Shown here: positions 1 to 64,000 of the stretch, piece after piece
Layout of the letters: each line of letters begins with the position of its first letter
Position numbering within the stretch: position 1 is the stretch's first letter
NCBI GenBank assembly: GCA_040005235.1
Contig: JBDTZG010000028.1
Location: forward strand, 6,940-70,939
DNA from: Acidobacteriota bacterium
GTDB taxonomy: Bacteria; Acidobacteriota; Thermoanaerobaculia; Multivoradales; UBA5704
Direction: 5' to 3'
Length of the DNA: 64,000 nucleotides
Made by a program: the position numbers and the translations under genes
Notes under the pieces: generated by a model
The model's input: the letters and a program-made list of their open reading frames with translations, nothing else
Database searches by the model: none
Told to the model about the DNA's origin: nothing

Positions 1-362
1 CGGCTGCCGGTCCCGGCGAGAAACGAGGGGGCCAAGTCGATCGCCGTCACCTCTTCGACCGCCGGTACGCGCGACAGGCGGGCGGTCGCCCAGCAGGTCC
101 CGGCGCCTAGATCCAGAACCCTACCGTGGACTCTCGGTCCGAGACGGGGATGGGCGAGCAACTGTTCGAGCTGCGGCATGCTCCCCGGCTCGTAGGCCGC
201 GATCACGTTCAGCCAGGGCTCGGCGTGCGGCCCTGGAACCGCTGCCGCCGCGCGATCCGCCGAGCCGTCCTCGTACTGCAGGTACTCGGGATACTCGGGG
301 TCGCGCGGCGTCGGGACGGTGCCGATCTCGACTTCGAGCGCTCCGGTCTGCGGTGGGGTCAT
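1..362 (-). CDS. Class I SAM-dependent methyltransferase, partial (only the N-terminal ~120 aa is in the window; the gene runs off the 5' edge)
   Basis: The reverse-strand translation from ATG at 362 reads MTPPQTGALEVEIG...VLDLGAGTCWATARL. That contains a motif-I-like GxGxG SAM-binding signature (LDLGAGTC). It lies 36 nt downstream of the GT4 stop on the same strand. It is not in the ORF track because it has no in-window stop. Confidence 0.5.
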   Translation of the reverse strand, partial: MTPPQTGALEVEIGTVPTPRDPEYPEYLQYEDGSADRAAAAVPGPHAEPWLNVIAAYEPGSMPQLEQLLAHPRLGPRVHGRVLDLGAGTCWATARLSRVPAVEEVTAIDLAPSFLAGTGS

Positions 363-398
363 GGTTCGTTTCTCCAGAACGGGATTCTCGGGGCTGCC

Positions 399-1631
399 TT
401 AGGGGCGCGGTCCCGCCAACCGATCGAGATGTCCGGCCAGCCGGTCCCGAAACCGGGCATATCTGAATTCCCGTTCCCAGCGGATCTTACCGGCTGCGCC
501 CATCCTGCGGCCGATCTCGGGTGACCCCAGCAACTGCGCGAGCGCCGCGGCCAGCTCTTGAACGTCCGAGGGATCGACCAACCGGCCGGTTTCGCCGTCT
601 TCCACCACCTCTGCGGCGGCGGTTCCGCGCACCGCGAGGCAGGGCCGGCCGGAGCGCATCGCCTCCAGGTAAACCAGCCCGAACCCCTCGCCCCGGCTGG
701 GCATCGCGAGCAGCGCCGCCCGCTCGTAGAGCACGGCGAGGGTCGCCTCGGAGACGAAGCCGGTGAAGAACACCCGGTCGGCGACCCCAAGTGCGGCGGC
801 TTTCGCTTCGAGCCGCGCCCGGTCGTCGCCCCCGCCCGCAATCACCAGGCGCGCATCGGCCACCTCGCGCGAGACCGCGGGGAGCGCTTCGAGCAATTCG
901 TCGTGCCCCTTGTAGCGTTCGCTCGCCGCCATCCGGCCGACGATCAGGGCGAACCCTTCGCCCGCCCGCTCGACCCGGGAAAGGTCGACTCCCCCCTCCG
1001 GCGTTCGCTCTTCGAGCGCGAGCGGCAGGATCTCGGCGTTCAACCCCGGATGGATCTCGCGCGCCCGGGCCAGGGTGTAGGCCGAGATCGAAAGCCGGAG
1101 CGCCGCGCCGGCAAGCGCCCGCTGCCGCGCCGGTTCGAGCGGGCGCCAGACCTCGATGCCATAGAGCATGACCAGGTAGGGCGTGCGGAGCGGAGCGGGG
1201 AGCAGCGCCTGGGTGCGGGCGAGGCCGAGCAAGTCGAACAGCAGCGCCGGGCGGCGAGCGGAGAGCTCGGCGCCCCAGGTGGCCGCGGCGAGCCGGCCGA
1301 AGCTCCGCCCGAAGAATCGCTTCCGCCCCGGCAGGCCATTCGGAAAGGTCGCGTTCAGAGCGTCGTCCAGCGCGGAGCCGGGAGAGCCGAGGGCCAGAAA
1401 ATCAGCGCTCACCCCGCGCGCGAGCGCCCATTCCGCCGCGGCACGCGCGATTAGCCGGCCGGCGAGCGCGCGGCCGCCGCCGTCGAGCTCGATCCCGGCG
1501 GAGACGAGCGTCAGGTCGCGCCGTCGGCCGGGCGGGAAGGGGGAGGGGCTCTCGGGCATTCTCGGGGGAGGCTGGATCGATCCGGTGGAATCCTCGCAGA
1601 TGGCGCCGGTTCGGGGAAGCCGTGCAATCAT
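399..1631 (-). CDS. Glycosyltransferase family 4 (GT1 fold, RfaG/WcaL-like)
   Basis: 410-aa ORF. The C-terminal half carries the GT4 signature region (RMAASERYKGHDELLEA...LVIAGGGDD...SRGEGFGLVYLEAMRSGRPCLA...EDGETGRLVDP, i.e. the E-x7-E motif context). The true start may be the internal Met ~24 codons downstream. Confidence 0.85.
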   Translation of the reverse strand: MIARLPRTGAICEDSTGSIQPPPRMPESPSPFPPGRRRDLTLVSAGIELDGGGRALAGRLIARAAAEWALARGVSADFLALGSPGSALDDALNATFPNGLPGRKRFFGRSFGRLAAATWGAELSARRPALLFDLLGLARTQALLPAPLRTPYLVMLYGIEVWRPLEPARQRALAGAALRLSISAYTLARAREIHPGLNAEILPLALEERTPEGGVDLSRVERAGEGFALIVGRMAASERYKGHDELLEALPAVSREVADARLVIAGGGDDRARLEAKAAALGVADRVFFTGFVSEATLAVLYERAALLAMPSRGEGFGLVYLEAMRSGRPCLAVRGTAAAEVVEDGETGRLVDPSDVQELAAALAQLLGSPEIGRRMGAAGKIRWEREFRYARFRDRLAGHLDRLAGPRP

Positions 1632-3052
1632 TCGGGTCTATGTCCTCGCATTGGATTCTCGCGGTCATGGAGATTCTTTGGGTGTTCGGCATCGGGCTCT
1701 GGATCGTGCTCGAAAAGCGGAGCCCGGTCTCAACACTCGCCTGGGTCTTCGGTATGGCGTTTCTGCCCATTATCGGTTTCGTGGTCTATCTTTTGCTCGG
1801 CCCTCGCCGCATCGAGCGCAAGCGGAAGAAATACCTGACCGCGCGCGCCCTGCGCGGAGATGAGGCCGCGCTACGCCACCTGCCGGCGGTCTCGTCGGAC
1901 GTCATCCGTCAGGTGCGCCTGGCGGCGGCTTCCAGCGCGCCGCTTCACGTCGCGAACGAGCTTCAGATTTTCCAGGACGGTCCCCAGCTGTTCGCCGCGA
2001 TGGACCAGGCGATCGCAGCCGCGCGCCACCACGTCCACCTGGAGTACTACATCTGGGAACCCGATAACCTGGGCCGCGAGCTTCGCGATCGGTTGATCGA
2101 GCGCGCCCGGGCGGGGATCGAGGTCCGGCTGCTGGTCGATGCGCTCGGTTCGCCGCGCGCGGATCGGAAGTTTTTCGAGGAGCTGACCAAGGCCGGCGGC
2201 GAGGTCGCGTTCTTCAACCCGCCCCGCTTCTACCTGCCGAGCTTCCGCTTCCTCAATTTCCGCACCCACCGGAAAATCGTGGTCGTCGACGGCGCGGTCG
2301 CCTTTTCGGGCGGCATGAACGTCTCGGTCACCCACACCTCCGGGTCGTCCGGAGAGGTCGCCTGGCGCGACACCCACCTGCGGCTCGCCGGTCCGGCGGT
2401 CTGGGGGCTGCAGATGGCGTTCCTCGACGACTGGCAGTTCGCGGCCCACTGCTCGCCGCAGGGCGCGGCCTACTTTCCGTGCCTCGCGGTGGGGGAGGGA
2501 CCGAACACCTACGTTCAGGTGGTGGCCTCCGGCCCCGACCGCTCGACCTACCCGATCCACGAGCTGGTGGTCTCTGCGATCTCGGCGGCGGATGAGCGGG
2601 TGTGGATCGTCTCCCCCTACCTGGTCCCCGATGAGGCACTGCTAACCGCGCTCAAAACCGCCGGCCATCGCGGCGTGGATGTCCAAATCCTCGTGCCGTG
2701 CCACGGCGACAGCGGCCTGGTCACCGCCGCCATGCGCTCGTTCTTCGACGAGATGCTCGAAAGCGGCGTCAAACTCTTTGAGTACCTGCCCGGCATGCAC
2801 CACGCGAAGACCCTGATCGTCGATGACGAGCTGGCGATCGTCGGCACCGCCAACCTCGACAACCGGAGCTTCCGGCTGAACTTCGAGGTCGTGGTGGCGA
2901 TCCACGGCGGCGTTCGAACGGAGGAGCTGGCGCTCTCGTTCGAAAACGACCTCAAGAAGGCCCGCCCGATCACCGCGGAGAGCCGGTCGGCCCTGCCGTT
3001 CCCGCGGCGTCTCGCCGAGGCGAGCGCCCGGCTGTTCGCGCCGGTTCTCTGA
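1622..3052 (+). CDS. cls: Cardiolipin synthase (PLD superfamily, two HKD motifs)
   Basis: There are N-terminal TM helices (ILAVMEILWVFGIGLWIVL, LAWVFGMAFLPIIGFVVYLLLG). Two HxKxxxxD motifs are present: HRKIVVVDGAVAFSGGMN and HHAKTLIVDDELAIVGTANLDNRS. The track's first codon at 1622 is GTG; an ATG alternative lies at 1640. Confidence 0.9.
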   Translation: MQSFGSMSSHWILAVMEILWVFGIGLWIVLEKRSPVSTLAWVFGMAFLPIIGFVVYLLLGPRRIERKRKKYLTARALRGDEAALRHLPAVSSDVIRQVRLAAASSAPLHVANELQIFQDGPQLFAAMDQAIAAARHHVHLEYYIWEPDNLGRELRDRLIERARAGIEVRLLVDALGSPRADRKFFEELTKAGGEVAFFNPPRFYLPSFRFLNFRTHRKIVVVDGAVAFSGGMNVSVTHTSGSSGEVAWRDTHLRLAGPAVWGLQMAFLDDWQFAAHCSPQGAAYFPCLAVGEGPNTYVQVVASGPDRSTYPIHELVVSAISAADERVWIVSPYLVPDEALLTALKTAGHRGVDVQILVPCHGDSGLVTAAMRSFFDEMLESGVKLFEYLPGMHHAKTLIVDDELAIVGTANLDNRSFRLNFEVVVAIHGGVRTEELALSFENDLKKARPITAESRSALPFPRRLAEASARLFAPVL

Positions 3053-3146
3053 GGGAAGCGTTTCCTCACCGATTCCTCACCGAGATTTCGCCCCTGGCGC
3101 CCGAGTGGGGAGTTAGGCTTGCCGCCAACCAACAAGGAGCCGCTCG

Positions 3147-3533
3147 ATGACCCCACCGATTCACATCACCGCCGTGGGCCAGATCGCCTGGTCGGTCAAG
3201 AATCTGGACGCCGCCACCGCGTTCTACCGCGACGTGGTCGGCCTCAAGTTTCTCTTTAGAGCGCCCCCTGGCCTGTCGTTCTTCGACTGCGGCGGCGTGC
3301 GCCTGATGCTTTCGGCCGAAGAGTCGAGCGGCGCCGCGGCGGGCGACACGTTTCTCTATTTTTCCACCGGCGACATCGAAGGGGCGACCGCGGCGCTCGA
3401 AGCGGGAGGGGCGGCGATCGTCCAAAAGCCGCACGCGGTGGCGGACCTGGGCGACCGGGTTCTCTGGCTCGCCGTCTTCCATGACTCCGAGGGGCGGGTG
3501 CAGCACCTGATGAGCGAGGTGCCGAAAGGGTAG
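3147..3533 (+). CDS. VOC family (glyoxalase/bleomycin-resistance fold) protein
   Basis: 128 aa. The hydrophobic beta-alpha-beta-beta-beta module pattern is typical of VOC proteins (VGQIAWSVKNLDAATAFYRDVVGLKF ... GVRLMLS). The context is compact. Confidence 0.6.
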   Translation: MTPPIHITAVGQIAWSVKNLDAATAFYRDVVGLKFLFRAPPGLSFFDCGGVRLMLSAEESSGAAAGDTFLYFSTGDIEGATAALEAGGAAIVQKPHAVADLGDRVLWLAVFHDSEGRVQHLMSEVPKG

Positions 3534-3542
3534 GACCTGGCG

Positions 3543-4349
3543 TTAGCTTGTTTCGGCCCATTCCTTCAGGGAACGCCGGTGGACGGCATGCAGATTGGCG
3601 TTCGTAACGTCCAGCGTCGTCACCTTCGAAAGGTGAAAGCCGGTCGCCAGGAGCGTTTCGATCAGCTCCGCCAGCGGATAGACCGCGGGGTGATACTCGA
3701 TCGCCATCGAATCGATCCGGTCGAGCAGGGCGGGGTCGAGCGAGCGGAGGATCGCGAGCTCGCTCCCTTCGCAGTCGAGCTTGAGCAGCCGGATCCGCTC
3801 CAGGCCGAATTCCTCGATCACCGCGGGGAGCGAGCGGACCCGCACCTCCGTCCGCCCTGTAATCGGCAAAGTCGCGGCCAGCTCGGGATGGAGCGTGCTG
3901 GTCCCGCCGCCCAGGACCGGGCTGATCAGCAGCTCCGCGCGTCCCTCCTGTCCGGAGATCGCCTCAGGGAAAGTGCGCACCCGGTCCGCCAGGCCGTTGG
4001 CGGCGACGTTCTGCACCATCAGCTCGTAGACCTGCGGAGCGGGCTCGAAGGCGTAGACCCGCGCCCCGTGGTAGGCGAACCAGCAGGCCGCGAAACCGTG
4101 GTTCGCGCCCACGTCCAGCACCACGTCGCCAGGGCGCAAAGGGGCGGTTTCGATGTCGTAGACCCGCGAGTGGCAGATCTCGCCCAGCATCCGGTCCGCC
4201 CCGCGGAGGCACCGGAAGTGCAGCCCCGTGCGCCGGTCGATGACGGTGACCATCTCTCGGCCGAGGGCGCGTTGCGCGAGCAGGCTGAACGGCCGGCGAT
4301 AGTTGTGGACCGCCTTGGCGATGCGATACAGGCGGGCCGGGAGGCTCAT
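3543..4349 (-). CDS. FkbM-family SAM-dependent methyltransferase
   Basis: The real start is the internal Met (MSLPARLYRIAK...) at 4349, which gives ATGA overlap with the upstream M20 peptidase stop. Motif VVLDVGANHGFAACWFA...RVYAFEPAPQVYELM is typical of FkbM methyltransferases. The Arg-rich N-terminal extension of the 347-aa track ORF is antisense read-through. Confidence 0.8.
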   Translation of the reverse strand: MSLPARLYRIAKAVHNYRRPFSLLAQRALGREMVTVIDRRTGLHFRCLRGADRMLGEICHSRVYDIETAPLRPGDVVLDVGANHGFAACWFAYHGARVYAFEPAPQVYELMVQNVAANGLADRVRTFPEAISGQEGRAELLISPVLGGGTSTLHPELAATLPITGRTEVRVRSLPAVIEEFGLERIRLLKLDCEGSELAILRSLDPALLDRIDSMAIEYHPAVYPLAELIETLLATGFHLSKVTTLDVTNANLHAVHRRSLKEWAETS

Positions 4350-5596
4350 GAAAGGTCGGCGTCCGCCGCGAACAGATCCGCGAGCAGCACCACCCGGCGG
4401 GCGAGCGAGGTGAGATCGAGGAACTCTTCTCGCGTGTGCATACCGCCGCCCACCGGGCCGAGGCCGTCGAGGACCGGGACGCGGCCGGGGTCGGGGAGAA
4501 AGTTGGGAAACGAGATCCCGCCGCGGTCGTCCTCGACTTCGAGCGTCCAGCCGCGGGAGGCGGCGAGGGCGACCGCCCGGTCGCACCAGGAGCGCTGCGG
4601 GCCATGCGGATCGACCGGTGGCACGGTGTGGCCGATCGCCAGATCGAGGACGGTCCCCGTCTCCTCACCGATCTTCGTCGCGAGCGCCGCCAGATCCTCC
4701 GCGATCTTCTCTCCCTCCGCGGTGCGTAGAAAGCGAAACTCCCCCTCGGCGATCGCATGCTCGGGGACGACGTTCAAGCGCGACTCGGTGCCCAGCAGGG
4801 CGGCGTTGGCCGCCGGATCGGAGACGAATCCTGCATCGCCCGCGATCAGGCGGCCGACGTTGATCGTCGGACCTCCCCCGGGCGCCGAAAGAGCCTCGGC
4901 CTCGGCGCACCAGCGGGCCGCGGCGATCAGAGCCGAGTGCCCCTGCCAGTAGTGGAGCCCCGAGTGGGCGGGGGTGCCCGTGGCGGCGAGGCGCCAGTTG
5001 CGCATGCCACGCCGGCCGGCGACCATCGTCTCCGACCCCTCTCGCGGCTCACCCGGTTCGAGCACCCAGACCGCCCGCGCCGAGGCGCCCCAGCGGGCGG
5101 TCGCTTCGCGCGACAGCACGCCCCCCACTTCCTCGTCCGGCACCACGACCAAATGGATGTCGGCCGGCGGAGCGATGCCGCGCCGGGCGAGCAGGTCGAG
5201 CGCGCCGATCAGGGTCGCCAAGCCCCCCTTCATGTCGATCGCGCCGGTCGCGAGCAAGCGACCGTCCTGGCGCACGGGAGGAATCGCGGAGAGCACCGTA
5301 TCCATGTGGCCAAGCAGCAGCAGGCAGGGGGCGTCGTTTCGCGCCGCCGCGGGGCCGCGGGCGTGGAGCACCGGCAGCGTCGTCTCGCCCACCTGCCGCG
5401 GCTCGATCTCGACCGCCAGCCCGCGCGCTTCGAGCGCCTCGCGGAGGAACGCGGCGACCCGCTCCAGCCCCTGCTGATCGACGCTCGGCGAAGAAAGCGC
5501 CGCAAGCTCGGTGAGGAAGGCGAGGGTGGAGGCGAACAGGTCCGGCGGCAACAGCGGGTCGACGGTTTTGTCGGTCGGATCGGCCAGATCGGTCAT
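4346..5596 (-). CDS. M20 family metallopeptidase (ArgE/DapE/CPG2-like)
   Basis: It has LLLGHMDTV and the dimetal-site context ATGAIDMKGGLATLIGALDLL ... HLVVVPDEEVGG, typical of M20. The probable start is the internal Met (MTDLADPTDK...), about 4 nt from the upstream hydrolase stop. The N-terminal 71 aa of the track ORF is Cys/Arg-rich junk. Confidence 0.8.
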   Translation of the reverse strand: MTDLADPTDKTVDPLLPPDLFASTLAFLTELAALSSPSVDQQGLERVAAFLREALEARGLAVEIEPRQVGETTLPVLHARGPAAARNDAPCLLLLGHMDTVLSAIPPVRQDGRLLATGAIDMKGGLATLIGALDLLARRGIAPPADIHLVVVPDEEVGGVLSREATARWGASARAVWVLEPGEPREGSETMVAGRRGMRNWRLAATGTPAHSGLHYWQGHSALIAAARWCAEAEALSAPGGGPTINVGRLIAGDAGFVSDPAANAALLGTESRLNVVPEHAIAEGEFRFLRTAEGEKIAEDLAALATKIGEETGTVLDLAIGHTVPPVDPHGPQRSWCDRAVALAASRGWTLEVEDDRGGISFPNFLPDPGRVPVLDGLGPVGGGMHTREEFLDLTSLARRVVLLADLFAADADLS

Positions 5597-5600
5597 GGGG

Positions 5601-6356
5601 CTAGCGTATCGCGCCCCGGCCCTCGAACGCCCCGGTGGCGAGCACCTGGCGCCAGAGGCGACGCCAGGCGAACCAGGTGTGGCCGCCATGCGTGTGGAGC
5701 ACGCGATCGGGAGGCAGCAGCGAGGCGAGCAGGCGGTGCCCCCGGCGCAGACGGTCGGAATCGCCGAATCCAAGCAGCAGCGGAGGGCGCTCTGCTCCCG
5801 GGGTCTCAAACCCTTGGAACCACACCCAGAGCCGCCGCAGATCGCGCGGCTCGGGTGGAGCCGCGGGATGCCATTTGCGCGGGCCGCCGGCTTTCTCGAT
5901 CTCGTCCAAAATCGGATCGTCGCCCAGGTAGGGGGAAAGGAGGACCAACCCTTCTACCTCCCCGGGTCGGTCGCAGGCGTAGAGCGACGCGCCCAAACCG
6001 CCGAGCGAGATCCCGACGAGCCAGATCTTCTCGACCCCGCGGGCGCGGGCCGGCGCGATCACGTCCTGATGGAGACGCTCGACGATCGAGCCGTCGGCGA
6101 AATAACCGAAATGGCTTTCGACCGCGATCACCTCGCACGGAGATCCGCTGTCGCGGAACGCTTTCAGGAAGCCGCCCTTGTGGAAGAAGTCTTCTTTATG
6201 GTCGCCGAGACCGGGCAGGAAGACGACCAGGCATCGGCCGCCCGGCGCGCCGGGCAGGTCGGCGGTGGGGATTGGCACGGTGGTCGGCCCCGGTCGCGGT
6301 GGGCAGCCGGCGAGGATCAGCGCGGCGAGCAATCCCCAGATCGTTCGTAGGCTCAC
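5601..6356 (-). CDS. Alpha/beta-hydrolase (esterase/lipase-like) lipoprotein
   Basis: GTG start at 6356, confirmed as 'cac' on the plus strand. That gives VSLRTIWGLLAALILAGCPP, a signal peptide with an LAGC lipobox. It has a GxSxG nucleophile elbow (VGISLGGLG) and an HGG oxyanion-hole motif. The upstream 180 aa of the track ORF is Arg/Gly-rich read-through. The start overlaps the upstream gene stop as GTGA. Confidence 0.75.
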   Translation of the reverse strand: MSLRTIWGLLAALILAGCPPRPGPTTVPIPTADLPGAPGGRCLVVFLPGLGDHKEDFFHKGGFLKAFRDSGSPCEVIAVESHFGYFADGSIVERLHQDVIAPARARGVEKIWLVGISLGGLGASLYACDRPGEVEGLVLLSPYLGDDPILDEIEKAGGPRKWHPAAPPEPRDLRRLWVWFQGFETPGAERPPLLLGFGDSDRLRRGHRLLASLLPPDRVLHTHGGHTWFAWRRLWRQVLATGAFEGRGAIR

Positions 6357-7762
6357 GGTCGTTCCTTTTCCGGCAAGACGTCCGGCCACCAGCCGCCCGG
6401 TTGGTTGAGCGGCAGAGGGCAGCGATCGACGATGTGCAGCTCGTGGAGCATTCTGTGGTCGGAGCGGAGCGCCAGATCCAACCCTTTCCGCCCGGCGCAG
6501 CGGTAATGGGTGGCGCCGAACGTCTGGGCGACCAGGAGCAACAGGGCGACCGGCGCCGCGACCCGGAGCGCCAGCTGGACCCGCTGTGCATGCCGGGTCC
6601 GGAGGAGCGAATTCAGCCACAAAAGCGGCGGCAGCACCGCGGCGTGGAGGATCACCAGCCCCTGCCAGTTCATCACCGTGGTCGGCGCTCCGCAGTAGAC
6701 GACCACGGCGGCGAGAAACGTCCACGCCGCGTACTCTTCGAGAAAGCGGCGGCCGCTCTTGCGAAGCACCGCGGGCGGCACCCGCCGACGCCAGCCGCGC
6801 CGGACGATCTTTTTGCCCAGGCGGAGATTCGCGATCAGCACCGCAATCATCGTCAACGCGCCGAGCGCGCCGAGCCCCTGGGCGAGCGGTGTCAGCCACG
6901 CGTCCATTCCGGGACCGAAATCGGGGGTGAAATCAAACACCGCCATCTTCCCGCCGATCGACAAGCTCGCATGGCGCAGCCAGTAGAGCAACCCGCGCAG
7001 CAGGGGGAAGACATAAATCAGCCCGCGGAACAGGAACCCCTGGTTCGCAGCGGAGATCTCCGGATGGGCCCCGAGGGCAAGAACCCAGGGGACGAGCGGC
7101 AGGGCTCCGAGAGCGATCCCGAGCACCACCCCCGGCCAGTGCGGTCGAAACGCGCGACGCAGCCAGAGCAGGCCGACAGAGCCGAGCAACAGCAGCGCCG
7201 AGGGGTGGATCTGAAACGACAGGACAATGCTTGCCGCGAGCACCAGCGACGCGAAGAACGAAGCCTTCTCGCGCTGGCGCCGGATCGACCACAGGTGGAG
7301 CGCGCCGAACAGGAACAGGTAGTTCGGATTCCACAAGAAAGCCGAGTGGTAGAGCCGCCACGGGTTCAGCCAATAGAGCAGGGCGAAAGGCAGGCGGGCG
7401 CGCGACCCCAGATCGCGATGGACGATCCGGTCGAGCAGCGCGTAGGCGGCGACGTGGAACAGCAGAATCAAGACGGTCGGCGCTCGGTGGTCGCGCCAAA
7501 GGTAGAGCGGCAGGGCGACCAGCAGGGTGGTGAATCCGCCCGCGGCATTGCCGCCGCTCGACAGCGGATTGCCGAACGGGATGAAGACCTGATCGACCAC
7601 CAGCAGCCAGCCGCGGGCGAGCAGATTTAGCTGGTCCCCTCCGACCTGACTGCGGAGCAACATAGCGATCGAGATCGCGAGCCCGGACAGAAAGCTAGCC
7701 GCGAGCAGCGCGCGTTCCCGTGGGGTCGTTTCCTGCCGAGGAGATGCTGCTTCGCGCGCCAT
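6353..7762 (-). CDS. Polytopic inner-membrane protein, GT-C-like putative glycosyl/mannosyltransferase (function unassigned)
   Basis: The true start is probably the internal in-frame Met (MAREAASPRQ...) at 7762. Downstream are at least 10 predicted TM helices rich in W/L/F/Y (LNPWRLYHSAFLWNPNYLFLFGALHLW). The 280-aa N-terminal extension in the track ORF is R/E/Q-rich and is probably not translated. It is the first gene of the 4-gene overlapping operon. Confidence 0.65.
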   Translation of the reverse strand: MAREAASPRQETTPRERALLAASFLSGLAISIAMLLRSQVGGDQLNLLARGWLLVVDQVFIPFGNPLSSGGNAAGGFTTLLVALPLYLWRDHRAPTVLILLFHVAAYALLDRIVHRDLGSRARLPFALLYWLNPWRLYHSAFLWNPNYLFLFGALHLWSIRRQREKASFFASLVLAASIVLSFQIHPSALLLLGSVGLLWLRRAFRPHWPGVVLGIALGALPLVPWVLALGAHPEISAANQGFLFRGLIYVFPLLRGLLYWLRHASLSIGGKMAVFDFTPDFGPGMDAWLTPLAQGLGALGALTMIAVLIANLRLGKKIVRRGWRRRVPPAVLRKSGRRFLEEYAAWTFLAAVVVYCGAPTTVMNWQGLVILHAAVLPPLLWLNSLLRTRHAQRVQLALRVAAPVALLLLVAQTFGATHYRCAGRKGLDLALRSDHRMLHELHIVDRCPLPLNQPGGWWPDVLPEKERP

Positions 7763-7846
7763 GCCCGCCGAGGATAGCGCAGGCACTCGGAAGGGCACCG
7801 GACGCACAGGAGAGAGCCCCGGCGCCACGATAAGATCGAGGTAGCC

Positions 7847-9835
7847 GTGGAAAAACTCCGCCGACTCCTGCCGGGCTTCCTCGGCCTCGCGCTCTACGCC
7901 CTGCTGGCGACGCTTTTCCTCCGTCCGATCTGGCGGGTCTATTCCGATCACATCGCCCCTGGCCCGGGCGATCCGATTCTCAATATCTACTTCTTGAAGT
8001 GGGGGATGCATCAGATCGGGCTTGGTCTGCCGAACGTCTGGGATGCGAACTTCTTCTTTCCTATGAAGGGCACGCTCACGCTTTCGGACCATCTGCTCGG
8101 TCCGGCGCTCCAGCTGTTTCTGCTCCGGCCGCTCGTCCCGAGCGCGATCGTCGGTTACAACCTGTTGCTCTGGAGCTCGTTCGTGCTCACCGGAGCCTCG
8201 ACCGCCTGGGTGCTTCGGCAGACGGGCTGCTCGCGGCCGGCCGCGTTCCTGGGCGGCGCGCTGTTCGCGTTTTGCCCCTACCGCTGGAGTCAGCTCTGGC
8301 ACCTCCAGGTGTTGCTGATGCAATGGCTGCCGCTCACGCTCTGGAGCTTCGACCGGCTGCTCGCCGAACGGACGCCGCGCCGGGCGGGTCTGTTTCTGCT
8401 TTTTTACCTGCTCCACGTGACCGGCGGGGCCTATCTTGCCTACATGGTCCACGTTCCGCTCGCGGCGCTGCTGCTGGTGCGGCTCGCTCGCCCAACCGAA
8501 CGGCGCGAGTTGTTTTCGCCCCGCTCGCTGCGAATCCTGGGTGTCACGGCCGTCGCGGCGCTGCTGATGATCGGCGCGATCTTCGCCCCTTACGTGCGCT
8601 TTTCCCACGCCAACAAGCTCGAACGAAACGTGACCGACGTCGTGAGTGTCGGCGGCGCTTTCGCGAGCTATCTCTCGCCCGCGATGGGGGCCACGTACTT
8701 CGACGGCGGAACCAAGTATCTGCTGCGCAGGCGGGCTCCGAGCCTCGAAGGGGCGCTCACGCGGAATGAAAATTCACTCTTCCCCGGCTTCCTGGCCCTC
8801 GGATTCGGGCTCGCCGCGCTCCTGGCGGTGCGGGGTCGCCCGGCCGGGGAAATCCCCTGGTGGCGCCGACAGCCTCCTTCGGCGTGGACCGCGGCGGGGC
8901 TCTTGGCTGCCGCGGTCGCGGCTCTGGCGATCGGGGACCACCTTACCCTCCGCGGTCCCGGGTACGGCCCGCTTCCCGCGGAGGGTGTCTGGTGGGGCGT
9001 CGGGCTGGCCGCGTTGGCGGGGCTTGCCGGAGCGCTCTGGGTGCGGCATCGCGCGGGTGCTCCTCCTCTGCTCGATCGCTCCCGGCTGCCCCCCGAAACC
9101 GCCGACTGGTGGCTCGGCCTGGCGCTCGGCGGAGGGGTTTCGCTCCTCCTCTCGCTGCCGGCCATCTACATCCCGGCGATGCGCCTTCTGCCCGGGCTTT
9201 CCGGCATGCGGGTCTCCGCCCGGTTCGGCCTTTTCGTGGTCTTCACGCTCGCCGCCTTTGCCGCGCGCGGGGTCGATGCGGCGGCCGTCCAAATCTCGGC
9301 GGCGATCGGGAGCCAGAAAGCAAAACGACTCGCGCTTGGGGCGTTCGGGGTGCTGATCGCGATGGTCGCTTGCTTCGAGCTCGGCCCCAACGGCGTCCGC
9401 TGGATGCGGGTGCTCAAAGAGGCCGAGTTTCCTCCGGTCTACGGCTGGCTCGCGAACCGGCCCGAAGTGTTGGCGGTCGCCGAGATCCCGATGTTTGCGA
9501 CCCCGTCCGAGACCTCGTACATGTATTACTCGACCGCCCATTGGAAGCCGCTCGCGAACGGTTTTTCAGGCTACGACCCGCCGATCCATCGAGAGCTTGC
9601 GGCGCAGTTACGCACGGTACCGAGCCCCGCCGGCTTGGAACGGTTGCGCCAGTTGGGGGTCACTCACCTGGTGGTCCACGCGGGCAATCGCCGGGCGCAT
9701 CTCACCGAGGCGGATCTCGACCTTTGGACGATGCGCATGAACGGCGAGGTCGAGCGCGTGTTTTCGGCGCCGCCGGATTTCGTCTACGCGATCAAGCTCC
9801 CGAGCGACAGGAAGCCGAACCTCGCCGGTTGGTGA
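7847..9835 (+). CDS. Large polytopic membrane protein with C-terminal extracytoplasmic domain (GT-C/YfhO-like; function unassigned)
   Basis: 662 aa with GTG start and a gaggtag RBS. The N-terminal ~450 aa contains many TM helices (DANFFFP, WSSFVLTGASTAWVL, LMQWLPLTLWSF). The C-terminal ~200 aa is soluble. It is divergently transcribed from the 6353..7762 gene across an 84-bp intergenic region. Confidence 0.65.
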   Translation: MEKLRRLLPGFLGLALYALLATLFLRPIWRVYSDHIAPGPGDPILNIYFLKWGMHQIGLGLPNVWDANFFFPMKGTLTLSDHLLGPALQLFLLRPLVPSAIVGYNLLLWSSFVLTGASTAWVLRQTGCSRPAAFLGGALFAFCPYRWSQLWHLQVLLMQWLPLTLWSFDRLLAERTPRRAGLFLLFYLLHVTGGAYLAYMVHVPLAALLLVRLARPTERRELFSPRSLRILGVTAVAALLMIGAIFAPYVRFSHANKLERNVTDVVSVGGAFASYLSPAMGATYFDGGTKYLLRRRAPSLEGALTRNENSLFPGFLALGFGLAALLAVRGRPAGEIPWWRRQPPSAWTAAGLLAAAVAALAIGDHLTLRGPGYGPLPAEGVWWGVGLAALAGLAGALWVRHRAGAPPLLDRSRLPPETADWWLGLALGGGVSLLLSLPAIYIPAMRLLPGLSGMRVSARFGLFVVFTLAAFAARGVDAAAVQISAAIGSQKAKRLALGAFGVLIAMVACFELGPNGVRWMRVLKEAEFPPVYGWLANRPEVLAVAEIPMFATPSETSYMYYSTAHWKPLANGFSGYDPPIHRELAAQLRTVPSPAGLERLRQLGVTHLVVHAGNRRAHLTEADLDLWTMRMNGEVERVFSAPPDFVYAIKLPSDRKPNLAGW

Positions 9836-10473
9836 AAATCGGGAGGATCGGCGAGGGTCGGCGACCAGGCGGAAAACTCGTGCGGAGTGTTCGGCGGGTT
9901 CGGCGGGCGTTCGATCCGATAGAAGTTCGCGCGCAGCAGCTCCGGAAGGGACTCCGGACCGATGAGCGAAGCCCACGGCAGCACCAGAACCGCCCACCAA
10001 TCCTGCTCGCCGACGCCCGTGTGAAGCAGATCGGTGCTTCCCGCGCCCCAGCGGATGTCCGGGCAGTTCCAGGCGGTCTCTACCTTTAGATCCTCGCGCC
10101 GGCCGGTCGGGTTCTCTACGCGCGCATCGAACAGCGCGCCGCGGGGGCTTACCTCGAATTCGAAGTACCGGCGCGGATCGTTGGCTCCGAAAGCCAGAAA
10201 CAGCTCGACCACCTCTTCCTGCCAGAGCGGATCGTCTCGCTCGGTGAAGGTCCCCCAGGCCGCGCGATCCGCGCAGTCAAAGCGCACGGCGAGGCCGAAC
10301 CGGTCGCGGCAGACGCGCACCGCCGTTTTCCAGATTGCGGCGCCGCCGGCGTCGGAACGGAGGAGCGGCGGCAACCGGGGAATGTGCTCCCAGGCCCAAA
10401 GGCCGACGACCGCATCGTCGTCGAGCGGTAGAGGCGCCATCGGTACGCGCCAGCGCGGCAAGGGAATCGTCAT
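9784..10473 (-). CDS. Hypothetical protein, CBM9-like / DOMON-like fold suspected
   Basis: 229-aa ORF with non-random composition. Motifs NFYRIERP, EFSAWSPT and FHQPARFG resemble carbohydrate-binding family 9-like domains. The start is uncertain, and the 3' end overlaps the convergent gene by ~50 nt. Confidence 0.45.
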   Translation of the reverse strand: MTIPLPRWRVPMAPLPLDDDAVVGLWAWEHIPRLPPLLRSDAGGAAIWKTAVRVCRDRFGLAVRFDCADRAAWGTFTERDDPLWQEEVVELFLAFGANDPRRYFEFEVSPRGALFDARVENPTGRREDLKVETAWNCPDIRWGAGSTDLLHTGVGEQDWWAVLVLPWASLIGPESLPELLRANFYRIERPPNPPNTPHEFSAWSPTLADPPDFHQPARFGFLSLGSLIA

Positions 10474-10558
10474 AGTGGTAGGCCCAACCTATTTGTAATA
10501 GCTTCTCACCCAATTGTCACCGCTTTTTCGTCCGTTTTCCCAAGAGGAGAGATCGGCC

Positions 10559-13369
10559 ATGAAGTTCCTTCGTACCCTCGGCCTCGTCGCGGGGCTCGCT
10601 TGGCTCGGTTCGGCAACCCTGTCGGCCCAAACCACCGGTTCGATCGTCGGCCGGGTGATCGACGAGAGCGGCGCGCCGCTGCCGGGGACCGCGGTCGAAG
10701 CGACCAGTCCGTCGCTCCAAGGAACGCGCTCTGCGACCGCCGACGCCAACGGCGACTACCGCCTGACCCTCCTGCCACCGGGCAGTTACACCGTGACCGC
10801 GAACCTCCAAGGTTTCGCACCCGAATCGCGCCAGGCTGTGGCCGTGGGGCTCGACAAAGGAACGACGATCGATCTGGCGCTCCGGGTGACGGCGTCCGAC
10901 GAGATCACCGTGACCGGCGAAGCGCCGGTGATCGACTCGACCTCGACCACCCTCGGTACCAGCCTCGACATCCGCGCCATCCAGACCCTCCCCACGGCGC
11001 GCAACTATTCGTCGGTGGTGCAGATCACCCCTGGCGCCTCCTCTGACGCTAACCCGGAAAACCAGGGGCAGACGACGATCTCGGTCTACGGCTCTTCCGG
11101 TGCCGAAAACGTCTTCTACATCGACGGCGTGAACACCACAGGGGTCGAATACGGCTTCCAGGGCAAGGAGCTGAACTTCGAGTTCATCGAGGCGATCGAC
11201 GTGAAGACCGGCGGATACCAGGCGGAGTTCGGCCGCGCGACCGGCGGGGTGATCAACGTCGTCACCAAATCGGGCGGCAACGAATTTCATGGCGATCTGT
11301 TCGGCTACCTGGATAACGACTCGCTCCAGTCGAGTCCCGACCCGATCGTCTCGACCGGTGGCACGGTCGAAGGCTTCTCGCGGAAAGACTACGGCATCGG
11401 TCTCGGCGGCTTTTTGAAGAAGGACAAGCTCTGGTTCTTCGCTGCCTACGACAAGGTGAGCAACACGCTCACCAGCGCGCTGCCGGCCGGCCCGCGGTCG
11501 GGCCAGGAGGTCGATTCCGACTCCGATCGAAAGCTCGGCGCGGCGAAGGTCACATACCGCTTGACCGAGAGCCAGTCGCTGATCGGCAGTTTCTTCCAGG
11601 ACCCGCGCGAGGACACCGGCGCGATCAACGATTCGAGCCATGCCCTGAACGGCGATCCCGACACCTACACCGGCCGGATCGAGCTGGGAGGCAAGGACTA
11701 TGCCTTGCGCTACCAGGGCATCGTCGCCTCCGAATGGGTTCTCACGGGGCAGGTCGCGCGGCACGAAGAGAAGAACTCCGTGGGTCCGTCGTCCGCCACC
11801 GGCGACACCGTGCAGTTTCGCGACGTGCAGAACGATTTCTTCCAAACCGGTGGCTTCGGCCTGATCCAGGACAAGAACTTCCAACGCGATCATGCCGGCG
11901 CCACTGCCGCGCGCTTCCTCGGCCGGCACGACCTGAAGCTCGGATTCGAGTACGAAAAGGAAAAGGCCGACGTGATCCGCCGCCAGTCGGGCGGCCAGTT
12001 GGTGGACGTCTTCCAGAATCCGTTGAACCCGAACCGGCCGATCTACCAGCACCACTACTGGACGACGCCGGACGCGACGGTCGCCAACGCACCCCTGGGC
12101 CAGCTCACGGCATCGCCGGAGCACAAGAACACCACCCTCTACTTGCAAGACGGCTGGTCGGTGCGGCCGAACCTGACGGTCAACCTCGGCGTGCGCTGGG
12201 ATCGCCAGCAGATCGTCGACGCCGAAGGCACCCAGCAGATCGACTTGAAGAAGGACTACGCGCCGCGCCTCGGCTTCGTCTGGGACCCGACCGCCGATAA
12301 CAAGAGCAAGGTATTCGGATCGTACGGGCGCTATTACGAGCAATTGCCGATGGACCTGGTGATCCGCTCGTTCTCATTCGAGCGCCAGCCGCGGATCGTC
12401 AACTTTTCGCCCACCGACATCCATCCGGATGCGGTGGCGGAAGGGATCTTGGGGACCGATTCGGCGATCCTCGGCGGATTCACCGAGCCGTCGGATCCGA
12501 ACATCAAGGGCCAGTACCTGACCGAGGTGCTGCTGGGCGGCGAGCGCGAGGTGATGCCCGACGTGGCGGTCGGCGCGAAGCTCATTTACCGCAAGTACGA
12601 CCGGGTGATCGAGGATTTCCTCTGCGCCGATGACGGCACCTACTGCATCGGCAACCCGGGAGAGGGTTTCTTCAAACAGGTGTTCACGCTCGACTATTCG
12701 CGCACCCTGCCGGCGCCGAAGCCGAAGCGGGAGTACAAAGGCGTTCAGCTCGACGTGACCAAGCGCTTCTCGAAGAATTGGCAGGCGCTCGCCTCGTACC
12801 TCTACTCGAAGCTCGACGGCAACTTCGACGGCGAATACGCGCCGTTCACCAACGTCGGCGCTGACCCGAATATCTCGGCCGCCTACGACTACTTCGACTT
12901 CTTCACCAACGGCAGCGACCTCACCCGCATCACCAACAAAGGTCCCCTGTCGAACGAACGACGTCACCAGTTCAAACTGTCGGGCATCTACCTCACCCCC
13001 TGGAATCTCCAGGTCGGCGCCTCGGCCTACTACCGCTCGGGCACTCCCCTCACCCGCTACGGCTACTCCGACGCCTATGGCCGCTACGAGTTCTTCCTCA
13101 CCCCGCGCGGCGGCGAAGGACGAGGCCCGGCGACCTACGAGGCCGATCTCCACTTCGGCTACCCGGTGAAGGCAGGACCCACGACGATCAACCTGCTGCT
13201 CGACGTTTTCAACGCCCTGAACGCCCAAAAGCCGATTCTGCTCGACCAGCGTTGGGGCTTCCAGGAGTCCGACAACACCCTGCCCAACCCGACCAATCCG
13301 GGCTACGGAAAACCGGTGCTGCGCACCGCCCCGACGTCGTTCCGAGTGGGTGTGAGGGTGAGCTTTTAA
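10559..13369 (+). CDS. TonB-dependent outer-membrane receptor with N-terminal carboxypeptidase-regulatory-like (CarbopepD) domain
   Basis: ATG at 10559 follows an aagaggaga RBS. The signal peptide is MKFLRTLGLVAGLAWLGSATLSAQ. The CarbopepD-like region is GSIVGRVIDESGAPLPGTAVEA...DANGDYRL. The plug/barrel region has the YGSSGAENVFYIDGV TonB-box-like segment. The C-terminal residue is aromatic (…RVGVRVSF), as expected for a beta-barrel. Confidence 0.9.
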   Translation: MKFLRTLGLVAGLAWLGSATLSAQTTGSIVGRVIDESGAPLPGTAVEATSPSLQGTRSATADANGDYRLTLLPPGSYTVTANLQGFAPESRQAVAVGLDKGTTIDLALRVTASDEITVTGEAPVIDSTSTTLGTSLDIRAIQTLPTARNYSSVVQITPGASSDANPENQGQTTISVYGSSGAENVFYIDGVNTTGVEYGFQGKELNFEFIEAIDVKTGGYQAEFGRATGGVINVVTKSGGNEFHGDLFGYLDNDSLQSSPDPIVSTGGTVEGFSRKDYGIGLGGFLKKDKLWFFAAYDKVSNTLTSALPAGPRSGQEVDSDSDRKLGAAKVTYRLTESQSLIGSFFQDPREDTGAINDSSHALNGDPDTYTGRIELGGKDYALRYQGIVASEWVLTGQVARHEEKNSVGPSSATGDTVQFRDVQNDFFQTGGFGLIQDKNFQRDHAGATAARFLGRHDLKLGFEYEKEKADVIRRQSGGQLVDVFQNPLNPNRPIYQHHYWTTPDATVANAPLGQLTASPEHKNTTLYLQDGWSVRPNLTVNLGVRWDRQQIVDAEGTQQIDLKKDYAPRLGFVWDPTADNKSKVFGSYGRYYEQLPMDLVIRSFSFERQPRIVNFSPTDIHPDAVAEGILGTDSAILGGFTEPSDPNIKGQYLTEVLLGGEREVMPDVAVGAKLIYRKYDRVIEDFLCADDGTYCIGNPGEGFFKQVFTLDYSRTLPAPKPKREYKGVQLDVTKRFSKNWQALASYLYSKLDGNFDGEYAPFTNVGADPNISAAYDYFDFFTNGSDLTRITNKGPLSNERRHQFKLSGIYLTPWNLQVGASAYYRSGTPLTRYGYSDAYGRYEFFLTPRGGEGRGPATYEADLHFGYPVKAGPTTINLLLDVFNALNAQKPILLDQRWGFQESDNTLPNPTNPGYGKPVLRTAPTSFRVGVRVSF

Positions 13370-13720
13370 GATTCGAGTGGGGTGGGTCTTCGACGGCCCG
13401 CCCAGTTAGTTCCGAGAACGAGATCCGCTAGTTTCCGAGGCCCAGCTCCTCGATCGAATCGACTTCCAAGATCCGATCGGCCAGTCCACCCAGGGCCGAA
13501 GCCCTCTGGCGGCATCGGAAGCCATCTGGGCTAGAATCCTTGGAATGATCGGAATTCAGCCAAGCCTTGAGCCCCCGATTCGAACGGTTTCGCGCCGGCC
13601 CCCGGGCGAAAATTCCCTGCGCGACGCGGCGATCCTTCTCCGCACGGTCAACCGCCTGCGCGGTGGGGGTATCGCTCCGCGGGGCGTTTACCGGTTCGCG
13701 AGCCACGAGGAAGCCGAGAC

Positions 13721-14224
13721 ATGGATGATGAGGCAGATGGCCCTTTCTCCCGTGCGCCGGAGCTTGAAGATCTCCTGAAGCTTTGCGCCGACCTCAACCG
13801 TGAGGGCGCGCGCTATCTCCTGATTGGTGGCTTCGCCGTCATTCTTCACGGCTTTGTGCGCGCCACGAAGGACATCGATTTTCTCGTTGACGACTCAGTA
13901 GAGAACCTGCAGGCGATCAAGAGGGCCATGGCGTGCCTGCCGGATAATGCCGCGGCGCTTCTGGCGGACGATGAGGTTAGTCGCTACAAAGTCGTTCGAG
14001 TTGCCGATGAGTTTATCGTCGACCTGCTCGGCGCGGCCTGCGGCATCACCTATGCCGAGGCCGAGAAAGCAGGCGTAGAGCAGTTCGAGATCGAGGGAGT
14101 CAAGTTGCCGGTGGCAGGCAAAGGTCTCCTGATTCGCACGAAAGAGACAATCCGCGAGAGCGACGCGCTCGACGTAAGATTTCTCCGCATGAAAATCGCC
14201 GAGGAGGGCGGGCGGGAAGGGTAG
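13721..14224 (+). CDS. Nucleotidyltransferase-fold protein (MNT/AbiEii-like, Pol-beta superfamily)
   Basis: 167 aa with a gaggaag RBS. It has the hG[GS]x(9-13)DhD signature: LLIGGFAVILHGFVRATKDIDFLV. No HEPN or other partner is evident. Confidence 0.55.
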   Translation: MDDEADGPFSRAPELEDLLKLCADLNREGARYLLIGGFAVILHGFVRATKDIDFLVDDSVENLQAIKRAMACLPDNAAALLADDEVSRYKVVRVADEFIVDLLGAACGITYAEAEKAGVEQFEIEGVKLPVAGKGLLIRTKETIRESDALDVRFLRMKIAEEGGREG

Positions 14225-14241
14225 CAATCCATCTTTTCGCC

Positions 14242-15240
14242 CTACAGCTCGCCGGTCAGAATCCGCGCCATCACCTCGCCGTCGACGTTTCCTCCAGAGA
14301 GAATCACCCCGATCCGCGCGCCGCTCGGCGGCTCCACCGCTCCCGAAAGCAGCGCCGCCACCCCCAGCGCCCCGGAGGGTTCGACGACCAGTTTGGTGCG
14401 GGCGAAGAGGAATCGCACGGCTTCGGCGATGGCGGATTCCGAGACCGTCGCCATGTCAGCCACGTATTCGCGCACCAAGGGAAAGGTGAGCTTGCCGAGC
14501 GAGGGGGTGCGGGTGCCGTCGGCGATCGTCGGCGGGTTCTTCACCGTATGGAGCACTCCCGTGCGGAACGAGAGGGTAGCGTCGTTGGCGACCTCGGGCT
14601 CGACGCCGATCGTGCGGCAGTCGGGCGCGGTGCCTCGGGCCGCGATCGCTGAACCGGAGAGCAACCCGCCGCCGCCGCAGGGCACGAGCAGCAGAGCAAG
14701 ATCGGGCTGCTCTTCGAGCAATTCGAGCGCTGCTGTGGCCTGGCCGCTGATGATCCGCAGGTCGTCGTAGGGCGGAATCACCACGGAGCCCCGCTCGGCT
14801 TGAAGCTTGGCCGCCAGCTCTTCGCGCGCCGTCTCGTCGGGATCGTAGAGGATGATCTCGGCCCCGTATCCGGCCGTCGCCTCGCGCTTGCTCGCAGGAG
14901 AGTTAACCGGCATCACCACGGTCGCCGAGACCCCCTGCTCGCGGCAGGCGAGCGCGATCCCCTGAGCGTGGTTGCCGGAGGAGAACGTGAGCACGCCGCG
15001 CGCTTTTTCCTCGGTCGAAAGTTGTGAGACGGCGTTCCACGCGCCGCGGATCTTGAACGCCCCGACCCGCTGAAGGTTCTCGCACTTCAAAAAGACTCGC
15101 GCGCCGACCGTTTCATCCAGAGCGCGGGAGGTGGCCACGGGCGTCCGGTGGGCGATGGCCTTCACCCGCAATGCCGCGGCGCGGACCTCGGAAAACAGGG
15201 ACTCGAAGGAGGGGAGATCGGCAGAGGGGAGGGGGCTCAT
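14242..15240 (-). CDS. Threonine/serine dehydratase (PLP fold-type II, short catabolic form)
   Basis: The PLP-lysine motif is KCENLQRVGAFKIRGAWNAV. It also has SSGNHAQGIALA and the GGGGL glycine-rich loop. 332 aa. Confidence 0.9.
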   Translation of the reverse strand: MSPLPSADLPSFESLFSEVRAAALRVKAIAHRTPVATSRALDETVGARVFLKCENLQRVGAFKIRGAWNAVSQLSTEEKARGVLTFSSGNHAQGIALACREQGVSATVVMPVNSPASKREATAGYGAEIILYDPDETAREELAAKLQAERGSVVIPPYDDLRIISGQATAALELLEEQPDLALLLVPCGGGGLLSGSAIAARGTAPDCRTIGVEPEVANDATLSFRTGVLHTVKNPPTIADGTRTPSLGKLTFPLVREYVADMATVSESAIAEAVRFLFARTKLVVEPSGALGVAALLSGAVEPPSGARIGVILSGGNVDGEVMARILTGEL

Positions 15241-15378
15241 GGCGCCATCCTCCGCCGGAGGCGACGTGGGGTCAACCCTACCTCTAGGCTGCGGTCTAAG
15301 GGCGGTCCATCCGGAACGGGCTTTGGAGCGTAGACCCGCTTAGAGCCGCGCCGACTGCGGCTCGGGAATGGAGTTTCG

Positions 15379-15969
15379 ATGCCTCTGAGCGCACCCGCGG
15401 CCAGCCTTCCTCTCGATCCTCATCTCGCCCGGCTGGCGGCCGAGGTTGCCGAAATCAGCGCGGAGACCGAGACGCTCTGCGCCGGTCTTTCCCCGGCACA
15501 GCTCGCCTGGCGTCCGGCGCCGAACCGGTGGGGGGCGGCCGACTGCTTCATCCATCTGACGCAGGCGGCGGAGGTCTTCCACCCGCGATTCTTGAGCGCG
15601 ATCGAGCGCACCCGGGCGGCCGGTGCCAAGAGCCGTGGCGCATGGAACGGTACTTGGGCCGGGCGCCTGTTCCAGGCCGTTTCGGGTTCGAAAGTGCGCA
15701 TACCCCTTCCGGCGCCTCCAGCGCTCCGGGTGGTGGCTGCGGCGCCTCCGGACGCGCATCGACGCTTTCTCGCCCGCGAGGTCGAGCTGATGGAGATCCT
15801 TCGCCGCGCCGACGGTCTCGACCTCGGGTTCTCGACGACGGGCTCGCCGATTTCTCGCCGCTTGCGCCTGCCGCTGGGCGATGGTCTCGCGCTGGTCGTC
15901 GGCCACGCCCGGCGCCATCTGGAGCAGGCACGGCGGGTTATCCAGATGGCCAGGTTCCCGCGGAGCTGA
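15379..15969 (+). CDS. DinB_2/DUF664 family (YfiT-like metal-dependent four-helix bundle) protein
   Basis: The His triad context typical of the DinB superfamily is present (CFIHLTQAAEVFH ... HARRHLEQA). 196 aa. Confidence 0.6.
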   Translation: MPLSAPAASLPLDPHLARLAAEVAEISAETETLCAGLSPAQLAWRPAPNRWGAADCFIHLTQAAEVFHPRFLSAIERTRAAGAKSRGAWNGTWAGRLFQAVSGSKVRIPLPAPPALRVVAAAPPDAHRRFLAREVELMEILRRADGLDLGFSTTGSPISRRLRLPLGDGLALVVGHARRHLEQARRVIQMARFPRS

Positions 15970-16031
15970 GCGGCAGGGTCGTGGGCGCCCGGGGGGGCTC
16001 AAGCCCGGACGCCCAGTCTCCCCTGATCGAT

Positions 16032-17696
16032 CTACAGTCCGATCGGCTTCAATGTGGGTCCCACGATGTGACCGAACTCGCCGGGCTCCTCGTGGCTGAT
16101 GTCGTGGGTGAAGTGAGCGCCGTACCAGACCACGACGTCGGCGTTGTCGATCGCCTCGTGATTGACGAACCCGTCGATCCCCGCCTCGTACGGCGGACCG
16201 ATGGCCACCGAGCCGTCGTCGATCTCGTTGCCACGGTAGCGGACGAACCAGAGATCCCCCTTCGGATAGGGCCAATCGGGAGACTGGGTGGCGATCCCGT
16301 CGTGCGGCCCAGGCTGAATCTCGTAGCCGGTTCCGCTCGCGATGTTCTCGACCCGCCACTTGCGTTGGAAGATCGGTGCCCGCGCCCTCTGGGTCTCGAA
16401 CGGGACGGTCTTCCATTTGCCCGACTGGAACGGCAGCTTGTTGTACTCGCGGACCCGGTTGCCGCCCGCGGTTGCGATGTCGAGATCGAGCCGCCAATAG
16501 CAATGATGGTGATGGACGTTGCAGACGCAGGAAGAGGTGTCGACCGCGGTGAATCCGAACCGCGGGCTAATCGTGCCATCCACGTGCAACCGCCATTCGC
16601 TGACGTAGCGATACCAGCCGGCTTCCATCTCGCTCACCAGGACGACTTCGAGGCCGTCGACGTAGATGCCTACGCCGAGGTAATTGCCGAGATCCACTCC
16701 GGTGTCGAGGATCGTCTTCGCCTTAGAAGGGCAGATGCGAAAGCCGGGGGCCACGTCGTTGCCGGCCGGCGCCTGGATCATGCTCTCCTCGTTCTGCCAA
16801 TCGCGGTAGGGGCCGCAGGCGTCACCATCGTATTTGACGTTCAAGATCGGCACGTGCCCGCGATAGAGCACCCGTTTGCCCTTGTAGTCGACGTAGCGCA
16901 GCTCGATTCCAGAGCCGTTGGTGCCGGACGAGGCGGCCGGCCGGACCGCCAGAAACTTCCAGATCGTGGCCCCGCCGTATTTGACGGTGATCCAGACCTG
17001 GCCGGCAATGTTTTGTGCGGTCGCCTGGGTCGCGTGCGGCAAACCGCAGGTGCCGAACCGGGCGAGCGAGGCGGCGGGGGCCCGCTCGGGGAAACGCACG
17101 ACTTTCTTGGCTCCAAGGTTGACGCCGACGATCTCGTGCTCGCGGTTCGCGCCGCTTCCCGGGCCGAGCAGACCGACCGTGACGCCGCGCTCGCGGCTGC
17201 CGTCCTCGTGCTCGGTGATGTGCAACGGCGGCATCGGGGGATAAGCGCGAAGCTTTTGGTCTTTGAGCCGGGGGCCGATCTCCGGATCGCGCAGCAAGAT
17301 CCTCACCGCCTCGTCGAACTCCGCCGCGCTCGCCCGCGGCTGATCGCCCTTTACGCTCACATCCAGCTTGCGCGGATCGGCTAGGCTCCCGCGGGCGTTG
17401 ATCGTGCGCTCGTGGGTGTAGTCGTACCAGGTGGCGACGAATCGATCGGGGGGCGACGGGCGTGCGCTCTTGCCCGCGGCGTCCGGGTCCTCCCAGCGGA
17501 TCGAGAGCAGCCGGTTGCGCGTTCCGGCGAGCAGCTCGGCGATCTGGCGGCTCGCGATGAGGCGCTCGGCGAGCGCGGCCACCTCTTCAGGGCCCGGACC
17601 GTTGGTGCGGACCTGTACTTCAATCGCTGGGGATCTCACCGAGCGGGCGGCTCGGGCTTTCGGGGAGGACTTCTTCGGGGTTTTGCGTGTTGCCAT
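16032..17696 (-). CDS. Copper amine oxidase-like protein (divergent catalytic domain)
   Basis: 554 aa. There is an HxH...RLDxDIxxxGxN block (NVHHHHCYWRLDLDIATAGGN). There is also a C-terminal W-x-G-x-H-x-x-x-x-x-H-E-E-P block (VVVWYGAHFTHDISHEEPG) that resembles the CuAO third-His/ED-P motif. The position equivalent to the TPQ N-Y-D/E-Y reads WYRY. No signal peptide. Confidence 0.5.
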   Translation of the reverse strand: MATRKTPKKSSPKARAARSVRSPAIEVQVRTNGPGPEEVAALAERLIASRQIAELLAGTRNRLLSIRWEDPDAAGKSARPSPPDRFVATWYDYTHERTINARGSLADPRKLDVSVKGDQPRASAAEFDEAVRILLRDPEIGPRLKDQKLRAYPPMPPLHITEHEDGSRERGVTVGLLGPGSGANREHEIVGVNLGAKKVVRFPERAPAASLARFGTCGLPHATQATAQNIAGQVWITVKYGGATIWKFLAVRPAASSGTNGSGIELRYVDYKGKRVLYRGHVPILNVKYDGDACGPYRDWQNEESMIQAPAGNDVAPGFRICPSKAKTILDTGVDLGNYLGVGIYVDGLEVVLVSEMEAGWYRYVSEWRLHVDGTISPRFGFTAVDTSSCVCNVHHHHCYWRLDLDIATAGGNRVREYNKLPFQSGKWKTVPFETQRARAPIFQRKWRVENIASGTGYEIQPGPHDGIATQSPDWPYPKGDLWFVRYRGNEIDDGSVAIGPPYEAGIDGFVNHEAIDNADVVVWYGAHFTHDISHEEPGEFGHIVGPTLKPIGL

Positions 17697-17872
17697 GGAG
17701 AGTCAGCTCCTTTCGCGCCGAGCACGGCCGGACGGCCGCGCAGTGATGGCGTATGTGATGGGCGAAGAGGGAGAGTGGCGCGTTACAGCCGCGCCGGGTT
17801 GGAGCCCGTCCAACCTCCCGCGAGCGCCCTCGGAATCGAAACCTCCGCGCGCGATGCACGTAGTCTTCGGCT

Positions 17873-20314
17873 ATGCCAAAGACTCGCCTTTTCTACGGGC
17901 AAGACGTCCGTTACGCTTTTCGCCTCCTGGCCAAGAGCCCGCTTTCTTCGCTCCTGACGGTGGTCGTTCTCGCCGGGGGATTGAGCGTGAGCATCTTCAC
18001 TTTCTCCTTTCTCTATACGGCGATGCTCAAGCCGCTGCCGGTTCGGGAAGGGGAGGGCATCGTCAAGCTCCTCTCGGTGACGAACGGATCTTGGGGGGCG
18101 ATCGACGCCGCGGATCTTGCCGCCGTTCGGCGTCGACTGACAAGCCTCACGGACCTCGGCGCCTATTCCTCTCGGGAGTTGGTGGTCGGCACGGGAGAAG
18201 GGACTCGCGCGATCCAAGCAACCGAGACCGAGTGGAACATCTTCGAGGTGACCCGGACCTTGCCGGCGCTCGGGCGCGGCTTTCGGCGGGAGGATCAAGT
18301 GGCGGGAGCCGAGCCGACGGTGGTGTTGAGCGACGGGGTCTTCCGGAGCGTCTTCGGCGGCGACCGCGATCTCATCGACCGCCATGTCGTCCTCTCCGGC
18401 GTTTCGACCCGCTTGATCGGGGTAATGCCGCCCGGCTACGGCTTTCCCGTGGCCTCGGAAGCCTGGGTGCCGATTCGGCCCGAAATCCTCTCTGCTACCG
18501 TTCCCAATCAGCAGGCGGTCGAGGCCTACGCCCGGTTGGCGCCGGGATCGAGCCGTCGACGGGCGGCGGCCGAGCTTTCGGCGCTCTTGCTGGGGGTGCG
18601 GCGCGCGCGTCCCGCGGAGGCTACCGCGGAGGAGCGGGCCGAGCCGACCGGGATGCGGGTGGAGACCTTTCCGATCGCCCAGATCGGCGAGGTGGCTCCC
18701 CTCCTGCTCGCCGTTCTCAATACCCTCGCGACTCTGATCCTGCTACTCGCCTGCGTCAACGTCACGAATCTTCTCCTGGCGCGCGCCAACGAGCGGGCTC
18801 GCGAGACCGCCGTCCGGCTCGCCCTCGGCGCGCCCCGGCCGCGACTGATCATGCAGTGCCTTTGGGAAATCGTCCTCCTCTGTGTCGCGGGCGGATCGCT
18901 GGCGACGGGTATCGCTGCGGCGGCTCTGGGGACCCTCAACGATTGGGCTCATGCCCACCTGGCGGGAAACCTGGCGTTCTGGTGGGTCTGGGGCTTCGAC
19001 CGTACCCTCGGGTTCGCGGCCGGTGCCTTCGTCACCTTGGCGGTCGCGGTTTTGGGCGGAGTGGTCGCGGTGCGGGCTACCCGCACGGAGGTCAACTCCA
19101 TTCTTCAGGAGGGTGGTGCGCGGAGCGGCGACCGGCGCGAGGGCCGCATGGCCCGTGCCCTGGTGGTGACTCAGGTGGCGACGGTTTCGGTGTTGATGTT
19201 CGTCGGCTGCATGTCGGGCGTCATCGCCTGGCGGGTCGTCCACGTGGACTTAGGTTTCGACACCCGCAACCTCCTTGAATCCTCGGTCGAGCTTCCGGCG
19301 GAGCGGTATCCGGACGCGCCCGCCCGGGGCCGGTTCTACCAAACGCTCTACGAGCAGCTCGTTGCGCGGCCGGAGCTGCTCGGGGTGGTTTTGCGTGAAC
19401 CGCTCGCCTCGATCTCCGGCGAGGAGGGCGAGTTCGAGCTGAGGGAGCCGGGCGCCGCCTCGGCTCGTGCGCGGACTTTCGTCCAGGCGGTGCTCGGGCC
19501 GCTCACTCCGCTCGGTATCGATCTCCGCGCGGGCCGATTCTTTGACAGCCGAGACCGCGAATCCTCCGAACCGACGGTTTTGGTGAGCCGGGCCTTCGCC
19601 TCGCGGACCTGGCCGAACCAGTCGCCGATCGGACGCCAGATCCGGCTCGTGGGCCTTGAAGAAAAGCGATGGCGGACGGTGGTCGGCGTAGTGGACGACG
19701 CAATGTTGGGCAACCCGCTCTCCCGCGATCGGAGCACGATCGCGGCCTACCTCCCGCTGCGGCAAACCGGGGCGGAAGAGGCAATGGTCCTATTTCGCCA
19801 CCGCGGCAGCCGCCCCGCGGGCCAGTCGGCGTTCCACCAGACGCTCGCCGGACTTGATCCGCTGCTCACTCCGGCCGGCGTCCAGAGCTTCGAAGAGGTC
19901 TTGGCCAAGACTACGATGATCGCCCGATCGGTGGCCGGGCTGTTCGGAATTTGCTTCGGCTTCGCGCTCCTGCTAGCGGCGAGCGGCACTTTCGGGCTGA
20001 TGGCCCGCTCGATCGGCCGGCGCACGCGCGAAATCGGCGTCCGGCGCGCCCTGGGCGCTTCGGAGCGAAACATCCTCCGAATGCTCTTGGGTCAGGGCGG
20101 CCGGCAGCTGGGCATAGGCGCGCTCTTCGCGTTGCCGCTCACCGTGCTCGCGGGGTTCGGGTTCTCGCATTTCTTTCCTGTCTCGTTCGGTCTGTCGGTC
20201 GGTGTCGCACTCCTGGTCGCCGCCTCGGTCGGTGCGATGGTGCTCGCCGCGACCTGGGTGCCAGGTCGCCAGGCGGTCGCGGTCGAGCCGCGAGACGCCC
20301 TCTGGCGGGAGTGA
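17873..20314 (+). CDS. MacB/FtsX-type ABC transporter permease, ADOP family (acidobacterial duplicated orphan permease)
   Basis: 813 aa. It has two FtsX 4-TM modules, each preceded by a large periplasmic MacB-like domain. The N-terminal segment is typical of ADOP (MPKTRLFYGQDVRYAFRLLAKSPLSSLLTVVVLAGGLSVSIF). Confidence 0.9.
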   Translation: MPKTRLFYGQDVRYAFRLLAKSPLSSLLTVVVLAGGLSVSIFTFSFLYTAMLKPLPVREGEGIVKLLSVTNGSWGAIDAADLAAVRRRLTSLTDLGAYSSRELVVGTGEGTRAIQATETEWNIFEVTRTLPALGRGFRREDQVAGAEPTVVLSDGVFRSVFGGDRDLIDRHVVLSGVSTRLIGVMPPGYGFPVASEAWVPIRPEILSATVPNQQAVEAYARLAPGSSRRRAAAELSALLLGVRRARPAEATAEERAEPTGMRVETFPIAQIGEVAPLLLAVLNTLATLILLLACVNVTNLLLARANERARETAVRLALGAPRPRLIMQCLWEIVLLCVAGGSLATGIAAAALGTLNDWAHAHLAGNLAFWWVWGFDRTLGFAAGAFVTLAVAVLGGVVAVRATRTEVNSILQEGGARSGDRREGRMARALVVTQVATVSVLMFVGCMSGVIAWRVVHVDLGFDTRNLLESSVELPAERYPDAPARGRFYQTLYEQLVARPELLGVVLREPLASISGEEGEFELREPGAASARARTFVQAVLGPLTPLGIDLRAGRFFDSRDRESSEPTVLVSRAFASRTWPNQSPIGRQIRLVGLEEKRWRTVVGVVDDAMLGNPLSRDRSTIAAYLPLRQTGAEEAMVLFRHRGSRPAGQSAFHQTLAGLDPLLTPAGVQSFEEVLAKTTMIARSVAGLFGICFGFALLLAASGTFGLMARSIGRRTREIGVRRALGASERNILRMLLGQGGRQLGIGALFALPLTVLAGFGFSHFFPVSFGLSVGVALLVAASVGAMVLAATWVPGRQAVAVEPRDALWRE

Positions 20315-20427
20315 ACCGCAGTGGGGGCTGAACGCCCGCCGACCTACCCGGCGGGTCGTTGCCTCGCCCTGGGCTTGCCTTTATCCTGTGCCTTCCGATC
20401 CGCCGAACCGACCTTCGAGGAGGCCGC

Positions 20428-22362
<1,935 letters not shown>

Positions 22363-22384
22363 GGGAAGGACCCCCTCCAGTATG

Positions 22385-23209
22385 CTACTCATTCGGGTGA
22401 ATGACAGGGAAGGTGATGCCGAACACGCTGTAAGCAACCTCCTGTTCGGTAGTCCATAGGCGATGGTCGATGCCTCGGTATTCGATAACGAACGGAATTC
22501 GTAGAGACCTCGGGCCCTGCGACGGCATGGGTACCTCTAATAGCGCGCGCTGGAGCGATGCGTTAAAGTTGCTGACGTTTTCATGAATGAACTCGCCAGG
22601 CTGGAGGCTTTGGAAAGGTCCTCTCACCAATGAGCTGCGGTCGCCGATACTGATCTTGGGTATATTGATGTTAACTGCTGACGCGAGACCAAGATTCACA
22701 ATGCGGACTCTCTCCACGGTGTACTCTTGGCCGGTCTCTTCGTGCTCGACTGCTTCGCGAAAATATTCGTCTATAACTACCCAGGGCCTCTGAGGCATCG
22801 TGACTATCGTTCCAGGAGCTCGGCTATCCAGTTCGCTGAGTGCAGTTTCCTCAGCTAATTGTTTCCAGGAGCGTAGGATAGTTTCGGGAAACCGATTTAC
22901 ATCAGAATCGATGAGTTTTGCGCAGGTTTGGCAAAGCCAAATCGCATTTTCTGCAGACTTTCTCTGTGACGCTGTAATTTCTGGATGGTAGCGAGGTCCG
23001 CCTGGAGAAGCGGAAGTGATATGAGCTGCCACGCCAACATTGATCACACCGTTCCCAAGGAGAGCTGGGCCGCAGGTTTGTTTTCGGCACTTTTCATTCG
23101 AACAGTGGTTGGCAACGCGGTGAGCCAGTTCTGCTTTGATTTTTGCGCTGAAGTCGTCTCTCATCCGTAGAGCCTCTAGTTCTTTTGTTGATCGAGAGAT
23201 CAGATACAT
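22385..23209 (-). CDS. HNH-motif (Zn-finger nuclease-like) protein, N-terminal HNH domain + ~170-aa unknown C-terminal domain
   Basis: It has paired CxxC plus His/Asn: HCSNEKCRKQ...VAAHITSASPGG...NAIWLCQTCAKLID. It lies in a lower-GC island (~52-58%) immediately downstream of and convergent with acs, and directly downstream of the RAYT gene. Confidence 0.55.
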   Translation of the reverse strand: MYLISRSTKELEALRMRDDFSAKIKAELAHRVANHCSNEKCRKQTCGPALLGNGVINVGVAAHITSASPGGPRYHPEITASQRKSAENAIWLCQTCAKLIDSDVNRFPETILRSWKQLAEETALSELDSRAPGTIVTMPQRPWVVIDEYFREAVEHEETGQEYTVERVRIVNLGLASAVNINIPKISIGDRSSLVRGPFQSLQPGEFIHENVSNFNASLQRALLEVPMPSQGPRSLRIPFVIEYRGIDHRLWTTEQEVAYSVFGITFPVIHPNE

Positions 23210-23214
23210 CCACG

Positions 23215-23345
23215 GGCTCCTGGTTTAATTCTTGAAGGGCGAATTTCAAGGGCCGAAGGCCCATCCAATAATAGCCTAGGGCAACGCCCTAGGTTCCCGG
23301 TTCGCGCCCACCCCAAAAGGGCTGAAGGCCCGCACCATCCACCCT
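23215..23345. repeat. REP-like palindromic hairpins (3 units) on the 3' side of the RAYT gene
   Basis: The hairpins are gggccgaaggccc (~23250-23262), cctagggcaacgccctagg (~23275-23293) and gggctgaaggccc (~23329-23341). They have GC-rich stems and are each followed by ...catcc. Confidence 0.7.
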
Positions 23346-23797
23346 TAATCCCACACATACCGCTCATCGTAAGCCACTTTATATTTCGCCAGGAACGCCC
23401 GATATTCCTCCTGGAACGTGCGCGTTCGATGGTGCTCCTCCTGGTTGTCAATGTAGGCCACCAAAGCCTCCAGATCGCCGGGGCCGACAGAGAACACGCC
23501 GTAGCCGCGTTGCCACGCAAAGTTCTGAAGATCGGGCGACTGGGTCTTGAGCCATTTTGAGGAGGAAGTCTTGAGCTCTTCGACGAGGGCGGCAATCGTG
23601 ATCGTTCGAGAAAAGCGAATCGCCATGTGAACATGATCGGCCACGCCTCCGGCGCGATCGCAGAGGCAGCCCGCGTTGCGGGCGACGGTGGCCAAGTAGG
23701 CGTGTAGCGGTGTGCGGATCGTCGGTCCTATATATGCATAACGGTCCTTCGTGCTAAAGATCAGGTGAAGGACGACGTTGGCTAGCGATTGTGGCAT
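23345..23797 (-). CDS. tnpA: IS200/IS605-family Y1 (HUH) transposase, REP-associated tyrosine transposase (RAYT)-like
   Basis: 150 aa. It has the HUH motif HVHMAI and the catalytic Tyr context YIDNQEEHH. The size and motifs are typical of TnpA(IS200)/RAYT. It is flanked on both sides by inverted REP hairpins. Confidence 0.85.
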   Translation of the reverse strand: MPQSLANVVLHLIFSTKDRYAYIGPTIRTPLHAYLATVARNAGCLCDRAGGVADHVHMAIRFSRTITIAALVEELKTSSSKWLKTQSPDLQNFAWQRGYGVFSVGPGDLEALVAYIDNQEEHHRTRTFQEEYRAFLAKYKVAYDERYVWD

Positions 23798-23799
23798 GG

Positions 23800-23905
23800 T
23801 GAGTTAGGGCGGACTTTCAGTCCTTGGTGGGGTGCCAAACGGTCCTGTCCTGGGGCGTTGCCCCAGGCTTTTATAGGTTCGCGCCTTTGGCGCTGGCGGG
23901 ATCGT
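23800..23905. repeat. REP-like palindromic hairpins on the 5' side of the RAYT gene (inverted orientation)
   Basis: The hairpins are cctggggcgttgccccagg (~23849-23867), whose core is the reverse complement of the gggcaacgccc hairpin on the other side, and gcgcctttggcgc (~23881-23893). A ggtgccaaa motif is repeated at ~23831 and ~23966. Confidence 0.65.
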
Positions 23906-24046
23906 ACACCTCGCCGACGGGTGGCGGCGACTCAGCTTCCTTAGCGTGTAATCCCCCTTACCGTTGGTGCCAAAGGGTAGACTGTGCTGAATCGGCACTG
24001 AGCACGGCCAGGAACCGCCGCAATCACCCTTCGATCTAAGCCAGGC

Positions 24047-24592
24047 ATGATCAACGTGAAGCCTTGGTTCCGCCGCACGGTCTTGATTCTCGGTAGCGCG
24101 ATTCCTGTCAGTTTCGCCATTGGCTTTCTCGGCCATGGCGAATTTCCCGTGACGCATGTTGCGGTCCAGGCACTGGTAGTTGGTGGGTTCGTCTTTCTGG
24201 TCGTTGGCGGCGTGCTTCCCGCTACGCTGGCACGAGGGAAGAGCAGTGTCCTTCGATCGGGGCTGGTGTGTCTCGTCGCCGCGTTGCTCGTTTTTCCGGC
24301 GGCGCGGCTCGCCTGGCGCATCGACCTCTTCCGGTTCGACCGCTACGTTCGCCGCGAGCTGACTACGAAGCTCGAATCGACCCGCGCCGCACGGGGCGAA
24401 TATCCGGAAAGTTTATCCGCCCTCGGCTTACCCTCCGCAGCGAGTCCCTGGCTCTTGAAGCGAAGCGGTTTTGTACCGAAAGGAGGAGGCTTCACGATCT
24501 CGGTAATGGACCCGGGGGTTTGCGGACACCTACTGACCTACGATTCCGTTAGCACTCGTTGGGCCGAGTCGTGGGAGTCGTGCTGGTTCTGA
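24047..24592 (+). CDS. Hypothetical small membrane protein
   Basis: 181 aa with 3-4 predicted TM helices (VLILGSAIPVSFAIGFLG, ALVVGGFVFLVVGGVLPA, LVCLVAALLVFPAA). Intermediate GC. No recognisable family. Confidence 0.45.
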   Translation: MINVKPWFRRTVLILGSAIPVSFAIGFLGHGEFPVTHVAVQALVVGGFVFLVVGGVLPATLARGKSSVLRSGLVCLVAALLVFPAARLAWRIDLFRFDRYVRRELTTKLESTRAARGEYPESLSALGLPSAASPWLLKRSGFVPKGGGFTISVMDPGVCGHLLTYDSVSTRWAESWESCWF

Positions 24593-24711
24593 GGACCGGG
24601 TCTGCCCGTCCCATGGGATCCGGGATTCGGACCGGACACCACGGGCTGAGAGCTCGCGAGAGATAGGATCTCTTCTCCTGAGAGAGCACACAGGAAAGGG
24701 AAGCCTCACAG

Positions 24712-26853
24712 ATGAGCCCGTTTTCGAAGTCTGGCGCGGTGATCGCCGCTTTTGCGGTGGCCGCGGTCACGGCCACCCACGCGCAGGCGTCCTCACCCGC
24801 TGCCGCTGCCCCCACCCCCTTCGCCGCCCTCTACCAGGCGATCGGGAATCCCAAGATCGACGCCTCCATGCCCGCCCCGGCGCGCCTGATGATCGGCCGG
24901 GCGGAGATTCGTCCCGCGGCAGGCGCCCAACTCTGGCGGATGGTGGCGAATGGCCGTCCTTGCGGGGTGATGCTGGACGGTCCGGCGGTTTGGAGCTACC
25001 GGGTGGAGGATCGGTTCTCGCAGCCGATCGCCAAGCGGAATGCTCGGCGGGGATCGAAGTTGGAGGCAAAGGACGAGGACGGCGTGCTGGTGTTGAGCGG
25101 GAACCTTCGCGGGGTGGCGATCTGGAGTTGGTCGATCGCTTCGGAGTTGAGCTCGGCGGGGGCGACGGAGTGGCATGCTGGAGAGTCTCGGAAGCTCCCC
25201 GAGTGGGCGACGGATCGGTTGTCGCATCGCCTGTCGGCGAATCCCGCGCGCGACCTTCTTTTGAGCGACGGCAACGGCGATCCGCGGTATGCCTGGACAC
25301 TGCTTCATGGCGACAAGGTCGACTACGTGCTCGATTGGGATGCTCGGACGACCGTGGCGAGCGAATCGTTGTCGCGGGCGGAAACCGAGCCGCTCGCCAG
25401 CGAATACCGCGGGCGGTGGAGTGACGTCGAGATCGCAGCCCAGCCGATCGGCCGCTCTTGGTGGGATGCGCCCGGCGCGCTCGAATGGGTGAGCGTCGCG
25501 ACCGACCTCGACGTGAAGGAGCAGCCGGGAGACCGGGCGCGAGTGGCGAGCCGGGTGCGGATGGAGGCGAAGGCGCCGGGGCTCAAGGTGCTCGCCCTGG
25601 CGCTTCTCTCCGAGACGGCGAACAGCGCGGGCTCGCTCCGTCCGGCGACGCTCGAAAAGGTGACGATCGCCGGCCAGCCGGCCGACTACGTGATGGACCG
25701 CAACCACCTGTTGATCGCTCTGCCGCAGCCGGTGGCCAAGGGGGGAACCGTCGAGGTCGAGACGGTCTGGTCGGGCGAGTTGCTCGCCCGGCCGAACGGC
25801 GATAGCTATTGGCGGGTGGGCGGCATTCCTTGGTACCCCATGCCGGTCGGGGCGGGGAGCGCGCCGGCTTCGAGCTTTCACGTCGCGCTCGAAGTGCGGA
25901 AGCCGTTCGTCCCCTTCGCGCCCGGCAAGACCCTCGAACGGACCGAGACGGCGGAGACGAACAAGGTTGTCACCGAGCTGGCGGGGCCGATGTCGATCGC
26001 CTACATCGGCGCCGGAAAATACGCGACCGGCACCACGACCGAGGGGGATTTCAAGATCGGGATCTCGACCTACGGCGCCCGATTGCCGGGCGAGCTGGAG
26101 CACGCGGGCGAGATCGTCCTGGGCTCTCGACGGTGCCTGACCGACCTGTTGGCCGAGCCCTATCCGTTCGCCGAGCTGCACGTGCTCGAAGTGAACGAGT
26201 GGGGCTGGGGCCAGGCGCCCCCGGGGATGATCTTCATCACCAAAGAGGCTTTCTTGAGCAAGGCGCGGCTGCGGGCGATGAAGACCCAGCAGGGTCTCGC
26301 GCGCGCCATGGTCGCGAACGTCGATGCCCGAATCACCCACGAGGTGGCGCACGGTTGGTTTCCCCACGTGGCGCAGATCAACGATTCCGAGGACGCCTGG
26401 CTGTCGGAGAGCTTCGCGGAGTACGTCTCCTCCGTCTGCGTCAGCCTGCTCGCCTCGGGAGCGCGCGAGCGCGACGCCGCCTGGCAGTTCCAGCTCACGC
26501 AGTGGAAAGAGCTGGTCCGCTCGCTCGGCGATGAGCCCGCGGCGAGCGTCTTCTCCGCGAATCGCATCCCCATCGCCTCGGGCGAAGATTTCGCGATGCG
26601 CCGGGCACTCCTCTACGGCAAGGGGCCGCTCGTCCTCCACGCCTTGCGGCAAGAGCTGGAACGCCAGGCCGGCAACCAGGCCGACGGCGATCGCTTGTTC
26701 TTCAACTGGTTGCGCCGCATCCTCCACGACCACCGGTTCGCGATCACCCACACCCAGGACATCGTTGCGATTCTCGAAGAGATGACCGGCAAGCCATGGC
26801 GCCCGTGGTTCGAGAAATATATTTACAACAGCGACATCCCCAAAATCGACTGA
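24712..26853 (+). CDS. M1-family zinc metallopeptidase (aminopeptidase N-like), secreted
   Basis: The signal peptide is MSPFSKSGAVIAAFAVAAVTATHAQA. The HExxH-x18-E gluzincin signature is ITHEVAHGWFPHVAQINDSEDAWLSESFAEY. aaggga RBS. Confidence 0.8.
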   Translation: MSPFSKSGAVIAAFAVAAVTATHAQASSPAAAAPTPFAALYQAIGNPKIDASMPAPARLMIGRAEIRPAAGAQLWRMVANGRPCGVMLDGPAVWSYRVEDRFSQPIAKRNARRGSKLEAKDEDGVLVLSGNLRGVAIWSWSIASELSSAGATEWHAGESRKLPEWATDRLSHRLSANPARDLLLSDGNGDPRYAWTLLHGDKVDYVLDWDARTTVASESLSRAETEPLASEYRGRWSDVEIAAQPIGRSWWDAPGALEWVSVATDLDVKEQPGDRARVASRVRMEAKAPGLKVLALALLSETANSAGSLRPATLEKVTIAGQPADYVMDRNHLLIALPQPVAKGGTVEVETVWSGELLARPNGDSYWRVGGIPWYPMPVGAGSAPASSFHVALEVRKPFVPFAPGKTLERTETAETNKVVTELAGPMSIAYIGAGKYATGTTTEGDFKIGISTYGARLPGELEHAGEIVLGSRRCLTDLLAEPYPFAELHVLEVNEWGWGQAPPGMIFITKEAFLSKARLRAMKTQQGLARAMVANVDARITHEVAHGWFPHVAQINDSEDAWLSESFAEYVSSVCVSLLASGARERDAAWQFQLTQWKELVRSLGDEPAASVFSANRIPIASGEDFAMRRALLYGKGPLVLHALRQELERQAGNQADGDRLFFNWLRRILHDHRFAITHTQDIVAILEEMTGKPWRPWFEKYIYNSDIPKID

Positions 26854-26870
26854 GAGGAGAATCGAAAGCG

Positions 26871-27356
26871 ATGACCTCGACCCTGCGCACCGGTGCGATT
26901 GGCGCCATGCTTGACGAATACGATCGAGCTGCGGCGGAGCTGTACCGCCTGATCGAAAGCCTTCCGGAAGCGGACTATCTGCGGATTGACCCCAAGGTCA
27001 CCGACGAAGACGGCCGGTCCGTCCAGACGATCATGTCTCACGTCGTGGGCGCCGGATACAGCTACGCCTTCTACATCCGCCAAGCGCTCGGGATGGAAGC
27101 CGCGCGGCCCGCCCGCCCGCTGTTGTCTCAAACCGAGGTGCTCTCCGGTTTCCAGGCGATGCTCGCCCACACCGCCCAATCGTTGGAGGGTCGGTGGGAG
27201 ATGCCCTACGAAGAAATGGAGAGCATCGCGATCCAATCCCGGTGGGGGCCGACCTACAACCTCGAACAGATGCTGGAGCACGCGATCGTCCACATCCTGC
27301 GGCACCGCCGGCAGATCGAGAAGATGGGGTTGGGGGCGGCGGCGCCAAAGGCGTGA
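26871..27356 (+). CDS. DinB_2/DUF664 family protein (second copy)
   Basis: ATG after a gagaggagaa RBS. The His motifs are MSHVVGAGYSYAFY ... LEHAIVHILRHRRQIEK. 161 aa. Confidence 0.6.
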   Translation: MTSTLRTGAIGAMLDEYDRAAAELYRLIESLPEADYLRIDPKVTDEDGRSVQTIMSHVVGAGYSYAFYIRQALGMEAARPARPLLSQTEVLSGFQAMLAHTAQSLEGRWEMPYEEMESIAIQSRWGPTYNLEQMLEHAIVHILRHRRQIEKMGLGAAAPKA

Positions 27357-27369
27357 AGACGCCTGAGCT

Positions 27370-28071
27370 TTGCAGGCATCGGGTTCGAATTTCATGTCAC
27401 CGTCCAACTTCCCTGCCACCGGTTTCGCACTCGTTCCGGAGGTCTTCTCCGCTGCGGAGTGCGAAACGCTCGCCGCGCTTGCACAGCCCTCGGATGGCGC
27501 TTCCCGAGGAACCCGCAGCCTCCTCCAGCAGCCGTGGTGCGCAGCGCTGGCGGAGCGCCTCCGGGCGCACCCGGTGCTGTCGGCTCTGATCCCGGCTGAT
27601 CTCGCGGCCGTTCAGTGTACATACTTCGAGAAATCGGCCGCGCGCAATTGGCTGGTTCCGTTCCACCAAGACTTGAGTATTCCGGTGGCCGAACGGGTCG
27701 AGGCTCCAGGGCTTCGGGGCTGGTCTAAGAAGGAGGGTGGCCTGTTCGTTCAGCCGCCTGTTACGCTTCTGGAGCAGATGCTCGCGGTTCGGCTCCATCT
27801 CGATGCGTGCTCGGAGAACGATGGTCCGCTGCGGGTCGTTCCGGGTTCTCACCTGGAGGGTCGCCTCGAACCGGAAGGGGCTGCGCGCGCACGGGCGCAC
27901 GGAACGGAAGTCGCGTGTATCGCGGACGCGGGCGCGGCGGTCGTTCTCCGGCCTCTTCTCCTACACGCATCCTCGAAGGCCACCGGCGAGAGTCGTCGTC
28001 GCGTGCTGCATTTCGTCTTTGGCCCCCGCGAGCTGCCGTTTGGCCTCCGTTGGCCGATTTCCACGCCGTAA
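27370..28071 (+). CDS. Phytanoyl-CoA dioxygenase (PhyH) family Fe(II)/2OG oxygenase
   Basis: It has the HxD...H facial triad context (VPFHQDLS ... DGPLRVVPGSHL) typical of the PhyH family. The alternative start is at 27394. Confidence 0.7.
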   Translation: MQASGSNFMSPSNFPATGFALVPEVFSAAECETLAALAQPSDGASRGTRSLLQQPWCAALAERLRAHPVLSALIPADLAAVQCTYFEKSAARNWLVPFHQDLSIPVAERVEAPGLRGWSKKEGGLFVQPPVTLLEQMLAVRLHLDACSENDGPLRVVPGSHLEGRLEPEGAARARAHGTEVACIADAGAAVVLRPLLLHASSKATGESRRRVLHFVFGPRELPFGLRWPISTP

Positions 28072-28149
28072 CGTCGCTCTCGGCGACCGCAGTTGCTGAT
28101 GGCTCGGCGCGCTGCAAACTCCGGCGCGGATAGCGGCTATTCGGCGTTT

Positions 28150-28485
28150 TTACGCGGCTCCGCGCTCCAAAGCGGGAGAACAGCTAACGTCAACTCTGAC
28201 TCCGGCGCGAGCGAGCATGTCGACCAGGGAGTCGCTGCTAAAGAGATCGACTCGTCCTCGCACCAGGTCGCTGATCCGAGGTTGGGTGACGCCGAACAAC
28301 TGCGCGGCCTTGATCTGCGTCAGCTTGCGATCCTGCATCAGCTTGCGAATCGTGAACATCAACGACGAGCGTAATTCGAGATGCGCCGCTTCCTCCGCTC
28401 CGAAGCCTAGATCCAAGAAAACGTTGCCGCTCGAAGGTGTGATTTCACTCATGCGGAGCGGCTTCATTGGCAGAGAACTATACAA
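28150..28485 (-). CDS. XRE-family HTH protein, HigA-like antitoxin-type (solitary)
   Basis: The N-terminal NVFLDLGF motif plus the HTH LTQIKAAQLFGVTQPRISDLVRG are typical of HigA-like antidotes. Length is ~100 aa if the start is at the third Met (28452). GC is lower (~58%). No toxin ORF is adjacent. Confidence 0.6.
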   Translation of the reverse strand: MYSSLPMKPLRMSEITPSSGNVFLDLGFGAEEAAHLELRSSLMFTIRKLMQDRKLTQIKAAQLFGVTQPRISDLVRGRVDLFSSDSLVDMLARAGVRVDVSCSPALERGAA

Positions 28486-28689
28486 GCTTCAGTATGCCGC
28501 ACCAAGCGAGGCGCCACGCGCGCTTCAAAGATAACCGGCAAGTCCACATCCTGCGGCACCGTCGGCAGGTCGAGAAGATAGCCGCTGTCTCCACGCCGTA
28601 ACGTCGCTCTCGGCGACCGCAGTTGCTGATGCCTCGGCGGGCTGCGAAATCCGGTGCGGAAAGCGGCTATCCGGCGCGTAAAGCCGATT

Positions 28690-29010
28690 GCGGAGCCCGA
28701 TTGCCGGATTCGGGAGTTGAACCGCGTGTTTTGCGACGGCAAGCCGCGTTTCGGGACCGCATTCGCGGTTCTGGGACCGCAAGCCGCTTCCTGAGACGGA
28801 TAGCCGCTTCCTGGGACTTCTCGCCGCTTTCTGGGACGGATAGCCGCTTCCTGGGACTTCTCGCCGCTTCCTGGGACGGATAGCCGCTTCCTGGGACCTC
28901 TCTCCGCTTCCTGGGACGGATAGCCGCTTCCTGGGACTTCAAGCCGCTTCCTGGGACGGATAGCGACTTCCTGGGACAGATCGCGGAGTTTCGGGACGGC
29001 TACGCGCTTT
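28690..29010. repeat. Tandem direct repeat array: ~12-15 copies of a 15-bp core gccgcttcctgggac (degenerate at the 5' edge) separated by 5-6 nt, with an overall ~40-bp super-period ggatagccgcttcctgggacttctcgccgcttcctgggac
   Basis: This is read directly from the sequence. The spacers alternate ggatag / ttctcg / ctctct / ttcaag. The array lies between the 3' end of the ABC exporter gene and the 5' side of the XRE gene. Confidence 0.85.
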
Positions 29011-29059
29011 CCGCGGCGCGGAGCCGACTGCGGCGACTTTTCTCCGTGATTCCTGACCG

Positions 29060-30850
29060 TTAACTCGCCACGGCCAATTCTGCAGGCCGGGGGAGCGCGG
29101 GAACCATCGTCGGCCGCCGTTCGCCGATCTGCTGGCGCCACATGGCGAAGTAGAGACCTTTCAAGGCGAGCAGCTCGTCATGGCGGCCCGATTCGACGAT
29201 CCGGCCGTGTTCCAGGACGTGGATGCGGTCGGCGTGCATGATGGTCGAAAGCCGGTGGGCGATCAGGATCGTGATGACCTGGCTCGACGCCACCTCGCGG
29301 ATCGTGTCGGTGATCTCTTCCTCGGTCAGCGAATCGAGCGACGAGGTCGCCTCGTCGAACACCAGCAGGCGCGGTCGGCGGAGAAGAGCGCGAGCGATCG
29401 ACAGCCGCTGCTTTTCGCCGCCGGAGACTTTGACGCCCCCTTCGCCGATCACCGTGTCGAGACCGCGGTCGGCGCGCGCGAGCAGGCTTTCGCAGGCCGC
29501 TTTGTGGAGGACTTCCAGGCACTCGTCGTCGGTCGCATCCGGATTCACGAACAGCAGATTCTCGCGGATCGATCCGGAGAACAGCTGGGTGTCCTGGGTG
29601 ACGAAGCCGATCTGTACCCGCAGTTCGTCGAGGTCGATCTCTTCGCCCGACTTGCCGTTGTAGAGGACCCGTCCCCGGCCCGGGGAGTAGAGACCGACCA
29701 GCAGCTTGACCAGCGTCGTCTTGCCCGAGCCGGAAGGGCCGACGAATGCAGCGGTCTCTCCCCGGTGCAGCGAGAACGAGATGTCGGAGAGCGCCGGGGC
29801 GGACGCGGTCTGGTGGGTGAAGCCGACGTTTTCGAAGTCGAGAGTGGTGAGCTGGCCCAAAGGAAGCGGATTCACCGGCTTCGCCTCGATCGGGGTGGCG
29901 AGCACGGTCTGGAACATCTCGAGCGACGCTTCCGTCTCGCGGTAGGTGTTGATCACCGTCCCCAGCTCCTGGAGCGGGCCGAAGATGAAGAAGGAGTAGA
30001 TGAACAGCGAGAAGAACTGCCCGACCGTGATCTGCTGGGTAAAGATCAGGTAGAGCATCAAGAACAGGATTGAGGTCCGCATCGCGTTGACCAGCGTCCC
30101 CTGGATGAAGCTCAACAGGCGGAGCGATTTAACCTTCTTGAGCTCCAGCTGGAGGATCTTCGCGGTCGTCGCATTCAGCCGGCCGATCTCTTGCCGCGCG
30201 AGGCCCAGGCTTTTGACCAGCTCGATGTTGCGCAGCGATTCGGTGGTCGCCCCGGCGAGCGCCGTAGTCTCGGCGACGATCACCTTCTGGATCTTCTTGA
30301 TCCGTTTCGACAGCACCGAACTCAAGATCCCGATCAACGGCACGGTGAGCAGATAGACCGGCGCGATGATCCAGTGCACGCTCGCGGCGTAGATCATCAC
30401 GAAGACCACGCCGACTAGCGTCGTGAACAACAGGTTGACCGCGATCGCGATCAGCTTTTCCACGTCCGACCGCACCTTCTGGAGACGTCCGAGCGTCTCG
30501 CCGCTCCGCTGGTCTTCAAACAGCGAGTAAGGCAGCTCCAGCGAATGGCGGACGCCGTCCGAATAGAGATCGGCACCGACCCGCTGAGTGACGACGTTGA
30601 CGAAATAGTCCTGGAAGTTCTTGGCCACGCGCGACACGAACGCCACACCGACCGCCGCGGCGAGCAGGAGCGACACGCCGCGGAAGAACTGCTCGGTGGT
30701 GTACTCGGAGTAACGAGTGGCGTATTCGTCGATGACGTGACGAAAAATCAGGGGATCGAGCAGAGAGAAGACCTGATTGATCGCCGCCAGCACCAGGGCG
30801 AGCACCACCAGACCCCAGTAGCGACGGAGGTAGGAGTAGAGAAGTTTCAT
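29060..30850 (-). CDS. ABC transporter, fused transmembrane + ATPase (type I exporter, MsbA/ABCB-like)
   Basis: 596 aa. The six-TM domain is followed by Walker A GPSGSGKTT, the ABC signature VSGGEKQRLSIARA and Walker B LLVFDEATSSLD. Confidence 0.9.
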   Translation of the reverse strand: MKLLYSYLRRYWGLVVLALVLAAINQVFSLLDPLIFRHVIDEYATRYSEYTTEQFFRGVSLLLAAAVGVAFVSRVAKNFQDYFVNVVTQRVGADLYSDGVRHSLELPYSLFEDQRSGETLGRLQKVRSDVEKLIAIAVNLLFTTLVGVVFVMIYAASVHWIIAPVYLLTVPLIGILSSVLSKRIKKIQKVIVAETTALAGATTESLRNIELVKSLGLARQEIGRLNATTAKILQLELKKVKSLRLLSFIQGTLVNAMRTSILFLMLYLIFTQQITVGQFFSLFIYSFFIFGPLQELGTVINTYRETEASLEMFQTVLATPIEAKPVNPLPLGQLTTLDFENVGFTHQTASAPALSDISFSLHRGETAAFVGPSGSGKTTLVKLLVGLYSPGRGRVLYNGKSGEEIDLDELRVQIGFVTQDTQLFSGSIRENLLFVNPDATDDECLEVLHKAACESLLARADRGLDTVIGEGGVKVSGGEKQRLSIARALLRRPRLLVFDEATSSLDSLTEEEITDTIREVASSQVITILIAHRLSTIMHADRIHVLEHGRIVESGRHDELLALKGLYFAMWRQQIGERRPTMVPALPRPAELAVAS

Positions 30851-30952
30851 AGGCGAACTATATAGGATGTGGGGGCCTTGGGCCGATGCCCGCCGGCCTC
30901 AGGTGCTACGTTGGCTCAGGGGGAAGTGCCAGTGCGTGGACGCCGTTCGAGC

Positions 30953-31561
30953 TCAGGCGAGGTCATTCTCGCCTCCGATCACGAAGAGCTTCAGCTGGGA
31001 GGCGATGCGCGCGACAAAGGAGTCGTTGCGGGCGCGCTTGCCGCGCCATTCCGCGCGCGTCATCACGGTGGGATGGACCGGCCGGGAGAGGTGAGCCTCC
31101 GTAGGTTCGAGGGCGGCAAAGACATCGGCGTATTCTAGGTCGTCGCTCAATACCAGAAGGTCGAGATCGCTGTGAGCCCGGTCGCTCCCCTTCGCGAGTG
31201 AGCCATAGACGAAGGCTGCCGCAATGCGACGGCTGAGCGGTTCGAGGGCGGCGCGGATCGGCTCGACGATTCCGACGGTCTTTTCGACCAAGCCACGCAG
31301 CTCCGGGAAGATCGGCGACTTCGGGTCGGCCTGGTAGTACTTTTGATTTCCCGCGTGGGTGGCGAGGACGAGGCCGCTCGCTTCGAGTCTTTGGAGCTGA
31401 CGATGCACGGCGCCGGTGCCGCTGTCGGCGAGGCGAATCAGCTCGGCGCTCTGGAATCGCCTTTCGGGTTGTCCGAAGAGAAGGCCCAACACCCGCTGTT
31501 GAACCGGGGTGAACAGCGCTGCGGCGAGCCCGCTATCGGTGTTTTCTACGACCGTTCCCAT
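30953..31561 (-). CDS. Winged-HTH (MarR/ArsR-like) + nucleotidyltransferase-domain fusion protein
   Basis: The start is at the internal Met (MGTVVENTDSG...). The wHTH is QQRVLGLLFGQPERRFQSAELIRLADSGTGAVHRQLQRLEASGLV. The NTase motif is VYGSLAKGSDRAHSDLDLLVL. It is encoded immediately downstream of ftsZ on the same strand. Confidence 0.65.
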   Translation of the reverse strand: MGTVVENTDSGLAAALFTPVQQRVLGLLFGQPERRFQSAELIRLADSGTGAVHRQLQRLEASGLVLATHAGNQKYYQADPKSPIFPELRGLVEKTVGIVEPIRAALEPLSRRIAAAFVYGSLAKGSDRAHSDLDLLVLSDDLEYADVFAALEPTEAHLSRPVHPTVMTRAEWRGKRARNDSFVARIASQLKLFVIGGENDLA

Positions 31562-31700
31562 AATGGGAATGATCCTACCCGAATTGGGAACGATTGTCGT
31601 CCCGCGACTCAACAACCGACACCCGCCCGCTTCCGGCCCCAAGGGGGTTAAGGCCGGGGGGCGGACGGGTGTCGCACTGCGGAACCTACGTTTCCTGCGG

Positions 31701-32975
31701 TCAGTCCATCTGCTTGCGCAGCACGGTCGGGATGTCGTAGTCGTCGACGTTCGACCAGTTCGGGCCGAAGCCGCCCGGATCTTCGCCGCGGCCTTGGGCG
31801 ATCACCTTGCGGTAGAACGGCACGTCCATCTCCGGCTCGGGCTCCGAACGGTCGAAGACCGGCGCTGCGGCGAGGCTCTGGACCGGCGAAATCGGCGAGA
31901 GGTTCTGCGGCGGCACCGCCATCGGCCGGTGGACGCCGAGGACGGGATTGGCCCGGGCGCGCAGGCCCTCGACCCGGTCGAAGCCGGTCGCGATCACGGT
32001 GACCTTCATCGCGTCGTCGAGCGTCGGGTCGATCACCATGCCGGTGATGATGTTGGCGTCCGGATCGACCGCTTCCTGAATGATCCGGGCCGCTTCGTTC
32101 ACCTCGTGGAGGGTGAGGTCGTGGCCGCCGGAGATGTTGATCAACACCCCCTTGGCCCCCTGGATCGAGGTCTCTTCGAGCAGCGGCGACGAGACCGCGC
32201 GCTGCGCCGCCTCGATCGCCCGGCTCTCGCCGCGGGCGATGCCGGTGCCCATCAACGCCATTCCCATGCCGGTCATGATCGTCCGTACGTCGGCGAAATC
32301 GACGTTGATCTCGCCCGGCACCGTGATCAAGTCGCTGATGCCCTGCACCGCCTGGCGCAGCACGTCGTCGGCGATCCGGAACGCCTCGGTGAGCGGCGTA
32401 CCGCGCTCGACGAAGTTGAGCAGGCGCTCGTTCGGAATCGTGATCAGCGTGTCGACCGACGCGCGCAGCTCTTCCACCCCCCGCTCGGCGAGCTGCATCC
32501 GGCGGCGTCCTTCGAAGCCGAAGGGCTTGGTGACGATCGCCACCGTCAGCGCACCGATTTGCGCCGCGAGCGAGGCGAGGATCGGCACCGCGCCGGTTCC
32601 CGTGCCGCCGCCCAGGCCGGCGGTCAGGAACACCATGTCCGCGCCGTCGAGCACTTCCAAAATCCGCTCGGAGTCTTCCAGAGCGGACTTCCTGCCCACC
32701 TCCGGATCTGCGCCCGCGCCGAGGCCTTTGGTCAACAGGGTGCCGAGCTGGATTTTGGTCCGTGCCCGGCACTTGGCGAGAGCTTGGAGGTCGGTGTTGG
32801 CGGCCACAAATTCGATGCCGCGCAAATTGGCATCGATCATCCGGTTGACCGCGTTACCGCCCCCGCCACCCACGCCGATGACCTTGATCCGAGCGGGAAC
32901 GATGTCGAGGCTCTGCATCACGATCGTGTGCTCGAGCTCCTCGTTCGCTGCATCCTGGTCGTCGAAGAGAATCAT
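31701..32975 (-). CDS. ftsZ: Cell division GTPase FtsZ
   Basis: It has [14 protein letters not shown] and the tubulin signature [15 protein letters not shown], with a C-terminal linker and conserved tail (DIPTVLRKQ). The start may be the second Met, 19 codons downstream. Confidence 0.95.
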
Positions 32976-33034
32976 GCGTTACCCCCTTGGTTCGATTTTC
33001 CGCTGCGTTTCATTCTTCGATTCCGAGTCAATTC

Positions 33035-34279
33035 CTAGAGCAGATCCGAGAACATGCCGCGCAGGCTCCCCATCACGCCGCGCACGCTAAAGCCTGCCTT
33101 CTTCTTCTGAGCTTTGCCCTGCCGCGATTCTTCCGCCGCGAGGCCGTAGAGCAAGAGTCCCGAGGCGGTCGACCAGCTCGGGTTGCTGATCACGTCGACC
33201 AGGCCGCCGAGCCCGCGCGGCAGGCCGTAGCGGACACCGGCGTCGAACATCTGCTCGGTCAGTTCGAGCAAACCGTCGAGCTGCGCGCCGCCTCCCGTCA
33301 AGACCACGCCGCCGCGCAGGGAGTCCTCCGAGGCGTGGCGCATCAGATCCTCGCGCAGCAGGCCGAAAAGCTCCTCGGCGCGCGGCTGAAGGATCTCGCA
33401 CAGCTCGCGGCGCGGCACCACGCGCGAGGAGCCTCCGGCGACCGTGGGGACCGAGATCCCTTCGTCGTCGGTGACCATGCTCGCCATGCAGCAGCCGTGT
33501 TTGGTCTTGATCTTTTCGGCTTCGGCAAACGGCGTGCGCAGCACCATCGCGATGTCGTTGGTGAAATGGCCCGCGCCGATCGGCGCCACCGCGCTGTATT
33601 GGATCTCGCCGTCGGCGAACAGGGCGTATTCGGTGGTGCCGGCGCCCACGTCGATCAACAGCGAGCCGAGCTCTCGCTCGTCCGGCGTCAGCACCGCCTC
33701 GGCGGTCGCGAGCGGCTCGAAGACCATCTCGATCACCTCGATGCCCGCGCGGTTGACGCAGGTGAGCAAGGTTTTCGAGCGGGTGATGTTGCCGGTCACG
33801 AGGTGGACCATCACCTCCAGGCGGCTGCCCAGCATGCCGAGCGGATCGCCAATTCCCCCCTGCTCGTCGACCAGGAACTCCTGCGGGATGGCGTGCAGGA
33901 TCTCGCGGTCGGAGGGGAGCGCCGCGGACTTTGCCGCGTCGAGCACGCGTTGGATGTCCGGCCGCGCGATTTCGCGATCCTTGCGCGCCACGGAGACCAT
34001 GCCGCGCGAGTTGACGCTCCGGATGTCGGCGCCCGAGATGCCCACGTAGGCGCGCGAGATCTCCTGGCCGGCCATCACCTCGGCCTCCTCGCTCGCCGCC
34101 TTGAGCGCCTCGACGGTCGCCTCGACGTTGACGATGTTGCCCTTGCGCGTGCCGCGATTGGGCGCAAGGCCCTTGCCCACGACCTCCAGGCCGCCTTTGG
34201 CGTCCCTTTGGCCGATGAGCACGCCCACTTTGGACGACCCGATGTCGATCGCTACGAAATACGGTTCCGGTTTCGCCAT
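33035..34279 (-). CDS. ftsA: Cell division protein FtsA (actin-like ATPase)
   Basis: The N-terminus YFVAIDIGSSKVGVLIG is followed by the actin-fold phosphate motifs (DVGAGTTEY, VLTGGGAQL). 414 aa. Confidence 0.95.
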   Translation of the reverse strand: MAKPEPYFVAIDIGSSKVGVLIGQRDAKGGLEVVGKGLAPNRGTRKGNIVNVEATVEALKAASEEAEVMAGQEISRAYVGISGADIRSVNSRGMVSVARKDREIARPDIQRVLDAAKSAALPSDREILHAIPQEFLVDEQGGIGDPLGMLGSRLEVMVHLVTGNITRSKTLLTCVNRAGIEVIEMVFEPLATAEAVLTPDERELGSLLIDVGAGTTEYALFADGEIQYSAVAPIGAGHFTNDIAMVLRTPFAEAEKIKTKHGCCMASMVTDDEGISVPTVAGGSSRVVPRRELCEILQPRAEELFGLLREDLMRHASEDSLRGGVVLTGGGAQLDGLLELTEQMFDAGVRYGLPRGLGGLVDVISNPSWSTASGLLLYGLAAEESRQGKAQKKKAGFSVRGVMGSLRGMFSDLL

Positions 34280-34290
34280 AGGCTCGACCC

Positions 34291-35238
34291 TCAGCTTGCC
34301 AATCTCGAAGCGGCTTCTTCCGAGCGCGCGCCGGCCGACGCGCCTTCAGCCGCAGGTTGCACCACGATCCGGTGGGAGAAGCGCAGATCCACGGCCGCGA
34401 GGGTGGGATACCGCTCGGCGAGCCGGGGGAGCAACGTCTCCAACCGGTGGACTTTGTCGATCACATCGCCGTCGCGGACCAGCAGCGGAAAAGGCAAAAC
34501 GCCGATCCGCAGACGGAAATCTTCCTCGCCCAACACCTCGATCTCAGCCAGGCGCGCGGCCCAGTCGGGATTTGCCTTGCCCAGCTCGGCGGCGACGCCG
34601 AGCGCACGGGCCACGCCATTGGGAACCGGCGTGGCGAAACTGACCACCAGAAAGCCACCCGCCGCCCTCGGCGCCCCCGGGCCCCCCGGCCCGACACTCG
34701 ATTCGGCCAAAGCGCGCTCGCGGGCGATCTCCTGCGCCGCCTCCGCCGCGGAAAGCGGCGCGATCGCCTTGCCGGCAGCATCGGCCCAGAACAGGCGACC
34801 GCCGCTGCGCAAGAAGACCGCGGGCTTCTTCTCGGACACCCGGACCACCAGCCGGCCCGGCAATTCCTTGGCGATCTCCAACGAATCGACCCAGGGGTGG
34901 ACCGACAGACGTTCCGCCGCCGCCGACAGCGGCAGCAACGGCAGATTGCGGCCGAGGAGAGGCGCGAGGCGGGCGCGAATCCAGCTCTCGCCCACCCGGC
35001 CGGCCCCTTCGATCTTGATCTCGGAGAGGGCGAACTGCGGCGCGGTAGCCACCCAGAATCCCCCCGCAAGCGGCACCCCGAGGATCGCGAGAGCGGAGCC
35101 CAAGGGGCGCATCAGCTTGCGCCATAGGCTCCGGCGCTTCCGCTTCGGCGGACCCTGGGAGCGGCGGAACGGGATCACGTTGCCGCCCGGGCCGTCCCCT
35201 TCCGCATGGCCTGCGGCTCCGAAGCCGTCGTGCTTCAT
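34291..35238 (-). CDS. ftsQ: Cell division protein FtsQ/DivIB (POTRA domain)
   Basis: It has a basic cytoplasmic N-terminus, a single TM helix (LGSALAILGVPLAGGFWVA), and a POTRA-like region FALSEIKIEGAGRV. It lies between murC and ftsA, and its start overlaps the murC stop (ATGA). Confidence 0.8.
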   Translation of the reverse strand: MKHDGFGAAGHAEGDGPGGNVIPFRRSQGPPKRKRRSLWRKLMRPLGSALAILGVPLAGGFWVATAPQFALSEIKIEGAGRVGESWIRARLAPLLGRNLPLLPLSAAAERLSVHPWVDSLEIAKELPGRLVVRVSEKKPAVFLRSGGRLFWADAAGKAIAPLSAAEAAQEIARERALAESSVGPGGPGAPRAAGGFLVVSFATPVPNGVARALGVAAELGKANPDWAARLAEIEVLGEEDFRLRIGVLPFPLLVRDGDVIDKVHRLETLLPRLAERYPTLAAVDLRFSHRIVVQPAAEGASAGARSEEAASRLAS

Positions 35239-36656
35239 GACGCGGCCTCCACTTCCGCTGGAACCGTTTCCGCCACCAGCTCGCGGCCCAGTTTGTAGAT
35301 GTCGCCGGCTCCGAGCGTGAGCACCAGATCGCCCGGCGCGACCTCCGCGGCGAGCACTCCATGGGCGTCGTGCCAGGAGGGGCAGTAGACGACGTTGCGG
35401 TGACCGCTCTTCGTCGCCTCTTCGACCACCCGCTCGCCGGTGACTCCCGGGATCGGCTGCTCGCGCGAGGCGTAGACGTCGGTGACCACCGCGCGGTCGG
35501 CGCCCAGGAGCGCGCGGCCGAACGCCTCAGCCTGGTCCTGGGTGCGCGAATAGAGATGCGGCTGGAACACGGCGTGGACCTTGCCGCGCGGGAAGCTCTG
35601 GCGTGCCGCTTCGAGGGTGGCCGTCACCTCCGTCGGGTGGTGCGCGTAGTCGTCGACCACGGTAGCGCCGCGCCAGGTGCCGATCGTCTCGAACCGGCGG
35701 TGCACCCCTTTGAACGTCGCGATCGCCGCTGCGATCGCGGCGAATTCAAGCCCCAGCACAAGGCCGATGCCGATCGCGGCGAGCGCGTTTCGGACGTTGT
35801 GGCGGCCGGGCATCGGCAGCTCGATCGAACCCAGCAGGCCGCGCTCCCGGCTGCGCACGCCGAAGCGGACGCCGCCCGAGGCTCCGAAGGTCGGCTCCAT
35901 ATCGACCGCCGCGAGATCGGCCTGCGGCGCGAAGCCGTAGGTGATGATTCGGCGCTCGGCGATCCGCGGCAGGATGGTCTGGACGTTCGCGTCATCCAGG
36001 CAGACCAGCACCCGGCCGAAGAACGGCACCCGGTTGGCGAACGCCACGAACGCGTCGAGGATCGCCTCCATCGTGCCGTAGGTGTCCAGGTGGTCGCGGT
36101 CGATGTTGGTGAGCACCGCGACGATCGGCGCGAGGGTCAAGAAGCTGCGATCGAACTCGTCGGCCTCGGCCACCAGGTACTGGCTGTGGCCCAGGCGGGC
36201 CCCGGTGCCGAGTACCCGGACTCTGCCGCCGACGATGACCGTCGGGTCGAGCCCCGCCTCGGTGAGCACGTGGCCGACCAGCGAGGTGGTGGTCGTCTTG
36301 CCGTGGGTGCCGGCGATCGCGAGGCCGTATTTGAGGCGCATCAGCTCGGCGAGCATCTCGGCGCGGCGGACCACCGGAATGCCGCGTCGCCGCGCCTCGC
36401 GGATCTCCGGGTTCTCTTCCGGCACGGCCGAGGAGACCACCACCACGTCGGCGCGGTCGACGTTTTCGGTCGCGTGGCCGATCTGGATCGTCGCGCCGAG
36501 CGAGGCGAGCCGCTCGGTCGCTTCGCCTCCGGCCTGATCGCTGCCCGAGACCTCCAGGTCGTATTCGAGCAGGATCTCGGCGATGCTGCTCATCCCGGCG
36601 CCGCCGATGCCGACGAAATGAATGCGCGAGAGGTCGGCGAATTGGGCGAAGCTCAT
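35235..36656 (-). CDS. murC: UDP-N-acetylmuramate--L-alanine ligase
   Basis: It has IHFVGIGGAGMSSIAE and the Mur-ligase P-loop GTHGKTTTTS. 473 aa. It shows ATGA overlap with the murG stop. Confidence 0.95.
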   Translation of the reverse strand: MSFAQFADLSRIHFVGIGGAGMSSIAEILLEYDLEVSGSDQAGGEATERLASLGATIQIGHATENVDRADVVVVSSAVPEENPEIREARRRGIPVVRRAEMLAELMRLKYGLAIAGTHGKTTTTSLVGHVLTEAGLDPTVIVGGRVRVLGTGARLGHSQYLVAEADEFDRSFLTLAPIVAVLTNIDRDHLDTYGTMEAILDAFVAFANRVPFFGRVLVCLDDANVQTILPRIAERRIITYGFAPQADLAAVDMEPTFGASGGVRFGVRSRERGLLGSIELPMPGRHNVRNALAAIGIGLVLGLEFAAIAAAIATFKGVHRRFETIGTWRGATVVDDYAHHPTEVTATLEAARQSFPRGKVHAVFQPHLYSRTQDQAEAFGRALLGADRAVVTDVYASREQPIPGVTGERVVEEATKSGHRNVVYCPSWHDAHGVLAAEVAPGDLVLTLGAGDIYKLGRELVAETVPAEVEAAS

Positions 36657-37828
36657 CGCGACCCTCCCGATCCGGTGGCTGCGGCGGGCCGCGCCACGGC
36701 TTCCAGCGCGTCGGCGATCGCCGCGACGGCGCGCGGCTTGGAGAGCGACCGGGCAGCCGCCGCCCGGCGCGCCAGGCCTTCCCGATCCGCCAACAGGTCG
36801 ATCAATTTATTTGCGAGCCGGGCGGCCAAGCGCTCGGCGAACGGCTCTCCCGACTCGCTGGAATCGCCTTCGACCAGCACCTCCGCCGCTCCCGCCCGTT
36901 CGAGCAGACGAGCGTTTTCGATCTGGTGCCCCTTGGCGATCGTAAGCGGCAGGAACAGCGCCGGCCGACCCGCGGCGCAGATCTCGGCGACCGTCACCGC
37001 CCCGGCGCGCGAAACGATCAGATGGCTCTGGGAGAGTGCCGAGGCGACGTCCTCGATGAACGGCACGACGGAGACCCGCGCGAGCAACGCGTCGTCGAGC
37101 CCCGCCGCGCGATAGGCGGCGAGCGTCTCGTCGACGTTCTTGCCCCCGGCCTGGTGGCGGATCGAAAGATCGGGGATCTCGGTCAGCAGCCGGCGGGCGG
37201 CCTCCGGCATCGCCCGGTTGACCTGGCGCGCCCCCTGGCTGCCGCCGAGCACCAGCAGCCGCGGCGGTCCGGCCGGCAGGTCGGCCGCAATCTCGAAGAA
37301 CGCTTCGCGCACCGGCACGCCGGTCACCGTGGAGCGGCAGGCGAGATCGCGGCGGGTGTCTTCGAAAGCGACGGCCGCCGCGGTGGCACAGCGCGCGAGC
37401 ATCCGATTTGCCACTCCGGCTCGGGCGTTCAGCTCCAGCAGCAGGATCGGCCGTCCGGCGAGGCGCGCGCCGACCACCGCGGGCGCCGAGGCGTAGCCGC
37501 CGGTTCCAAGCACCGCGTCGACGTCGAGCCGCTTTACCAATGCGCGCGCCGCCACACTCGACCGGACCAGTGTGGCGAGGGCGCCGATCTTCGCGCCGAC
37601 GCCCCGGCCGAGGAACGCTTTGGCCGGCAACGGATGAAACGGCCAGCCCTCCTGCGGCACCAGGCGCGCTTCGAGGCCCGCGGCCGAACCGGCGTAGCTG
37701 ATGGTCCAGCCGCGCGACGCCAGCTCCCGGCCGACGGCGATCGCCGGGAAGACGTGGCCCCCCGTGCCGCCCCCTGCGAGCAGGGCGTGGCGGGGGCGCG
37801 CGGCGGAGGCGGAGGTCGCTTCGCTCAT
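36653..37828 (-). CDS. murG: UDP-N-acetylglucosamine--N-acetylmuramyl-(pentapeptide) pyrophosphoryl-undecaprenol GlcNAc transferase
   Basis: The start is at the internal Met MSEATSASAARPRHALLAGGGTGGHVFPA (G-loop). 391 aa. The 820-aa track ORF is a read-through into ftsW. It shows ATGA overlap with the ftsW stop. Confidence 0.95.
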   Translation of the reverse strand: MSEATSASAARPRHALLAGGGTGGHVFPAIAVGRELASRGWTISYAGSAAGLEARLVPQEGWPFHPLPAKAFLGRGVGAKIGALATLVRSSVAARALVKRLDVDAVLGTGGYASAPAVVGARLAGRPILLLELNARAGVANRMLARCATAAAVAFEDTRRDLACRSTVTGVPVREAFFEIAADLPAGPPRLLVLGGSQGARQVNRAMPEAARRLLTEIPDLSIRHQAGGKNVDETLAAYRAAGLDDALLARVSVVPFIEDVASALSQSHLIVSRAGAVTVAEICAAGRPALFLPLTIAKGHQIENARLLERAGAAEVLVEGDSSESGEPFAERLAARLANKLIDLLADREGLARRAAAARSLSKPRAVAAIADALEAVARPAAATGSGGSR

Positions 37829-38910
37829 CCGTGTTGCGACAGGTTGAGCAGCACGCCGCAGGCGGTCATCGTGACCACCAGAGACGAGCCGCCGTAAGAG
37901 ATGAACGGCAGCGGAATGCCCTTGGTCGGCAGAAGCGCGAGCGCCACGCTGATGTTCAAGAGCGCCTGGAGCACGAGGACGATCGTGAAGCCCCAGGCGA
38001 GATAGCGGCCGAAGGCGTCCGGCGCCTTGGCCCCCGCGACATAGCCGCGCCAAGCGACGATCCCGAACAGGCCGATCACGAACAGCGCGCCGGCCATCCC
38101 CAGCTCTTCGCAGACGATCGCGTAGACGAAATCCGATTCCGGATGCGGCAGGAACCACAATTTCTGCAGGCTCTGCCCGGCGCCGAGCCCGAATGCGCCG
38201 CCCGAGCCGATCGCGATCAGCGATTGGAGCGCCTGGAAGCCCGAGCCGAGCGGATCGCGCTCGGGATCGAGAAAGGCGAAGAAGCGCTCTCTGCGATAGG
38301 GCACCGCGATCACCAGCGCGTAGAGGAGCGGCACCGCGAGCGCGAAGCCGCCGACCACGTAGCGCCAGGAGAGCCCGGCGAGGAAAAGCAGGAAGAAGAC
38401 CGTGCTGCCGAGCAGCACCGCGGTGCCGAAGTCCGGCTGGATCAAGATCAGACCGCAGACCAGGCCGCAGCCGAGCGCGATCGGCAGCAGCAGGTCGCGC
38501 TGGTTCACCCGATCGAGCTTCCGCGAGATCTGGTAGGCGGCGAACGGGATCAGCGCGAGCTTCGCGATCTCCGACGGCTGGATCGAGATCGGCCCGAGCA
38601 GGAACCAGCGTTGGGTGCCGTTCAGATGGCCGGAGAAGAGGACGGCGACCAGCAGTAACGTGATGCTCGCGAGCAGGCCATAGACCACCTCCGCCCGGCG
38701 CAGCACCCGGTAGTCGATGTGCATCACGACTGCCATCGCGACCAGACCGATGATCCCGGCGATCGACTGCTTGAGCAGGAACGGATTGATCCCCGCGGCG
38801 CGGTCGCGGGCGATCGCCGCGCTCGCCGAATAGACCATCACCAGGCCGAAGCCCGCGAGCAGGGCGACCGCGCCGAACAGCAGCTTGTCGTAGGCGAGCT
38901 TTTTGGCCAT
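37825..38910 (-). CDS. ftsW: Peptidoglycan glycosyltransferase FtsW (SEDS family)
   Basis: The start is at [30 protein letters not shown] after a ggaggg RBS. It has 10 TM helices and 361 aa. The upstream 121 aa of the track ORF is Arg-rich antisense or read-through. Confidence 0.9.
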   Translation of the reverse strand: MAKKLAYDKLLFGAVALLAGFGLVMVYSASAAIARDRAAGINPFLLKQSIAGIIGLVAMAVVMHIDYRVLRRAEVVYGLLASITLLLVAVLFSGHLNGTQRWFLLGPISIQPSEIAKLALIPFAAYQISRKLDRVNQRDLLLPIALGCGLVCGLILIQPDFGTAVLLGSTVFFLLFLAGLSWRYVVGGFALAVPLLYALVIAVPYRRERFFAFLDPERDPLGSGFQALQSLIAIGSGGAFGLGAGQSLQKLWFLPHPESDFVYAIVCEELGMAGALFVIGLFGIVAWRGYVAGAKAPDAFGRYLAWGFTIVLVLQALLNISVALALLPTKGIPLPFISYGGSSLVVTMTACGVLLNLSQHG

Positions 38911-40343
38911 CAGGCGTTCCCTCCGGCCTCGCCGAGCACCCGCGTGCGCACCAGCTCCTGGAACACCTGCCCCCGGTGCTCGAAGTTCTTGAATTGGTCG
39001 AAGCTCGCGCAGGCCGGCGAAAGCACCACGACATCGCCCGCCCGGGCGTGCCGGGTCGCCGCCTCGACCGCCCGGTCGAGCGTTCCGACGTTTTCGATCG
39101 GCGCGGCACGGCCAAGCGCCTGATCGAAATCCTCGGCCGATTCGCCGATCAGATAGACCCGGCGCGCCTTCACGGCGACCAGCGGCGCGAGCACCGAAAG
39201 GTCGGCGCCTTTGTTGCGGCCGCCGAGAATCAGATGGACGGTGCCGTCGGCGAACCCTTCGATCGACTTGCATGTCGCCGCCGGGTTGGTGCCTTTGGAG
39301 TCGTCGTACCAGGCAACACCCTCGTGCTCGCAGACCCGTTCCAGCCGGTGGGGGAGGCCGCGGAACGCCCGGATCGCTTCGCGGATCGCGCCCGCGCCGG
39401 CTCCGATTGCGCGAGCGAGCAGGGCGGCGGCCATCGCGTTTTCGACGTTCTGCACCCCGGCGAGCGGAACGTCGGCGGCCTCGAACAGGGGAGTCTTTCG
39501 ACCGTCCGGCTCTACCTCTACCACCCAGCCGTCTTCAAGCTGGCAGCCGTCGGTGACCGGCGCCAGACGCGAAAACACCCGCCGCCGCGCCGCGGTCGCC
39601 AATTCGAGCGTCCACGGGTCGTCGGCGTTCAGCACCGCGATGCCATCGGGCCGCATGCGGGCAAACAGCCGCTTCTTTGCGTGGGCATACGCCGCGAGGC
39701 TCGGATAGCGGTCGAGGTGATCCTCCGAGAGGTTGAGCAGCGCCGCGGCGTCCGGCCGGAAACGGTCGAGCCCTTCGATCTGGAAGCTCGACACCTCGAC
39801 CACGAACGCCCGGCCGGGCGCGGCCCCCGGCTCCGCATCGGCCCGTTCGGTGAGGGGAGTGCCGATGTTGCCGCAGACCTCCACCCGGCGGCCCGCGACG
39901 CGGAGGATCGCGCCGAGCATTTCGGTCACCGTGCTCTTGCCGTTGCTGCCGGTGATCGCGGCGATATTGGCGCCCTCCGCTTCGAGCGCGGGAAACGCCA
40001 GCTCGACCTCGGCGATGACGGGCAAGCCCTCGGCCCGCGCTTCATGGATCAGCGGCTGGTCCATCGGCACGCCGGGGGAGACGACGACCGCGTCGAGTCG
40101 ATCCAGCAGGCCCAACCGCGTGGCCGAGTCGGCGCCCAGGCGCAGCTCAACGCCGGGATCGTGGGCCAGCTCTTCGAGATGGAGGTCCTCGGCGAGCTTC
40201 TTGTCGACCCCGACCACGGCGACGCCTCGCTTCCTTAAAAAGCGCGCGGCCGAGATCCCCGACACTTTAAGCCCATAGACCAGCACCCGCTCGAAGCGGC
40301 CGGTGCCCCAAGGGGCGAACAGGGATGGATTCGTGCCGCTCAT
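38910..40343 (-). CDS. murD: UDP-N-acetylmuramoylalanine--D-glutamate ligase
   Basis: The start is at [13 protein letters not shown]. The P-loop is [13 protein letters not shown]. 477 aa. The stop overlaps the ftsW start by 1 nt (TGATG). The 845-aa track ORF is a read-through into mraY. Confidence 0.95.
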
Positions 40344-41416
40344 CGCAGTTTCAACGTCGAGATGGAAAGCAGCGCGAACAGGATCGAGAGAATCCAGAAG
40401 CGCACGATCACCTTGGGTTCGGCCCAGCCCGACAGCTCGAAATGGTGGTGGAGGGGCGCCATGCGGAACACTCTCTTTCCGCGCAGCTTGAACGAGGCGA
40501 CCTGGATGATCACCGACAGGGCTTCCATCACGAACACGCCGCCGACCACCACGAGTAGGATTTCCTGCTTCGCGAGCACGGCGACGCTGCCGATCGCCGC
40601 GCCGAGCGACAGCGAGCCGACATCGCCCATGAACACTTCGGCCGGATGGGAGTTGAACCAGAGGAATCCCAGGCCCGCGCCCACCAGGGCGGAGCAGAAC
40701 ACCGCCACCTCGCCGACACCGGGAACGTAGGAGATCTGGAGGTAGTTGGCGATCACCTTGTTGCCACCGACGTAGGTGAACAGGGCGTAGGTTCCCGCGG
40801 CGACCGTGGTGGCGCCGATCGCCAGGCCGTCGAGCCCGTCGGTCAGGTTGACCGCGTTCGAGGCGCCGACCAGCACCAGGACCACGAACGGCACGTAGGC
40901 GAGGCCGAGCGGAATCACCAGGCGCTTGAAGAACGGAAACGCCAGGGTCGAATCGAATTCCGGAATCGCCCACAAGGCGAGCCCCAGCCCGAGGCCGGCC
41001 ACGACCTGCAACAAAAACTTGGTGCGCGCGGTGAGCCCTAGGTTCTGCCGCCGCTTCACCTTCAGATAGTCGTCGAGGAAGCCGACGGCGCCGAAGGCGA
41101 CGGTCACCCCCATCGCGAGCCAGAGGTATCGGTTGCGTAGGTTGCCCCAAAGGAGCGTCGGCACGATCAGGGCGAACAGGATCAGCAGTCCCCCCATCGT
41201 GGGGGTGCCGGCTTTCACCTGATGCGCCTGCGGTCCCAGCTCGCGGATGTTCTGGCCGACCGACAGGCGCCGGAGAGTGCGGATGAACCAGGGACCGAGC
41301 AGCCAGGAGAGCAGCAGCGCGGTGACGATCGCCGCCGCCGCCCGGAACGTGATGTAGCGGAAGACGTTGAAGACCGCGAACCGCTCGTGGAGCGGATAGA
41401 GCAGCTCGTAGAGCAT
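40340..41416 (-). CDS. mraY: Phospho-N-acetylmuramoyl-pentapeptide transferase
   Basis: 358 aa. It has the MraY motifs [13 protein letters not shown] and the HHHFE segment ([12 protein letters not shown]). It shows ATGA overlap with the murD start. Confidence 0.95.
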
Positions 41417-42927
41417 CAGGCCCTTTCCTCTCCGCGCATCCGATCAACCACCCGATCGAGATGCACCCCGCGCGAGCCCTTCACCAGCACGACGTCTCCC
41501 GGCACGACATGGCTTGCCGCCCACTCCGCCGCCGCATTGGCTTCGGAAAAGTGAATCGCTTCGGCGCCGCCCGCCGCGGCGCCGGCCACCAGCTCGCGCG
41601 CCAGCTCGCCCACTCCCACGACCGGGGAAAAGCCGAGCGCCGCGGCTTGTTTTCCGGCTTCGCGATGAAACGCCGGACCGCTGGCCCCCAGCTCCAGCAT
41701 GTCGCCGAGGATCGCCACCCGGCGATGGCTGCAGCCAACCCGGCCGTTTGGCCGGTTGCTTGAAACAAGACCCGCAGCTCCGGCGAGAGCCTTGCCCACC
41801 GCATCGGGATTCGAGTTGTAGGAGTCGTCGATCAAAACCGCGATCCCGCCTTCCAGCTCCAGGCGATGGACCTCGCCGCGCCCTTTGGCGCTCGGCATCT
41901 CGGCGGCGACTTCGAGGATCTCTTCGAGCGGCACGCCGATCGACCAGGCGGCCGCGGCGGCGGCGAGGAAGTTCTCGACGTTGTAGGCGCCGTGGAGAGC
42001 CAGGTGAACCGGCCGGCGCTCCCCCTCGACTTCGAGGGTGAAGCGGCTGCCGAGGCCGTCCGGATCGGCGAGGACGTCCAGCGCGCGAAGGTCGAGGCGA
42101 TCCTCGCCGTCGGCGAAACCGTCCACCGGCTCGCCCAAGGCGTACCAGATGATTCGTCCCCCTTGCTGCTCATCGCGCTCATCGCGCTCGTCGCGATGCC
42201 GGCGGACGATCCGGACGATCTCCGGGTCGCAGGCGTTGGCGACCACCCAGCCATCGCTCGCCAGACCGGCGAGCAGCTCGGCCTTCGCCTCGGCGATCGC
42301 CCGCACCGAATCGAAGAATTCGAGGTGCGCCGGCCGGACGACCGTAAACACCGCGAGGTCCGGCCGGGCCAGCAAGGAGAGCTCGCGCAGCTCGCCGGCC
42401 GACGACATGCCCATCTCGGCGACCATCCATTCGGTGTCGTCGGGGACGTTGAGCAGCGAGACCGGCAGGCCGATCCGGTTGTTGAAGTTGCCCACCGTGC
42501 GCCCGACCCGGAAGCGGCGGGCGAGCATCGCGGCCAGCAGCTCCTTGGTCGTCGTCTTGCCCGCCGAGCCGGTGATCCCCGCCAGCTGCTCCGGCGCCCG
42601 GTCCCGCAGGCTGCGAGCCAGCTCGACCAGCGCGTCGCCGACGTCGCCGACCTCGATTAGGAATCCATCGGAACCGGCCGGCAGGCGCGCCGCCGGATCG
42701 CCAGCCCCGCTCTCGGCGCTTTCAACGACCGCTCCCGCGGCGCCTCGGGCAAACGCATCGGCCACGAACGAGCGACCGTCGACCCGCTCGCCGCGGAAGG
42801 CGAAGAACAGCTCGCCGCCGCGGATCGTTCGCGAATCGATCGCCGCGCCGCCGAAACGCGCGGCGGGATCGCCCGCGGCGAGCCGGCCGGCCATCGCGAG
42901 CACCGCTTCAGCAGCCGAGGCGTGCAC
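41416..42927 (-). CDS. murF: UDP-N-acetylmuramoyl-tripeptide--D-alanyl-D-alanine ligase
   Basis: The P-loop is [13 protein letters not shown], with DDSYNSNP and the Mur-ligase C-terminal domain. The start is either the first Met (overlapping murE by 20 nt) or Met12. Confidence 0.9.
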
Positions 42928-44437
42928 CGAATCTCTCCGTGAGCGCGCGCTCGATCTCTTCGAAATCCGAAAACGGCAGCTTGCGGTCGCCGATCGTCTG
43001 GTCGCGTTCGTGCCCTTTGCCGGCGATCAGCACGGCCGACCCCTCTTCGGCGGCGGCGATCGCGGTGCGGATCGCATCGCGCCGGTCGGGGATCAATAGA
43101 TAGTTGTTGCGCCCGGTCGAGCGCAGACCCTCTTCCACCGCGGCGAGGATCGCGTGCGGATCTTCGCTGCGCGGGTTGTCGGAGGTGGCGATCGCGAGAT
43201 CTGCCAGCTCGCCCGCGACCCGGCCCATCACCGGCCGCTTGCCCGGATCGCGGTCGCCGCCGCAACCGAAGACGACGATCGTCCGGCCCGGCGCGATCTC
43301 GCGCACCGAGGCGATCGCGGCGGAAAGGGCCGCGTCGGTATGGGCGTAATCGACGATCGCGGCAAACGGCTGGCCGCATTCGACCGGCTCCAGGCGGCCG
43401 GGAACCGGCTGCTGCGCCGCGGCGGCTGCGACCACGGCCGAGACCGGAATTGCCGCCGTCTGGAGCGCCAGGGCGCCCGCGATCGCGGCGGTCAGATTCG
43501 ACAGGTTGTAGCGGCCGAGCAGCGCCGAGGCGATCTCGAATTCATCCAGATTTCCGGAGTCGGAATCGGCCACGACGATCGTCGCGGAGAGCCCATGGCG
43601 ATCGAGCTTCGCGTCGCGCGCCGAGACGGTGGCCGCGTTCCCTTCGACGCTGTAGGTCCAGGCCCCGGGCAGCTCGGCTGCCAGCCGTCGGCCGTACTCG
43701 TCGTCGACGTTGATCACCGCCCGGCCGTTCGGCTTCAAGCGCGTAAACAGCCGGCGCTTCGCGGCGAAGTAGCTCTCCATGTCGCCGTGCAGATCGAGAT
43801 GGTCGCGCGACAGGTTGGTGAACAGAGCGAGATCGAATTCCGCGCCGTCGGCCCGGCCCTGTTCGAGGGCGTGCGACGACACCTCCATGGCCACCGCCGC
43901 CGCCCCGGCGTCGCGCATGGCGCGCAGGGTGCGGAACAGGTCGCTCGCCTCAGGCGTCGTCCGCTCGCCGGGAAAGCTCTTCCCGCGCAGGCGATAGCCG
44001 AGCGTGCCGATGAATCCCGCCGGCTGCCCGGCCTTTTCGAAGATCGCAGCGAGCAGCGTCGCGACGGTCGATTTGCCGTTCGTGCCGGTCACCCCGGCGA
44101 GGATCAGCTCGCGATCCGGATGGCCGTAGATCCGCGCCGCGAGCGGCGGGAGCAGCGCGCGGGGATTCGCCGCCGAAAGCCAGGGGATTTCGGTCCCGAG
44201 CCCCGCCGGACGGTTCCCCGGTGCGACCACCGCGACGGCGCCCCGCTCGACCGCCTGGGGCGCGAACTCCCGGCCGTCGAACCGTCCGCCGGACCAGGCG
44301 ACGAACAGGTCGCCGGGCCGGACCGCGCGCGAGTCGTGGCAAACGCCGGAAATCGTCGGGTCGCCCGGCAGACCGCCGTCGGCTTCCACCGCTAGCCTGA
44401 GCCCGTCGATCAGCTCCGAGAGGGGGAGCGCGCTCAT
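42908..44437 (-). CDS. murE: UDP-N-acetylmuramoyl-L-alanyl-D-glutamate--2,6-diaminopimelate ligase
   Basis: The start is at MSALPLSELIDGL after a gggagg RBS. The P-loop is VTGTNGKSTV. The DAP-specificity region is DNPRSED. 509 aa. The 1134-aa track ORF is a read-through into ftsI. Confidence 0.95.
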   Translation of the reverse strand: MSALPLSELIDGLRLAVEADGGLPGDPTISGVCHDSRAVRPGDLFVAWSGGRFDGREFAPQAVERGAVAVVAPGNRPAGLGTEIPWLSAANPRALLPPLAARIYGHPDRELILAGVTGTNGKSTVATLLAAIFEKAGQPAGFIGTLGYRLRGKSFPGERTTPEASDLFRTLRAMRDAGAAAVAMEVSSHALEQGRADGAEFDLALFTNLSRDHLDLHGDMESYFAAKRRLFTRLKPNGRAVINVDDEYGRRLAAELPGAWTYSVEGNAATVSARDAKLDRHGLSATIVVADSDSGNLDEFEIASALLGRYNLSNLTAAIAGALALQTAAIPVSAVVAAAAAQQPVPGRLEPVECGQPFAAIVDYAHTDAALSAAIASVREIAPGRTIVVFGCGGDRDPGKRPVMGRVAGELADLAIATSDNPRSEDPHAILAAVEEGLRSTGRNNYLLIPDRRDAIRTAIAAAEEGSAVLIAGKGHERDQTIGDRKLPFSDFEEIERALTERFGARLGC

Positions 44438-46353
44438 CCTTCGCCTCCCGGAGTTACGGGCGTTGCCGCCGGGGTAATGCTGAGGGTGCTCGCCGGGATC
44501 GGCCGAACCGCCGGCCGGCCGGTCGGCTGGGTCGCCGGCTGGGCGGCCGGTGTGGCGCGGGCCTTGGGAGCCGCCGGAGGTCCCGGAGCGGCCCCCTCCG
44601 GTGCCGGAGTCAACCCCGCCGTCACCATTTTCGGCATCGCCTGGCCGTCCGGCCAGTCGGGCCGGGCCCGCTCCGGGCGGACGCCGAGGTAGAGCAGGAC
44701 CTGGCGGGCGATCGCGCCGAACACCGGCGCCGCGACCTGTCCGCCGTGATATTCGAAACCCTGCGGCGCGTCGATCGCGACGACGCCGACGATCTGCGGC
44801 CGGTCGCCCGGCGCGAAACCGACGAAGCTCGGCACGTAGTGGTTCCGATCGTAGCCGCCGTCGAGTGGAATCTGCGCCGTCCCGGTCTTGCCGGCCACGT
44901 TGTACCCCTCGACCGCGGCGGACTTGCCCGTTCCTCCGGTCACCACCCCTTCGAGCAGGCGCGTCACTTCGGCGGCGGTGGCCACCGACATGGCGCGCCC
45001 GACCGGCAGCGCCGCGGCATGAAGCGGCTCGATCTGCCCGGCGGCGCCGGTCGCGGCGACCATGTAAGGCCGAAGGCGGACGCCGCCATTGGCGACGGTC
45101 GCCGCCGCCACCGCGAGCTGGAGAGGCGTCACCGACACCCCCTGGCCGAACGAGATGTACGCCTTGCTGAGCGGAAAGCGGCGCCACTCGGACAGGGGGT
45201 GGAGGATGCCCGAGGCCTCGCCGGGCAGGTCGATGCCGCTCTTCCGGCCGAAGCCGAGCGCGCTCGCCATCCCGTACAGCCGCTCGTCGCCGAGCAGCAG
45301 GGCGGTCTTGATCATGCCGACGTTGCTCGATTTGGCGATCGCCTCGGCGAAGGTCAGGAGCCCGAACGGCTTGTGGTCGCGAATCCGGATGCCGGCCAGG
45401 GTGATGCCACCCATGCCGCAGTCGAAGGTGTCGCTCGCCTTGACCACGCCGCTTTCGAGCGCCGCCGAGGCGGTGACGAGCTTGAACGTCGAGCCCGGCT
45501 CGTAGGAATCGGTAACCGCCCGATTGCGCGCCCGGTTGCGCAACAGGTCTTTCGACGTCTCGCCGTACTGGTTCGGATCGAAGCTCGGGTAGCTCGCGAG
45601 AGCCAAAATGCCGCCGGTTCGCGGGTCGAGAAACACCGCCATCCCTTTGCGCGCGCCCCGCTCGTCGACCGTCTGGGCCAGCTCGCGCTCGACGATGTGC
45701 TGGATCGTCGCGTCGAGCGTCAGGTGCAGATCGCGCCCCGGCTCCGGATCGGTGAACGACAGCTCGGGGTCCATCACGGTCCCCTTGCGCGCATCGCGAA
45801 GGACGGTTCGGCGGCCCGGTTTGCCGGCGACGGTCGAGTCGTAGAGCTTCTCCAGCCCTTCCAGGCCATGGTTCTCGGTGCCGACGAACCCGAGCACTTG
45901 GGCGGCCAGCTCGCGCATCGGGTAGTAGCGCTTGCTCTCGGTGACGAACCGTAGTCCTTTGACCTGGAGCGCGCGAATCTGATCGGCGAACTGTGGATCG
46001 AGCTTCCTTTTGATCCAAACGAAGTCGCGGCTCTTGTCGCCCAACTGCTTGGCGAGCTTCTCCGGCTCTTTGTCGACGAGCTTCGAAAGCTGGCGCGCCA
46101 CCGCGGCCGGGTCGGCGATCTCCGAGGGGATGGCGTAGACCGAATCGACCTCGATCGAGACCGCGAGCTCCCTTCCCCGCGCGTCGTAGATCGTGCCGCG
46201 CGGGGCATCGAGCTCGACCACCCGCTGCTGCTGATTGCCGGCGCGCTGGGTGTAGTGCGCGTGGCGGATGACCTGGAGGTAGTAGAGCCGTCCGGTGATC
46301 AGCGCCACCCAAGCGAGGCCGAGGCCGGCGACCACCCGGAGCCGCGTCTTCAC
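44434..46353 (-). CDS. ftsI: Peptidoglycan D,D-transpeptidase FtsI (class B PBP)
   Basis: It has an N-terminal TM anchor, the PBP dimerisation domain, and the transpeptidase motifs STFK (SYEPGSTFKLVTA), SSN and KTGT. The Pro/Ala-rich C-terminal tail is ~60 aa. Confidence 0.95.
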   Translation of the reverse strand: MKTRLRVVAGLGLAWVALITGRLYYLQVIRHAHYTQRAGNQQQRVVELDAPRGTIYDARGRELAVSIEVDSVYAIPSEIADPAAVARQLSKLVDKEPEKLAKQLGDKSRDFVWIKRKLDPQFADQIRALQVKGLRFVTESKRYYPMRELAAQVLGFVGTENHGLEGLEKLYDSTVAGKPGRRTVLRDARKGTVMDPELSFTDPEPGRDLHLTLDATIQHIVERELAQTVDERGARKGMAVFLDPRTGGILALASYPSFDPNQYGETSKDLLRNRARNRAVTDSYEPGSTFKLVTASAALESGVVKASDTFDCGMGGITLAGIRIRDHKPFGLLTFAEAIAKSSNVGMIKTALLLGDERLYGMASALGFGRKSGIDLPGEASGILHPLSEWRRFPLSKAYISFGQGVSVTPLQLAVAAATVANGGVRLRPYMVAATGAAGQIEPLHAAALPVGRAMSVATAAEVTRLLEGVVTGGTGKSAAVEGYNVAGKTGTAQIPLDGGYDRNHYVPSFVGFAPGDRPQIVGVVAIDAPQGFEYHGGQVAAPVFGAIARQVLLYLGVRPERARPDWPDGQAMPKMVTAGLTPAPEGAAPGPPAAPKARATPAAQPATQPTGRPAVRPIPASTLSITPAATPVTPGGEG

Positions 46354-46694
46354 GGCAGCTCCTCCCAGAAGATCACGCGATTGAGCGCGGGCGGTTCGAG
46401 CCCCAGCTCGTGCCGGGCGCGCTCCTCGATCCGCTGCGGGCTCGCCAGGTAGGCCGCTTCGAGCGACAGTTGCCGTTCGGTGCGGGTCATCTCCCGAAGT
46501 TGGGTTTCGAGTTTGTCGATCTTGTAGCCGGTCGACAGCACTTCGAGATGGATCCAGGTGTACGACAGCAAGCCGACGCCCAGAGCGCCGACCGCCGCCA
46601 GCACCAGACCCAGCTCGCGGAAGCGCTTGCGATCGCGCTCCCGAACCAGGTAGGCGTTGGCGACCGGCCGCGTGAAGGCGTAGGCATTCCTCAC
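46350..46694 (-). CDS. ftsL: Cell division protein FtsL-like (small bitopic coiled-coil protein)
   Basis: 114 aa. It has a TM helix (LGLVLAAVGALGVGLLSYTWI) followed by a coiled-coil. It sits between rsmH and ftsI in the canonical dcw position, with ATGA-type overlaps at both ends. Confidence 0.8.
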   Translation of the reverse strand: MRNAYAFTRPVANAYLVRERDRKRFRELGLVLAAVGALGVGLLSYTWIHLEVLSTGYKIDKLETQLREMTRTERQLSLEAAYLASPQRIEERARHELGLEPPALNRVIFWEELP

Positions 46695-47635
46695 CGCGTC
46701 TCCAGTCTCCGACCCGCGCGCAGGCGCGCCGAGCGCGACCGGGGGTTGATCGCGATTTCTTCCTCGGTCGGGCGCACCGACCGCTTTGTCAGCAGCTCGA
46801 TCGCCTGGCTCTCCGAGCGGGGACGGCCGGTGACGAGATCGATCTCGCCGCGGTGCAGATCGCGCAGCGTGTTCTTGACGATCCGATCCTCCAGGCTGTG
46901 GTACGAGATGATCACCAGACGCCCTTCGGCGTCGAGCTGGTCGACTGCTTGGTCGAGAAAGCTAAGGAGTCCGGAAAGCTCCTCGTTGACCTCGATGCGC
47001 AGCGCCTGGAACACGCGGGTCGCCGGATCGACCCGCCCTTCGCGATTACGGTGTCCGGCCTCATGCCCCTTGCCGCGGTCGATCGCGCGGCGCAGCTCCG
47101 AGGTGGTCTCGATCGGTTTCTCGCGGCGCGCCGCGACGATCGCGCGCGCGATCCGCCGCGATTGCCGCTCCTCGCCGTACTCCCAGAAGATCTTGGCCAA
47201 TTCTTCCTCCGAGCTTTCGTTCACGATGTCCGCCGCGGTAAGGCCTTCGTGGCCCATCCGCATGTCGAGCGGTCCGCCGAACCGGAAACTGAAGCCCCGT
47301 TCCGGCGAATCGATTTGCAACGACGAAACGCCGAGGTCGGCGAGAATCCCCGCCACCCGGCCGATCCCTTCCGCCCCGAGCAGCTCACCCAGGTCGGCAA
47401 AATTCCCCTCGACCAGCCGCACCCGGGGGCCGAAACGCGCCAACCGTTCGCGCGCGAGCCCGAGCGCTTGGCGGTCGCGATCGATCCCCACCAGCTCGAC
47501 CCCGGGGCCGGCCTCGAGGATCGCTTCCGCGTGACCGCCGAGCCCAAGCGTCGCGTCGACGAACACGCCGCCCCGCTCTGGCGCGAGAAGCTCGACGACC
47601 TCGCGGAGCAGGACGGGGACGTGACGTGCGGCCAC
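46691..47635 (-). CDS. rsmH: 16S rRNA (cytosine1402-N4)-methyltransferase
   Basis: GTG start at 47635, read as 'cac' on the plus strand, giving VAARHVPVLLREVVELLAP. The SAM motif is DATLGLGGH. 314 aa. The upstream 118 aa of the track ORF is Arg-rich read-through toward mraZ. Confidence 0.9.
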   Translation of the reverse strand: MAARHVPVLLREVVELLAPERGGVFVDATLGLGGHAEAILEAGPGVELVGIDRDRQALGLARERLARFGPRVRLVEGNFADLGELLGAEGIGRVAGILADLGVSSLQIDSPERGFSFRFGGPLDMRMGHEGLTAADIVNESSEEELAKIFWEYGEERQSRRIARAIVAARREKPIETTSELRRAIDRGKGHEAGHRNREGRVDPATRVFQALRIEVNEELSGLLSFLDQAVDQLDAEGRLVIISYHSLEDRIVKNTLRDLHRGEIDLVTGRPRSESQAIELLTKRSVRPTEEEIAINPRSRSARLRAGRRLETR

Positions 47636-47670
47636 GGGCTCTCGATCTCGGCGCGCGGAAGTCGCACGGA

Positions 47671-48114
47671 CTAGATTCCGCCGCGCTCCGCCAGGGCGCG
47701 GGAGTCGTCCTCGGTGAACGGCTGCTCGGCCATCCGCGCGACCAGGCGCTCGTGGTTCCAGACGATCAGGTGGTCGATCTGCGCCATCACCACCACGTCG
47801 CCGCTCATCCCGGCGCTCTCCCGCAGGATCTGCGGAATCACCAACCGCCCCTGGTCGTCCAACCGCACCTGCTGGCCGTAGTAGCTCGCGCGCTCCAGGA
47901 ACCGCTGCTTCGAGGGATCGGCCGAGGGCATCGCTTGGAGCTTCCCCTCGATCTCTTCCCAGACCGGCAGCGGGTAGAGCCGTGCGCAATCGCCGTGGAC
48001 CGAGGTCACGAACAGCTCGCGCCCATACCTCTCCTCAACGAACCGGCGGAAATCCGTCGGCACCTTGAGGCGGCCCTTCTCGTCGATCTTCGCTGGTGAG
48101 CTACCCCGGAACAT
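47671..48114 (-). CDS. mraZ: Transcriptional regulator MraZ
   Basis: MFRGSSPAKIDEKGRLKVP plus a second DxxxR-type repeat (LDDQGRLVIP). 147 aa. It is the first gene of the dcw cluster. Confidence 0.9.
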   Translation of the reverse strand: MFRGSSPAKIDEKGRLKVPTDFRRFVEERYGRELFVTSVHGDCARLYPLPVWEEIEGKLQAMPSADPSKQRFLERASYYGQQVRLDDQGRLVIPQILRESAGMSGDVVVMAQIDHLIVWNHERLVARMAEQPFTEDDSRALAERGGI

Positions 48115-48427
48115 GACCCCCGCCTTTGGGTCCAGCTATTTGGAGGGTGATTCTAGTCTGGTTGCTCCACTTCTGTCCAATTTTATCCACTAGGGGCCAC
48201 CAGGACCCCGCGGTGGGCTCTGAAACCTCTTTCCGCAGGGTCGGCGCGGGCGGCAGAGTCGGCACGGGTGTTGAGTACCCGGTCCGGGCACGAGGCGTAC
48301 CTCAGGGGCTGTCGGCGCAAAAATTTGCGAAATTTGCCGCCCAGGGGTCCCGCTGTCTCGCATTGACGCGCCGAAGCACCGTAACATTGCAGAGACCACA
48401 CAATTGATTCGACCGAGGAGACCCCCC

Positions 48428-49888
48428 GTGTCGCAAAATCCTGTGCCGCTGCTTGCCGTGGTGTTGCGGAATCTCCGCGAGCGAGCCGGCTGGACCCAAG
48501 TCCGGCTCGAACGCGAGGCTCGCCTCAGCAAGGGATCGCTCTGCCGGCTGGAGAAGGGCAGCCAGACGGTCGATCGTTTCCTGCTCAATCGGCTGGCGAA
48601 GGTGATGAGAATCGCCGAGGGTGACGTGGAACAGGCGCTCGCAGTGCTGGAGCAGCTCCCGGCGGAGACCGGCGCCGGTTCGTCCGCGGACCTGCCGGTT
48701 CGCGACCGGCAGACGATCGAAACCGTCAGCGCGCGCTTTTCCCGCATGGTTCGCGAGAAGGCCCAGAACCGAATCGGGGGGAAGGTCCGCGCCCGGCGCT
48801 GGCGTCTCGACCGCGCGGCGGCCGCCGTGGCGTGGCAGCGGCTGCGCAAAATGCCCTCCGAGGATCGCCGGCTGATCGTTAAAGCGGTTGAGGCCTTTCA
48901 CACCTGGGCGGTGGTGGAACGGCTTTGCGAGGAGAGCGTAAGGGCGGCGGCCAGCGATATGGAGGAGGCCCGTAGGCTGGCGCAGCTTGCCCGGCAGGCC
49001 TCGACGGCCGCGAGCGGTGCCGAGCGAAGATATAAGTCGCTCGAAAATTACGCGGCGGCCTTCGAAGCGAACGCCTGGTGCGCTGCCGGCGAATTTCGGA
49101 AAGCCGAGCAGATTTTTGCCGAGGTCGATGCGCTCCATGGAGAAGGGCTGGACATCGCGGCAGTACCGGTCGATTGGGCCAGGCCACTGATCTTTCGAGC
49201 GGTGCTTATGATTTATCGGGCGAACCTCGATCCGGCATTGGAATGGCTGAACGAGGCGCTTTCGCTCACTCGCTCGCCGACCGTCAAGACTTGGGCGTTA
49301 ATCTGGCGAGCCGCTGTGCTCAAGCGGAAGCTCCAATTTCCCGCGGCGCTTGAGGAGCTGGAAAAGGCTCGGCCGTACGCCGAGCTTGCAGGCGATGCCC
49401 GGCTTCGATGGGCCATCGCCTTCAATGAAGCGGGTTATTTATGCGAAGCCGGCCATTTGGCGGAGGCTGCCGCCCGCCTTCCAGCCCTGAAGCTGGCAGC
49501 GTTGGAGCTCGGAGGAGCTCTGGATCGCCTGCGGCTCCGCTGGTTGACCGCGAGAGTGGCTGCTGCTTCAGGCCTGTTCCAGGAAGCCGCGACGAACCTC
49601 TCCGAGGTTTGGAATGCCTTTGCCGACCGGAACCTCTGGCTCGACGCGGCGATCGCGGTTCTCGAGCTGGCCAGCATCAACCTGGAGATGGGTCTGTCTG
49701 CCCAGGTCAAGAAGCTCGCCACGGCATCTGCTCACGTCTTCGCGGCGCAGACCCTGCCCGACCACCTTCTCGCGGCGGTTCGACTATTCTGGCAGGCCGC
49801 CCTTCAGGAAGCGGCCACTTCACAAATGGCGCGACAGCTGGTTGGGGACCTTCGCCGCGCCATGGTGGCAAACGCCGAAGCCTCCTGA
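48428..49888 (+). CDS. XRE-type HTH + conserved 'TWAVVERLC' middle domain + C-terminal TPR-like regulator (long paralog 1)
   Basis: GTG start after a gaggaga RBS. The HTH is LLAVVLRNLRERAGWTQVRLEREARLSKGSLCRLEKG. The conserved block FHTWAVVERLCEES is shared with three paralogs. The C-terminal ~250 aa is alpha-helical repeats (AAFEANAWCAAGEFRKAEQIF..., LRWAIAFNEAGYLCEAGHLAEAA). Confidence 0.75.
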   Translation: MSQNPVPLLAVVLRNLRERAGWTQVRLEREARLSKGSLCRLEKGSQTVDRFLLNRLAKVMRIAEGDVEQALAVLEQLPAETGAGSSADLPVRDRQTIETVSARFSRMVREKAQNRIGGKVRARRWRLDRAAAAVAWQRLRKMPSEDRRLIVKAVEAFHTWAVVERLCEESVRAAASDMEEARRLAQLARQASTAASGAERRYKSLENYAAAFEANAWCAAGEFRKAEQIFAEVDALHGEGLDIAAVPVDWARPLIFRAVLMIYRANLDPALEWLNEALSLTRSPTVKTWALIWRAAVLKRKLQFPAALEELEKARPYAELAGDARLRWAIAFNEAGYLCEAGHLAEAAARLPALKLAALELGGALDRLRLRWLTARVAAASGLFQEAATNLSEVWNAFADRNLWLDAAIAVLELASINLEMGLSAQVKKLATASAHVFAAQTLPDHLLAAVRLFWQAALQEAATSQMARQLVGDLRRAMVANAEAS

Positions 49889-49907
49889 AGTCGTCGTCTC
49901 GCTTGGG

Positions 49908-50195
49908 CTAGGTCCCACACAGACCGTTCGGGTTGATCTCGCAGCCGACTTCGCCGAGAGGAGGCTTACTTCTCGGGCGACCGGAGTCGGAAGCACTGCG
50001 TCCGTCTGGGCTTGCGCCGCGGCGCCCGCTGGGCTCGATCTCGCAACCGCTCGGCGCCCACAGCGCGGAAAAGAATCTCCCGGCTTTGGCGAGCAGGTTC
50101 CCGAGATCCCACGGTGCGGCGGAGGCCTGGGTCGGGAAGGCGAGGACCACGACGAGAAGCAAGAGCGGCAGACGGCGGGGCGACGAAGCGGACAT
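49908..50195 (-). CDS. Small secreted Cys-repeat peptide (precursor), paralog 1
   Basis: 95 aa. The signal peptide is MSASSPRRLPLLLLVVVLAFPTQASA. The mature part begins APWDLGNLLAKAGRFFSALW and contains GCEIEPSGRRG ... GCEINPNGLCG repeats. It is homologous to 58620..58952 and convergent with the long regulator, whose stop is 20 bp away. Confidence 0.6.
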   Translation of the reverse strand: MSASSPRRLPLLLLVVVLAFPTQASAAPWDLGNLLAKAGRFFSALWAPSGCEIEPSGRRGASPDGRSASDSGRPRSKPPLGEVGCEINPNGLCGT

Positions 50196-50395
50196 GACCG
50201 ACTCCTATTCCGAGGGGACCGGCGCCGCGGCCTCCATGGCCGAACGGGCACCCTGCGAGTTCTTCCAGGCGCGCCTGGGCGAAGCTTGGACGCAAAATTT
50301 TGTGCTGCCAGGCGTACGGTGGGGTCTATCTTAGGAGCAAGCCCCGCCCTGCACGCTCTTTCGATACGATTCCCTCCAGAAACTCGGGAGGTGAC

Positions 50396-51220
50396 ATGAA
50401 CGACGCCTTGGATCGCCGCGCGGCAGGCTTGGTGATGCAGTTGTTTCGCTTCATGGCCGGCCGCCACCAGCACGACCTGAGCGAACGGACCGGGATCGAC
50501 ATAAAGCGGATTTCGCGTTACGAGCAGGGAAAAGTTCTGCCTCTTCGGCCGACGCTCGAACGACTCGCTGCGGGCGTCGGCGTCTCCGCGACCCGGCTCG
50601 ATCAGCTTCTCGCGTTGATTCGCACCGTGTGCGCCGAGGGCGAGGCGGCGACCGCCCAAAAGGAGCACGCCACAGCAGACCCCGACGAGTCCGATTGGCC
50701 GGACGATCTCGCCGAGCTGGCGGCGGAGATCGCCGAAGACCTACAGCCCGAGATTTACCAAGCCCTGAAGGAATTGAACGCCGAGCTGAACGCGCCGCCT
50801 CCGCCACTCGCCCCGGAAGCGGCGCGCGCCCAGGCTCGGGAGCTATGGGGAAGGTTCGAACCCTTGCCGGATCGCGTTCGCCGCCTGGTGATCGAACATG
50901 GCAAGGAGTACCAAACCTGGGCCTTTTGCGAACGGCTCTGCGAAGCAAGCCTCGACGCCGGATCGCGCGCGCCGGAGGACGGTCAGGCCTTGGCCGACCT
51001 GGCGCTCTCGGTCGCCGAGGCCGCCCAAGGGTCCGACGTGCTGCGCCAGCGCCTGACCGCCTTCGCCCTCGCCTGCGCCGCCCACGCGGATGTCCTCGCC
51101 GGGGACTCGGAAGAGGCCGCCGAGAAGCTGGGCCGGGCCAAGGCGCTCTGGACGGCCGGGGACGGCACCGACGATCTCGACCTCGGCCAGATCGCCGATC
51201 TGGTGCCCGCCGACTCGTAA
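50396..51220 (+). CDS. XRE-type HTH + 'TWAxxERLC' domain protein without TPR (short paralog 1)
   Basis: gggagg RBS. The HTH is LVMQLFRFMAGRHQHDLSERTGIDIKRISRYEQG. It has a poly-Pro linker (PPPPLAP) and then ELWGRFEPLPDRVRRLVIEHGKEYQTWAFCERLCEAS. It is divergent from the peptide gene across a ~200-bp intergenic region. Confidence 0.7.
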   Translation: MNDALDRRAAGLVMQLFRFMAGRHQHDLSERTGIDIKRISRYEQGKVLPLRPTLERLAAGVGVSATRLDQLLALIRTVCAEGEAATAQKEHATADPDESDWPDDLAELAAEIAEDLQPEIYQALKELNAELNAPPPPLAPEAARAQARELWGRFEPLPDRVRRLVIEHGKEYQTWAFCERLCEASLDAGSRAPEDGQALADLALSVAEAAQGSDVLRQRLTAFALACAAHADVLAGDSEEAAEKLGRAKALWTAGDGTDDLDLGQIADLVPADS

Positions 51221-51229
51221 GGAGTCCCC

Positions 51230-51631
51230 TCAGTTCGGCGCCCGCCGACTTGCGTCCGGCGGAAGCTCCGGCGGCGGCGGGCCGAGACGGCGCTCCAGGT
51301 CGGCGATCTTCTGTTCGAGATCTTCCGCCAGGATTTCGAGAGCCTGACAGAGCCGGTCCTCTTCCTCGGTCACCGTCGAGAGCCGCCGGGTCGCGGCGAG
51401 CCCGGCGAACGCCTGCTTTGTATGCCAGAGGTCGTCGATGCCGGCGCGCGTTCCCGCCTTGAGCCACGGTTCTCCGAACCCCGAGCCGTCTTCCAGCTCC
51501 AGCGCTTCCTCGGCGATCTTTTCGCAGGCATCCTGGACGCGTTGGCGCAAACCCGGCCGGGTGAAATGGACCAGGACCGACTCGCGGAACGGCGCCATCT
51601 CTCTCCAGCGGCGCTTGATCGGGTTGGTCAT
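51230..51631 (-). CDS. Hypothetical protein (coiled-coil C-terminus)
   Basis: 133 aa with plausible composition (…LEILAEDLEQKIADLERRL…). It is the last of three co-oriented ORFs with 4-nt and 13-nt overlaps. Confidence 0.35.
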   Translation of the reverse strand: MTNPIKRRWREMAPFRESVLVHFTRPGLRQRVQDACEKIAEEALELEDGSGFGEPWLKAGTRAGIDDLWHTKQAFAGLAATRRLSTVTEEEDRLCQALEILAEDLEQKIADLERRLGPPPPELPPDASRRAPN

Positions 51632-52062
51632 CCTGGGGATGCCCGTCGCTCAGTCCGCACGGCGGCCCGGTGCCGGCCCAGGCGTCTCTCCTGCACCAGA
51701 CCCAGGAATGCGTCCCGATTCGCGGCCCCATGGGTCATCAGCGCCGCGAAGACCCGAAGGTTCAGACGGGCACCTTCCGGGGGCGGTGTACCTTCCAAGA
51801 GGGCGAGCAGTCGGGCGGCCAGCTCCGGCAAGATGCCCCCTCGCCCCTGGCGCAACAATACGGTTCCCAGCTCGATGTAGGCGTCCGCCGCTGCCATCAC
51901 CTCGCCCGATGCGCGCCAGGTTCCCGCGGCGCGGCCGAACAGTCGCGCCGCCTCTTCGAGGTTCCCATCGTCCCGCTCGCGCTCGGCCCGGTCGAAGATC
52001 TCTCCGGCGGCCCGCCGCAACTCGCCGGGTGCGAGGGGAGAGGCCGGACTTACAGAGGCCAT
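51628..52062 (-). CDS. Hypothetical TPR-like helical protein
   Basis: 144 aa with helical-repeat-like composition (EEAARLFGRAAGTWRASGEVMAAADAYIELGTVLL). It overlaps its neighbours. Confidence 0.35.
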   Translation of the reverse strand: MASVSPASPLAPGELRRAAGEIFDRAERERDDGNLEEAARLFGRAAGTWRASGEVMAAADAYIELGTVLLRQGRGGILPELAARLLALLEGTPPPEGARLNLRVFAALMTHGAANRDAFLGLVQERRLGRHRAAVRTERRASPG

Positions 52063-52499
52063 TCCATTCCTTTTCTGTGCTTCCGGACGTCCGCGAGCAA
52101 CTCGCCTAGTAACGGCGAGCTCGGCGGGGTGATCTCGAGCAAGAGCAAAAGGTTGGAAAAAAGCTCGATTTCCGGCGGCGCCACGGCGAGCGTCGCCGGC
52201 TTGGCGGCGAGCCAGTCCGGCAGGTCGACACGTTCAAGGCGATAGACCGCGGCCAGCGAGAGCGCCGCTAGCCCTTCGAGCCAGGGTTGCTCCGCTTTGC
52301 CGAAGGCATGGACGGCGAGAATAAAACTCTCTTCTGCCTGGGACAGGTTGCCCGCCGCCGCGGCGCGCTCGGCAAAATCCATCGAGCGCCAAGCCAACCG
52401 GAAAAAAGCCGGATGCGCCGGTTCCTTAGCCGGCGCATCCGCGGGCCCTGCGAGCGCGAGAGGGGGTGCGGGTCGCCCGCAGGGGAAAAAGGAGTCCAT
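52050..52499 (-). CDS. Hypothetical protein
   Basis: 149 aa. It is the first of the three co-oriented overlapping ORFs. No recognisable motif. Confidence 0.3.
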   Translation of the reverse strand: MDSFFPCGRPAPPLALAGPADAPAKEPAHPAFFRLAWRSMDFAERAAAAGNLSQAEESFILAVHAFGKAEQPWLEGLAALSLAAVYRLERVDLPDWLAAKPATLAVAPPEIELFSNLLLLLEITPPSSPLLGELLADVRKHRKGMEWPL

Positions 52500-52694
52500 G
52501 CGTGCGAGGGTAGGTCCAGGGATTCAGCTTTCGCGCTAGCCTGCCGCTCGTGGATGGCGTAGTTATCCATTTCGATAACATTTCTTGGGATGCCGGGGAA
52601 CTTTCCCAGCTCGTCATGCCGAGCGAGAGCTCTGCACACTCCAGCGGAGGCGGGGGGGAGTTCCGGCACTACATTCAATATTGCAGGAACCACC

Positions 52695-53810
52695 CTAGGG
52701 CTGCAGGCCGCCGTTCCACGAAGTGTCCTTGAGCAGATCGGCCCAATTCACGTCGGCGCTCAGCACATTGAATTCGTCGCTGCCGTCCGAGAAGACGTTG
52801 AGGTGTGCCGCCCGCCGAAAGACCTCCTCGCCTTGAATTTCGAAGCCGGGCCGTAGCGGCGGCAAGATGTAGAGGCCCATCCACGGACTACCGGTTGGGT
52901 TACAGCCCGTCTGGCCGGAAGCGGTGCAGAAGGGGAGCGCCGTGATTTCGCCCGTCGTCAAGCGTCCCTGGGTATCGGTGTGCAGGCGCAGCAGGAAGGG
53001 GATTTCCAGGTCACTGTAGACACACACTCCGTCGTCATCGCAGGAAAGGGCAGAGTCATAGGCGTCAATCCGGTAAGTCAGCGGCTCCTCCGCCCGGTAG
53101 AGAGCGGTCTTGTAGGAAATAAAGGCGCAGAACGGATTGGGAATGGGTTCCGCCAGGCAGCCTGTCGGCCGAACCGTCCGCGCGAGGATCGAGTAGACCT
53201 TGAGGTCAAAGTCGGTCACTTCGGTATGGCAGGGAGAGAGTAGGTCGTCGACGGTCAAACCGCGTCCCGCGGTGTCCGCGTGGTCCGCCTGCGCGTCCTG
53301 GAGAGTGGTGATCCGAATCGAATTCTTCGGCTGAAAAGGGTCTGGCGGCTCCCGGGACAGGATGAGATCCACGAGCATCGAGAACCGGGTCGTCCCCTCG
53401 AGATTCGAAGACGCATCCCGCCGAACCAAGGTGGCCTGGGGCCGGCGATCCCTTCGGGGGTTCAAGAAGTCCTCGTCCTCGCGAAGGATCAGGTCGAACG
53501 CCAGCTGTTTCTCCTGTCGCTCGCGGTCGCCTTGAACCGTGGTGTGTCGCAACTGGCTGGTGCTGGCCAATCCTCTGTAGGTGCCGCCATTGGCGCTCGA
53601 CCGCCAGAGGAGGAGGCTCGACTCCCCGTAGGAAACCCCCATGCGGTGCAGCAACCTCCCCATTTGCCGCTCTTCGCAGGCGACCTGCTCGGACGTGAGG
53701 GGGCGGCCGAAGGGCTGGGCCACAGCATTGCGTACCGCACATGCGCCGAAGACCAGGGCCACGGCCCAAGCCGGCACCCGCCACCCTACGGCTGCAGGCC
53801 GCCGTTCCAC
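52695..53810 (-). CDS. Secreted protein of unknown function, 'WNGGLQP' family paralog A
   Basis: 371 aa with an N-terminal signal-like segment (AVALVFGACAVRNAVAQ). It is ~80-85% identical to the adjacent paralog B along its whole length (QPFG-PLTSEQVACEERQMGRLLHRMGVSYGE ... ADVNWADLLKDTSWNGGLQP). It contains several Cys. Confidence 0.7.
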   Translation of the reverse strand: MERRPAAVGWRVPAWAVALVFGACAVRNAVAQPFGRPLTSEQVACEERQMGRLLHRMGVSYGESSLLLWRSSANGGTYRGLASTSQLRHTTVQGDRERQEKQLAFDLILREDEDFLNPRRDRRPQATLVRRDASSNLEGTTRFSMLVDLILSREPPDPFQPKNSIRITTLQDAQADHADTAGRGLTVDDLLSPCHTEVTDFDLKVYSILARTVRPTGCLAEPIPNPFCAFISYKTALYRAEEPLTYRIDAYDSALSCDDDGVCVYSDLEIPFLLRLHTDTQGRLTTGEITALPFCTASGQTGCNPTGSPWMGLYILPPLRPGFEIQGEEVFRRAAHLNVFSDGSDEFNVLSADVNWADLLKDTSWNGGLQP

Positions 53811-54889
53811 GAGGTGTCCTTGAGCAGGTCCGCCCAGTTGACGTCGGCACGTAGAATGTTCAAGTCAGGAAAGGCAACCGAGAAAAGGTTCAGGTGGGCC
53901 GCACGCCGAAAGACTTCCTCTCCCTGAACCTCGATGCCGGGTCTCAGGGGAGGTAAGACGTAAAGGCCCATCCAAGGACTGTCCTCCGGGCTGCATCCGG
54001 TTTGGCCCGACGCTGTGCAAAACGGCAGCAGCGAGACCTCCCCGGATGCCAACCGGCCTTGGGCGTCGGCTTGGATGCGAAACAGCAGTGAATTCTGCTC
54101 GTCGCTGTAAACGCACACGCCGTCTTCGTCGCAGGACAACGAGGAGAGATATACGTCGGCCCGATAGGTCAGCGGCTCCTCCGCGCGGTAGAACGCGGTT
54201 TTAAAGGAAATGAATCCGCAGACCGGGTTGGGAATGGGTTCCGCCAGGCAGCCCGTCGGCCGCACCGTCCGGGCGAGGATCGAGTAGACCTTTAGGTCGA
54301 AATCGGTCACCTCAGTATGGCAGGTATTCAAAAGGTCGTCGACGGTCAGACCGCGTCCGGCGGTGTCCGCGTGGTCCTCCGGCGCTTCCTGGAGGGTGGT
54401 GATCCGGATCGAATTCTTTGGGTGGAAAGGGTCGGGCGGCTCCGGGGACAGGATGAGATCTACGAGCATCGAGAACCGGGTCGTTCCCATCGGGTCGAGG
54501 TTCGACGCCGCGTCCCGCCGGACCAGCGTCGCCTGCGGGCGGCGTTCCCGCCGGGGGTTCAAGAAGTCTTCATCGGCGCGGAGAATCAGGTCAAACGCCA
54601 GCTGTTTCTCATCGCGCATCCGGATGTCTACGGTCGTCGTAGGATCGAAATAAAGGTGGTCCGTACTGGCCAAGCCTCTGTAGCTGCCGCCGTTGGCCGC
54701 CGATCGCCAAAGGTAGAGGCCAGCCTCGCCATATGAGACCCCCATACGATGAAGCAATCGCCCCATCTGGCGCTCCTCGCAGGCGACCTGCTCGGACGTG
54801 AGGGGGCTGCCGAAGGGCTGGGCCGCCATAATTCCCGGGGCGATGATTACCAGGAAGAGAATCGCGAACAACGCGCTTTTGGGTTTCAT
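53786..54889 (-). CDS. Secreted protein of unknown function, 'WNGGLQP' family paralog B
   Basis: The start is the internal Met MKPKSALFAILFLVIIAPGIMAAQPFG, a clear signal peptide. 367 aa. It is tandem with paralog A. The upstream 103 aa of the track ORF is read-through. Confidence 0.75.
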   Translation of the reverse strand: MKPKSALFAILFLVIIAPGIMAAQPFGSPLTSEQVACEERQMGRLLHRMGVSYGEAGLYLWRSAANGGSYRGLASTDHLYFDPTTTVDIRMRDEKQLAFDLILRADEDFLNPRRERRPQATLVRRDAASNLDPMGTTRFSMLVDLILSPEPPDPFHPKNSIRITTLQEAPEDHADTAGRGLTVDDLLNTCHTEVTDFDLKVYSILARTVRPTGCLAEPIPNPVCGFISFKTAFYRAEEPLTYRADVYLSSLSCDEDGVCVYSDEQNSLLFRIQADAQGRLASGEVSLLPFCTASGQTGCSPEDSPWMGLYVLPPLRPGIEVQGEEVFRRAAHLNLFSVAFPDLNILRADVNWADLLKDTSWNGGLQP

Positions 54890-55321
54890 AGCTTCCCCGC
54901 TGAACCTGTCTTCTGTTGGACCTGGAGAACGATGTCGAAGGAATAGAACGGCGAAACGATCTCGCAACTTCCCCCGTTGCAGGTTTTGTGGATGGGATCC
55001 CAATTGATGGTCTGGACTGCCGTCATGGTTCCCGTTGCCGGCGTGACCCACTGGACCTCGAACCGATCGGCCGTCGGTCCGAGGTTCAAGAGCGTCAAGC
55101 GGTCTTGGTATTTCTGCGCCAGCCAGATCCGCGCGTCGAAAGCGTTGCGCGGGAGAAATATCGGTTTGGCGCTCGGAGACGTGGACTCTTTGGGGCATCC
55201 GTTCGCAGTGAACTCCGCCTCGGGCGCGTTCGATGCCGTGCTGGCCGCGCAGCGGATCGTGCTGTGGTGTAGATAGAGCAGGAAAAGCCGGTTCGGCTCC
55301 GGTCTCCGACCTGGATCGGCA

Positions 55322-56821
55322 TCAATCGGTATCCGTCGGAGATTGAGGGCCTTGATGTAGGTCGGGTCTCGCAGCGCTATTGGGCAGCCCTCCAGACCAA
55401 GCTGACCGGGACGAGGTGAGGCGCCCGAGCGGCAGCGCGTTGACGAATTTCTTGAGTACGCCGAGTTGGCGCCGAATGGTCGCGGGGGTGTTCGGGTCGC
55501 CTCCGGAGAGATATCCGAAATGGTCGTAGGTGGCGCCCTGGTCGAACAGAAACTCCCAGGCTTCGGCGCGCGCCGGTTCGGCGAGCTTTTCTGTCAGGGC
55601 GCCGTTGGTATGGGCGCGGGTGCCGCTCTTGCCTCCGACATCTGGGTTGCCGATGAACTGACCGGCGCCTTTGGTCGTAAACGGCTGTACCGCCACCAAA
55701 TGCCCGCCGGCGGCCAAGCGCGGGTATTTCGCTTCCTGAAAGGTGACCTGGGCAATCATGTCGCGCTGCCACTTGGCGACCTCGAGGGGATCGACGGTCT
55801 GGGCCTCCGGCTCGTTGGCGATCTCCCAATAGACGGTGTCGAAGCACCAGAGTTCTTGGACCGTCCACTCGATCACTTTGGCCTGGGCCACGCGCATGCG
55901 CTCGTTCGTCAGGGCCTCCTGGGTGCCTCGCGTGTCGTGGGTCACGAAGTACTCGGGCTTTGAGAACTTCACCGTCTCGAACGTCCCGTCCGACTTCGGC
56001 ATCATCCCCTTGCCGCCCCAGGGACCCTGGGAGAAGAAATCTCCCTCGAACGGCGCGAAGATGGTCACTTCGACGATCATCTTCCTCGGGTCCTGGGCGT
56101 AGGCCACGACATCGCGCAAGCGTTGGAAATACCGCGTGTTCGGCTTGTCCAGGCGCCAGAACGGGTAGGCGTTGGCCGGGAAGTTGGCGCAGTCGGGGCT
56201 CGCCACGGCGCTCGGGCAATAGAGGAACGGGACGTTGTTCGGGTTTTTCTCTCCGGCCAGGGCGATCCAGAGGCGGAGCTTGTTCAGGCCCGCTTCGAAG
56301 GCGGCTTGGATCGTCGTGGGGTAGTTGGTCCAGTTGCATTTGTCGGAGGAGAGTTCGAGGTGGCAGCCGTTGTCAGCCGAGACGCCGACGAGGGTCTGGA
56401 TCGTGTTGCGGTACGAAAAGTAGCGCGAGGCGAAAGGCAGGGCGGCGGTCGTTTTGCCGATCTTGATCGGGGTGATCGTCTGCGTGATGTTGCCGCAACC
56501 GGTGGCGGAAATCGTGGGATCGGCCGGAACGTCGGGGTCGGTGCCCAGCAGCTCGGGCGGATAGAGATCCTCCGAGTCGAGCGAATTCGGGTCGCCGTCG
56601 TAGGGGAGCAAGTCGTCGCCGAGGGTCCACAGCTCGGCGGGCAAGCTGGGGTCGGTGGTCGAGCCACCGTCGCCGAAGACGGAAGAGAGGGGTGGCTCTT
56701 CTTCGGGTCCGGGTGGGGGTTGGGCGGGAAGGGGGGCACCGACCGAGAGGAACGAAAGAAAGATGAAGGCGAGGGTCGCACGGTGGCAGAGGGATAAGAG
56801 TAGCGAGCGAGTTCGGTCCAC
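55322..56821 (-). CDS. Secreted glycoside hydrolase family 5-like protein
   Basis: The signal peptide is MDRTRSLLLSLCHRATLAFIFLSFLSVGAPLPAQ, followed by an acidic/Pro linker. The GH5 acid/base signature context is VYWEIANEPE. 499 aa. Confidence 0.55.
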   Translation of the reverse strand: MDRTRSLLLSLCHRATLAFIFLSFLSVGAPLPAQPPPGPEEEPPLSSVFGDGGSTTDPSLPAELWTLGDDLLPYDGDPNSLDSEDLYPPELLGTDPDVPADPTISATGCGNITQTITPIKIGKTTAALPFASRYFSYRNTIQTLVGVSADNGCHLELSSDKCNWTNYPTTIQAAFEAGLNKLRLWIALAGEKNPNNVPFLYCPSAVASPDCANFPANAYPFWRLDKPNTRYFQRLRDVVAYAQDPRKMIVEVTIFAPFEGDFFSQGPWGGKGMMPKSDGTFETVKFSKPEYFVTHDTRGTQEALTNERMRVAQAKVIEWTVQELWCFDTVYWEIANEPEAQTVDPLEVAKWQRDMIAQVTFQEAKYPRLAAGGHLVAVQPFTTKGAGQFIGNPDVGGKSGTRAHTNGALTEKLAEPARAEAWEFLFDQGATYDHFGYLSGGDPNTPATIRRQLGVLKKFVNALPLGRLTSSRSAWSGGLPNSAARPDLHQGPQSPTDTD

Positions 56822-57158
56822 GGCGCTGTCCTTTCAAGGTTTCCGCGTTACGCGGAAGACTGCTGGAACGGTAGCAGCGCCGACGATATTTTCGCAAACA
56901 ATTTCATCACATTCGGTATGGCTTTCAGATTTCTGCGGCTCTGGGGTGACCTGGGAACTGAGACGGATGGGAGCGGGCGTTTTCTGCCCGCGGGGCGATG
57001 ACGATGAACGGTGAGGACCCTAAGAGCCAAATGCTCCCAATGAGGAAACCAGGTTTCCTCTCTGTGCGGCGGGCAGGCGTCCCAATTTATTTGTTGTCAC
57101 GAAAAGTGCCTCAGCGGCAACAAGATGTATTAAAGACACCAGACCCCGGAGAACCGCG

Positions 57159-58613
57159 ATGCCCAAGGTGGACCTGCCGCCGACGAATGCGGCGCTATTG
57201 ATTTTGCGCATCCTGTGTCGCCTGACACAGGATGAGTTCGGCGAGCTGACCGGCATGAAGAGCCGGATCGTCGAGATCGAGAATGGCCGGTATGTCCTTA
57301 AGCGCGCCGAGCTCGAAGATCTGGTGGAGGAGCTCAAGGTGTCGGCCTACGCGGTGCCGGTCGCCCTCGGCCTATCGGAGCTGGTGTTGCCGTCGACCGA
57401 CAAGACCCCCCACCCCTGGGAGGCGACGCCCGACGCGCGGTTTCAGGCCGAGCGCGCGACCCTCGAATCGTCCGCCATCGTGCGCCGTCTGTTCCTCGCC
57501 GAAGCGCGCGCGGAGCGCTACGCGGCGGACCGCGAGGAGGCCGAGCGCCTCTGGAAGCTGCTTGCGCCGCTCAATCGCGACCGGCGGCGGGTGATGGCCC
57601 GGATCGTCGATTTCTCGACCTGGGCGGTGGTCGAGCGCCTCTGCATCGAGAGCCTCAGGGGAGCGCCTCGGGATCCCGGGGCCGCCCGCTCGCTCGCCGA
57701 GCTGGCCGTTGAGGTGGCCCAGAGGATTCCGCCGCTGCCCAGGTTCAGCGATCGGGTGGAAGGGTACGCCCAGGCCCACTTGGGCAACGCCTTTCGAGTC
57801 GGGAACGACTTTGACGAGGCGGTTCGCGCTTTCGCGCTCGTCGCGAAACTTTGGATCGAGTTCCTGCCGGGCGAGGCCTGCCCGTTTGACGTGACGCTGA
57901 TCCCCGACCTAGAAGCTTCTCTGCGCCGCGATCAGCGTCAATTCTCCTTAGCGTTCGCTGGGCACGACCGGGCTCTTTCCTTCGCTGTCGAGGATGCGAT
58001 CCGCGGGCGCATCCTCCTCAATAAGGCAGTGACATTCGAGCATTCCGGCGATCCAGTTGGTGCGGTTGCAACTCTCAGCGCTGCTCAGCCTCTTATCGAC
58101 ACGAGCAACGAAACCCGGCTGGGTTGTGTCGCGCGTTTCAACTTGGCGGTCAACCTCCTCCATCTTGGAAACGCCTTAGATGCCGAGCCGCTGATCGCCG
58201 AGGTGCGGGCGCTTGCGATCGAACAGCGAAACGAGCTTGACCTGATCCGGGTCCTTTGGCTCTCCGGCCGCCTTGCCGCCGCGCAAGGAGATCGGGCGAA
58301 GGCGATGGTCTCGATCGATGACGCGGCCTGTCGCTTCGCCGAACAGGGCCTCGGATATGACGCCGCACTGGCGGTGCTCGACCTCGCGGGGCTGCTCTTG
58401 GAAGAAGGCAACCCGAGAGAGGCAGCCCGGAGGGTGGCCGAGGTGCAACCCACTTTCCACGTGCGAAACATTCACCGGGAGGAACTGGCGAGCCTGGTTC
58501 TGTTCCTCCAAGCCGTCGAAACCGAAGCGGCGACCGCCGCGCTGGCGCGCGCGGCGGCCGAGGCCTGGAGGTTGTTCGGCACGCCCGTTCCTTTCGGAAG
58601 TCTGGCCGACTGA
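57159..58613 (+). CDS. XRE-type HTH + 'TWAVVERLC' domain + TPR-like regulator (long paralog 2)
   Basis: The HTH is LLILRILCRLTQDEFGELTGMKSRIVEIENG. The conserved block is RIVDFSTWAVVERLCIESLRG. The C-terminal helical repeats are YAQAHLGNAFRVGNDFDEAVRAF ... LAVLDLAGLLLEEGNPREAARR. 484 aa. It has the same architecture as 48428..49888. Confidence 0.75.
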   Translation: MPKVDLPPTNAALLILRILCRLTQDEFGELTGMKSRIVEIENGRYVLKRAELEDLVEELKVSAYAVPVALGLSELVLPSTDKTPHPWEATPDARFQAERATLESSAIVRRLFLAEARAERYAADREEAERLWKLLAPLNRDRRRVMARIVDFSTWAVVERLCIESLRGAPRDPGAARSLAELAVEVAQRIPPLPRFSDRVEGYAQAHLGNAFRVGNDFDEAVRAFALVAKLWIEFLPGEACPFDVTLIPDLEASLRRDQRQFSLAFAGHDRALSFAVEDAIRGRILLNKAVTFEHSGDPVGAVATLSAAQPLIDTSNETRLGCVARFNLAVNLLHLGNALDAEPLIAEVRALAIEQRNELDLIRVLWLSGRLAAAQGDRAKAMVSIDDAACRFAEQGLGYDAALAVLDLAGLLLEEGNPREAARRVAEVQPTFHVRNIHREELASLVLFLQAVETEAATAALARAAAEAWRLFGTPVPFGSLAD

Positions 58614-58619
58614 AATGAA

Positions 58620-58952
58620 CTACTGGCCGCAGCGACCCTCTGGGTCGACGACGCAACCCGCGTCGCGAAGGATCGGCGCCGGGGCACTCGACGAACCGCA
58701 GCGGCCGTAGGGATCGAGGCTGCAGCCCACGTCGCTGAGGATCGGCACCGGGGCGCTCGACGGGCCGCGGCCGCCGTGGGGGTCGAGGCTGCAGCCCTCC
58801 TCCTCCCAGAGGGCCGAAAGAAACGACCAGCCGCGGGCGAACAGGTCGGGGAGGGTGCGATCGAGCGGCAAGGCGCCGGCCGGGAAGGCACTGAGGAGGA
58901 AGAGGGCTAGCAGAGCGACGGCGAGGGCGAGGTGACGCTTCGGTTGGGGCAT
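58620..58952 (-). CDS. Small secreted Cys-repeat peptide (precursor), paralog 2
   Basis: 110 aa. The signal peptide is MPQPKRHLALAVALLALFLLSAFPAGA. The mature part is LPLDRTLPDLFARGWSFLSALWEEEGCSLDPHGGRG...VGCSLDPYGRCG...AGCVVDPEGRCGQ, i.e. three ~20-aa repeats. It is convergent with the long regulator, whose stop is 7 bp away. Confidence 0.6.
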   Translation of the reverse strand: MPQPKRHLALAVALLALFLLSAFPAGALPLDRTLPDLFARGWSFLSALWEEEGCSLDPHGGRGPSSAPVPILSDVGCSLDPYGRCGSSSAPAPILRDAGCVVDPEGRCGQ

Positions 58953-59028
58953 GGCGGTGGGCTCCTGGTCAGCCCGGGAACCTCCGGCCGGGATGGCCGG
59001 CGGCCCGGTACGAAGGGGTTCAGAGGGT

Positions 59029-59046
59029 AACCCAAGTTTTTGGGTT
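59029..59046. promoter_or_regulatory. Perfect 18-bp palindrome AACCCAAgtttTTGGGTT ~20 bp upstream of short HTH paralog 2; candidate operator in the peptide/HTH divergent promoter
   Basis: Read directly from the sequence: 7-bp arms with a 4-nt spacer. It is AT-rich against ~68% GC. Confidence 0.4.
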
Positions 59047-59067
59047 CATTTTTCTCTTGGAGGGATC

Positions 59068-59955
59068 ATGGAACGGAAATCCGGCAGAACGCGAGACGTT
59101 CGCTCAGGACTCAGTGCGGCACCCACCCCTGGCGCCGCCGCGAAGGGGGGAAGGGCCGCGGCCAAAGCGCGGGACGCCGAGTACTCGGCTCTGTTGGTCC
59201 GGTATATGGATGCGACGGTCGGCCCGCGGCACGACCAGTTCGCGGAGTTGGTCGAGATCAGCGCGGCGCGGGCGAGCCTCTACCGCTACGGCTACAAGGT
59301 GCCCCGGCCCGAGACGAAGGCCCGTTTCTCCGGCCGGGTCGGGCTGCCGATCGAATGGTTCGAGGCGATGACCGCCGACTCGTTGTTTCTCCGCGGCAAA
59401 AGCTCAAAGCCGGCGGGAAGTACTCCCGCAGCCCTGGCGGAAGACCTCTCCCGCCGGCTCGCGGGCCAGCTCGCCCCGCGGTTCGCGGCGTTGCGCAGCG
59501 TAGCCCCCGCCGCCCCTCCTCCTCCTCCTCCTTCGCTCGAACGGGCGGCGGCCGATCGAGCCGAGGCGGACCGGCATTGGACCGAAATCGAGCCGCTCAC
59601 CGCCGCCGAGCGCGCCCTCGCGGTGCCGGAGATCCCGAGGTTCCACTCCTGGGCGCTGGTCGAGCTGCTCTGCGGAAAAAGTGTAGAGGCCGCGCCCGTG
59701 TCGCCGGCCGAAGCGCTCGCCCTCGCCAAGCTGGCCATACGACTGGCCCGCCGGGTCCAAGCAAGCCAAGGATTTCGCGACCGCCTGATGGGCTACGCCC
59801 TCCTCCACTCGGCCGCCGCACTCAAGAGCCTGAACGACCTGCCGCGAGCCCGGGAAGCCCGCGCGCGCGGGCTACGGCTTTTCGCGGCGGGGCGGAAGGA
59901 GGATCCGGGGTTGCTGGATGAAGCGATCGCCGAGGGACTCGCGTCGTCGTCGTAG
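59068..59955 (+). CDS. XRE-type HTH + 'SWALVELLC' domain protein without TPR (short paralog 2)
   Basis: ttggaggg RBS. The HTH is YSALLVRYMDATVGPRHDQFAELVEISAARASLYRYGY. It has a poly-Pro linker (PPPPPPS) and then HWTEIEPLTAAERALAVPEIPRFHSWALVELLCGKS. 295 aa. It is divergent from the peptide gene across a ~115-bp intergenic region. Confidence 0.7.
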   Translation: MERKSGRTRDVRSGLSAAPTPGAAAKGGRAAAKARDAEYSALLVRYMDATVGPRHDQFAELVEISAARASLYRYGYKVPRPETKARFSGRVGLPIEWFEAMTADSLFLRGKSSKPAGSTPAALAEDLSRRLAGQLAPRFAALRSVAPAAPPPPPPSLERAAADRAEADRHWTEIEPLTAAERALAVPEIPRFHSWALVELLCGKSVEAAPVSPAEALALAKLAIRLARRVQASQGFRDRLMGYALLHSAAALKSLNDLPRAREARARGLRLFAAGRKEDPGLLDEAIAEGLASSS

Positions 59956-60023
59956 GGCCGGCGGCATTCTGGGAAAGGGGAGCGCGGGCGCCGTCGAGGA
60001 GCGGGCGGCGCCCGGGAATGCAT

Positions 60024-60584
60024 TCAGGGTGTGGATGCCTGAGCGAGGAAGGCACCAAAGACATCAGTAGGCACGTGGTCGATCTGGGCGCCGGGGCTGT
60101 TTGCGGCTTCAGAGAAGAAGTCCTCTATCGCTTGGACCGACCGAGCGAACGCATCGCTGCAAATTGTTGGAAATGCAGCGCCGAAGCCGAAGGTTTTTGT
60201 CACTTTGCTCGTGCCTTTCCTACCGAACCAAGTGACCGCGGAGACGAAGACTTCGCCTTGTCCTGGAACGTCCCGATAAGCGCAGTGGCCACGCTCGGAA
60301 CCGAATCGGTTCTCGGACAGGGCCTGCTGTAGCCGGCGGACGGCATCCGAAGTACCCCGGGCTCGAATCAGGGTCGTTTGGCCGGGCGACCGCTGGGTGC
60401 TGATCAACAGGCCATCGCGAAAGATGACGTAGTCGATATTTGTCTTGAAGCCGGTCACCTCGTCGTCGACGTGGGCCGTGCGACGAACGAGGTAGCTTTC
60501 GGGTGCCGGCGTCTGAGCCAGCGCCAGCGTGGGCAGGATCAGTGCCAGGGCATAGAGCCAGAAAACGGGTCTAGTTGCTCTCAT
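60024..60584 (-). CDS. Secreted protein of unknown function (tandem duplicate 1)
   Basis: The probable start is the Met of MRATRPVFWLYALALILPTLALAQTP (signal peptide). ~186 aa. It is ~85% identical to 60746..61324. Confidence 0.6.
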   Translation of the reverse strand: MRATRPVFWLYALALILPTLALAQTPAPESYLVRRTAHVDDEVTGFKTNIDYVIFRDGLLISTQRSPGQTTLIRARGTSDAVRRLQQALSENRFGSERGHCAYRDVPGQGEVFVSAVTWFGRKGTSKVTKTFGFGAAFPTICSDAFARSVQAIEDFFSEAANSPGAQIDHVPTDVFGAFLAQASTP

Positions 60585-60745
60585 ACGACACCTCCGGGGC
60601 GAGTATTCCACGGAACTACACGAACAATACCGGTTTGCCGGTTACAGCTTGTCAGTGGAGCGAGACATCCGGTTGTCGCCCAGGATTCTTACGGCGAAGG
60701 GACAAGCGGGCGCCGTCGAGGAGCGGGCGGCGCCCGGGCATGCAT

Positions 60746-61324
60746 TCAGGGTATGGATGCCTGAGCGAGGAAGGCACCAAAGACATCTGTAGGCACGTGG
60801 TCGATCTGGGCGCCGGGACTGTTCGCGGCCTCAAAGAAGAAATCCGCGATCGCTCGGACCGAGCGAGCAAATGACTCGCTGCATTGGGACGGGAATGCGG
60901 CGCCAACGCCGAAAGTTTTCGTCACCTGGCTGGTTCCCGTTCTTCCGAACCAAGTTACCGCTGAGACAAAGACTTCGCCTTGCCCCGGGAAGTCGCGATA
61001 CGAGCAGCGATTACCCGCGGTGCCGAACCGGTTCTGGGAAAGCACCTGCTGCAGCCTTCGGACGGCATCTGCCGTGCCCCGGGCTCGAATCAGGGTCGTT
61101 TGGCCCGGCGACCGTTGGGTGCTGATCAATAGGCCGTCTCGAAAGATGACGTAGTCGATATTTGTCTTGAAGCCGGTCACCTCGTCATCGACGTGGGCCG
61201 TCCTCCGGACGAGGTAGCTCTCGGCTGCCGGTGTTTGTGCCAGGGCCAACGTTGGCGGGTTCAGCCCCAGGGTACAGATCCAGAAAAGGTAACTTCTCGC
61301 TCTCATTCGCCACCTCCAAGCCAC
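60746..61324 (-). CDS. Secreted protein of unknown function (tandem duplicate 2)
   Basis: The signal peptide is (MAWRWR)MRARSYLFWICTLGLNPPTLALAQTP. The body is near-identical to duplicate 1 (YLVRRTAHVDDEVTGFKTNIDYVIFRDGLLISTQRSPGQTTLIRARG...). Confidence 0.6.
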   Translation of the reverse strand: MAWRWRMRARSYLFWICTLGLNPPTLALAQTPAAESYLVRRTAHVDDEVTGFKTNIDYVIFRDGLLISTQRSPGQTTLIRARGTADAVRRLQQVLSQNRFGTAGNRCSYRDFPGQGEVFVSAVTWFGRTGTSQVTKTFGVGAAFPSQCSESFARSVRAIADFFFEAANSPGAQIDHVPTDVFGAFLAQASIP

Positions 61325-61332
61325 AAAGTGCT

Positions 61333-62958
61333 CTAAGGTACTACCTGAACGATACCAGTTTGCCAGTTACAGCTCGCACCCGCAGGGCCAAAGTTCTCAC
61401 CGGCAAGCCACAGGCTCCCGCCAGATGGATCAGCCTGCGCACCTGAGTAGTCGCCCGTTTTGCCTGAGCTTCCCCCTCTTGAGCAGGTTCCCGGCCGCAG
61501 GACGTTCAGGGGTGAGAAAGCCGCAGAGCCCGAGACCCTCGTGAGCCAGCCCGAACCGTGATGCAAGCTAGCCGACCCCATGTGCAGCGCCAGCCCTATT
61601 CGGCCGCTGTTCGTCACAGCGATCGAGGGCATCCAGAGGAAGTTATTAGCCGACAAGCCAACGGTGGTTTGCTCGGCGAGGGGCGCCAGAAATCCGCTGG
61701 TCGTAGGTGCAAGGTTGAAGCGGAGGACCCGGAAGCAAGCTTCATTGTTTCCAGCGGCGATCTGGCATCCGGTAGTCTGAACAGCCCAGATGGAATCACC
61801 GATTCCCGCGACTTGGAGGATTCGGGAATCCCCCGTCTCCAGAGAGATTCCGGCCGGTTGGGGGGCGTCGGGAGGCGTCGTATACATCCGCAGGCCCAGA
61901 ACTTCGGTCATCTCTAGGCGCGGAGCCGTCGTTGCGCCATCGCGAATCCTCCAGACCCGATAACCCTTCGCGGGCGATCCCTTCGCGCTGATCAGATATC
62001 CGGAGGTGCCGCCGGTGGCGCTGGGGAGCGTGTAGTGCTGCACGGGCTGGAGAGTTTGGGCGTTCGCGGCTTCAAACGCGGCAAGCGGGAGAGGGCGGAA
62101 GGTCACAGCGGCAGGAAGTGCCGGGCAAGTTGCGACGTTATTGACCAAAGCTGCCTTGGCTAGTATCCGGAGAAGTGGATATCCACGCGATACATTGGCG
62201 TTATCCACCACGAACTGATTCGTCGTCACCATCACCACGTCTCGCCCCACGCCCAGGCTCGGGTAGTCGGCAATCGCCTTGTCGGCCGTGGTGATGTCCG
62301 TTCGGGCCTCCGTGGAATACCGGCACCACTGTGCGGCATCCAGGCCTGTCGGGTTGGCGCTCCGCGACACGGCGAGAAACAGCTTTTGCGGGTCGCCGTT
62401 GACCACCTTCTCCAGGACGACGACAAAGAAACGCTGGGAGTTGCGATCGTAGAAGACCTTGGGGTCGAAGACCCCCGGCGACTCGGGGATTCCGAAGAAT
62501 GCCGCGGTGGTCCGTGTCACACGGATCGTTCCGTCCGTATTGAACAGCCGCAGGGCGGCGTTGACCGCTTCGAGGACTCGATCGGTGCTGCGGGCGATGC
62601 CGACGTCTGGAGGCGTCTTCTGGCCGCCGGCCAGGTAGTCGAGCCCCGGAAAGCTCGCCGCGAGTGTCGCCGTGCCGGAGCGCGACGCAAGAGCCAGCAC
62701 CACATCGGGCGGCTCGGCGTTGGGATCTATGAGCGCCGCTTCCTGCGCCTTCGTTAGTTCCTCAGGCGTCAAGCCGAAGGGTTCCGGCATCTCTTCGGCC
62801 ACCGAATCGCCGGGGGCCGGGTCGGGGTAGTCCACCTCGGGCAGCGGCTCGACCGGCGCTTCCATCTCCGGTTCGAAGATTTCAACGTCCTGGCTGCGCC
62901 CGGGCCAGGCGGCGAGGACGATTGCGACGCAGAAAATACCGAGCACTCTCGAATACAT
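61333..62958 (-). CDS. Secreted protein of unknown function (541 aa)
   Basis: The signal peptide is MYSRVLGIFCVAIVLAAWPGRSQ. An acidic Pro-rich linker (EIFEPEMEAPVEPLPEVDYPDPAPGD) is followed by a large beta-rich domain. No recognisable family. Confidence 0.55.
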   Translation of the reverse strand: MYSRVLGIFCVAIVLAAWPGRSQDVEIFEPEMEAPVEPLPEVDYPDPAPGDSVAEEMPEPFGLTPEELTKAQEAALIDPNAEPPDVVLALASRSGTATLAASFPGLDYLAGGQKTPPDVGIARSTDRVLEAVNAALRLFNTDGTIRVTRTTAAFFGIPESPGVFDPKVFYDRNSQRFFVVVLEKVVNGDPQKLFLAVSRSANPTGLDAAQWCRYSTEARTDITTADKAIADYPSLGVGRDVVMVTTNQFVVDNANVSRGYPLLRILAKAALVNNVATCPALPAAVTFRPLPLAAFEAANAQTLQPVQHYTLPSATGGTSGYLISAKGSPAKGYRVWRIRDGATTAPRLEMTEVLGLRMYTTPPDAPQPAGISLETGDSRILQVAGIGDSIWAVQTTGCQIAAGNNEACFRVLRFNLAPTTSGFLAPLAEQTTVGLSANNFLWMPSIAVTNSGRIGLALHMGSASLHHGSGWLTRVSGSAAFSPLNVLRPGTCSRGGSSGKTGDYSGAQADPSGGSLWLAGENFGPAGASCNWQTGIVQVVP

Positions 62959-63129
62959 GATCCCTCCGTAGGCAAAAAATGACGTTTCTGTGGTCCTGTA
63001 TAAAAGAGAGAGTGCAAACCGAAAAAGAAGCGAGACAGCCGAAGTGTGGATTGGTACGAAACACCCTGCCGGCCCGCCGTGTCCGCCTCCGCCAGGGATC
63101 GGCGAAAAGAGAGGCCTTCATGGCGGCGA

Positions 63130-63891
63130 TCACCCCCGGTGACGTTGCAGCAATGAGAACAGGTAGCGGATGCGGGTGAGAAGGTCGTCGGCCGCCCGCT
63201 CGAAGGCGGTTTCCCGCTCCTTGTCGGTGCCTTCGACGCCGGAAGGGTCGGGGATGCTCCAATGGATCCGGTTACGCGCACCGGGGAAGATGGGGCAGGA
63301 CTCGCGGGCGTTGTCGCAGACCGAAATCACATAGTCGAACGGTTGGTCGATAAATTCGTCCAGGGGCTTGGACCTCTGGCCGCCGATGTCGATGCCCCGG
63401 GCTGCCATGGTCTTGATCGCCAGCGGGTGCACACGGGTGACCTCGGTGCCGGCGCTCCGCACTTCGACCTGGTCGCCGGCCATGTGGCGCAAGATCCCCT
63501 CGGCCATCTGAGATCGCGCGCTGTTGTGGGTACAAAGGAAGAGCACCCGGCCCCGCCTTCCTGCCTCGGTCAGCGGCAGCTCCCGGGTGTCGGGCTCACT
63601 CCCAAGACCTGGATGCAAAATTTCACCTGTGCTCATGAGCATCCCCTTCAGTCGGTCCAGATCCAAGCTGTAGTAGACATCCCGTCGATCCGCGGCGCTG
63701 CGCCGCTCCTTGACCAGAGCGAATTCCCGCAGCTTCCGAAGGTGGTAGGAGACGAGGTTCTGCGGTTGCTGGAGCACCCCGACCAGCTCCTGCACGCGCC
63801 GATCGCTGTACGCCAGAGCTTCGAGAAGCTTCCAGCGTTGCTCATCGGCAAGGAGCTTGAGGAACGGGGGAAAGGCCGAGGTTGCGTCCAT
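63130..63891 (-). CDS. ArsR-family wHTH regulator fused to LMW-PTP-type arsenate reductase (ArsC)
   Basis: The N-terminal ArsR HTH is LADEQRWKLLEALAYSDRRVQELVGVLQQPQNLVSYHLRKLRE. The C-terminal CX5R P-loop is LFLCTHNSARSQMAEG, plus a downstream Cys (VISVCDNARESCP), typical of thioredoxin-coupled ArsC. 253 aa. Confidence 0.8.
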   Translation of the reverse strand: MDATSAFPPFLKLLADEQRWKLLEALAYSDRRVQELVGVLQQPQNLVSYHLRKLREFALVKERRSAADRRDVYYSLDLDRLKGMLMSTGEILHPGLGSEPDTRELPLTEAGRRGRVLFLCTHNSARSQMAEGILRHMAGDQVEVRSAGTEVTRVHPLAIKTMAARGIDIGGQRSKPLDEFIDQPFDYVISVCDNARESCPIFPGARNRIHWSIPDPSGVEGTDKERETAFERAADDLLTRIRYLFSLLQRHRG

Positions 63892-63897
63892 GGCCCA

Positions 63898-63911
63898 TCA
63901 ATATAGATTGA
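63898..63911. promoter_or_regulatory. Imperfect palindrome TCAATATAGATTGA 7-20 bp upstream of the ArsR-ArsC start; candidate ArsR operator
   Basis: Read directly: tcaatatagattga matches its reverse complement at 12 of 14 positions. It is AT-rich in a GC-rich background and overlaps the expected -10/RBS region. Confidence 0.35.
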
Positions 63912-64000
63912 TGCAGTTTGGGTTGCAAGAGCCTCGCCGCCGGGGCGCACATTCCTGCGCAGCGGGGTGACTGGCACTGAAAATGCCCGGAAGGTCGGCG

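Follow-up and report, generated by a model that had tools for sequence, protein, structure and literature searches.

The 64-kb stretch of DNA analysed here (the window) encodes a real yet very divergent relative of the copper amine oxidases (CuAOs), a 554-aa protein in which the tyrosine at the topaquinone (TPQ)-precursor position lies within a W-Y-R-Y motif. The protein belongs to a deeply divergent clade of the CuAO superfamily, and we consider it fairly probable that it is a self-processing oxidase carrying copper and a Tyr-derived quinone, acting as a stand-alone, probably cytoplasmic enzyme. The features of the gene are:

16032..17696, minus strand: coding sequence of a divergent copper-amine-oxidase-superfamily protein (W-Y-R-Y clade), 554 aa (PF01179, hhalign, Foldseek)
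17707..17713, minus strand: Shine-Dalgarno-like AAAGGAG, 9 nt 5' of the ATG (sequence read directly)
17007..17600, minus strand: N-terminal region, residues 33-230, corresponding to the CuAO D2 + D3 domains (hhalign to ECAO precursor ~127-350)
16035..17006, minus strand: D4-like catalytic domain, a beta-sandwich formed by residues 231-554, with ~80 residues fewer than its E. coli TynA counterpart (PF01179, hhalign, Foldseek)
16785..16832, minus strand: active-site loop Y289...R298-D299-W300...E304, with Y289 equivalent to ECAO Tyr369 (alignments and conservation)
16605..16616, minus strand: W361-Y362-R363-Y364, with Y362 at the TPQ-precursor position (aligned to ECAO N465-TPQ466-D467-Y468)
16521..16529, minus strand: C390-V-C392, putative partners of C294 and C217 (correlated loss)
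16503..16514, minus strand: H395-H396-H397-H398, with H395 and H397 at the Cu-ligand positions ECAO H524/H526 (HMMER, hhalign, MAFFT mapping)
16104..16115, minus strand: H528-F-T-H531 (HFTH), with H531 at the position of the third Cu ligand, ECAO H689 (HMMER, hhalign, MAFFT mapping)

A CuAO-like fold had been proposed in an earlier note on this DNA, and all motif strings quoted there are present on the translation of the open reading frame. Pfam PF01179 matched the protein at 37.3 bits against a gathering score of 27 (E 2e-9), over model positions 203-381 of 407 only, and no other Pfam family was found even at E<=10; LOX-type enzymes, which the note had suggested for a phylogeny, are thus not related. 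A PDB search with the single sequence was nearly blind (ECAO at E ~0.2, with spurious His-tag matches to NorA constructs scoring higher), and a family profile was therefore used. Because hhalign against the TynA sequence alone aligned only residues 358-538, an alignment of canonical CuAOs was built from TynA and nine plasmid-borne CuAOs obtained by tblastn (n=10). The family profile aligned with these canonical CuAOs at a probability of 99.4% (E 8.5e-22) over residues 33-544, nearly the full length, and at 98.9% in a further run, and its search of the PDB returned CuAOs only. In Foldseek with the AlphaFold model, the top 50 PDB matches were all CuAOs (best E 7e-18), and the alignments extend over ~650 columns. 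The protein has the D2-D3-D4 fold; the Pfam N2/N3 domain models were unmatched in its N-terminal region. Identity to canonical CuAOs is 12-16% by structure-based and ~20% by profile alignment, and a score of 21.1 bits against a cutoff of 651 places the protein outside the NCBIfam primary-amine oxidase equivalence NF008559.

Within this fold, the positions of the canonical copper and cofactor sites are retained. Three independent alignments (HMMER, hhalign and MAFFT) equated H395, H397 and H531 with the ECAO copper ligands H524, H526 and H689, as had been supposed from the motifs, Y362 with TPQ466, and Y289 with the conserved active-site tyrosine whose hydrogen bond reaches TPQ O4 (ECAO Y369, HPAO Y305). 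Both grounds on which the note would have given up the CuAO assignment, a lacking or poorer CuAO match and misaligned Cu histidines, were thus checked, and the assignment withstood them. Conservation, counted in 56 diverse clade representatives at 30-58% identity, is high at all of them: H397 and Y362 are each found in 55/56, as is Y364, Y289 in 53/56, and H395 and H531 in 48/56 each. The blocks are closer together than in E. coli TynA, as previously remarked, with 33 residues instead of 58 from the Tyr to the first His and 134 instead of 163 from HxH to the third His. The His4 run that had drawn attention is indeed present at residues 395-398 and is not a product of chance, since the composition of the protein predicts 0.0005 occurrences, but the conserved pattern is H-x-H-H, position 396 being His in 18/56. 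Similarly, the resemblance of the third-His region to an E-E-P motif holds in the close subclade but not beyond it.

The surroundings of Y362 depart from the canonical site. WYRY stands, as first read, in place of N-Y-[DE]-Y: W361 replaces the consensus Asn and R363 the consensus Asp/Glu, each in 56/56, whereas the canonical set has N (10/10) and D/E (10/10) at these flanks, and the T-x-x-N-Y-D/E consensus is replaced by E358-A-G-W361-Y362-R363. A review (PMC3382800) calls the N-Y-D/E consensus, like the Asp base, a strictly conserved feature of CuAOs. Two further histidines are family-specific, namely H398 (51/56), which has no canonical counterpart, and H528 (47/56), which is aligned to a Gly (G716) invariant in canonical CuAOs. 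Moreover, H395 and H531 are jointly replaced by Arg/Gln in 7/56 relatives that retain Y362, W361, R363, E304, H397, H398 and H528, and therefore part of the conserved set, at least, serves a role for which the canonical Cu site is dispensable. All of this would suit an oxidase with copper or another metal on a CuAO scaffold that carries no canonical TPQ or catalyses something other than amine oxidation, an alternative that we regard as unlikely. Y362 could then be a tyrosyl/tyrosinate ligand or another modified residue stacked on W361, and E304, R298, D299, W300, R363, H398 and H528 would make up a novel active site with novel chemistry; the absence of the canonical Asp base and the radical-copper-oxidase-like and tyrosinase genes that are occasional neighbours of the clade point in the same direction. 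However, the three His, the precursor Tyr and the Tyr369/Tyr305 equivalent, which are all the known needs of TPQ biogenesis, are kept in most members, consensus-site mutants of HPAO still make TPQ (PMC3382800), and no positive evidence speaks for an alternative cofactor.

The base region is also remodelled. The column of the catalytic Asp (ECAO D383) holds no Asp in the window protein and corresponds, depending on the alignment, to a gap beside E303, to Q308 or to the non-conserved E303. Counted from the conserved Tyr, the invariant E304 is at +15 and the canonical Asp at +14. The loop that carries E304 (residues 286-305) was modelled at pLDDT <50, and E304 and R298 are each found in 56/56 representatives. 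E304 is the candidate catalytic base. In ECAO, Glu was the only replacement of the base Asp that left activity, with kcat down 6.4e4-fold (PMC3382800). In divergent members C294 is lost together with C390, and C217 together with C392, a pattern that makes disulfides C294-C390 and C217-C392 probable.

In the reaction expected of a copper/quinone oxidase with these residues, one Cu(II) would be held by H395, H397 and H531, and copper and O2 would bring about the self-processing of Y362 to a topaquinone-type cofactor, positioned by Y289. The quinone would then oxidise a primary amine to an aldehyde, NH3 and H2O2, and E304, on a loop tethered by the C294-C390 disulfide, would serve as the base in place of the canonical Asp. 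W361/R363 in place of Asn/Asp, together with the remodelled base loop, points to a changed positioning of the cofactor and to a substrate unlike those of TynA/AGAO-type enzymes. We favour this reading because the active-site set aligns identically by all three methods and is strongly conserved, and because HPAO with mutated flanking residues still forms TPQ and a Glu base in ECAO keeps activity. It is weakened by the unmatched T-x-x-N-Y-D/E consensus, the Asp column without Asp, the low pLDDT of the base loop, the loss of H395 and H531 in the minority described above, and H398/H528, for which it gives no explanation. The yeast HPAO-1 mutants N404A/D and E406Q, in which TPQ is formed at reduced yield or rate (PMC3382800), are the nearest experimental analogue of the natural W-Y-R site, but they carry single small/polar substitutions and no Trp/Arg, whereas in the clade both flanks have changed together and been fixed by selection.

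The earlier note had left the choice between a divergent quinone-cofactor oxidase lineage and a non-catalytic homologue. The former is supported by the fold and the conserved Cu His and Tyr positions. A non-catalytic homologue, which would be a structural or binding protein, could explain why neither the consensus nor the catalytic Asp is conserved, why the NCBIfam primary-amine-oxidase score is only 21 against 651 bits and why Cu ligands have been lost in some clade members. We find it improbable, since the whole active-site set is near-invariant: the full His triad, Y362 and Y289 are kept in the window protein and in 48/56 representatives, and the presence of E304, R298, R363 and W361 in every representative at such low identities indicates strong purifying selection, not decay.

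The clade comprises 430 representatives at E<=1e-30 and extends over 10 or more bacterial phyla as well as archaea of the Nitrososphaerales; it is common in soil Acidobacteriota, Actinomycetota, Proteobacteria and Nitrososphaerales. Relatives carry the JGI label 'Copper amine oxidase, enzyme domain'. This label, along with the CuAO fold and the shared Cu and Tyr positions, would agree with an ordinary TynA/AGAO-type orthologue that looks odd through high G+C and phylogenetic distance. Such an explanation is very improbable given the low identity to canonical CuAOs, the NF008559 score and the single-sequence PDB result reported above; furthermore, W-Y-R-Y and E304 remain unchanged through many phyla of differing G+C, the cultured members mentioned below included, and are thus clade-defining features and not drift. 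No characterised clade member was found in the literature on topaquinone/phylogeny, SSN, Acidobacteria, WYRY and glyoxal oxidase clusters, and a 2025 CuAO 'tree of life' paper makes 3 passing mentions of bacteria, with the W-Y-R-Y clade not among them.

The annotated start of the gene, and with it the absence of a signal peptide, is supported by the AAAGGAG that precedes the ATG by 9 nt; no hydrophobic N-terminal segment was found in its 554 residues. The absence of a signal peptide had been noted before as unusual, and that part does not stand, as it is not anomalous for bacterial CuAOs generally: a Paenibacillus CuAO open reading frame opens directly at the D2 domain. Within the clade it is the minority state, hydrophobic N-termini being found in 33/56 representatives, and most members appear to be secreted, while the subclade of the window protein appears not to be.

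At the locus, the gene is, as the note had stated, transcribed divergently from an ADOP-type permease (MacB_PCD+FtsX x2); the permease begins at 17873, 176 nt away, and a promoter/terminator consensus scan was uninformative. Neither a paralogue nor a galactose-oxidase (GO)-like gene was found elsewhere in the 64-kb window. Synteny with the window neighbours (the ADOP permease, DinB_2 and a PLP enzyme) is limited to the two closest Thermoanaerobaculia relatives, and a search for conserved operons by all-vs-all clustering of the open reading frames of 81 loci found no specific conserved neighbour, the recurrent clusters being generic ABC-ATPases and sensor kinases only. The lack of a conserved neighbour is expected for a self-processing enzyme. 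In three unrelated loci a glyoxal/galactose-oxidase-like gene adjoins a clade member, an adjacency compatible with a route from amine to aldehyde to acid. Tyrosinase genes also occasionally adjoin clade members. Graspetide group 41 biosynthetic gene clusters co-occur with PF01179 proteins (PMC13097080); such a link was rejected for the W-Y-R-Y clade, as the published precursor had no tblastn match in the family loci or the window.

Comparison with E. coli TynA/ECAO and A. globiformis AGAO (PF01179, EC 1.4.3.21) shows a common D2-D3-D4 architecture and D4 beta-sandwich, the three Cu His, the TPQ-precursor Tyr and the Tyr after it, the Tyr369/Tyr284 equivalent, an R-L-D-x-D motif after HxH and a D-x-V-V-W motif before the third His, in stand-alone genes that need no maturation partner. 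The window protein, at ~15-20% identity, differs in having W-Y-R for N-Y-D/E, an invariant Glu one residue past the base column, the shorter D4 (by ~80 residues relative to TynA/ECAO) with large deletions on either side of the cofactor strand, the extra conserved H398/H528, four co-varying Cys and no D1 domain. Canonical CuAOs are homodimers held together by two D4 beta-hairpin arms (PMC3382800). Lysyl oxidase (LTQ) and LodA/GoxA (CTQ) likewise oxidise amines with the help of copper or a quinone, their cofactors are protein-derived, and many are secreted, like most clade members. Their folds are unrelated to that of the window protein, for which PF01179 is the sole Pfam family and the structural matches are CuAOs throughout. 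Near clade members, neither a maturation flavoprotein nor a partner gene is conserved. Galactose/glyoxal oxidase (AA5) pairs its copper with a modified, redox-active Tyr on which a Trp stacks, a likeness that is an analogy only; its Kelch beta-propeller fold differs from that of the clade. An obligatory Cys-Tyr cross-link is argued against because the clade cysteines behave as disulfide pairs and can disappear without the loss of Y362.

Current ideas of how TPQ arises and takes part in catalysis owe much to the N-Y-D/E consensus and the Asp base, and hundreds of natural clusters with fixed Trp/Arg flanks and with Glu close to where the base sits amount to a natural experiment on the need for this consensus. 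We consider it rather unlikely that the clade forms a new class among the oxidases with protein-derived cofactors, in which the Trp/Arg pair, the Glu base on its disulfide-tethered loop and H398/H528 would give a cofactor or reaction unlike TPQ primary-amine oxidation; examples would be some other Tyr-derived species, an additional metal site, or amine substrates that are polymeric or bear a carboxylate. Such a class, if real, would have a wide distribution among soil bacteria and ammonia-oxidising archaea. Cultured Variovorax, Streptomyces, Modestobacter and Occallatibacter are among the hosts, which makes the clade open to experiment, and its abundance in soil suggests a route, so far unrecognised, by which ammonia, aldehydes or H2O2 may be released from amines.

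The ORF call placed the gene resembling copper amine oxidases (CuAOs) exactly where the earlier note had put it, and translation recovered every motif quoted there, numbered here along the 554-aa product (window protein):

16032-17696, minus strand: CuAO-like ORF, 554 aa, ATG start
residues 361-364: WYRY
residues 390-392: CVC
residues 395-398: HHHH
residues 528-531: HFTH

The start codon is supported by a Shine-Dalgarno-like AAAGGAG read 9 nt 5' of the ATG. The window protein is a relative of CuAOs. Its match to Pfam PF01179 (37.3 bits, gathering score 27) is confined to the C-terminal half of the domain, the NCBIfam primary-amine oxidase model gives 21 bits, far under its cutoff of 651, and a PDB search with the single sequence is nearly blind (E. 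coli TynA, ECAO, at E 0.2). A profile of 30 family sequences retrieved only CuAOs from the PDB (E 7e-6), and profile-profile comparison with a canonical alignment of ECAO and nine diverse bacterial and archaeal CuAOs encoded on plasmids reached 98.9% (E 1.7e-17) for the close family and 99.4% (E 8.5e-22, residues 33-544) for 56 diverse relatives. Foldseek with an AlphaFold2 model (pLDDT 75, pTM 0.79) returned CuAOs as all of its best 50 PDB matches, namely the Arthrobacter (AGAO), E. coli and yeast (HPAO) enzymes (E 7e-18 to 2e-15, TM ~0.5, 12-16% identity, alignments of ~650 columns), so the fold proposed earlier is borne out. Since the profile alignment is nearly full-length and the structural alignments are this long, the architecture is D2-D3-D4; unlike TynA, the protein has no D1, and its D4 has roughly 80 residues fewer. 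The compressed spacing between motif blocks was also described correctly: the cofactor-position Tyr lies 33 residues from the first His (58 in ECAO), and HxH lies 134 residues from the third His (163 in ECAO).

Residues were mapped to ECAO (mature numbering) by a HMMER profile, hhalign and MAFFT L-INS-i, in which 56 family members and 10 canonical CuAOs were aligned together. All three methods equate Y362 with the quinone cofactor residue TPQ466, W361 with N465, R363 with D467, Y364 with Y468 and Y289 with Y369. The three putative copper ligands also align with those of known CuAOs, H395, H397 and H531 corresponding to H524, H526 and H689. D404/D406 and D520 fall on D533/D535 and D678, the ligands of the peripheral Ca2+ site in ECAO. 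Of the canonical elements, only the catalytic base Asp383 lacks a clean match: its column is a gap beside E303 or stands opposite Q308 in two hhalign comparisons, and opposite E303 in MAFFT L-INS-i. That column varies across the 56 representatives (E 23, Q 15, S 9, A 5), whereas E304, directly after it, is invariant and stands 15 residues past the conserved Y289, against 14 for the canonical Asp; its loop is modelled with pLDDT <50.

Relatives retrieved by a word-indexed search number at least 1,850, and the best 120 are all ~550 aa with 57-91% identity; the best match is a 'hypothetical protein' of a Thermoanaerobaculia MAG. When 1.84 billion 50%-identity representatives were scanned exhaustively with HMMER, 430 matched at E<=1e-30, 1,003 at <=1e-10 and 1,579 at <=1e-3. 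Scanning one genome per species yielded 108 genomic copies, in Acidobacteriota, Gemmatimonadota, Nitrospirota, Actinomycetota, Alpha-, Beta- and Gammaproteobacteria, Myxococcota, Verrucomicrobiota, Armatimonadota, Chloroflexota, Methylomirabilota, Bdellovibrionota and Nitrososphaerales archaea; among the hosts in culture are Variovorax, Streptomyces, Modestobacter marinus, Occallatibacter savannae and a Myxococcaceae strain. Among the 56 representatives (30-58% identity to the window protein), W361, R363, E304, R298, R402, D494 and Y525 are invariant, Y362, Y364, H397 and Y400 are kept in 55, Y289, D299 and W300 in 53-54, and H395, H531, H398 and H528 in 47-51. The four-His run noticed earlier is real (0.0005 occurrences expected from composition), but H396 is His in only 18 of 56, and the conserved pattern is therefore H-x-H-H. 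In the few members lacking these cysteines, C294 disappears with C390 and C217 with C392, which suggests two disulfides, one of which would link the E304 loop to the HxH-bearing strand.

With fold, homology, residue equivalences and their conservation established for the window protein, Cu(II) would be bound by H395, H397 and H531, autocatalytic oxidation, assisted by Y289, would turn Y362 into a TPQ-type quinone, and the quinone would oxidise a primary amine with E304 as proton-abstracting base. HPAO N404A still forms 5-10% TPQ, N404D and E406Q slow biogenesis two-fold and about ten-fold, and in ECAO Glu is the sole active substitution of the base, with kcat down 6.4e4-fold (PMC3382800). Because these mutants keep some TPQ formation or activity, a W-Y-R site paired with a Glu base is chemically conceivable, although the remodelled loop would have to reposition the carboxylate. 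Two findings count against a simple TPQ reading. The H398/H528 pair has no counterpart in canonical CuAOs, which carry an invariant Gly in place of H528, and seven of the 56 relatives jointly exchange H395 and H531 for Arg/Gln while retaining Y362, W361, R363, E304, H397, H398 and H528. A subclade with such an exchange (P0192, P0195, P0205, P0236 and P0267), which has Arg, Gln or Phe at the two positions and retains W-Y-R-Y, E304, H397, H398 and H528, has either lost copper or uses another site. In view of both findings, we hold a Cu/Tyr-quinone amine oxidase to be the somewhat favoured prediction, and another cofactor or chemistry on the CuAO scaffold to be unlikely. A pseudo-enzyme and an ordinary TynA-type orthologue are each very improbable.

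The surroundings of the gene in the window are as follows:

10514-13369, plus strand: CarboxypepD_reg/Plug/TonB-dependent-receptor-like outer-membrane protein
13721-14224, plus strand: 167-aa ORF between this receptor and the PLP enzyme, zero Pfam matches at E<=1e-4
downstream of the CuAO-like ORF: a convergent DinB_2 protein and a PLP-dependent enzyme
17873-20314, plus strand: duplicated MacB_PCD/FtsX (ADOP-type) permease, divergent from the CuAO-like ORF, as the earlier note had it
23249-23293, minus strand: Rfam Acido-Lenti-1 sRNA motif, 39.6 bits (gathering score 37), in a low-GC stretch at 22-24 kb (GC 0.57, ~0.67 elsewhere) with short ORFs only; the motif agrees with the window coming from an Acidobacteriota genome

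The receptor and permease genes are both syntenic in an 80%-identical Thermoanaerobaculia contig (L001), synteny with the window neighbours is limited to the two closest Thermoanaerobaculia relatives, and no functional link of the oxidase to either gene was found. Clustering all ORFs of 81 loci revealed no specific conserved neighbour, which fits a self-sufficient enzyme. A galactose/glyoxal-oxidase-like (GO-like) gene (Kelch and GO-like_E_set) directly adjoins a member of the clade at three unrelated loci:

L002, 6128-7972: metagenome contig
L027, 3051-4853: Variovorax sp. WDL1
L056, 4763-6779: Gaiellaceae MAG

A tyrosinase gene lies upstream in the locus of P0065, and these adjacencies may represent copper-oxidase pairing. 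The GO-like association is weak, though it would suit a pathway from amine through aldehyde to acid, analogous to tynA-feaB of E. coli; no GO-like gene or comparable partner was found within the 64-kb window.

The window protein begins MATRKTPKKSSPKARAARSVRSPAIEV... without a hydrophobic segment, and so lacks a signal peptide, as had been remarked. This lack is not unusual among canonical bacterial CuAOs; a Paenibacillus ORF, for example, starts straight with the D2 HPLEPL motif. A strongly hydrophobic, signal-peptide-type N-terminus occurs in 33 of the 56 representatives and a Tat-like one in two more, and long members, reaching 1,343 aa, bear fused P-domain, Big_12, fn3, DUF11 or MAM modules or a T9SS Por_Secre_tail, which point to cell-surface or secreted forms. 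These modules are C-terminal in P0235, P0257, P0263, P0254, P0248, P0229 and P0185. On these grounds, export is the ancestral or predominant state of the clade. The window protein's subclade carries a Lys/Arg/Ser-rich tail of 15-45 residues without a hydrophobic segment (17610-17696, minus strand, and the N-termini of its own family alignment), which may serve in targeting or polyanion binding. Comparable basic tails occur in the GO-like protein of L002 (6128-6230) and in a 606-aa protein upstream in locus L005 (3816-3990).

Membership of the clade in the CuAO superfamily is already known, since PF01179 captures its proteins and some carry the JGI annotation 'Copper amine oxidase, enzyme domain'. 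Our literature search found no description of the clade, its W-Y-R-Y signature or a characterised member; graspetide group 41, associated with PF01179 proteins, was rejected, as the family loci are not involved. The CuAO fold is unsurprising, and the point of interest is the departure from the active-site consensus. That consensus has been described as strictly conserved (PMC3382800). As an exception to it, the clade is large, cleanly defined and accessible to experiment.

Follow-up and report, generated by a model that had tools for sequence, protein, structure and literature searches.

REP-RAYT systems, or REPtrons, such as E. coli TnpA-REP with its REP/BIME elements and the Pseudomonas RAYT with its REPINs, combine an apparently single-copy HUH Y1 gene with inverted palindromic flanks. 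Their repeat, one palindrome of 20-40 nt with a GTAG foot, is dispersed as singles and inverted doublets and is far commoner than the gene, which stays at the same place in the chromosome of related lineages. In the classification of Quentin et al. (2018, PMC6006769), RAYTs form class 2 with the signature Y---NP. The TnpA-Y1 proteins of subclass 1.2 are about 148 aa long, with the motifs DH[IV]H, WQ and Y---Q--HH (YIKNQKEHH) and a conserved C-terminal tail of about 30 aa. They are mostly cyanobacterial and Bacteroidetes proteins with a mean of 1.7 copies and 36% identity between copies, and were described as "REP: no" and as lacking terminal structures (Quentin et al., 2018, PMC6006769). The Acido-Lenti-1 RNA (Rfam RF01687) occurs in Acidobacteria, Lentisphaerae and Planctomycetes; its annotation describes an sRNA that acts in trans, has no known role and lies "sometimes near group II introns" (Weinberg et al., 2010, PMC2864571). 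It is an orphan motif, and the link to a transposase gene that we describe here is new. The active site of the CBASS effector Cap5 comprises a catalytic His and the Mg ligands His91 and Asp95 (PMC12141522).

We analyzed one stretch of 64,000 nt of acidobacterial DNA (the window), in which a low-GC island follows the acs gene. The features are, in coordinates of the window:

20359-22362, plus strand: acs, acetyl-CoA synthetase (Pfam AMP-binding 4e-89, ACAS_N), left border of the island
22385-23164, minus strand: gene of an HNH + β-sandwich protein, 259 aa; mechanical ORF to 23209 (274 aa), conserved start M16
22388-22819, minus strand: C-terminal Ig-like β-sandwich of this protein, about 140 aa, without Pfam family
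22820-23164, minus strand: N-terminal HNH (ββα-metal) domain of this protein, Cap5/CBASS-effector type (PADLOC, PDB, Foldseek)
23248-23343, plus strand: three-hairpin module, copy downstream of Y1 (h1 23250-23262, h2 23275-23293, h3 23319-23331)
23345-23797, minus strand: Y1 HUH gene, 150 aa (Pfam Y1_Tnp, NCBIfam IS200)
23799-23894, minus strand: three-hairpin module, inverted copy upstream of Y1 (h3 23811-23823, h2 23849-23867, h1 23881-23893)
24047-24592, plus strand: ORF181, an orphan ORF of doubtful reality within the island as drawn by the first-pass annotation

A windowed GC profile bore out the drop past the acs stop codon described in the first-pass annotation, from about 0.66 to 0.50. 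In 400-nt windows, GC is 0.63-0.70 in acs and upstream of it, 0.50 at 22600-23200 and 0.57-0.60 at 23200-24200; per gene it is 0.52 for HNH, 0.57 for Y1 and 0.65 for acs, and 0.66 for the whole window. Both ORFs named there are present (22385-23209, minus, 274 aa; 23345-23797, minus, 150 aa). The acs and HNH genes are convergent with stop codons 22 nt apart, and the neighbors of the HNH gene in the window are acs, Y1, ORF181 and an M1 peptidase gene. The first-pass annotation had also suggested a check for absence of the island in close relatives, with the 3' end of acs as insertion site, as a test of recent acquisition. A recent acquisition is not supported: the sole comparable lineage, locus L139 at 85% nucleotide identity (acs 98% identical in amino acids), has the whole island at the same site and with the same low GC. 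The synteny comparison was limited to L139, and ORF181 as an anchor yielded no homolog. ORF181 itself had no family match in Pfam, NCBIfam and PADLOC profile searches and zero homologs among 5.8 billion proteins, and it is only 59% identical in amino acids to its L139 counterpart, yet 86.5% in nucleotides. It is an orphan ORF outside the Y1 unit, and doubtful as a real gene. We consider it likely that the island consists of two independent neighbors, a REPtron-like unit with a domesticated-looking Y1 gene and a horizontally acquired, low-GC, single-chain nuclease gene.

Inverted GC-stem hairpins do stand on both sides of the transposase gene, as had been noted; however, they are not separate hairpins. 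Each flank is a composite three-hairpin module of about 95 nt, an extent defined from copy-to-copy comparison. In the left module the hairpins are GGGCCGAAGGCCC (23250-23262), CCTAGGGCAACGCCCTAGG (23275-23293) and GGGCTGAAGGCCC (23319-23331), and a conserved purine-rich "YAG" foot lies 5' of the main hairpin. The left module stops 1 nt short of the Y1 stop codon, the inner end of the right module lies 1 nt from the Y1 ATG, and the two copies share a 29-nt inverted repeat. Our own model R1 scored them at 76.6 bits (left) and 74.9 bits (right). The central hairpin pattern, for which chance alone predicts 0.07 occurrences in the window, was found at both Y1 flanks, and neither the pattern scan nor R1 revealed a third module copy within the 64 kb. 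The REP status of the module thus depends on other genomes.

The Y1 protein matches Pfam Y1_Tnp (PF01797, 9e-23) and the NCBIfam IS200 equivalog NF033573 (65.1 bits, cut-off 55), in agreement with its earlier identification as an IS200-like Y1 transposase, and both motifs then reported, HVHMAI and YIDNQEEHH, are present. Its residues include DHVH at 54-57 (HuH H55-V-H57), W95-Q96 (AWQ), Y115, which we take to be the catalytic tyrosine, Q119 and H121-H122, and the protein has a C-terminal tail of 30 aa (residues 121-150). The best PDB sequence matches were 2f4f, 2a6m and 2xm3; E. coli TnpA-REP was absent from these matches at E<=1. Judged by these sequence features, the protein fits TnpA-Y1 subclass 1.2, with which it shares length, DH[IV]H, WQ, Y---Q--HH (here YIDNQEEHH), the 30-aa tail and low copy number. 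The proposal that it is a classical RAYT was not upheld, since its Y---Q--HH motif is of the IS200 type and all class 2 RAYTs have Y---NP. Class 3 of Quentin et al., the Y1 proteins of Planctomycetes and Acidobacteria with NHVH and YV..EQ, was likewise rejected on motifs.

More than 7,990 close homologs at 73-85% identity were found in Acidobacteriota, Verrucomicrobiota, Planctomycetota and other phyla; in JGI annotations many of them already bear the name "RayT". A RAYT-type protein outside Proteobacteria is hence less unusual than the first-pass annotation had assumed. The high identity across phyla suggests horizontal transfer, unlike the strictly vertical RAYTs. Among 72,556 plasmids the subfamily is hardly ever present. 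At the shared site in L139, the Y1 protein is 89% identical. Some type I R-M operons carry an inserted Y1 unit in the gap that separates hsdM from hsdS. In a census of Y1-locus neighbors, R-M families came top with only 3 of 57 each, a count made without a control set.

A sample of 80 Y1 loci, chosen by protein similarity alone, contained 247 modules by model R1 and a single Y1 copy in 79 loci. With nhmmer, 83 modules lay flush with the Y1 ORF, 55 within 300 nt and only 5 beyond 1 kb, and both sides of the gene were flush with modules in 26 of 71 loci. Relatives found by protein alone (L006, L007, L009) were flanked by the same modules. Thus members of this subfamily differ from the published subclass 1.2 in being flanked by three-hairpin modules in most loci examined and in being abundant in Acidobacteriota, Verrucomicrobiota and Planctomycetota. 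The module association contradicts the published description of the subclass, not the membership of Y1 in it.

Dispersal was scanned by a pattern search in one genome per species, which listed at least 120 loci. Among the matches listed, h1 was in place in 164 of 175 and h3 also in 164 of 175. About 10 of the 120 module loci listed have a Y1 gene, and about 110 are orphan copies or inverted doublets; inverted doublets are many, in several genomes the copies lie on more than one contig, and tandem arrays were seen in other genomes. Modules greatly outnumber Y1 genes (247 modules in the 80 Y1 loci; Y1 in about 10 of the 120 module loci listed). The census of repeats suggested by the first-pass annotation therefore had a divided outcome, with no more copies in the 64-kb window and dispersed, Y1-less copies in many other genomes. 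The REP-RAYT-REP arrangement that had been claimed is borne out, as the Y1 gene lies between inverted copies of a hairpin repeat that many genomes also carry at dispersed sites lacking the gene. The data support a REP/RAYT-like system, of which the window itself contains only the two flanking copies.

The first-pass annotation had overlooked that the hairpins belong to a curated Rfam family. Hairpins h1 and h2 of the left module match RF01687 at 23249-23293 on the minus strand with 39.6 bits (gathering score 37), and the right module matches at 23849-23894 on the plus strand with 30.9 bits, under gathering (E 1.5e-4). Two of the three module hairpins, with their spacer, fit the RF01687 model, and the taxa coincide as well. 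In 40 of the protein-selected Y1 loci RF01687 was the sole recurrent Rfam family, with 13 matches above gathering, all beside Y1. The module stems are paired in 97.8% of cells with 204 compensatory cells, which was reached by 0 of 500 shuffles; slid controls gave at most 52%. Furthermore, h1 and h3 co-vary within modules, with identical stems in 32 of 86 where 11.7 were expected. Wobble pairs are strongly asymmetric: we counted 61 G·T against 7 A·C (p 7e-12), and Weinberg's own seed, on the Rfam strand, has 38 A·C against 8 G·U. This asymmetry favors the strand opposite Rfam's as the structured one. Judging from these pair counts, RF01687 is probably annotated on the wrong strand. The Rfam motif covers only a section of the longer, Y1-bracketing module and is probably a DNA-level element.

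Identities, geometry, family-wide association, covariation and strand bias are observed. We tentatively propose that Acido-Lenti-1 is not an sRNA; it would be the single-stranded DNA substrate of a subclass 1.2 Y1 enzyme. The modules, with h1 and h3 as miniature IS200-like ends, would be mobilized in trans by the Y1 gene. This REP/RAYT-type system of Acidobacteriota, the PVC group and further phyla would have evolved from the IS200 branch independently of the classical RAYTs, and it would favor defence islands and type I R-M operons as sites. This reading is possible, if short of probable. Catalysis of Y1 on single-stranded DNA and mobility of the modules are taken by analogy from TnpA of IS200 and TnpA-REP. 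By this analogy, the Y1 enzyme would bind the hairpins of the h1→h2→h3 strand in single-stranded form, and the outer co-varying hairpins with their 3' tails would act as IS200-type left and right ends. Cleavage and rejoining by the enzyme at these ends would proceed through a 5'-phosphotyrosine link, and in this way modules and inverted doublets would spread in the manner of REPs and REPINs. The Y1 gene itself would stay in place and be inherited vertically. With REP-RAYT systems the Y1 unit shares an apparently single-copy HUH gene between inverted copies of a palindromic repeat, a repeat that in other genomes is dispersed as singles and inverted doublets and outnumbers the gene, and a chromosomal site that is kept in L139. 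The YAG foot of the module resembles the GTAG foot of REPs. It differs in the Y1 motif, in a repeat of three hairpins, in a low module density concentrated beside the gene, and in its hosts (Acidobacteriota, the PVC group and others) with high identity across phyla.

Alternatively, the Y1 unit might simply be an active IS200/IS605 element of the ordinary kind, with the modules as termini, the orphans as deletion derivatives of the MITE/PATE type, and no domestication or host role. The Y1 protein indeed scores above the IS200 equivalog cut-off, matches Pfam Y1_Tnp and carries the IS200-type Y---Q motif, and it shares the fold family of IS608 and ISDra2, from which, by analogy, a hairpin-dependent single-stranded DNA chemistry is expected. 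Units sit in the hsdM/hsdS gap of type I R-M operons, and the high identity across phyla implies horizontal spread. A module doublet at another locus (L003) resembles a unit minus its gene, and h1 and h3 are alike and in direct orientation, as the LE and RE hairpins of IS200 are. Tight clustering of modules at Y1 would also be expected from elaborate IS ends with local duplications. However, the two ends of an IS200/IS605 element are asymmetric and share one strand, whereas Y1 is bracketed by two complete inverted modules and no one-strand LE/RE pair. A true IS has distinct left and right hairpins on one strand and occurs in multiple near-identical copies; the Y1 unit shows neither, lacks tnpB, occurs as one Y1 copy in nearly all of the sampled loci and is almost absent from plasmids. 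The same site is occupied in two lineages 15% apart in DNA with the protein conserved, the copies of subclass 1.2 proteins were found to be few and poorly alike (Quentin et al., 2018, PMC6006769), and modules are far more numerous than genes. We therefore regard an ordinary IS as unlikely.

Less likely again, and in our view improbable, is that the modules are structured sRNAs or cis-acting RNAs (terminators, mRNA stabilizers or 5'-UTR regulators) whose placement at Y1 would serve expression control. RF01687 was curated as an sRNA with covariation, and a strand-specific wobble bias is expected of RNA and fits RNA as well as single-stranded DNA. The upstream module lies on the Y1 sense strand just 5' of the ATG and could be a 5' UTR. 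E. coli REPs affect mRNA stability and termination, which gives this reading a general precedent. In addition, h2 with the T-rich tail CTWTTATWGG scores as terminator-like on the Rfam strand; the better-paired strand is the opposite one, so that the two RNA arguments clash. Terminator-like sites were no commoner than in shuffles (3 found against 1.9±1.5), and modules as intrinsic terminators were rejected on this count. No promoter-like site was found in the module/Y1 region. DNA repeats on which HUH enzymes act typically show symmetric inverted copies on either side of an HUH gene, inverted doublets and tandem arrays, as the modules do. The module loops are mainly GAA/GNA triloops, which form very stable DNA mini-hairpins, whereas GNRA and UUCG tetraloops are typical of RNA.

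The second neighbor, the HNH gene, exists as the first-pass annotation had described it except for its start. All homologs begin with MRDDF or MRDEF, and the L139 gene lacks the 45-nt 5' extension, so the start is most likely M16 (23164; 259 aa). The protein yielded an AlphaFold model with pLDDT 86.6. Its HNH domain has a CCCC zinc knuckle (C21, C26, C78, C81) together with His48, Asn73, Asp86 and Asp88. It matched the profiles PADLOC PDC-M68A (2e-22), CBASS endonuclease effector (1e-17) and SAVED_HNH (3e-17), the PDB sequences 9om4 and 7rwm, and by Foldseek 8fmf (E 9e-5). The PDC-M68A match covers only profile positions 2-110 of 253 and is thus not full-length; PADLOC PDC entries are defence candidates only, and we found no literature on PDC-M68. 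As in Cap5, the general-base His (His48) and the Asp metal ligand (Asp86) are kept. An invariant Ala82 takes the place of the PsCap5 Mg ligand His91 across the family, and with this ligand lost, nuclease activity is only predicted.

The C-terminal domain, estimated before at about 170 aa, is shorter, at about 135-144 aa. It is modeled with pLDDT 85.5, had no PDB fold match at E<=1e-3 and no SAVED match, and occurs in only 27 clusters among 1.84 billion representatives. Elsewhere it is fused to canonical HNH, CAP12/Pycsar TIR, TIR_2, SLFN_AlbA_2 and two-TM N-termini; six kinds of toxic N-domains precede it. Domain swapping is thus observed, and we propose that the C-domain is a sensor or regulatory domain. 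The protein shares with Cap5 and the other effector-sensor defence proteins Cap15, PycTM and PycTIR the logic of a toxic N-terminal effector joined to a C-terminal regulatory domain, and its C-domain is found combined with HNH, TIR-like and TM effectors. It resembles Cap5 in sequence and fold of the HNH domain and differs in lacking a SAVED domain and a nearby cyclase (CD-NTase) gene, in its unclassified Ig-like β-sandwich and in the family-wide Ala.

The HNH N-domain also occurs in the "lysogenic conversion" slots of P2-like phages, and neighbors of distant homologs include the PADLOC candidates PDC-S64 and PDC-S15. The upstream neighbors are from different families (PDC-S64/DUF3644, PDC-S15/FRG, a weak AbiGi), and the ORFs of about 305 aa downstream of the L140 and L005 homologs are unrelated. 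A multi-gene system was rejected, as no conserved partner gene was found among the homolog loci. Compared with L139, the HNH protein is 83% identical in amino acids and the gene 88% in nucleotides, which indicates weak constraint. The earlier suggestion of a defence role is credible in view of the Cap5-type HNH, the PDC-M68A match and the effector-swapping C-domain. Going by its domains, the protein is a candidate single-protein defence effector, most likely of the abortive-infection type. We infer that the HNH domain would be the DNA-cutting effector, held inactive until the rare β-sandwich, as the proposed trigger-sensing domain, binds a signal. With a GC of 0.52 against 0.66 in the window, we propose that the gene was acquired horizontally.

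The first-pass annotation had linked the HNH protein to the Y1 element. In the window and in L139 the HNH gene indeed adjoins Y1 in the same orientation with a module between them. This linkage is not conserved: HNH homologs occur in none of the 80 Y1 loci and none of the 120 module loci listed, and three of four distant homolog loci examined (L005, L140, L141) have no Y1 gene or module nearby. The fourth, L003, has its module doublet upstream of the operon, without a Y1 gene. The adjacency is lineage-specific, and a functional linkage was rejected on the absence from Y1 and module loci. We regard it as very improbable that the HNH protein travels with the Y1 element as a passenger or serves it as an accessory nuclease, of the homing type or for element maintenance. 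The co-oriented adjacency and the doublet 5' of the L003 operon speak for such a role; against it stand those absences, modules that bracket Y1 only with HNH outside the bracket, and the GC, 0.52 for HNH against 0.57 for Y1.

With the HNH-β-sandwich protein we describe a rare domain, one that occurs joined to HNH, TIR, Schlafen/AlbA and membrane effectors and is thus a candidate for a new sensor module of single-protein anti-phage systems. For the Y1 unit, RF01687, an orphan for 16 years, gains a concrete, testable identity: it would be a DNA repeat of the REP type that belongs to one particular HUH enzyme. The picture of subclass 1.2 as lacking DNA structures is corrected. In practice, annotators could drop the sRNA label for the hairpins and the active IS200 transposase label for the genes. 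If this correction holds, domestication of the REP/RAYT kind has at least two origins, one of them in the IS200 branch, and such systems are widespread among soil and aquatic phyla seldom studied for these repeats.

The first-pass annotation had described a low-GC island downstream of acs, comprising a REP-RAYT unit and an HNH-motif protein. The outline of this picture held, whereas the family assignment, rarity, linkage and recency did not. The window belongs to an Acidobacteriota MAG, with ABJC13_14510 as a protein record. In 400-nt windows, the fall in GC begins after the acs stop at 22362, from 0.63-0.70 to 0.50 at 22600-23200, and values of 0.57-0.60 follow from 23200 to about 24200. Per gene, GC is 0.52 for HNH, 0.57 for Y1 and 0.65 for acs, while the whole window has 0.66. 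Both ORFs that had been named are present, and we confirm the observation with two corrections, one to the HNH start and one to the length of its C-terminal domain. A recent acquisition, on the contrary, is not supported. The metagenomic relative L139 is collinear with window positions 24269-21856, shows 85% nucleotide identity and carries the island at the same site with equally low GC, including the Y1 unit at the same place (Y1 protein 89% identical, modules 80-85% identical). The island is therefore older than about 15% nucleotide divergence. At its far side, ORF181 (24047-24592) is without homologue among 5.8 billion proteins and is 59% identical to its L139 counterpart in protein versus 86.5% in DNA. 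Hence, it is probably no conserved gene.

The hairpins reported around the Y1 gene were found where they had been placed. The two flanks have a 29-nt inverted repeat in common, which extends to a three-hairpin composite (h1, the central h2, and h3) on each side; for the central hairpin, 0.07 occurrences are expected by chance in the window. An Rfam scan of the region revealed that RF01687, 'Acido-Lenti-1 RNA', matches both Y1 flanks. The RF01687 model spans two hairpins, h2 and h1, and h3 lies about 25 nt beyond. By comparing copies from different places we set the conserved unit at roughly 95 nt, from ~25 nt before the central hairpin to ~12 nt past h3. Mapped in this way, the modules directly abut the Y1 ORF (23345-23797, minus strand) at its stop codon and its start codon.

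Hairpin modules and Rfam matches flanking the Y1 gene
23248-23343, plus strand, module, extent from copy comparison
23249-23293, minus strand, RF01687 match, 39.6 bits (gathering score 37)
23799-23894, minus strand, module, extent from copy comparison
23849-23894, plus strand, RF01687 match, 30.9 bits, E 1.5e-4

The Acido-Lenti-1 motif was defined on 89 copies, the majority of them from Lentisphaera araneosa and Koribacter versatilis, and was interpreted as an sRNA that probably acts in trans, 'sometimes near group II introns', with transposases nowhere mentioned (Weinberg et al., 2010, PMC2864571). A search of the literature naming the motif likewise yielded no link to a transposase.

Across 86 modules from many genomes, 97.8% of the cells of the three-hairpin structure are paired, and 204 cells carry changes on both sides. 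None of 500 shuffles reached the observed values, and slid controls did not exceed 52% paired; the search pattern placed no constraint on hairpins 1 and 3. The loops are mostly GAA/GNA triloops, which form classic, very stable DNA mini-hairpins. G·T wobbles are strongly biased toward the strand reading h1 to h2 to h3 (61 versus 7 other-strand wobble positions, p 7e-12), and Weinberg's seed alignment, read on the Rfam strand, contains 38 A·C versus 8 G·U. The bias in both sets thus points to a selected structure on the strand opposite to the Rfam annotation, and RF01687 is probably annotated on the wrong strand. Furthermore, h1 and h3, together with their 3' tails, resemble each other within a module far above chance. 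Their stems are identical in 32 of the 86 modules (11.7 expected; maximum of 26 in 5000 shuffles), as expected if one protein reads both. This likeness parallels the left and right ends of IS200-type elements.

Among Y1 relatives retrieved through exact protein look-up (L006, L007, L009-L018), the same modules recur, and their stems show compensatory changes. For an unbiased set, 80 loci were chosen by protein similarity alone (51-81% identity). A covariance model built from the module gave 247 matches in these loci, and a less sensitive sequence profile gave 168. Relative to the Y1 ORF, 83 profile matches are flush, 55 lie within 300 nt, 24 within 1 kb and 5 farther away. A sense module directly adjoins the Y1 ATG in 34/75 loci and an inverted one the stop in 38/75, and both ends have a flush module in 26/71. 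When the curated Rfam library was run on 40 of the 80 loci, RF01687 was the sole recurrent family, with 13 matches above gathering, all beside Y1 and all in the inverted geometry seen in the window. From these sequence comparisons, we regard the module as accompanying this Y1 protein throughout its family.

Copies without the gene are scattered elsewhere, both single and in doublets. A scan of one genome per species for the central hairpin plus a 5' AG (17 specified bases) returned at least 120 loci. Among the matches listed, the taxa are Acidobacteriota, Planctomycetota, Verrucomicrobiota, Lentisphaeria, Chlamydiota, Kiritimatiellia, large sulfur bacteria and a few others. Of 175 matches listed, h1 is at the expected offset in 164 and h3 in 164, and the listed matches are therefore genuine modules. 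Only about 10 of the 120 loci listed contain a Y1 gene, always 38-130 nt from a module. Many orphan modules among the matches listed are inverted doublets, 100-150 nt apart, and several of these genomes have copies on different contigs. Orphan singles and inverted doublets are the REP/REPIN pattern. In the window, the covariance model finds the flanking pair only, so that REP-type dispersal is established for the family and not for this organism.

Some copies have unusual architectures. Seven units repeat in tandem every 50 nt in a Candidatus Parabeggiatoa MAG (L020:357-677) and are made of hairpin 1 and the central hairpin only. One Pyrinomonadaceae MAG carries two alike inverted doublets of ~300 nt on different contigs (L052:~1230-1520 and L056:~700-980), and in each the palindrome runs on for ~15 nt into flanking sequence that is not the same in the two. 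This extension could reflect insertion into existing hairpins or fold-back copying. A near-perfect palindromic doublet of ~210 nt (L003:6925-7133) consists of two three-hairpin modules with a 4-nt loop variant and a GTAG foot. It precedes, by ~120 nt, a PDC-S64-like gene together with a homologue of the HNH-β-sandwich protein described below, has no Y1 gene within 8 kb, and looks like the window unit minus its gene.

The window contains further repeats. An XRE/HigA-like ORF (28150-28485, minus) and an ABC transporter gene (29060-30850, minus) are separated by a tandem array at 28771-29009, which has a 20/40-nt period, the consensus CTGGGACGGATAGCCGCTTC and a TRF score of up to 334; a 225-aa ORF across the array looks spurious. 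Two pairs of direct repeats bracket the HigA-like gene region, 28060-28146/28590-28676 (87 nt, 92%) and 27288-27325/28542-28579 (38 nt, 95%). Two more are at 52690-54824 and 59975-60996: paralogous segments of ~1.1 kb duplicated in tandem (71-84% identity) and a pair of 300-nt repeats (84%).

The Y1 protein is an IS200-like Y1 transposase, as had been proposed (Y1_Tnp Pfam 9e-23; NCBIfam IS200 65.1 bits, cut-off 55), and its closest solved structures are IS200-type TnpA, weakly matched. It is not a classical RAYT, since RAYTs carry Y---NP and this protein carries YIDNQEEHH. Together with DHVH, WQ, a length of 150 aa and a 30-aa tail, this motif fits 'subclass 1.2' point by point (Quentin et al., 2018, PMC6006769). 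That subclass was described as present in few copies, unlike an IS, found mostly in cyanobacteria and Bacteroidetes, and 'REP: no' (Quentin et al., 2018, PMC6006769); the data on this family contradict the taxonomic and the REP point. Such proteins are not rare outside Proteobacteria either, with more than 7,990 matches across phyla at 73-85% identity, often labeled 'RayT' by JGI and 'IS200/IS605' by NCBI. The family is nearly absent from 72,556 plasmids.

What we observe is an HUH/Y1 gene with inverted copies of a repeat on both sides, the repeat being structured in a strand-specific manner. On the model of TnpA-IS200 and TnpA-REP, the Y1 enzyme would bind the module hairpins in single-stranded DNA and would cut and rejoin nearby via a phosphotyrosine intermediate. 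Modules may thereby spread in trans, while the Y1 gene itself is retained. The inverted module geometry, the single-copy Y1 loci, the near absence from plasmids and the positional stability make the main rival explanation, an ordinary IS plus MITE derivatives, less likely. A role of the module as RNA is weakened by the strand reversal relative to Rfam and by the DNA-type loops.

Concerning the HNH protein, every homologue starts with MRDDF/MRDEF and L139 lacks a 45-nt extension, so that the start is most likely M16 (23164, 259 aa). The ORF thus stands with a later start, and the C-terminal domain measures about 140 aa instead of the ~170 aa first assigned. The 45-nt stretch missing from L139 lies upstream of the conserved start (23165-23220), opens with a second ggagcccgtggATG and gives a longer 274-aa ORF. 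None of the Pfam and NCBIfam models recognises the protein. PADLOC matched residues 17-125 to PDC-M68A (2e-22), a CBASS endonuclease effector (1e-17) and SAVED_HNH (3e-17), and a PDB sequence search returned Cap5 structures and an 'HNH endonuclease'. In the AlphaFold model (pLDDT 86.6) the N-domain matches activated Cap5 (E 9e-5). More than 1,000 proteins belong to the N-domain family, and their C-termini vary. Members were also seen in 'lysogenic conversion' slots of P2-like phages (MT837468.1, NC_070918.1, AJ512680.1; matches H13-H16), regions that are known hotspots for defence genes. Invariant in the family are C21, C26, C78, C81, H48, N73, D86, D88 and Ala82. In PsCap5, His56 is the general base and His91 and Asp95 are Mg ligands (PMC12141522), corresponding to His48, Ala82 and Asp86 here. 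Since Ala82 is family-wide, one Mg ligand is missing, and the predicted nuclease activity is only plausible.

The C-domain is modeled as an Ig-like β-sandwich, and a fold search of the PDB gave no significant structural neighbour. It is rare (27 clusters among 1.84 billion representatives) and elsewhere follows a canonical HNH, a CAP12/Pycsar-type TIR (9e-26), TIR_2, Schlafen/AlbA_2 or two-TM segments. Such effector swapping is a hallmark of sensor domains in single-chain defence proteins. Near distant full-length homologues we found the PADLOC candidates PDC-S64 and PDC-S15 and no conserved partner gene. On the best reading, the protein would be a candidate abortive-infection-type nuclease with a β-sandwich sensing the trigger.

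A general linkage of the HNH gene to the Y1 unit was not recovered. The modules do not enclose this gene, the 80 Y1 loci and the 120 module loci listed are devoid of HNH homologues, and no Y1 gene was found near the distant HNH homologues. Consequently, the adjacency is specific to the lineage of the window and L139. Of five independent loci from the HNH-β-sandwich family, two have modules at most 250 nt upstream, and Y1 units occur inside type I restriction-modification operons. Together, these placements suggest a tendency of the Y1 element to insert into defence islands or to persist there. Among the look-up relatives (L009-L018, Y1 at L009:10001-10453; L007:10001-10453), the units lie in such operons, between hsdM and hsdS, or next to further defence genes (SLFN_AlbA_2, Macro, helicase, PIN-MazE). 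Of 57 direct Y1 neighbours in the 80 loci (L142-L221), counted without a control set, N6_Mtase, HsdM_N and Methylase_S are the commonest Pfams, with 3 each.

From comparative evidence, two points go beyond the first-pass picture. The candidate HNH nuclease beside Y1 carries a rare new domain with effector-swapping behavior, and an orphan Rfam 'sRNA' is a repeat that accompanies RAYT-like enzymes derived from IS200, a family previously described as having no such partner.

Follow-up and report, generated by a model that had tools for sequence, protein, structure and literature searches.

The locus lies within a 64 kb window (the whole stretch of DNA analysed here). On its left, an intact M1-family peptidase gene (24712-26853, + strand; Pfam PF01433) has its orthologue at positions 7842-9983 of L019, a MAG of a sister species that comes from another sample and has ~91% nucleotide identity to the window. 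It is followed by an intact DinB gene, here called copy A (26871-27356, + strand; Pfam DinB/DinB_2, PF05163 with E 2e-7), by a PhyH gene (27394-28071; Pfam PF05721, E 5e-17) and by an XRE gene on the - strand (28150-28467; PF13744). The Pfam matches agree with the identities that a first-pass annotation had given to DinB, PhyH and XRE. An ABC transporter gene (29060-30850, - strand; Pfam) is the conserved right-hand anchor of the locus and is syntenic in the genomes L019, L026 and L027; the exact-protein look-up for this transporter found none on record. Taken jointly, the M1 gene and the body of DinB have 91.2% nucleotide identity between the window and L019. A mosaic test along this stretch gave identities between 81% and 99% and no clear change-point, and dN/dS of DinB copy A against L019 is about 0.15.

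Parts of this gene order occur a second time to the right of XRE. The repeat finder and a gapped self-alignment both identified an 87-nt stretch, the tail, which comprises the last DinB/PhyH codons and downstream sequence (tail copy A, 28060-28146, + strand) and is repeated at 28590-28676 (tail copy B, + strand), where the last codons STP and a stop lead over into the downstream sequence. The two copies are identical in 80 of 87 nucleotides (92%, ungapped); the first 42 nt are the same and all seven mismatches are found in the last 45 nt. Across the 64 kb there are exactly two occurrences of a 41-mer taken from the tail, and 100 dinucleotide-preserving shuffles contained none. Both methods also found that the DinB 3′ fragment at 27288-27325 (+ strand) recurs at 28542-28579 with 36 of 38 nucleotides identical (95%). 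Ten nucleotides, AGCCGCTGTC (28580-28589), separate this second fragment from tail B. A third collinear piece, found with the repeat finder, is the 14-nt AGATGACCGGCAAG from the 3′ end of the M1 peptidase gene (26780-26793), which corresponds to AGATAACCGGCAAG at 28529-28542 (+ strand). The 14-mer, the 38-mer and the 87-nt tail have the same order and strand in copy B as in the intact locus. A duplicated stretch of ~88 bp with ~90% identity, the DinB 3′ end before its second copy and XRE between the copies had all been described in the first-pass annotation, and the self-alignment, the shuffles and the copy positions bear this description out. The positions given were 2-5 nt off, and the DinB fragment does not immediately precede tail B, since AGCCGCTGTC intervenes. 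Tail copy A stops 3 nt short of the XRE stop codon. A terminator-like hairpin with a T-run lies within tail A (28127-28143); the count of such hairpins is not above that in shuffles.

Further right lies a tandem array of ~13 units of 20 bp (28712-29008, without strand assignment; TRF and register print) with the consensus NNNNAGCCGCTTCCTGGGAC and a 40-bp higher-order period. It is present at the same locus in L019 and in the outgroup L026 with differing copy numbers, and soil metagenome contigs also contain the 20-bp unit, in unrelated surroundings. The array is a neighbour of the duplication and lies outside the duplicated part. We also considered the tail as part of a dispersed 20-bp array element and rejected this, because blastn similarity to arrays elsewhere begins only at ~28712, with a faint resemblance at most before that point.

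The GC content near XRE is 0.545-0.605 compared to about 0.65-0.69 in the flanks, which confirms the lower GC noted before. A reading frame of low GC between direct repeats that lie 530 bp from each other and are ~90% identical resembles a small mobile cassette, and a cassette flanked by direct repeats was indeed among the possibilities named in the first-pass annotation. We considered it in the form of a recent insertion downstream of PhyH with the 87-bp repeats as recombination sites (integron-attC-like or similar). The XRE/toxin–antitoxin module does sit at different intergenic sites in related genomes, so that its assignment to an accessory module holds, but the repeats are the coding 3′ ends of DinB plus flank, they are accompanied by further collinear gene fragments, they occur only twice in 64 kb, and the arrangement is shared with L019, a species ~9% diverged. 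Folding of both DNA strands of both tail copies yielded z scores of -1.11, -1.11, +0.10 and +0.19 versus shuffles, that is no significant single-strand structure, and an Rfam search for structured RNAs in 27900-29200 had no hit with an E-value of 1 or less. Inspection by eye for attC core sites found no GTTRRRY/RYYYAAC pair at the repeat ends. The unit and its called neighbours contain no integrase or transposase, and the Pfam gene tables list no tyrosine recombinase within about ±7-10 kb (left side of the window and both sides in L019). On the right side of the window, the ABC transporter and an HTH+nucleotidyltransferase gene (Pfam) are followed by ORFs that match L019 ftsZ/ftsA/ftsQ/murC in length. 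Folding no better than that of shuffles, the presence of two copies only and the nature of the repeat as a gene end led us to reject an integron/attC unit. A transposon or insertion sequence does not fit either: the unit holds XRE only, host gene sequence, 87 nt long, makes up the repeats, and among the inverted repeats reported there are no terminal ones that bound the XRE segment. The inverted 29-nt flanks of the nearby Y1 transposase gene (23345-23797) belong to that gene and are unrelated to the repeats. A mobile cassette is therefore highly improbable.

Comparison with relatives shows how old the arrangement is. L019 and L020, a strain of the same sister species, have the order M1–DinB–XRE–toxin remnant–[M1 3′ end + DinB 5′ end ... 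DinB end–tail]–array–ABC, and copy B of L019 retains 136 nt of M1 3′ end and DinB 5′ end as well as the DinB end and tail. The junction of the XRE upstream region with the M1 3′ fragment, CTTCAA joined to AGAT[G/A]ACCGGCAAG (L019 11045-11073), is identical in the window, L019 and L020. Because this ~9% diverged species holds XRE, both copies and the same junction, the duplication is older than the split of window and L019, and a recent insertion is refuted by the standard that the first-pass annotation had itself set. The outgroup L026 has no XRE and a single DinB remnant, whose end is joined to tail and array. In L027-29 the M1 gene is directly followed by the ABC transporter gene, and L027 has no DinB–tail copy. 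These genomes show that the base layout in this Acidobacteriota group is Acs – M1 peptidase – (DinB) – tail – 20-bp array – ABC transporter – ftsZ. Between Acs and M1, L026 and the window contain a Y1 transposase and no toxin–antitoxin pair. L023, L024 and L025 have the order XRE < Gp49 < promoter > M1, which is the same adjacency as that of XRE, promoter and M1 fragment in copy B. All compared genomes are MAGs or metagenome contigs, and two genomes only carry the duplication.

Since the source is a MAG and short-read graphs branch at the repeat, the contig might have merged a strain with DinB–PhyH–tail–array and another one with XRE–DinB remnant–tail–array. Two Logan assemblies made independently of each other, SRR26386603 and SRR26386604, match the window at 100% identity and both end at 28089. 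A k=31 graph is bound to branch there when two different left contexts lead into the 31-mer that begins at 28060, which argues that the repeat is not produced by the assembly. The two-copy layout with XRE between the copies is also seen in the MAG from the other sample and in an independent Logan assembly of that sister species, and the 9 differences between the copies allow an assembler with k above 42 to thread them. An artefact is thus scarcely credible.

The junction in copy B reveals which DinB end was duplicated. Together with its flanks, AGCCGCTGTC encodes ...EKIAAVSTP followed by a stop, which is the end of the intact DinB in L019 (protein P0001) and of the single DinB remnant in L026. 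Positions 28542-28620 align at 91% identity with L019 10418-10496, where the intact DinB of that genome ends. Because the sequence thereby reads like the DinB 3′ ends that are uninterrupted in L019 and L026, the second piece of copy B (28542-28589, + strand) is the remnant of a PhyH-free allele, termed I-type (...VHILRHRRQVEKIAAV). The earlier view that the DinB end and downstream sequence exist in a second copy, now degraded, is correct; derivation of this copy from a DinB–PhyH segment by internal deletion is not, since the junction is that of an intact DinB end. Copy B as a whole (28529-28676) appears from these alignments to be the remnant of a second M1(3′)–DinB–downstream segment, and its fragments are presumably without function. 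The last ~75 nt of the M1 gene are part of the duplicated unit, which, to judge from the M1 3′ end in L019 copy B, began further left than previously thought, inside the peptidase gene.

In copy A, the DinB 3′ end is interrupted by 734 bp (27326-28059, + strand) that are absent from L019, L020 and L026; by this comparison PhyH is an insertion present only in the window. The inserted DNA provides a new DinB C-terminus with stop, a 37-bp spacer and PhyH, which uses the old DinB codons STP and stop as its own end. Among species-representative genomes the nearest PhyH homologues are at most 67% identical and located at non-syntenic loci in other phyla, the best being from a Pedosphaera MAG; they are therefore of no use for the history of the locus. 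Their distribution identifies PhyH as an accessory gene. No PhyH scar was detected in L019 copy B by tblastn. A short, weak nucleotide resemblance of L019 copy B to the whole PhyH insert is reached by 74 of 2000 shuffles, and that to the last 35 nt of the insert by 124 of 2000. A metagenome scan with the 21-mer of the I-type junction gave no match.

XRE belongs to the HTH_37 antitoxins (PF13744, E 1.8e-22, residues 22-95) and is 98% identical in amino acids to the L019 and 95% to the L023 XRE. In L023, L024 and L025, which are more distant than L019, the orthologue directly follows an intact 110-aa Gp49 gene (PF05973, E 5e-22). This indicates that XRE is the antitoxin once paired with a Gp49 toxin of the RelE/ParE type. 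According to a three-way alignment of the module, five toxin codons are all that is left in the window: the XRE reading frame opens with MKPLR (28467-28453), which continues in frame into the original start, MSEIT (28452). As there is also no other Gp49 homologue in the window, the locus is a derivative of a Gp49/HTH_37 module and not a complete member. The L019 toxin gene carries an ATG>ATA change and a 192-nt frameshifting deletion and retains residues 1-13 and 78-110 in different frames. The toxin was thus destroyed independently in two lineages, in the window by a 334-bp deletion that fused its first five codons in frame to XRE. A dN/dS of ~0.09 indicates that XRE is under purifying selection, and its present role is probably that of an orphan antitoxin or repressor with autoregulation. 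The region ahead of the former operon (28468-28528, - strand) is conserved: positions 28453-28496 are 91% identical to L023, L024 and L025, and 28453-28546 are 87% identical to L019. It contains an imperfect palindrome (28479-28494, window + strand TATACAAGCTTCAGTA) and, in our own reading of the hexamers, a possible promoter, TTGGTG (28505-28500) and TATAGT (28482-28477) with a 17 nt spacer; a consensus promoter scan found none by its criteria in this region. Exact-protein look-ups of XRE with three alternative starts found none on record. Solved structures for the Gp49 toxin were not found, and the antitoxin matches only 2a6c and 2o38, both structural-genomics entries, therefore we do not call XRE HigA2-like.

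We consider it likely that the repeats are pseudogene debris of an old duplication, next to a toxin–antitoxin pair that lost its toxin, and not the ends of an element. Collinear fragments, a longer second copy in L019, one copy in L026 and none in L027 are the features of a decayed segmental duplication. The ancestor of window and L019 carried a block consisting of XRE, Gp49, the promoter region and a second M1–DinB–tail directly downstream of the first M1–DinB. Most of the second M1 gene was then deleted, and the resulting junction is common to both species. Copy B then decayed, once they had split, through deletions that differ between the lineages, and XRE itself was kept under purifying selection.

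Tail B next to the array is the ancestral arrangement, as suggested by the orthologous 87-nt tails that adjoin the array in L019 and L026. Orthologous array-side tails show about 73-78% identity, compared to 92% between tails A and B of the window. Tail A of the window shares 60% identity with its L019 counterpart and 71-73% with the tails beside the array in L019 and L026; it was overwritten from tail B after the two species had separated. The DinB ends suggest an exchange as well. Copy A of the window has an M-type 3′ end (...EKMGLGAAAPKA and stop). Its homology to L019 copy A ends exactly at 27325, positions 27313-27334 match L019 copy B (11190-11211), and its junction, GAGAAGAT joined to GGGGTTGGG, is found in L019 copy B. 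The M-type and I-type alleles thus occupy opposite copies in the two species, which points to a reciprocal exchange between direct repeats (loop-out and re-integration) or to allelic replacement. Deletions or one-way gene conversion were rejected on logical grounds, because either would remove one allele, as was unequal sister exchange, for which the reversed order needs several extra steps. The swap requires one crossover within about 20-30 nt of homology; this is short for RecA-mediated exchange and counts against our reconstruction. A bolder reading is that the orphan-antitoxin segment with one flanking repeat is a recombinase-free, RecA-dependent loop-out/loop-in unit that was actually excised and re-integrated. 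Such a unit would explain why PhyH-type and PhyH-free DinB ends are found in opposite copies of sister species, and it would move accessory DNA such as PhyH between copies or related genomes; we regard its existence as doubtful.

Under the preferred reading as an old, decaying duplication, the second copy would have come in with the toxin–antitoxin pair by homology-anchored recombination, either by Campbell-type integration of a circularised fragment or by homology-facilitated illegitimate recombination. The presumed donor would be a relative that, like L023, has the pair immediately upstream of M1. Window and L019 do not share the boundary between copy A and the XRE 3′ flank: L019 has ~38 nt similar to the native flank of XRE in L023, and in the window the tail continues to 3 nt from the XRE stop. 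One more event must be assumed to account for this difference. In addition, the dS of XRE is lower, at 0.10 compared to 0.18-0.28, with only 7 synonymous differences. This could reflect a more recent exchange of the module and also counts against the reconstruction.

The L019 junction, DinB stop plus ~30 nt followed by sequence resembling the native XRE 3′ flank of L023, is also the joint expected from a tandem duplication. Without any foreign DNA, an ancestral Acs–XRE–Gp49–M1–DinB–tail might have doubled the part from the XRE flank to DinB plus ~20-30 nt, and subsequent losses would have removed the first of the two toxin–antitoxin pairs and the bulk of the second M1. L023-type genomes do contain the required adjacency of toxin–antitoxin pair, promoter and M1. 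In the closest outgroups that share the backbone (L026, L027-29), however, there is no pair between Acs and M1, so that several extra losses are needed, and the swapped alleles are not explained by this model alone. In-situ duplication is for these reasons the less probable origin, though one to be taken seriously.

The main value of the case is that a cassette-like pattern with direct repeats turned into a decaying duplication once three or four related genomes were compared. It also documents a stepwise, lineage-specific death of a toxin gene with the antitoxin held under selection, which bears on studies of toxin–antitoxin decay. For annotation it is of use because the XRE gene should be named an orphan HTH_37 antitoxin.

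Altogether, the locus is an ordinary scar of genome evolution that reveals no new mechanism. Toxin–antitoxin cassettes are frequent in chromosomal integrons. Like an integron gene cassette, the unit is a short ORF between similar ~90-bp repeats, but its repeat is an unstructured gene end present in two copies, with no integrase among the neighbours. Single-crossover (Campbell-type) integration or homology-facilitated illegitimate recombination leaves an insert framed by direct repeats of the homologous chromosomal segment, and such copies later undergo gene conversion and deletion. The insert in the window is framed in the same way; different are the inferred donor, the lack of a vector, phage or integrase, and the insert itself, which comprises only a module of two genes and a second copy of the genes next to it. 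Pairs of Gp49 (PF05973, RelE/ParE superfamily) and HTH_37 (PF13744, HigA-like) are a described type II system in which the toxin gene comes first (PMC7157771). The window XRE is an HTH_37 protein, and its 95% identical orthologue in L023, L024 and L025 follows Gp49 in this same order, whereas the window has no toxin apart from the five codons fused to the antitoxin. Orphan antitoxins are common in surveyed genomes (PMC7192599). As in those, the toxin was deleted and the antitoxin retains its frame, its upstream region and purifying selection; here, however, sister lineages ruined the toxin by different lesions, and the fusion in the window is exact and in frame with the toxin start codon.

The genes for an M1-family peptidase (M1, 24712-26853), a DinB protein (26871-27356) and a PhyH dioxygenase (27394-28071) lie on the plus strand and are followed on the minus strand by the HTH_37/XRE gene (28150-28467). 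Gene fragments spanning about 200 bp separate XRE from a tandem array of 20-bp units (~28712-29008), which precedes the stop codon of an ABC transporter gene (29060-30850, minus strand). Repeat finder and gapped self-alignment confirmed both repeats reported in the first-pass annotation, the tail of approximately 88 bp (tail A, 28060-28146, and tail B, 28590-28676; 80/87 identical, ungapped, with the first 42 nt identical) and the DinB 3′ end (27288-27325 and 28542-28579; 36/38 identical). The repeat finder also revealed a third collinear piece: 14 nt of the M1 3′ end (26780-26793) are repeated at 28529-28542, touching the DinB fragment. Thus, the degraded second copy (copy B), consisting of M1 3′ end, DinB 3′ end, 10 nt and tail B, has the order and strand of the intact genes (copy A). 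A 41-mer of the tail occurs twice in the window and was not found in 100 shuffles. Two Logan assemblies, each from a separate run, match the window at 100% identity and both terminate at 28089, the final position before the 31-mer starting at 28060 gains two possible predecessors. The reads therefore hold two left contexts for the tail, and independent data bear out the repeat.

A search with DinB yielded one close relative (P0001, 90% amino acid identity) on a 189-kb MAG contig of a sister species (L019, GCA_038250865.1); a second strain, L020, is 99.7% identical to L019. The backbones of window and L019 are 91-92% identical, with a synonymous divergence (dS) of 0.18-0.28. In L019 the order is M1, DinB, 58 nt, XRE (minus strand), a toxin remnant, a degraded second copy, the 20-bp array and the ABC transporter; PhyH is absent. 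The second copy opens with 136 nt covering the 3′ end of M1, the spacer and the 5′ end of DinB, and continues with the DinB 3′ end and the tail. Together with the M1 14-mer of the window this shows that the duplicated unit began inside M1, farther left than had been proposed. The junction between the region upstream of the toxin-antitoxin genes and the M1 3′ fragment (…CGCGCGCTTCAA/AGAT[G/A]ACCGGCAAG…) is identical in both genomes. Because of this common junction, the duplication is older than the split of the two species, and a recent insertion, as suggested earlier, does not hold. More distant relatives show the base layout: three (L027-29) have Acs (an acetyl-CoA-synthetase-like gene), M1, 215 bp, ABC transporter and ftsZ without any insertion, and L021 carries a different XRE pairing. 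Only the window and L019 thus carry the duplication with XRE between its copies.

The intact DinB of L019 terminates with …HILRHRRQIEKIAAVSTP and a stop, and copy B of the window reads …HILRHRRQVEKIAAVSTP and a stop from the DinB fragment through the 10 nt AGCCGCTGTC into the tail start (28542-28620 versus L019 10418-10496, 91% identical). An outgroup (L026, GCA_038248205.1; M1 79% amino acid identity) keeps just one DinB remnant, which has an internal deletion and the same uninterrupted (I-type) end (GAGAAGATAGCCGCTGTCTCC…), then an 87-nt tail and the array; XRE and second copy are both absent from this locus. Since L019 and L026 share the DinB end of copy B, the adjacency of I-type DinB end, tail and array is ancestral. 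Copy B is thus the PhyH-free allele that keeps this adjacency and not, as first read, the product of an internal deletion of PhyH. In copy A the DinB end is broken after GAGAAGAT by 734 bp (27326-28059), which give DinB a different C-terminus (MGLGAAAPKA and stop) and bring in a spacer as well as PhyH, and PhyH ends on the former DinB codons STP and stop. Homology of L019 copy A to the window ends precisely at 27325, the left edge of this extra DNA. The nearest PhyH homologues are at most 67% identical and come from other phyla with unrelated neighbourhoods.

The copies decayed differently. Compared to an intact copy, 494 bp are missing from copy B of the window between M1 14-mer and DinB 3′ end, and approximately 400 bp inside DinB from that of L019. 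Window tails A and B are 92% identical and ungapped, whereas the orthologous array-side tails are just 73-78% identical and the two A tails 60%. In L019, tail A matches over its first ~30 nt only and then resembles the native XRE 3′ flank of L023, a relative with an intact toxin-antitoxin pair. Window tail A was thus replaced by tail B sequence once the species had split, through gene conversion or a template switch with its endpoint 3 nt from the XRE stop. At its end, tail A carries a terminator-like hairpin with T-run (CGGATAGCGGCTATTCG GCGTTTTT; 28127-28143, plus strand), situated where PhyH and XRE converge; the hairpin stem holds two of the seven A/B differences, and the T-run is missing from tail B. 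Terminator-like sites are no more numerous than in shuffles.

The interrupted (M-type) end (GAGAAGAT/GGGGTTGGG…) is located in copy A in the window and in copy B in L019, and the I-type end in copy B and copy A, respectively. Deletions or one-way conversion were ruled out as origin of this swap, since each would lose one allele. It therefore needs reciprocal exchange between direct repeats, with the XRE segment and one copy looping out and re-entering elsewhere, or allelic replacement from other members of the population. The most economical history that could be built has six steps. The I-type end would be ancestral, as in L026, and the resident copy would have gained the M-type/PhyH end. A block of XRE, Gp49 toxin gene, promoter, M1 and I-type DinB might then have been joined by homology from a relative with L023-like placement. 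Subsequently, most of the second M1 would have been deleted, a deletion common to both genomes, before the swap in L019 and the tail conversion in the window. The main alternative to this history is tandem duplication in situ.

For the tail, neither a folding signal nor an Rfam match was found, it is present in only two copies, no recombinase was seen among neighbouring genes, and the inverted flanks of a Y1 transposase nearby (IS200/IS605 type) are unrelated to the tail. Integron-cassette, transposon and artefact readings were therefore rejected, and with them the small mobile cassette suggested initially. From the original proposal, the duplication remnant and the position of XRE between its copies stand; a loss of PhyH, which entered copy A by insertion instead, does not, nor do the extent, age and cassette nature. 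The locus is an ordinary evolutionary scar, though nicely resolved.

Several further features were observed nearby. The Y1 gene (23345-23797, minus strand) is bounded by inverted 29-nt sequences, each palindromic (23265-23293 and 23849-23877), which is how REP-associated tyrosine transposases are laid out; L026 has a Y1 transposase at the same site between Acs and M1, and L019/L020 keep flank remnants only. Two ORFs without Pfam hit at this site (22385-23209, minus strand, 274 aa; 24047-24592, plus strand, 181 aa) appear absent from L019/L020: L020 matches short stretches only, and the L019 gene table is empty there. The array (28712-29008; TRF rows 28771-29009) has ~13 units NNNNAGCCGCTTCCTGGGAC, in which alternating GGAT/TTCT heads give a 40-bp period. 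It is present with differing unit numbers in L019 (11380-11690) and L026 (9400-9620), and in unrelated contexts in soil metagenome contigs (L031, L033, L034/L038, L037, L043): next to cation-efflux and PIN genes, a DapD-like gene or a DUF4351 gene, and in an hsdM–hsdS interval. The array seems to belong to a dispersed family of non-coding repeats. In relatives without DinB and array, the M1–ABC spacer (L027 9115-9330; L023 1-140, reverse strand) carries a different repeat type, G/C-run palindromes (e.g., CCTCCCCCACAAGGGGGGAGG, CCCTTCCCCCCTTGTGGGGGAAGG). Between ABC transporter and ftsZ, which are directly adjacent in L019, L026 and L027, the window has an inserted gene (30953-31642, minus strand). 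Its product of 229 aa combines a winged-helix region at the N-terminus, with weak hits to MarR/ArsR, and a nucleotidyltransferase domain, for which the hit is MntA-like and also weak; a HepT-like partner is not apparent. Positions 58653-58797 comprise 2.1 tandem copies of a 69-bp unit with 84% matches.

The XRE protein belongs to HTH_37. In three metagenome contigs (L023-25) its orthologue, 95% identical, directly follows an intact 110-aa Gp49 gene (PF05973, E 5e-22), and the pair lies between Acs and M1 with transcription directed away from M1. In L021 (GCA_031396975.1, 7735-8644) the XRE orthologue (90% amino acid identity) also sits between Acs and M1, but there it overlaps a gene for DUF2442 rather than coming after Gp49, and a PIN-domain gene adjoins; this looks like a partner exchange within the toxin-antitoxin module at the same site. 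The L019 toxin starts with ATA, and residues 1-13 and 78-110 remain in different frames around a 192-nt internal deletion. The window has lost 334 bp, from toxin codon 6 through the base preceding the XRE start, and the resulting fusion (ATG AAG CCG CTC CGC/ATG AGT…) places MKPLR in frame with XRE. The upstream region is kept and may contain a promoter (TTGGTG and TATAGT with a 17-nt spacer) as well as an imperfect palindrome (28479-28494); a consensus scan reported no promoter there. No other Gp49 homologues were found in the 64-kb window. Window and L019 XRE differ in 2 of 100 residues (dN/dS ~0.09). The dS of XRE (28150-28452 versus L019 10536-10838) is 0.10, below M1 and DinB (0.28) and ABC (0.18), which may reflect a more recent module exchange or codon constraints, in a small sample of seven differences. 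Pairs of Gp49 and HTH_37 have been described as RelE/ParE–HigA-type, the toxin being encoded first (PMC7157771). Orphan antitoxins are common (PMC7192599), and by its sequence the XRE of the window appears to be one, maintained from a decayed toxin-antitoxin pair.
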